Shown: positions 1 to 14,184 of the stretch, piece by piece
Numbering within the stretch: position 1 is the stretch's first letter
Layout: the number at the start of each line of letters is the position of its first letter
Assembly: GCA_037133055.1 (NCBI GenBank)
Contig: JBAXOY010000084.1
Location: forward strand, 1-14,184
DNA length: 14,184 nucleotides
Reading direction: 5' to 3'
Origin: Chlamydiota bacterium
GTDB taxonomy: Bacteria > Auribacterota > Tritonobacteria > UBA1439
Notes under the pieces: generated by a model
What the model was told of the DNA's origin: nothing
Database searches by the model: none
The model's input: only the letters and a program-made list of their open reading frames with translations
Translations under genes and position numbers: made by a program

Positions 1-39
1 TTCATGCCTTCGTGGTGAACACTCCACTGTAGTGCGGCA

Positions 40-405
40 TCACCCCTTGAGTATCTTCTTCAGCGTGTCCCGAAGCCCCTCCCCCGTGATCGGCTTCTGC
101 ATGAAATAGACCCTCTTCGCGCCGCGCGCGCCCGGCAGCATGTCCGGATGGAGCACCGAGACGATGAGAACCGGCACCTCCACCCCCCGCTCCCTGAGCC
201 GCGTGAGGAATGTCACCCCGTCCATCGTCCCCATGATCACGTCGGAGATGACCAGGTCCGCGGGCTCCCGCGCGAGCATCCGGAGGGCCCGGGCGGCGTC
301 CCCCGCGAACCGCAGGGAGTAGCGCGCGGCCTCCTCTTTCAGCATATGCCGGTAGATGGCCTGCATGTCGCGGTCGTCGTCGATGATGATGATGATGCGC
401 TTCAT
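40..405 (-). CDS. Single-domain response regulator (CheY-like receiver)
   Basis: 121 aa with the receiver signature: acidic pocket IIDDD, phospho-acceptor in LVISDVIM, Ser in LIVSV and Lys-Pro in MQKP. No output domain. The start overlaps the kinase stop (ATGA, 402-405). Confidence 0.93.
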   Translation of the reverse strand: MKRIIIIIDDDRDMQAIYRHMLKEEAARYSLRFAGDAARALRMLAREPADLVISDVIMGTMDGVTFLTRLRERGVEVPVLIVSVLHPDMLPGARGAKRVYFMQKPITGEGLRDTLKKILKG

Positions 406-2783
406 CCCGCGTTCCCCCTCCCCGCGAGCCGCGGCCCCGCCCCGCGGAGGGGAAGCCGCACCACGGCGGTCGTCCCCTTTCCCCGTCCCTCAGAGTCGAG
501 ACGGATCGCTCCCCCGTGCAGACCGACGATCTCGCGGCAGATCGGAAGCCCGAGCCCGGTGCCCTGCGCCGCGGGGTTCTTCTTGTAGAATCTCGTGAAG
601 GCCGCCTCCGCGTCCTTCGCGTCGATGCCCATCCCGGTGTCCCTGACGCGGAGCATCAGCCATCCCCCCGCGCGCGAGGTGGAGAGCGCGACAGTTCCGC
701 GCCGCGTGAATTTGACCGCGTTGTCCATGAGGTTGTAGAGGAGCGTCCGCATCATCCTCCGGTCCGCCGTGATCCCGTCGGCCCCCTTCCCGATGCGCAC
801 CGCGAGCGCGACCTTCCGGTCCCCGATGCGGTCCCGCATCTCGCCCGCGATCTCCAGGGCGATCTCCCTGAGCGACACGCGCGCCGTTCTCGGCGCCACG
901 GTGCGGCCGCTCAGGGCGCACATCCTGACGATGTTGCCGACGTCCCTGCCGAGCACCGCAAGGTTCCTCGCGGAGATCTCCTTCGCTCTCTTGATTCCAT
1001 CGAGATCCCGGGCGGCGAGCGCCTCGTCGGCCATGGCGTGGGCCATCTCCATCATGGCGATCGGGGCCTTCAGCTCGTGGGATACGTCCCGAATCAGGGT
1101 GTCCTTCATCGCCTCGACCCTCTTCCGCTCCGAGATGTCCCGCATGATCGCCTGCATGAGCGTTGTGTCGCCGTAGCGGATGGCGCTCCCCGTGATGTCC
1201 ACCGGGATGACCTTCCCATCCCTCCTCAGGAGCGGGACATCGTGCGCCTCGCACTCCCCCCTTGCGGCTATCTCCCGGAACGCGGCAACGACCCGCGCGC
1301 GATCCCCCGGGGGATGGAGCCGGGCATAGTGCATCCCGACGAGCGCTTGTTTCGGATATCCGAGGAGCTCCTGTCCCCGCCGGTTCACCTCGAGAAGTCT
1401 TCCCTCCGTGTCCGCGAGGAAGATCCCCTCGCCCGCGCCCTCCACCAAGGCCCGGTACTTTTTCTCCGACCGCCGGATCGTCTCTTCCGCGTTTCGGCGC
1501 GCGGTGATGTCGATAACCGCGGTGATGACGCGGACCACCTTCCCCCCTTCGATCACCGGTATCTTGCGGGTCTCGGTGATCACCTCCCGCCCGCGTATCA
1601 CGTTCCGCTCCTCGGTGATGAGCATTTTCCCCGTGCGGAAGACGCGGCGGTATTCGTCCCCCACGGATTCGGGGAGGAACGGAAACATCTCGACTATCGT
1701 CTTCCCGAGCATCCCCCCCCTCAGGCCGAGTTTCCTGACCCATCGCGTGAACGCCCTGTTGGCGAGGAGGATCCTCAGATCGGGATCGACCACGTGGATC
1801 GCCTCCGCGAGCGAGTCGATGGTGGTGCGGTACTGCGACCAGGAGGCCTGGAGCGCCTCCTCCGCCTTTCCCGCCAGGATCACCTGGGAGGTGGTGTGGG
1901 CCACATCCTCCAGCAGGGCCTCCTCTTCGGGCGCAATCGCCCGCGTGCTGAAGAGGGCGAGAACGCCGATCGTCGCGCCCTTGTCTGAAAGAAGCCGGTA
2001 GCCCGCAAAAGACACCAGGCCGAGGGAGCGCGCCCACTCGTGGTCGTGGACACGCGTATCATGGGCGACGTCGTTGGTGATGAACCCGGGGTCCTCGCCG
2101 GACGCGACACGCCCGATCTTATAGCACCCCATCGGGACCCTGCGATGACCGCCGTCGAGGCGGTGGTAACGTCCGGAGCTTGCCATCAGGTGGAGGCAGA
2201 GGGACCGGTCGCGGCAGACGTGCGGGCCGTTCGTCACCGCGGCGTGGACACATCCCCTCCCGCACAGATCCCCCGGACCGGTCATCCAGATCCGGGCGAA
2301 ATCCGCGCCGAATATCTCGACGACCCCCTCCGTGATGAGCTCGAGTTTCCTGCCGAGGACCATCGTGCCGAGAAGCCGCTCCTTCAGGCGGTTGAGCTTC
2401 GAGGCCCACACCTCCACGCGCGTGCGGTCGGTGGTGTCCCTGATGATAAGCGTCGCCACCCGCGCGCGCGCCGCCGGGTCATCGACGACGAACGAATCGA
2501 GGATCACCCGCCGCTCGCCGCCCCCGAGGGTTCCGAGGCGGCATGCGCGGCCGTGGACCCCGCGCTCCGCGCCGAGGGGGTCCCCCGCCGCGCCCTTCAC
2601 CCCGAGGCCGACGCACACCTCGCGCAGGAGTTTCCCCGTGAGCGCTTCGGGGGGGCAGTCGAGGCCGAAGATATTCACGAACCCGCGGTTCGCGAACAAG
2701 ATCCGGCCCTCGTCGAGGGTGCAGCGGCACACCCCGTCCCTCATGGACCTGGCGAACCGGATGAAGAGGTCTTTCGCGGGCAT
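402..2783 (-). CDS. Cytoplasmic PAS-GAF-PAS-PAS sensor histidine kinase
   Basis: 793 aa. H-box DVSHELKAPI, N-box LYNLMDNAVKFT, G1 VRDTGMGI, F-box FTRFYK, G2 GTGLGLPIC. PAS/PAC ends (RDTT, IDITARR, RDISERK) and a GAF-type segment (FITNDV...LVSFAGYRL...IGVLALFS). No obvious TM helix. SD GGGGGAGG upstream of the ATG. Confidence 0.95.
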   Translation of the reverse strand: MPAKDLFIRFARSMRDGVCRCTLDEGRILFANRGFVNIFGLDCPPEALTGKLLREVCVGLGVKGAAGDPLGAERGVHGRACRLGTLGGGERRVILDSFVVDDPAARARVATLIIRDTTDRTRVEVWASKLNRLKERLLGTMVLGRKLELITEGVVEIFGADFARIWMTGPGDLCGRGCVHAAVTNGPHVCRDRSLCLHLMASSGRYHRLDGGHRRVPMGCYKIGRVASGEDPGFITNDVAHDTRVHDHEWARSLGLVSFAGYRLLSDKGATIGVLALFSTRAIAPEEEALLEDVAHTTSQVILAGKAEEALQASWSQYRTTIDSLAEAIHVVDPDLRILLANRAFTRWVRKLGLRGGMLGKTIVEMFPFLPESVGDEYRRVFRTGKMLITEERNVIRGREVITETRKIPVIEGGKVVRVITAVIDITARRNAEETIRRSEKKYRALVEGAGEGIFLADTEGRLLEVNRRGQELLGYPKQALVGMHYARLHPPGDRARVVAAFREIAARGECEAHDVPLLRRDGKVIPVDITGSAIRYGDTTLMQAIMRDISERKRVEAMKDTLIRDVSHELKAPIAMMEMAHAMADEALAARDLDGIKRAKEISARNLAVLGRDVGNIVRMCALSGRTVAPRTARVSLREIALEIAGEMRDRIGDRKVALAVRIGKGADGITADRRMMRTLLYNLMDNAVKFTRRGTVALSTSRAGGWLMLRVRDTGMGIDAKDAEAAFTRFYKKNPAAQGTGLGLPICREIVGLHGGAIRLDSEGRGKGTTAVVRLPLRGAGPRLAGRGNAG

Positions 2784-2876
2784 GCTGCCTCCCCCGGGTT
2801 GGCTTCGGCGGCGCGGTGGCCGCCGTGCACTCCCGCGGCGCGGGGCCGCGGAGAGAGGCGACGACGGGCGCCGCCG

Positions 2877-3362
2877 TCAGCCGCCGCGCGTATCGGAGCC
2901 CCCCGGGCGCACGCACCCCGCGCGCGAGATCACGCTGAGGACTTCCGCGGGCGTGGATGCCGTGAGGAGTTCGTTCCTGTGTCGGTCGCACCGGCAGAGT
3001 CTCACGGTCTGAGAGAGGACTTCGAGGTAGGCTTCGTGCTGCGCGGGCGAGTGAATGAGGAGCCAGAGGAGGTTGACCATGCGGCCGTCGGGCGCGTCCC
3101 ATGGTATGGAACGCGCGCTCCTCCCGAACACCACCTTGAGACCCCGCATCGCTCCGGTCACCGCGTGCGCGACGATGACCGATCTCCCGACCGCGCTGCA
3201 CCTGCACCCCTCGGCGTCGTAGAGCGCCGACAGGACCTCCTCGTGCTCGGGCCCCCGCGCGGGAAATGCCATGTCCAGAAGCTCGCGGAGCGCCTCCCAC
3301 CGATCTCGCGCCTTCATGCCGAGGATCACGTCGGCAGGGCTGACGCACTGGTACAGTTCCAT
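2877..3362 (-). CDS. PTS EIIA (PTS_EIIA_2, Ntr/fructose-type) domain protein
   Basis: Likely true start MELYQC at 3362 behind SD GGAGGGGAG; the 311-aa track ORF over-extends into the channel gene. 161 aa. EALRELL...E...SAVGRSVIVAHA...VVFGRSARSIPWDAPDGRMVNLLWLL...YLEVLS matches the EIIA pattern, with the phospho-His retained. Confidence 0.85.
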   Translation of the reverse strand: MELYQCVSPADVILGMKARDRWEALRELLDMAFPARGPEHEEVLSALYDAEGCRCSAVGRSVIVAHAVTGAMRGLKVVFGRSARSIPWDAPDGRMVNLLWLLIHSPAQHEAYLEVLSQTVRLCRCDRHRNELLTASTPAEVLSVISRAGCVRPGGSDTRGG

Positions 3363-3382
3363 CTCCCCTCCGGTGTGCCGCA

Positions 3383-3411
3383 CTATATTACCCGATCCGG
3401 GCGATCCCGTG
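3383..3411 (-). promoter_or_regulatory. Putative sigma70 promoter region for the EIIA gene
   Basis: The minus strand reads TTCACG-N17-TAATAT shortly upstream of the SD; coordinates approximate. Confidence 0.4.
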
Positions 3412-3442
3412 AAGCGCGAAGTGACCCTCGGGGCAAGGAGTT

Positions 3443-4441
3443 TCACAGCGTTCTGAACGCCTCGACCTTCTCGACGGTCCCGATGACGATCAGGACATCG
3501 TCCGCGGCGACGAGGTAGGTGGAGCGCGGGACGTGGGTGTACTCGCCGGTCTTCCCGTGCTTCACCGCGATGACCCATAGGCCCGTCCGGTCGGTGTCGT
3601 TCACCTCCCGCAGGGCCTTCCCGACGAGCGACGACGCCGGGCTTACCCTGACCTCCTCCACCCGGAGGGCGGAGTCCTTCCCGCGAAGCATCGCGTCGAG
3701 GAACGACACCACCTCGGGCCGCACGAGCTCGGATGCCATGCGGAGCCCGCCGATGAACTCGGGGGAGACGACCGCGTCGGCGCCCGCCTTGCCGAAGATG
3801 GCGGCGCAGCACTCGTCCACCGATTTCGTGACGATGCGAAGGGCGGGGTTCAGGCCCCTCGCGGTCATCACCACGAACAGGTTGTCCTTGTCGTTGTCGA
3901 GGGCGCTCACGAGGCCCCGGGCCTTTTTCACGCCCGCGGCGAGGAGCACGGCCTCCTCGGTGGGCTCACCCTGGAGGAAGAGCAGCTCGTCCCGCTCCTT
4001 CAGCTTCGCGATGCGCCCGGAATCCGCCTCGACGACGACGAACGCGCGCCCGGTCTTGTGCAGCTCGGCAATGATATAGCGCCCGACGTCGCCCGAGCCG
4101 CAGACGATGTAGTGACCCTCGAGCCCCTCGATGCTGCGTTTCACTTTTTTCCTCCTCAGGTATCCCCCGAGCTCCCCCTCGACGAAGAACGCGGTGATCG
4201 TACTCAATCCGTAAATGAACGTGCCCATCCCCACCATGATCAGCACGATGGTGAACGCCCTCCCCGGGGCGGAGAGGGGGTGGACCTCGCCGTATCCCAC
4301 CGAAGTGAGCGTGATCACCGTCATGTACAGCGCTTCAAAGACCGACCAGCGTTCGATCAGCACATACCCGGCCACCCCCGCGACATAGAGGCACGCGAGG
4401 AGCGAGACCGCGATGATGAGCTTCTTCTTCAGGTCGATCAT
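3443..4441 (-). CDS. Potassium channel protein, 2TM pore plus RCK (TrkA_N/TrkA_C), MthK/Kch-like
   Basis: 332 aa. TM1, pore helix and filter YMTVITLTSVGYGE, then TM2. Rossmann HYIVCGSGDVG, DKDNLFVVMTARGLNP, AGADAVVSPEFIGG and a C-terminal TrkA_C (SLVGKALRE...DVLIVIG). Confidence 0.95.
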   Translation of the reverse strand: MIDLKKKLIIAVSLLACLYVAGVAGYVLIERWSVFEALYMTVITLTSVGYGEVHPLSAPGRAFTIVLIMVGMGTFIYGLSTITAFFVEGELGGYLRRKKVKRSIEGLEGHYIVCGSGDVGRYIIAELHKTGRAFVVVEADSGRIAKLKERDELLFLQGEPTEEAVLLAAGVKKARGLVSALDNDKDNLFVVMTARGLNPALRIVTKSVDECCAAIFGKAGADAVVSPEFIGGLRMASELVRPEVVSFLDAMLRGKDSALRVEEVRVSPASSLVGKALREVNDTDRTGLWVIAVKHGKTGEYTHVPRSTYLVAADDVLIVIGTVEKVEAFRTL

Positions 4442-4445
4442 GTGG

Positions 4446-4483
4446 ATTGAGCCATCGAGCTATAGCTATCAAGCGATCGAGAA
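4446..4483. repeat. Degenerate octamer tandem tract (ATCGAGCN) in the channel 5' leader
   Basis: ATTGAGCC-ATCGAGCT-ATAGCT-ATCAAGCG-ATCGAGAA. Confidence 0.55.
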
Positions 4484-4504
4484 TTATGTGCAGGCGCGGG
4501 CCTC

Positions 4505-4533
4505 ATTCTATGCCAGCGCCGCGCGCGGGGCAA
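4505..4533 (-). promoter_or_regulatory. Putative sigma70 promoter for the K+ channel gene
   Basis: Minus strand TTGCCC-N17-TAGAAT. Confidence 0.55.
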
Positions 4534-4546
4534 ATGCTTTCTGGCT

Positions 4547-4746
4547 GTAACTGCTCAGGAGCCAGAATTCAGGAGTCAGGAGCCAGGAGTTGGAATGAGG
4601 AAGCCAGCGGCGACATTTGAGGACTTGGGATACGGCGATGTTCCCGAGTGAATGCAGTTTTTCGAAGAGGTCAGTACGCTACCGGAAGCGTATTCGGGAT
4701 CCATTCTGGATTCTGGCTCCTGACTTCTGACTGCCTGAATAGTTAC
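4547..4746. mobile_element. 200-bp non-autonomous MITE-like element with TIRs and a candidate 8-bp target-site duplication
   Basis: Left end GTAACTGCTCAGG (4547-4559) versus the reverse complement of the right end (4734-4746), GTAACTATTCAGG: 11/13 match. TTCTGGCT directly abuts both ends (4539-4546, 4747-4754). Internal heptamer arrays lie in inverted orientation (4556-4590, 4702-4737). Visibly lower GC than the flanking genes; no transposase. Confidence 0.75.
4595..4723 (+). pseudogene. Internally deleted four-helix-bundle (TIGR02436 / 23S rRNA IVP-like) gene remnant
   Basis: In-frame MRKPAATFEDL/GYGDVPE*MQFFEEVSTLPEAYSGSILDSGS*. The family's N-terminal 'FEDL' appears fused straight onto the C-terminal 'DLGY...EEVS...AY' helix. 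Internal TGA at 4649-4651; GGAG (4586-4589) precedes the ATG. Recognised from family motifs, not from a search. Confidence 0.65.
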
Positions 4747-4825
4747 TTCTGGCTTTTCTAATCGACACCCCCCGCGCGGATGATGCATCATATTTCAGCG
4801 CCGCGCGCAACCCGGAGGACACGCC

Positions 4826-5515
4826 ATGTATCCAGACGACGCGATCCAGCCCCAGCCCCTGTCCGCCGCACCCCCCGTCGCAAACCCATGGGAACGCCGC
4901 GCGCAGGGCGAAGCGGTCCGCGCGCTCTGGGACACCCTCGTCATGTCCCTCTCGAGGCCCGGCGATCTCTTCCGGGGCACTCCGCGAAGCGGGGGGCTCG
5001 GGGCCCCGCTCGCGTACGCGGCCATCCTCGGCACGGTCGGCATCGTCGCCCAGTCGCTCTGGCAGATCGGATTCCGCGCGCTGAGCGCGCTCCTCTCCTC
5101 CCGCCTCAATCCCGATGCGGCTTCTCCCTCGGCGCACGGCGAGATTTTTACTCTCGCCGTGCCGTTCGTCGTGCTGGTTCTGAGCCCCCTGCTCATCACG
5201 GTCGGCCTCTTCATCGGCGCGGGCCTCACCCATCTCGCCCTCATGATGCTCGGGGGCGACCGGCACGGCTTCGAGGGGACGTTCCGGGGAATGGCGTACG
5301 CGCACGGGCCGATGGTCTTCTACGTCATCCCGCTCGTCGGCGTCGTTATCGGCGGCGTCTGGGCGGCCGTGCTCCAGGTCATCGGCATCAGCAAACTTCA
5401 GGAGACCGAGTGGTGGCGCGCGCTCCTCGCGATCCTGCTCTTCCCCTGCGCCTGCGCGATGATCGGCATCATCGCCGCCATCGCGATCGCCGCGCTGTTC
5501 GCGTCAAAGGGGTGA
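4826..5515 (+). CDS. YIP1-family membrane protein
   Basis: 229 aa. PWE...LSRPGDLFR, several TM helices, THLALMMLGG...FEGTFRGMAYA...IPLVG...GISKLQETEWWRALLAILL. SD GGAGG. Confidence 0.85.
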   Translation: MYPDDAIQPQPLSAAPPVANPWERRAQGEAVRALWDTLVMSLSRPGDLFRGTPRSGGLGAPLAYAAILGTVGIVAQSLWQIGFRALSALLSSRLNPDAASPSAHGEIFTLAVPFVVLVLSPLLITVGLFIGAGLTHLALMMLGGDRHGFEGTFRGMAYAHGPMVFYVIPLVGVVIGGVWAAVLQVIGISKLQETEWWRALLAILLFPCACAMIGIIAAIAIAALFASKG

Positions 5516-5524
5516 GGTGCCAAG

Positions 5525-5848
5525 ATGCCCAATCCGCTCTGGCTCATCGAGGCGTGGCGGCGGGGGATCGGGTGCCCGCTCCACGCCCTCACGGGGCTCC
5601 CGTGCCCGGGGTGCGGCGCCACGCGGGCGGCCCTTGCGCTCCTCCGCCTCGACTTCCCCGCGGCGCTCGCCTTCAACCCGGGCGCGGTGATCGGGGGATT
5701 CGTCTACCTCGGCTATCTCGCATGGGGGCTCCGCCACAGCCTCGTCCGCGGGGGCTGGCCGCGCGGACCGCGCATACCCATGGCCCGCTGGCTGGCGATG
5801 GGGGCCTTTGCGCTCAACTGGGCGTACCTCATCCTCCGCGCGTCGTGA
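5525..5848 (+). CDS. DUF2752-domain membrane protein
   Basis: CPLHALTGLPCPGCGATRAALALLRLDFPAALAFNP signature followed by two hydrophobic helices. SD GAGGTG overlaps the YIP1 stop. Confidence 0.88.
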   Translation: MPNPLWLIEAWRRGIGCPLHALTGLPCPGCGATRAALALLRLDFPAALAFNPGAVIGGFVYLGYLAWGLRHSLVRGGWPRGPRIPMARWLAMGAFALNWAYLILRAS

Positions 5849-5899
5849 GCCGGATGACGGGCCCCGCCAAGGCGCTTGGGCGCGACACCTGCCGAAGCC

Positions 5900-6214
5900 T
5901 CACGGGGCCGTGCGATCCGTCCCCGGGGAGGCCTCAACCGTCCGCCGGCACTCCTCGATGACGTCCCGGGGTATGAGCTTCATCGCGGCCCACACCAGTC
6001 CAGGGACAATGACCAGGTCGTCCAAAAACCCGATCACAGGTATGAAGTCGGGAATGAGGTCGAATGGGGAAAGCGCGTACCCGACCGCGGCGCCCATGAG
6101 CGCCCTCGCCGTCCACGGGGTGCGCGGGTGCGCGAGCAGGAGCCGGTAAAAGGCGAGCTCCTTCTTGAGATCATCCGCGATGGCGCGCAGCGCCTTTTTC
6201 AGCGGCCCGATCAT
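5900..6214 (-). CDS. YkvA family (DUF1232) membrane protein
   Basis: HPRTPW...YALSPFDLIPDFIPVIGFLDDLVIVP signature. SD GGGGGAG; an extended -10 TGGTATAGT at 6233-6241. Confidence 0.92.
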   Translation of the reverse strand: MIGPLKKALRAIADDLKKELAFYRLLLAHPRTPWTARALMGAAVGYALSPFDLIPDFIPVIGFLDDLVIVPGLVWAAMKLIPRDVIEECRRTVEASPGTDRTAP

Positions 6215-6248
6215 TTGGTGTCTCCCCCACTAACTATACCATACTCCG

Positions 6249-6355
6249 TTACGCCCACACGCCCTCACGTACCCATCCTCTTGCGCCCCTATGCCGTTAC
6301 GCTTATGTGCGCAGAAGCTTCATCTGTCACGCCCCCACGCCCACACGCCCTTACG
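6249..6355. repeat. Intergenic element copy 1: conserved core within an ACGCCCnn octamer array
   Basis: Core ATGTGCGCAGAAGCTTCATCTGTCACGCCCC starts at 6305 and is flanked by ACGCCCAC/ACGCCCTC/ACGCCCCC/ACGCCCTT units. Confidence 0.85.
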
Positions 6356-6374
6356 TCTTTTCCCTCCTCCCGCC

Positions 6375-6403
6375 TTGACAGCCGGGGGGGGCTGTACTAG
6401 TAT
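6375..6403 (+). promoter_or_regulatory. Putative sigma70 promoter for the lipoprotein-HDAC genes
   Basis: TTGACA-N17-TAGTAT; the spacer contains a G8 run. Confidence 0.65.
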
Positions 6404-6448
6404 GGAGCCCGTTGCCGGGTCAGCCACTTCCATGAAGGGAGCGCGGGA

Positions 6449-7054
6449 ATGAAGAACACAGTGCTGTGGGCCCTCGCGGCGCTCATCGCCGCCTCGGCCG
6501 GATGCGCGGGCCTCTCCAGCGTGAACTACAGCCGTTTCGACCGCGGGAGGCGGATCACCCGGCTCGCGGTCGTCGCCAACAACCAGACCACCGCCGACCG
6601 GTACAAGATGTGGGCGTGGACCAAGAGGAAGCCCCGCATCGTTCCCGAGGACACCTTCGCCGAACAGATCGGCGCCTCGCTCGCGTCGCGGACCAACCTC
6701 CCGATCGTTCCCCAGGCGGCGGTCAACGAGGCGCTCGAGAAGCTGAACCTCAAGGGCAAGGTCGCACTCACCCGGCATGATCTGCGGGAGATCGGCGAAC
6801 TGACCGGCGCCGACGCGATACTCCAGGCCGAGGTCTCGTTCTACCTTCAGAACTACCTCTTCTGGAAGACGCTCGGCGTGGTCGAGATCACCATGAAGAT
6901 CAAGGGGCTGCCCGACGTGAACCTGCTCTGGAAAGCGAAGGGGCGGAACGTCGCCCTCTTCATGACGACCGACACCGCGCTCGACAAGGTCCGCGACACG
7001 ATGCTCACCCAGGCCGCCCAAAAGCTCGCCGGCGACGCGGCGATGGGCCGGTGA
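6449..7054 (+). CDS. Hypothetical lipoprotein (possibly LpoB/CsgG/GNA1162-like alpha/beta fold)
   Basis: 201 aa. Signal peptide with lipobox SAGC. LREIGELTGADAILQAEV...LLWK resembles that fold family (inference). SD AAGGGAG. Confidence 0.8.
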   Translation: MKNTVLWALAALIAASAGCAGLSSVNYSRFDRGRRITRLAVVANNQTTADRYKMWAWTKRKPRIVPEDTFAEQIGASLASRTNLPIVPQAAVNEALEKLNLKGKVALTRHDLREIGELTGADAILQAEVSFYLQNYLFWKTLGVVEITMKIKGLPDVNLLWKAKGRNVALFMTTDTALDKVRDTMLTQAAQKLAGDAAMGR

Positions 7055-7097
7055 GCCGGCGCGGGCTGCACGCGCGAGGCGAAGACCCGATCACCCG

Positions 7098-8042
7098 ATG
7101 AGCGCGCGACCGACCGGTCTTGTCTACAGCGACGCGTACCTCGCCCACGACCCCGGGCCCGACAATCCGGAAACCGCCGAACGGCTGCGCGCGATCCTCC
7201 GCGCCCTCGCCCGCGCGGGGCTCACGGAGAGGCTCGTGCGCATCGAGCCCTCCCCCGCTTCGATCGAGCGGGTCGGACGGATCCACGACGCGGGCCATAT
7301 CGCGCGCGTGCGCGAGGCGAGCGCGAGGGCGCCGGTGGCCCTCGACGGGGACACCACGGCGGGGCGGCGGACGTACGAGGCCGCGCTCCTCGCCGCGGGC
7401 GGCGTCATGGACGCGGTCGACGCCGTCATGGCCGGGAGGGTCGAGAACGCATTCTGCGCGGTGCGCCCCCCGGGGCACCACGCGACCCGCTCCCGGGCGA
7501 TGGGATTCTGCTTTTTCAACAACGTCGCCATCGCCGCCCGTCACGCGCAGGAGGGGCACGGCCTTTCCCGGGTGCTCATCGTCGACTGGGACGCGCACCA
7601 CGGCAATGGAACGCAGGAGGCGTTTTTTTTCGATCCGACCGTTCTCTACTGCAGCACGCACCAGTTCCCGGGATACCCGGGGAGCGGCAGGAGCGAGGAG
7701 CGGGGCGGCGACGCGGGGCTCGGGTACACCCTCAATATCCCAATGCCCACGGGGAGCGGCGACGAGGCGTACCTCGCGGCGTTCCGCACAATCATCCGCC
7801 CCGCTGCGGACGCCTTCAGGCCGGAGTTCGTGCTCGTCTCCGCGGGGTTCGATCCCCACGCCGACGATCCCCTCACCGAGCTCGGCATGACGGCGGGCGG
7901 GTTCGCCCTGCTCACCGCGGAGGTGAGGGGGATCGCGGAGCGGCACTGCGGGGGCAGGCTCGTCTCCGCGCTGGAAGGAGGGTATCAACTCGAGGCGCTC
8001 GGGCAATCCGTCGCGAAACACGTTGAGGCGCTGATGGCGTGA
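7098..8042 (+). CDS. Histone deacetylase family protein (Zn-dependent deacetylase, class II-like)
   Basis: RPPGHHA, GFCFFNNVAIAA, VDWDAHHGNGTQ, STHQFPGYPGSG, VSAGFDPHADDPL and LEGGY are all intact. Confidence 0.96.
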   Translation: MSARPTGLVYSDAYLAHDPGPDNPETAERLRAILRALARAGLTERLVRIEPSPASIERVGRIHDAGHIARVREASARAPVALDGDTTAGRRTYEAALLAAGGVMDAVDAVMAGRVENAFCAVRPPGHHATRSRAMGFCFFNNVAIAARHAQEGHGLSRVLIVDWDAHHGNGTQEAFFFDPTVLYCSTHQFPGYPGSGRSEERGGDAGLGYTLNIPMPTGSGDEAYLAAFRTIIRPAADAFRPEFVLVSAGFDPHADDPLTELGMTAGGFALLTAEVRGIAERHCGGRLVSALEGGYQLEALGQSVAKHVEALMA

Positions 8043-8068
8043 CGCCGCCACGGCACAGGAGCAATCAT

Positions 8069-8308
8069 ATGACGACCATGCACTACCTGCGGCGCGCCGC
8101 CGCGCTGGCGGTCATTGCGGCCGCCCTCACCGGCTGCGAGCGGAGGACCATCCGCAAGGAGGAGCGGCCCTTCATGAACTTCGCCGAGCAGAACTGGCGC
8201 ACGCTCACCCCCAAACAGAAGGCGGACTACTACGAGATGGTCGAGAAACAGAAGGACCGCGCGCGTAAGGAGCGTGACAAGGGGGCCGCGCGGCAGGAGA
8301 TCAAGTGA
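8069..8308 (+). CDS. Small hypothetical lipoprotein
   Basis: The ATG at 8069 follows SD AGGAG (8057-8061). 79 aa, lipobox LTGC, charged helical mature region. Confidence 0.75.
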   Translation: MTTMHYLRRAAALAVIAAALTGCERRTIRKEERPFMNFAEQNWRTLTPKQKADYYEMVEKQKDRARKERDKGAARQEIK

Positions 8309-8387
8309 CGCGGGGATGCCGCGGGGGCCTAGGATCCTTCTCGCGGTGGCTGACCCGTCATCGGTACTTCACGGTTGCGGAGGTCTC

Positions 8388-8466
8388 TCACCCTTTCCCC
8401 CCTTCCCCCTTGAGGGGGAGGGCCGAGCCGCCTGCCGAAACCGCGGCGCAGGCAGGGGTGGGGGGT
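8388..8466. repeat. Nested REP-like palindromes upstream of the tRNA
   Basis: CCTTCCCCC-TTGA-GGGGGAGGG hairpin (8401-8422). Inner CCTGCC...GGCAGG inverted repeat (8431-8456). The GGGGTGGGGGGT tail is partly complementary to TCACCCTTTCCCC. Confidence 0.6.
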
Positions 8467-8509
8467 AAAAGCACCCGGCGCACTTGAGGCATTATCCGGC
8501 GGATAGATC

Positions 8510-8538
8510 TTTATCGGGTGGCGGACCCGGCGTATACT
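8510..8538 (+). promoter_or_regulatory. Putative tRNA promoter
   Basis: TTTATC-N17-TATACT ends 11 nt before the tRNA 5' end. Confidence 0.5.
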
Positions 8539-8549
8539 TGTGCGGTCGT

Positions 8550-8625
8550 CGGGGCGTAGCGCAGCTGGTAGCGCGTCTGGTTTGGGACCAGAAGGTCCCG
8601 GGTTCGAATCCCGGCGCCCCGACCA
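8550..8625 (+). tRNA. tRNA-Pro (anticodon TGG)
   Basis: Full cloverleaf: acceptor CGGGGCG/CGCCCCG, D-arm GCGC-AGCTGGTA-GCGC, anticodon arm TCTGG-TTTGGGA-CCAGA, T-arm CCGGG-TTCGAAT-CCCGG and an encoded ACCA end; 76 nt. Confidence 0.98.
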
Positions 8626-8697
8626 TCACTACGGGTACTGGTTTCTGGCAACAACAGAGGGAAGGAGTGGCGCACCACAGCTACGGGTACTGGTTTC
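8622..8697 (+). repeat. Direct repeat beginning at the tRNA 3' end (period 52 nt)
   Basis: ACCA-nnn-CTACGGGTACTGGTTTC at 8622-8645 and 8674-8697; 17-nt perfect core. Confidence 0.85.
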
Positions 8698-8746
8698 CCG
8701 TTGCGTGCGGCTCGTTGGCCGTGCGCAGTGATTCGGCACCGGGAGG

Positions 8747-8775
8747 TTGCATTTCCTCCCCTGCGCTCCTATAAT
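8747..8775 (+). promoter_or_regulatory. Putative sigma70 promoter for the lipoprotein / LigD-PE / exonuclease genes
   Basis: TTGCAT-N17-TATAAT. Confidence 0.7.
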
Positions 8776-8804
8776 TTCCCGACGACAAAAGAGAGGTGAC
8801 CGAG

Positions 8805-9266
8805 ATGAAAAGAGCGCTCCATTCCCTCCCCGCGGCATGCATGATCGTTCTCCTCGCCTCGTGCGCGGGGCCGCGCCCGGTGAAGCCGAAGGCGGCAGAG
8901 GCGCCCGCCGCGGCCAGGACACCCGTCGCCGCAGCCGCAACGATCGAGGGGTCGTGGCAGGAGATCCGGAACGAGAACCAGGCCGTGACGGGGAAGACCT
9001 GGACCTTCGCGGAGAACAGGGTCATCATCCGCGACCCTGAAACCACCTACACGGGAACCTACACCCTGGACAAATCCCGCGACCCGAAGGAGATCGACCT
9101 CGCCTTCGAGGGATACCCGGTCAACCAGGGCATCTACCTCCTGACCGGCGACATTCTCACGCTCAAGGTCCGCGCCAGCGCCGCGGAGCGGGCAAAGGGC
9201 TTCGGCATCGAGAAGGGCTACACCCTGATCCTGTGCGACCGGGCGAAGGAAAAGCCCGCGAAGTAG
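8805..9266 (+). CDS. TIGR03067-like domain lipoprotein
   Basis: The ATG at 8805 follows SD GAGGTG. Lipobox LASC, Ala/Pro linker, then IEGSWQ...WTF...YTLDKSRDPKEIDL...GIYLLTGDILTL...R..GF, the pattern of the Planctomycetes TIGR03067 domain. Confidence 0.8.
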   Translation: MKRALHSLPAACMIVLLASCAGPRPVKPKAAEAPAAARTPVAAAATIEGSWQEIRNENQAVTGKTWTFAENRVIIRDPETTYTGTYTLDKSRDPKEIDLAFEGYPVNQGIYLLTGDILTLKVRASAAERAKGFGIEKGYTLILCDRAKEKPAK

Positions 9267-9292
9267 CCATCACCCGGAGGGATGCCGCCCCC

Positions 9293-9838
9293 ATGCCGGA
9301 GCCCTCGGACGCCCGTCTGGAGCACCCGATTTATGTCATCCAGAAGCACGCCGCCCGCACGCTCCACTACGATTTCAGGCTGGAGTCGGGCGGCGTGCTC
9401 AAGTCGTGGGCGGTGCCGAAGGGGCCCTCGACCGACCCGGGGCAGAAGCGCCTCGCCGTCCCGACGGAAGACCACCCGATGGACTACGCCTCCTTCGAGG
9501 GCGTGATCCCCGAGGGGCAATACGGCGCGGGGACGGTGCTGGTCTGGGACCTGGGAACCTTCCGCACACTGGGCGAGAAGGACGGGAAGCCGGTATCCCT
9601 CGAGGATGCGCTCGGCCGCGGCCGCGCGAACGTATGGATCGAGGGGCGGAAAATCAGGGGCGGCTACTCCCTCGTCCGCACCGGCGGCGCCCCGCCCGCC
9701 GCGCGCCCCGCCCGGCGGGGCTGGCTCCTGATCAAGATGAACGACGCTGAGGCTGACCCGGGGCGGGATCCCGTGAAAAGCGAACCGGCATCCGTCCTGA
9801 GCGGATTGACAATCGAACAGATCGCCGCAGGGCGATAG
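9293..9838 (+). CDS. Stand-alone LigD 3'-phosphoesterase (PE) domain protein
   Basis: YVIQKHAARTLHYDFRLE.GGVLKSWAVPKGPS...KRLAVPTEDHPMDYASFEGVIPEGQYGAGTVLVWD...WLLIK...SVLSG; metal ligands and catalytic residues are present. No ligase or polymerase domain. Start chosen at ATG 9293 (uncertain). Confidence 0.93.
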   Translation: MPEPSDARLEHPIYVIQKHAARTLHYDFRLESGGVLKSWAVPKGPSTDPGQKRLAVPTEDHPMDYASFEGVIPEGQYGAGTVLVWDLGTFRTLGEKDGKPVSLEDALGRGRANVWIEGRKIRGGYSLVRTGGAPPAARPARRGWLLIKMNDAEADPGRDPVKSEPASVLSGLTIEQIAAGR

Positions 9839-9852
9839 CAGGATGTTCCGAC

Positions 9853-10332
9853 ATGTCTTCTGTGTATCTCGACATCGAGACGACGAGCCTGGAGCCGAGG
9901 GACGGGGAGCTCACCGTCGTCGGGCTGTACATCGAAGATGAGGACCTCATGGTCCAGCTCTACGACAACGACCTCCACCCGGGGAACCTGCTCCAGCACT
10001 TCACGCGGTCGCACACGATCTACACCTACAACGGGGAGCGTTTCGACCTGCCCTACATACATGCCAAGCTCGGCGTGAACCTCCCCCGTCTCTGCCGCCA
10101 CGTGGACCTGATGCATGCATGCCACGCGAGAAACCTGCGCGGGGGGATGAAGAAGGTGGAGAAGCTCCTGGGAATCCCCCGGAAACTCGCGGAGGTGAAC
10201 GGGCTCGTCGCCATCGAGCTCTGGAGGCACTACCGGGACCACGGGTGCAGGGAATCGCTCGAGACGCTGCTCGAGTACAACAGGGAAGACGTCATGAATC
10301 TCCGGGCGATGCGCCTCGCGCTCGGGGTGTAA
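9853..10332 (+). CDS. Ribonuclease H-like DEDDy 3'-5' exonuclease (YprB/RNase_H_2 family)
   Basis: ExoI YLDIETT, ExoII TYNGERFDLPYI, HVDL...GGMKKVEKLLGI, ExoIII LLEYNREDV. Confidence 0.9.
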   Translation: MSSVYLDIETTSLEPRDGELTVVGLYIEDEDLMVQLYDNDLHPGNLLQHFTRSHTIYTYNGERFDLPYIHAKLGVNLPRLCRHVDLMHACHARNLRGGMKKVEKLLGIPRKLAEVNGLVAIELWRHYRDHGCRESLETLLEYNREDVMNLRAMRLALGV

Positions 10333-10349
10333 GGGAGGGCTGATATTCG

Positions 10350-10374
10350 GACCCCGCACTCGGAGTGCGGGGTC
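10350..10374. terminator. Perfect 11-bp hairpin between convergent genes (terminator or REP-like)
   Basis: GACCCCGCACT-CGG-AGTGCGGGGTC. There is no clear U-tract on either side. Confidence 0.5.
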
Positions 10375-10389
10375 TGTGCCCGGATGCGT

Positions 10390-10415
10390 GCAGGGCGGAC
10401 TCAAGTCTGCCCTGC
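10390..10415. repeat. REP-like hairpin containing the nrnA stop codon in its loop
   Basis: GCAGGGCGGAC-TCAA-GTCTGCCCTGC (10/11 Watson-Crick pairs plus one G-T). Confidence 0.55.
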
Positions 10416-11438
10416 GACTCGGGGTGAGACCTCGCCGCGGACCGCGGACCGCATCTCCTCAACCATACTCCGCGCCGCATCGCCAAACCCCATCCCCTTG
10501 ACGAGCGCGCCGGCGGCCGTCCTGTGGCCGCCGCCCCCGAGCCTCCTCGCGGCGGCGCCCACGTCCACACCGGCCTTTGAGCGCAGCCAGACCTCGATGC
10601 CCGATCTCCCCTCGTGGAGCATCGCGACCGCCTGAACCCGCTTCATGCTCAGGAGCTGATGCAGCGTTTCAGAGGCGAGGTCCCGCTGGGAGTAGGTGAG
10701 GAACCTGCTCTCGGGGATCGAGAACCATGCGATCGAGCCGCCGTCCTCGTACGCGACCCTCCTGATCAGCGCCGCCATGTCGTCGAGCCAGGTGTCCGGC
10801 CTCATGTAGTAGATCTTCTCCTGGAGCGCCTCGATGTCGATCCCGCCCTTCACGAGCGCCGAGACGATGCGGATCATGTTCCCCGACGGGTCGATATACT
10901 TGAACCCGAGCGAGTCGGTGGAGATCCCCACGTAGAGGCCCTCCGCGATCGCCCCTTCGATGGGCACGCCGAGGGCGCTCACCACCTCGTAGACCAGCTC
11001 CGCGGCCCCCCCGGCGGCGAACCTGACATAGTTGATCTCTCCGAAAAAGGCATTGTCGCGGTGGTGATCGATGTTGATCTTGAACGCCCGGCTCCTCTTC
11101 ACCGCGTCCGCCATGTCGCCGAGACGGAAATAATCGCAGGAGTCGAGAACCACGATCACCTCCGCCTCGCCCACGACCCTCTCGTCCTCCCCGGGACGGT
11201 AGCGCGACAGGGCCCCGTCGCGGTTGAGGAACTCGAGCGCGGGCGGCACCCCGTCGAAGCGGAGCGAGATGACCTGCTTCCCGAGCTTCCGGAGCGCGAG
11301 CGTGAAGGCGACCTGGGAGCCGATGGCGTCGCCGTCCGGCTCCTCGTGGGAGAAGACGGCGAAACGCCGGTGCGCCTCGACCGCCTCCCGAATCCCGCGG
11401 AGGAGCGACACCTTCAGCGCGCCCTGTGCCTGTTTCAT
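10401..11438 (-). CDS. nrnA: DHH/DHHA1 phosphoesterase, NrnA-like (oligoribonuclease/pAp phosphatase)
   Basis: SHEEPDGDAIGS, VLDSCD, NIDHH, GISTDS, LRSK...GGGGHRTAAG. Start uncertain: the track start at 11477 lies inside a repeat, so ATG 11438 was chosen. Confidence 0.88.
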   Translation of the reverse strand: MKQAQGALKVSLLRGIREAVEAHRRFAVFSHEEPDGDAIGSQVAFTLALRKLGKQVISLRFDGVPPALEFLNRDGALSRYRPGEDERVVGEAEVIVVLDSCDYFRLGDMADAVKRSRAFKINIDHHRDNAFFGEINYVRFAAGGAAELVYEVVSALGVPIEGAIAEGLYVGISTDSLGFKYIDPSGNMIRIVSALVKGGIDIEALQEKIYYMRPDTWLDDMAALIRRVAYEDGGSIAWFSIPESRFLTYSQRDLASETLHQLLSMKRVQAVAMLHEGRSGIEVWLRSKAGVDVGAAARRLGGGGHRTAAGALVKGMGFGDAARSMVEEMRSAVRGEVSPRVAGQT

Positions 11439-11453
11439 CGGCGGACTCTGTTC

Positions 11454-11534
11454 ACACGTGCACGCCCGCACGCCCATGTGCGCAGAAGCGTCATCTGTTA
11501 CGCCCCTATGCCCTTACGCCCGCACGCCCATACG
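11454..11534. repeat. Intergenic element copy 2
   Basis: Core ATGTGCGCAGAAGCGTCATCTGTTACGCCCC starts at 11476, within ACGCCCGC/ACGCCCAT/ACGCCCCT/ATGCCCTT units. Confidence 0.85.
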
Positions 11535-11535
11535 A

Positions 11536-12186
11536 TCATTCCCTGGGGTATCCCACCGGCTGCGACAGGATGACCCTCTGGTCGGGGCGGAGCTTCATCG
11601 TCTTCTCGAGTTTCGGCTTGTCCACCCACCCGAGCACCACGGTGGCGAGCCCCTCGGAGGCGCAGAACAGATAGACGTTCTGGCTGACGAAGCCGGTGTC
11701 GGTCGCAGCGAAAAACGACTGCATCTCGGGCGGCGCGTCCGACATCTTCGCGTGGTCGGCGACGTAGACAAGGTCGACCGGGGCCGACTTCACGAACGGC
11801 TGCCCGCCGGTCGAGGCGCGGATGTCGCCTGCGAACACCGGGTCGAGGCGGTGGGCCTTCGCGTTATATATATAGAGCCCGTCCGCGGTGGCGACGTAAA
11901 CGTCGATCTCCTGCCAGTCCTTCGCCGTGGGGGCGGTGCGCTTTCCCGAGTCGGGGCGGTTGACGCCGCAGGCCGCCCAGAGCAGGTTCGAGAGCACCTG
12001 GGGGGAGAGCTTCTTCTCCTGGAACGACCGGGTGGATTTCCTGAGCGCGAGCGCCTGCATCAGCGGCTTCCCCCCGCCCTTTTGCGGCGCGGGGAGCGAG
12101 ATCGGCTCGATCTTCTCGGCCGCCGAAGCTACACCGGTCATTACGATACACACCGCTGCCATACTCGCCATCAGCATCCTCTGCAT
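11536..12186 (-). CDS. Nitroreductase family protein (SagB/ThcOx-like) with predicted signal peptide
   Basis: LMQALALRKSTRSF, LSNLLWAACGVNR...KRTAPTA, DTGFVSQNVYLFCASEGLATV, QPVGYP. N-terminal Sec-type signal ending ASA-A. SD GGAGGAGG. Confidence 0.92.
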   Translation of the reverse strand: MQRMLMASMAAVCIVMTGVASAAEKIEPISLPAPQKGGGKPLMQALALRKSTRSFQEKKLSPQVLSNLLWAACGVNRPDSGKRTAPTAKDWQEIDVYVATADGLYIYNAKAHRLDPVFAGDIRASTGGQPFVKSAPVDLVYVADHAKMSDAPPEMQSFFAATDTGFVSQNVYLFCASEGLATVVLGWVDKPKLEKTMKLRPDQRVILSQPVGYPRE

Positions 12187-12233
12187 CGCCTCCTCCTTTC
12201 ATCCCGCGCCACGCCGGGACGGCACGCGGGGAT

Positions 12234-12263
12234 ATTCTACCCCTGCGCCCGCGATCTTGTCCA
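12234..12263 (-). promoter_or_regulatory. Putative sigma70 promoter for the nitroreductase
   Basis: Minus strand TGGACA-N18-TAGAAT. Confidence 0.5.
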
Positions 12264-12311
12264 GTGCTGGCGGAGCCGCGCAAAGCCACGGCTGCGAGGC
12301 TCCATTTCCCG

Positions 12312-12364
12312 CCGGACGAATCGGACGCGTCAGACAGGTCAGACATGTCAGACAGTCCGACGCG
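12312..12364. repeat. Nonamer tandem tract (TCRGACNNN)
   Basis: CCGGACGAA-TCGGACGCG-TCAGACAGG-TCAGACATG-TCAGACAG-TCCGACGCG. Confidence 0.8.
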
Positions 12365-12452
12365 CCCACACGCCCCTACGCCCATGCGCGCAGAAGCTTC
12401 ATCTATAACGCCCCCAAATCATTACGCCCTAACGCCCGACACGCCCTCACGC
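12362..12452. repeat. Intergenic element copy 3
   Basis: Core ATGCGCGCAGAAGCTTCATCTATAACGCCCC starts at 12384, within ACGCCCCT/ACGCCCAT/ACGCCCTA/ACGCCCTC units. Confidence 0.85.
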
Positions 12453-12521
12453 TACCTTTCCCCTCCCTCCCCGGTTTTGCTAGCATGGTGCCCGCGTACT
12501 GCGCGCCTGCGAGGAGAGCAC

Positions 12522-14184
12522 ATGCCGGACAAGAAAAGGTCGTCCCCCGCCGCGCGCTTCGAGGTCGTCGGATTCGAGGCGTTTGTCGGAGCGAACCGCC
12601 TCTTCGTCGAGGCGTCGCGCCCGGAGATGGCGACGGGGTGTCCCCCGATCGTCTTCGTCGGCGGGGCGTTCGACGGGAGTTGGATCTGCCGGCAGCAGCT
12701 CGACTACTGGGCATCCCGGGGGCGGCCCGCGTACGCATTGAACCCGCGCGGCTACTACCGGAGCCGGGCCCTGGGCATCGCGCGCCTCACGCACCTCGAC
12801 TACCTCGACGACATCCTCGTTGTCCGCCGGCGTTTCCATCTCGAGGACGCGGTCTACGCCGGCTACAGCATGGGGGGACTCCTCGTGCAGAAGCTCGCGG
12901 AGCACCACGGCGCGCGAGCCCTGGTGCTCTACGACAGCGACTGGCCGAGGGAAGTGGGGCGGATGCTCGGCGAACGCCCCCCCGTCCCCGTCCGCCTGCC
13001 GCCGGTCATGAATTTCTGGCCGAGCCGCGCGATCGTCGAGGAGATGATGGGGCGGCCGGTGGGTCCCGGTGAATTCAACGAGCTGCTCGCGCTCTTCAAG
13101 CAGTCGTATCTCTCGGGGGGGGCCTACCGCGAGCTCGAGCTGGAGCGCATCGAGATCGACGCGGCGCGCGTAACCTGCCCGGTGCTCACGGTGTCGATCT
13201 CGGCGCGCGACAGGGCGCAAGCGGCCCTCGCGCGCTACTACGGCGCGTCGCGGCTCATCTTCGAAGGCTACTCGCACGGGAGCATCCTCATCAGCCGATT
13301 CCACGGCCCGATCACCCGCCGGGTGACGGAGTGGATGGAGGATGGGTTCCCGCGCGGCGTCACGCGGACATACCGGTTCAAGGAGGTCATGGTGCAAGAG
13401 ACACGGGAGAAAAAAGTGAAGCTCCATTACTACACGGGCTGGGCCGAGCCGAAGGCCCACGTCTGCAACCGCAGAGGCCAGGAACTGGCGCAGGTTCCGA
13501 TGCGGCGCCTGAGGCGGGGGCGGTTCCACGACGAGGGGGTTTTCGGGGCGACCATTCCTTTCAGCCCGGGAGACAGGCTCTACCTCTCGTGCAGGGGAAA
13601 GGAGGACCGCCCCGCCGGGCGCGGCTGCTACGACCCGCTCGGGAAAGAGCTGTTCCTGATGGACGGCGAGTTCTTCCCCTCCACGCCCCCGCAGTTCCGC
13701 CAGCCGCCCGCCTACGCGAGCAGGGACATTTACAGCCGGGGGCTCGCCCACCATTTCAAGGTGAATATCATGCTCCCCCGGGACTACGGGCGCGGGGAGC
13801 GCGGCCCCTACCCCGTCGCGGTCCTGAATGACGGGCAGAACCAGTGGAAAAACCAGGGGGCGCACGGCGGCTGGCACAGCGACGCCATCGCCTTCGATTC
13901 GGCCCGGCGCGGCCGCTGCCGCGACATCGTTCTCGTCTCCGTCTTCTCCCACGCGCGGCGGGACTCGGCGTACCTCCCCCCGCCGCACGGGAGGGCCGAT
14001 CTCTACGTGGACTTTCTCGCCGACACCCTGCTCCCGGCGCTCCGGAAGGATATTCGCATCTCGGACTCCCCCGGCGAGATTGGGATCATCGGCGCGTCCT
14101 ACGGGGCCAACTGCGCCCTTTACGCGGGGATGTACCGACCGGATACGTTCGGGCTCGTGGGCAGCCTCTCGTTCGCCCACGTTT
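12522..14184 (+). CDS. Tandem alpha/beta-hydrolase: N-terminal hydrolase, small linker domain and C-terminal Fes/IroE-like esterase (3'-truncated by the window)
   Basis: Absent from the ORF track because it has no stop in the window. Hand-translated open frame from ATG 12522 (SD GAGGAG): MPDKKRSS...PIVFVGGAFDGSW...LNPRGY...GYSMGG...TCPVLTV...GYSHG...KLHYYTGWAEPKAH...IMLPRDY...PYPVAVLNDGQN...YVDFLADTLLPALR...IGIIGASYGANCALY...RPDTFG. Confidence 0.9.
   Translation, partial: MPDKKRSSPAARFEVVGFEAFVGANRLFVEASRPEMATGCPPIVFVGGAFDGSWICRQQLDYWASRGRPAYALNPRGYYRSRALGIARLTHLDYLDDILVVRRRFHLEDAVYAGYSMGGLLVQKLAEHHGARALVLYDSDWPREVGRMLGERPPVPVRLPPVMNFWPSRAIVEEMMGRPVGPGEFNELLALFKQSYLSGGAYRELELERIEIDAARVTCPVLTVSISARDRAQAALARYYGASRLIFEGYSHGSILISRFHGPITRRVTEWMEDGFPRGVTRTYRFKEVMVQETREKKVKLHYYTGWAEPKAHVCNRRGQELAQVPMRRLRRGRFHDEGVFGATIPFSPGDRLYLSCRGKEDRPAGRGCYDPLGKELFLMDGEFFPSTPPQFRQPPAYASRDIYSRGLAHHFKVNIMLPRDYGRGERGPYPVAVLNDGQNQWKNQGAHGGWHSDAIAFDSARRGRCRDIVLVSVFSHARRDSAYLPPPHGRADLYVDFLADTLLPALRKDIRISDSPGEIGIIGASYGANCALYAGMYRPDTFGLVGSLSFAHV

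Follow-up and report, generated by a model that had tools for sequence, protein, structure and literature searches.

The window considered here, i.e. the whole stretch of 14,184 nucleotides analysed from contig JBAXOY010000084.1 of a Chlamydiota bacterium (GenBank assembly GCA_037133055.1, 92% complete; host genome G000), contains a transposable unit of 200 bp (positions 4547-4746). The unit is intergenic, with a divergent channel gene on one side and a Yip1 gene on the other. The features of the region are as follows:

3443..4441, minus strand: potassium-channel / TrkA-domain host gene, the left neighbour, outside the element (NCBIfam matches under the cut-off)
4539..4546: left copy of the target-site duplication, TTCTGGCT (from the sequence; the 8-bp signal is family-wide)
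4547..4559, plus strand: left TIR GTAACTGCTCAGG, an IS66/ISBst12-type end (13/13 against one end of the element L280)
4556..4590, plus strand: left heptamer array of five units, the first overlapping the TIR (from the sequence)
4595..4723, plus strand: collapsed four-helix-bundle ORF, a pseudogene (DNA identity to the cassette on contig C135)
4620..4628, plus strand: deletion junction AGGACTTGG (a 9-mer present twice in the parent, 237 bp apart)
4702..4737, minus strand: right heptamer array of five units, reverse complement of the left one (from the sequence; base-paired to the left arm according to the fold prediction)
4734..4746, minus strand: right TIR CCTGAATAGTTAC, reading inward GTAACTATTCAGG (13/13 against both ends of the IS66 element L281)
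4747..4754: right copy of the target-site duplication, TTCTGGCT (from the sequence)
4826..5515, plus strand: Yip1-domain host gene, the right neighbour, outside the element (PF04893, 46 bits; cut-off 28.6)

The preliminary description, made from the letters alone, had recognised 13-bp imperfect TIRs with a flanking 8-mer around a 200-bp unit as well as an array of five heptamers on the left and reverse-complement ones on the right, and all of these are indeed in place, the two TIRs agreeing at 11 of 13 positions. The left heptamers in the window sequence fit CAG(G/A)A(G/T)Y; on the right, one unit is 8 nt long, and the array overlaps both the end of the ORF and the TIR, three of its units lying inside the 3' end of the ORF remnant. 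The third TTCTGGCT at 4711-4718, which had been raised as a caveat, is real as well, and a duplication matching the interior of its own copy is seen in the window copy only (1/25 copies). As RNA, the unit is predicted to form a single long hairpin (z -5.55, none of 200 shuffles being equally stable). Two weak sigma-70-like sites of the divergent genes, 9/12 each, bracket the copy.

Elsewhere in the window, there are three copies of a second short repeat, in which TACGCCC/CACGCCC units surround GCGCAGAAGC (6250-6350, 11470-11535 and 12330-12420), with three BLAST matches in the genome for each of the three copies. At 8550-8625 and 8630-8705, tRNA-Pro(TGG) is followed by the directly repeated CTACGGGTACTGGTTTC, and a hairpin-like repeat is found upstream of this tRNA (about 8380-8465), its relatives in the genome including one adjoining a transposase relic on contig C101. 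An ORF on another contig of the host genome (C11:41000-41985), starting MARPLRIEYPGAWYHIT, presumably resembles REP-associated tyrosine transposases.

The parent of the window unit is represented by a 444-bp copy in the same genome (C135:447-890) with an intact ORF of 121 aa, the sole intact TIR-bounded gene found; a second intact copy with both ends is not present among the 45 homologous loci described below. The parent ORF scores 117 bits with TIGR02436 (cut-off 24) and 123 bits with PF05635 (cut-off 33.8), and remains below the cut-offs of both Avd models, NF033474 (25 bits, cut-off 80) and PF22296 (29 bits, cut-off 40). The window copy agrees with the respective ends of the C135 cassette in 33/34 and 113/127 nt and corresponds to the parent minus the 237 bp between two AGGACTTGG repeats, its ORF remnant thus retaining the first 11 and the last 34 codons, joined in frame with two junction codons in common and interrupted by a premature TGA at 4649-4651. 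The remnant was assigned to TIGR02436 / PF05635 via its DNA identity to the parent, whose ORF passes the cut-offs, and in this way the proposed derivation from a TIGR02436 four-helix-bundle gene has been borne out. The parent copy itself has a target duplication of 5/8 and one mismatch per end.

Most of the passenger gene is missing from 24 of the 25 copies, which share deletions defining size classes of 200, 183-184, 144-145 and 137 bp; since the diagnostic deletions are common to several copies, the short forms must have been amplified after deletion. The 18 cores exhibit 35, 41 and 44 substitutions by codon position, 42 synonymous and 72 non-synonymous codons and three stops, and this even substitution plus the stops identifies a near-neutral remnant. 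Core identity within a genome is 88% in the host and 97% in the relative G007, and the cores are 88-94% identical between genera versus 67% for the channel gene compared between the host and G003. These values suggest that the host copies are old and that their spread was horizontal.

Concerning the family in the host genome, it comprises 25 paired copies of 137-444 bp, scattered and including the window unit, together with unpaired ends, several of them at contig breaks. The 8-bp duplication is perfect in eight of the 25 paired copies and matches at 7/8 or better in 16, and the left flanking 8-mers are all different from each other (25 among 25), so that the duplication goes beyond chance. 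The preliminary description had proposed to check whether further pairs of these ends each have a distinct 8-bp flank of their own, and this is what was observed. When the duplication length was scanned from k=5 to k=12 for 24 copies, the signal appeared solely at k=8, with 84% of bases matching versus 27-33% at the other lengths; 10,000 random re-pairings of the flanks averaged 2.18/8 and reached 3.27 at most. The insertion targets are AT-rich (39% GC versus 64% for the genome). A flanking 'CA', found at 15/46 ends in an Armatimonadetes record, was rejected as a rule in view of its frequency in the host genome (2/50) and in another record (0/24), and six lone end motifs of the host genome (C52, C11, C85:4658, C90, C41 and C104) were discarded as not being element ends.

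Most copies in the host genome are intergenic, several of them at 10 bp or less from an ORF end, and in-silico excision revealed no clear interrupted gene in this genome, where high-GC shadow ORFs confound the analysis. At C97:7400, C110:5535, C73:4021, C68:4387, C85:5685 and C135:447, the TAA of the GTAAC end serves as the stop codon of the adjoining predicted ORF; a stop codon supplied in this manner may explain why such insertions are tolerated.

Mobility is evidenced also by empty sites. The genes flanking the copies on contigs C68, C32 and C3 are adjacent without an element in G001, G002 and G004 (3/3 tested), and at two of these empty junctions, projection of the flanks gives overlaps of 8 and 9 bp, as expected for a single target copy, the others being too diverged. 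Empty sites have been found for three other copies, but not at the window site itself, where the preliminary description had proposed to look and where no empty allele between channel and Yip1 genes was detected: none of five family genomes yielded the Yip1 protein, and channel DNA had no orthologous match in G001, G002, G004, G005 and G007. In G003, the channel ortholog sits in another context, and ~45-bp units arranged in tandem precede it in the place of the MITE (L203:1000-1320, on G003:C163). No joint skipping the window element was seen in the contigs of eight runs, contigs being able to show presence, not absence. The description of the unit as a non-autonomous TIR element with 8-bp duplications is thus supported, and the element is multicopy, with 25 paired copies and 3/3 empty orthologous sites.

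Among 40 relatives, near-full-length DNA matches are confined to three (G003, G006 and G007), with short matches in four more. The exact end motif occurs 40 times in the host genome, 77 times in G003, 11 times in G006 and 47 times in G007, and is not present in the congeners G001 (80% complete) and G002 (96%). Thirteen copies from G003, G006 and G007 have a duplication that is perfect in seven cases and 7/8 in two; in a Candidatus Auribacterota record, it reaches at least 7/8 in 18 of 24 copies, the two counts not being additive because the collections may overlap. In wider searches, the right-end pattern was met at 79 loci in 11 records, the titles of which name Auribacterota, Armatimonadetes and, once each, eight other groups; no match was obtained in viral contigs. 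For the remnants from Armatimonadetes, protein identity reaches 85%. In the Armatimonadetes record (46 loci, L068-L146), 34 of the 46 ends are without a partner within 3.4 kb, some of them near contig ends, and 12 are paired, three of these 12 with a duplication of at least 7/8. At the unpartnered ends, the cargo breaks off against foreign DNA at differing positions, with no duplication; that one-ended copies would as a rule have a duplication of variable length was dismissed, there being one case, of 36 bp (L084), among the 46 ends. It should be mentioned that other hairpin elements are located in or beside MITE copies (L033/L126, L184, L185 and L173), two of them inserted at almost identical positions in the remnant, following ...TTTCCGAGTTA.

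With regard to the ends themselves, the first 12 nt of the left TIR GTAACTGCTCAGG are those of one published end of ISDge4 from Deinococcus geothermalis, a member of the ISBst12 group for which the accessible text of PMC12898284 gives the ends GTGACTACTCAGCA / GTAACTGCTCAGCA, an 8-bp repeat and observed transposition; an 8-bp direct repeat has been published for ISPpa5a and ISPpa7, too. G056 and G014 contain lone exact ends, which led to a DUF4338 (PF14236) ORF located behind GTAACTATTCAGG and through it to complete IS66 elements. The element L280 (G219:C39) is a complete IS66 of 2638 bp with the ends GTAACTACTCAGG / GTAACTGCTCAGG, and L281 is an IS66 element with GTAACTATTCAGG at both ends. 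Their TnpC proteins belong to those scoring 299-303 bits with NF033517 (303 for L280; cut-off 180), and the right end of most copies has 16 nt (GTAACTACTCAGGTAG) in common with a real IS66 end. In a protein search blind to the ends (E<=1e-80), 8 of 251 genomes matched the clade, and all eight carry at least one GTAACTRYTCAG-type end at 12/12. In a tree of 26 transposases, which omitted 10 of 36 candidate loci (no hit), all nine rows with 12/12 ends group together in a single clade (100/98), gathered partly by similarity to one member, the other 17 rows having 11/12 at most. Concerning the duplications of the autonomous elements, the 8 bp are perfectly repeated for all six clade IS66 copies in G289, the two copies in G312 have 7/8 and 6/8, and 4 of 12 paired elements have none (L288, L292 and L294; L281 as judged by eye). 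The assignment of the unit's termini to the IS66 type is thus supported by the GTAACTRYTCAG ends matching one IS66 clade and ISDge4, along with the 8-bp duplications.

The autonomous transposase with the same ends, also envisaged in the preliminary description, does exist in other genomes, but the host genome retains a relic only: PF03050 gave no match to an intact IS66 transposase in the 92% complete assembly, and the frameless relic at C101:4059-4337 has its five best matches all in the cognate clade (E 4e-12 to 1e-5; next 0.004). No cognate-clade transposase was found in G003, G006 and G007. An IS66 of G007 itself, with the ends GTAATGGGTCAG (9/12) and 26% identity, was considered as the best partner and rejected since it lies in another clade. 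GTAA-starting ends and an 8-bp direct repeat are present, as in IS66/ISBst12 elements, and the TnpC DDE transposase is encoded neither in the element nor in the 444-bp parent, the element being a derivative or client of IS66 and not an insertion sequence. As the host genome keeps the relic only, we infer movement in trans; the sequence comparisons argue strongly that the copies were mobilised by TnpC of this clade, probably long ago.

An ORF of ~300 aa belonging to DUF4338 / PF14236 ('Druantia DruA') is found inside the ends of many IS66 elements and some elements with other transposases, before or after the transposase gene (L280, L281, L273, L149, L262, L154, L156 and L276-L279, and also L261 and L270). 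At these loci, it seems to be a widespread accessory gene of insertion sequences and not a part of a defence operon. No DUF4338 protein could be confirmed in viral contigs; the PF14236 profile gave no match in five genomes, with the control likewise silent.

The preliminary description had further suggested that TIR elements carrying such genes as cargo cause their scattered positions in general, and this could not be upheld. The 45 homologous loci comprise 29 from the phylum (top loci only), 13 from another phylum and three from the host genome, 42 thus being in other genomes. At no locus among the 45 do GTAACTRYTCAG-type ends stand on both sides, and at none is there a TIR pair flanked by a duplication of at least 7/8, the TIR-pair detector being silent on the parent itself (duplication 5/8) and liable to miss decayed pairs of other families. 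Period-7 arrays on both sides, of many different heptamers, were found at 30 of the 45 loci with a threshold set without a shuffled control. L334 has a single GTAACTRYTCAG-type end, GTAACTATTCAGG, on the 5' side only; L331 has an end-like word at the array edge (10/12 match); and close relatives with 65-80% protein identity share the heptamer and have no transposon ends. The spread of most genes of the family is not accounted for by the TIR element, and since heptamer-armed cassettes are dispersed without these ends, capture by IS66 ends is secondary.

Three further four-helix-bundle genes of the host genome are without IS66 ends: C91:2550-3200 (L001), C60:10900-11500 (L004) and C49:2825-3145 (L003). 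Among them, one is flanked by direct 9-bp arrays of GTGTGAAGG, one has inverted TAAGCTG-type heptamers, its gene being internally deleted, and one has no evident array. In three genomes (L311, L313 and L321), four-helix-bundle cassettes are located apparently in frame inside a gene that, judging from its motifs, is probably DNA methyltransferase-like, the codons on either side of the cassettes reading YYTPTYIV and ILDPACGSG. In the openly accessible article texts, neither heptamer arrays nor IS66 ends were found to have been linked with four-helix-bundle genes, the accessible portions of PMC4679880 (on TAACTGA repeats) and PMC8700078 included.

The same ends also enclose other cargo in the phylum, as seen in examples hand-picked from pattern matches. 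In G053, they bound a different four-helix-bundle cassette with GGTTCAC arrays, with perfect duplications at 7 of 10 loci and a profile match of E 2e-5 for the longest cassette; G017 has a third, decayed one (matches of E 3e-16 to 4e-4, duplications of 5-7/8). Three unrelated cassettes in one small phylum thus share the same 12-13-bp ends. Hairpin modules without any four-helix-bundle match are bounded by them as well in G051 (3/4 perfect duplications), G050 and G031. Either tiny IS66 derivatives readily take palindromic cargo or the arrays mimic the end.

Based on the above results, the 200-bp unit is with good confidence a MITE, i.e. an internally deleted 444-bp four-helix-bundle cassette with IS66-type ends, which an IS66 transposase of the ISBst12 group has probably mobilised in trans. 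Its history would start from heptamer-armed TIGR02436 cassettes, which are widespread without transposon ends. One of them may have gained 12-16-bp ISBst12-type ends, yielding the 444-bp form that occurs once in the genome today; the loss of 237 bp between the AGGACTTGG repeats, as read from the sequence, gave the 200-bp form, and later deletions the forms of 137-197 bp. The short forms themselves were amplified, since they occupy many unrelated sites with 8-bp duplications, carry common diagnostic deletions and are absent from the orthologous sites of relatives. The enzyme would be TnpC of the GTAACTRYTCAG-end clade, with the relic alone left in the assembly. The copies here are probably old and neutral, and horizontal transfer may have taken the element across genera and phyla; both the heptamers and the protein encoded by the cargo are presumably passengers.

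The step in which the ends were gained, and this step only, would change if the ends arose by mimicry and did not come from an insertion sequence: the TCAG(G) edge of an array and a nearby GTAA, often a stop codon, would by chance form an ISBst12-like end, the transposase would then pick up the cassette, and the arrays might add binding sites. The first heptamer (4556-4562) overlaps the TIR in register, an end-like word stands at the array edge of the two free cassettes L334 and L331, and TCAG- or TCAC-like array words are present in all three unrelated captured cassettes. Mimicry nevertheless seems rather unlikely, as the 16 nt GTAACTACTCAGGTAG of the right end are shared with a real IS66 end, the cargo in G031, G050 and G051 is heptamer-free within the same ends, and the heptamer of the G017 family has the opposite orientation. 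Less probable still is an insertion by machinery of the cassette's own—the four-helix-bundle protein plus a partner, possibly via hairpin RNA—with the IS66-like ends being incidental. The free cassettes that have spread without TIRs (0/45), the strong predicted RNA fold, the many one-ended, shortened copies in one genome and the family likeness to DGR Avd (accessible text of PMC10053308; NF033474 25 bits, cut-off 80) would all suit it; exact 8-bp duplications and precise GTAAC ends, however, are found only where IS66-type ends are, also with cargo lacking four-helix-bundle sequence.

Retention of the copies as regulatory hairpins or as genes for a 42-residue peptide is quite improbable. In its favour are the mostly intergenic positions, in several cases no more than 10 bp away from the end of an ORF, the in-frame deletion and the place of the window copy between the weak sigma-70-like sites (9/12 each). 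Against it, the substitutions are flat across codon positions and accompanied by stops and frameshifts, a functional 42-aa peptide having been rejected; moreover, the orthologous operons lack the element and the survival of intergenic insertions explains the positions. Finally, the possibility that the TTCTGGCT pair is repeat-derived and the unit not mobile draws on the same 8-mer at 4711-4718 and on the window site, for which no empty allele was found. It is hardly tenable any longer, being already largely refuted by the 25 different left 8-mers among 25 copies, 16 duplications of at least 7/8, an internal match in the window copy only and the empty sites for 3/3 other copies.

Considered as a MITE moved by an IS66 enzyme, the unit joins the known class of MITEs and mobile insertion cassettes (MICs), the class itself being well known. 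It is short (200 bp), has TIRs (11/13) and no transposase, with only the four-helix-bundle remnant inside, and its family displays a duplication of fixed length (8 bp) and many dispersed copies. According to the accessible text of PMC6199540 and PMC3281130, MICs such as MIC231 of Bacillus cereus are alike in having two inverted repeats, no transposase, a duplication and many copies, as well as a passenger gene in the long form and the need for a cognate insertion sequence. An intact passenger gene is found in the parent (C135:447-890), but not in the window copy. The ends of MIC231 are those of IS231, whereas here they are of the IS66/ISBst12 type; MICs measure 700 bp to 3 kb and the parent here 444 bp; and the passenger here is a heptamer-armed TIGR02436 gene, mostly lost in 24/25 copies. 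Mobilisation in trans is reported in a review as shown for MIC231 (the same accessible text), whereas here we infer it. ISDge4 is alike in the GTAACTRYTCAG ends (12/12 for one of its ends) and the 8-bp duplication, but the element here encodes no TnpC, the link resting on the end sequence and duplication length (PMC12898284, accessible text).

The ORF-bearing 23S rRNA intervening sequences of Coxiella and Leptospira (S23p / PF05635) have the same protein family and a long terminal stem, and the available text of PMC4990558 lists a 'transposition remnant' among the hypotheses on their origin. The element here is, by contrast, intergenic and not in a 23S rRNA gene, with transposon ends and target duplications. 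As for DGR Avd, it is a distant relative of the cargo in sequence and fold (PMC10053308, accessible text), both Avd model scores being below the cut-off and no DGR context being seen in the window.

For the biology of the TIGR02436 / 23S rRNA intervening-sequence protein family, a limit is set, since most of its genes are heptamer-armed without transposon ends, and one branch of the family is tied to a named transposase group, for which ISDge4, with matching ends and observed transposition, is a ready test system. That a single 12-bp end has repeatedly taken up cassettes and hairpins unrelated to each other is relevant to the origin of MITEs. A tentative and rather doubtful extension is that IS66 transposases of the ISBst12 group repeatedly make transposons from heptamer-armed four-helix-bundle cassettes, the arrays being pre-adapted by their likeness to the inner half of the end; if true, transposons would be born from host repeats, and a part of the 'rRNA intervening-sequence protein' family would have a testable carrier across phyla.
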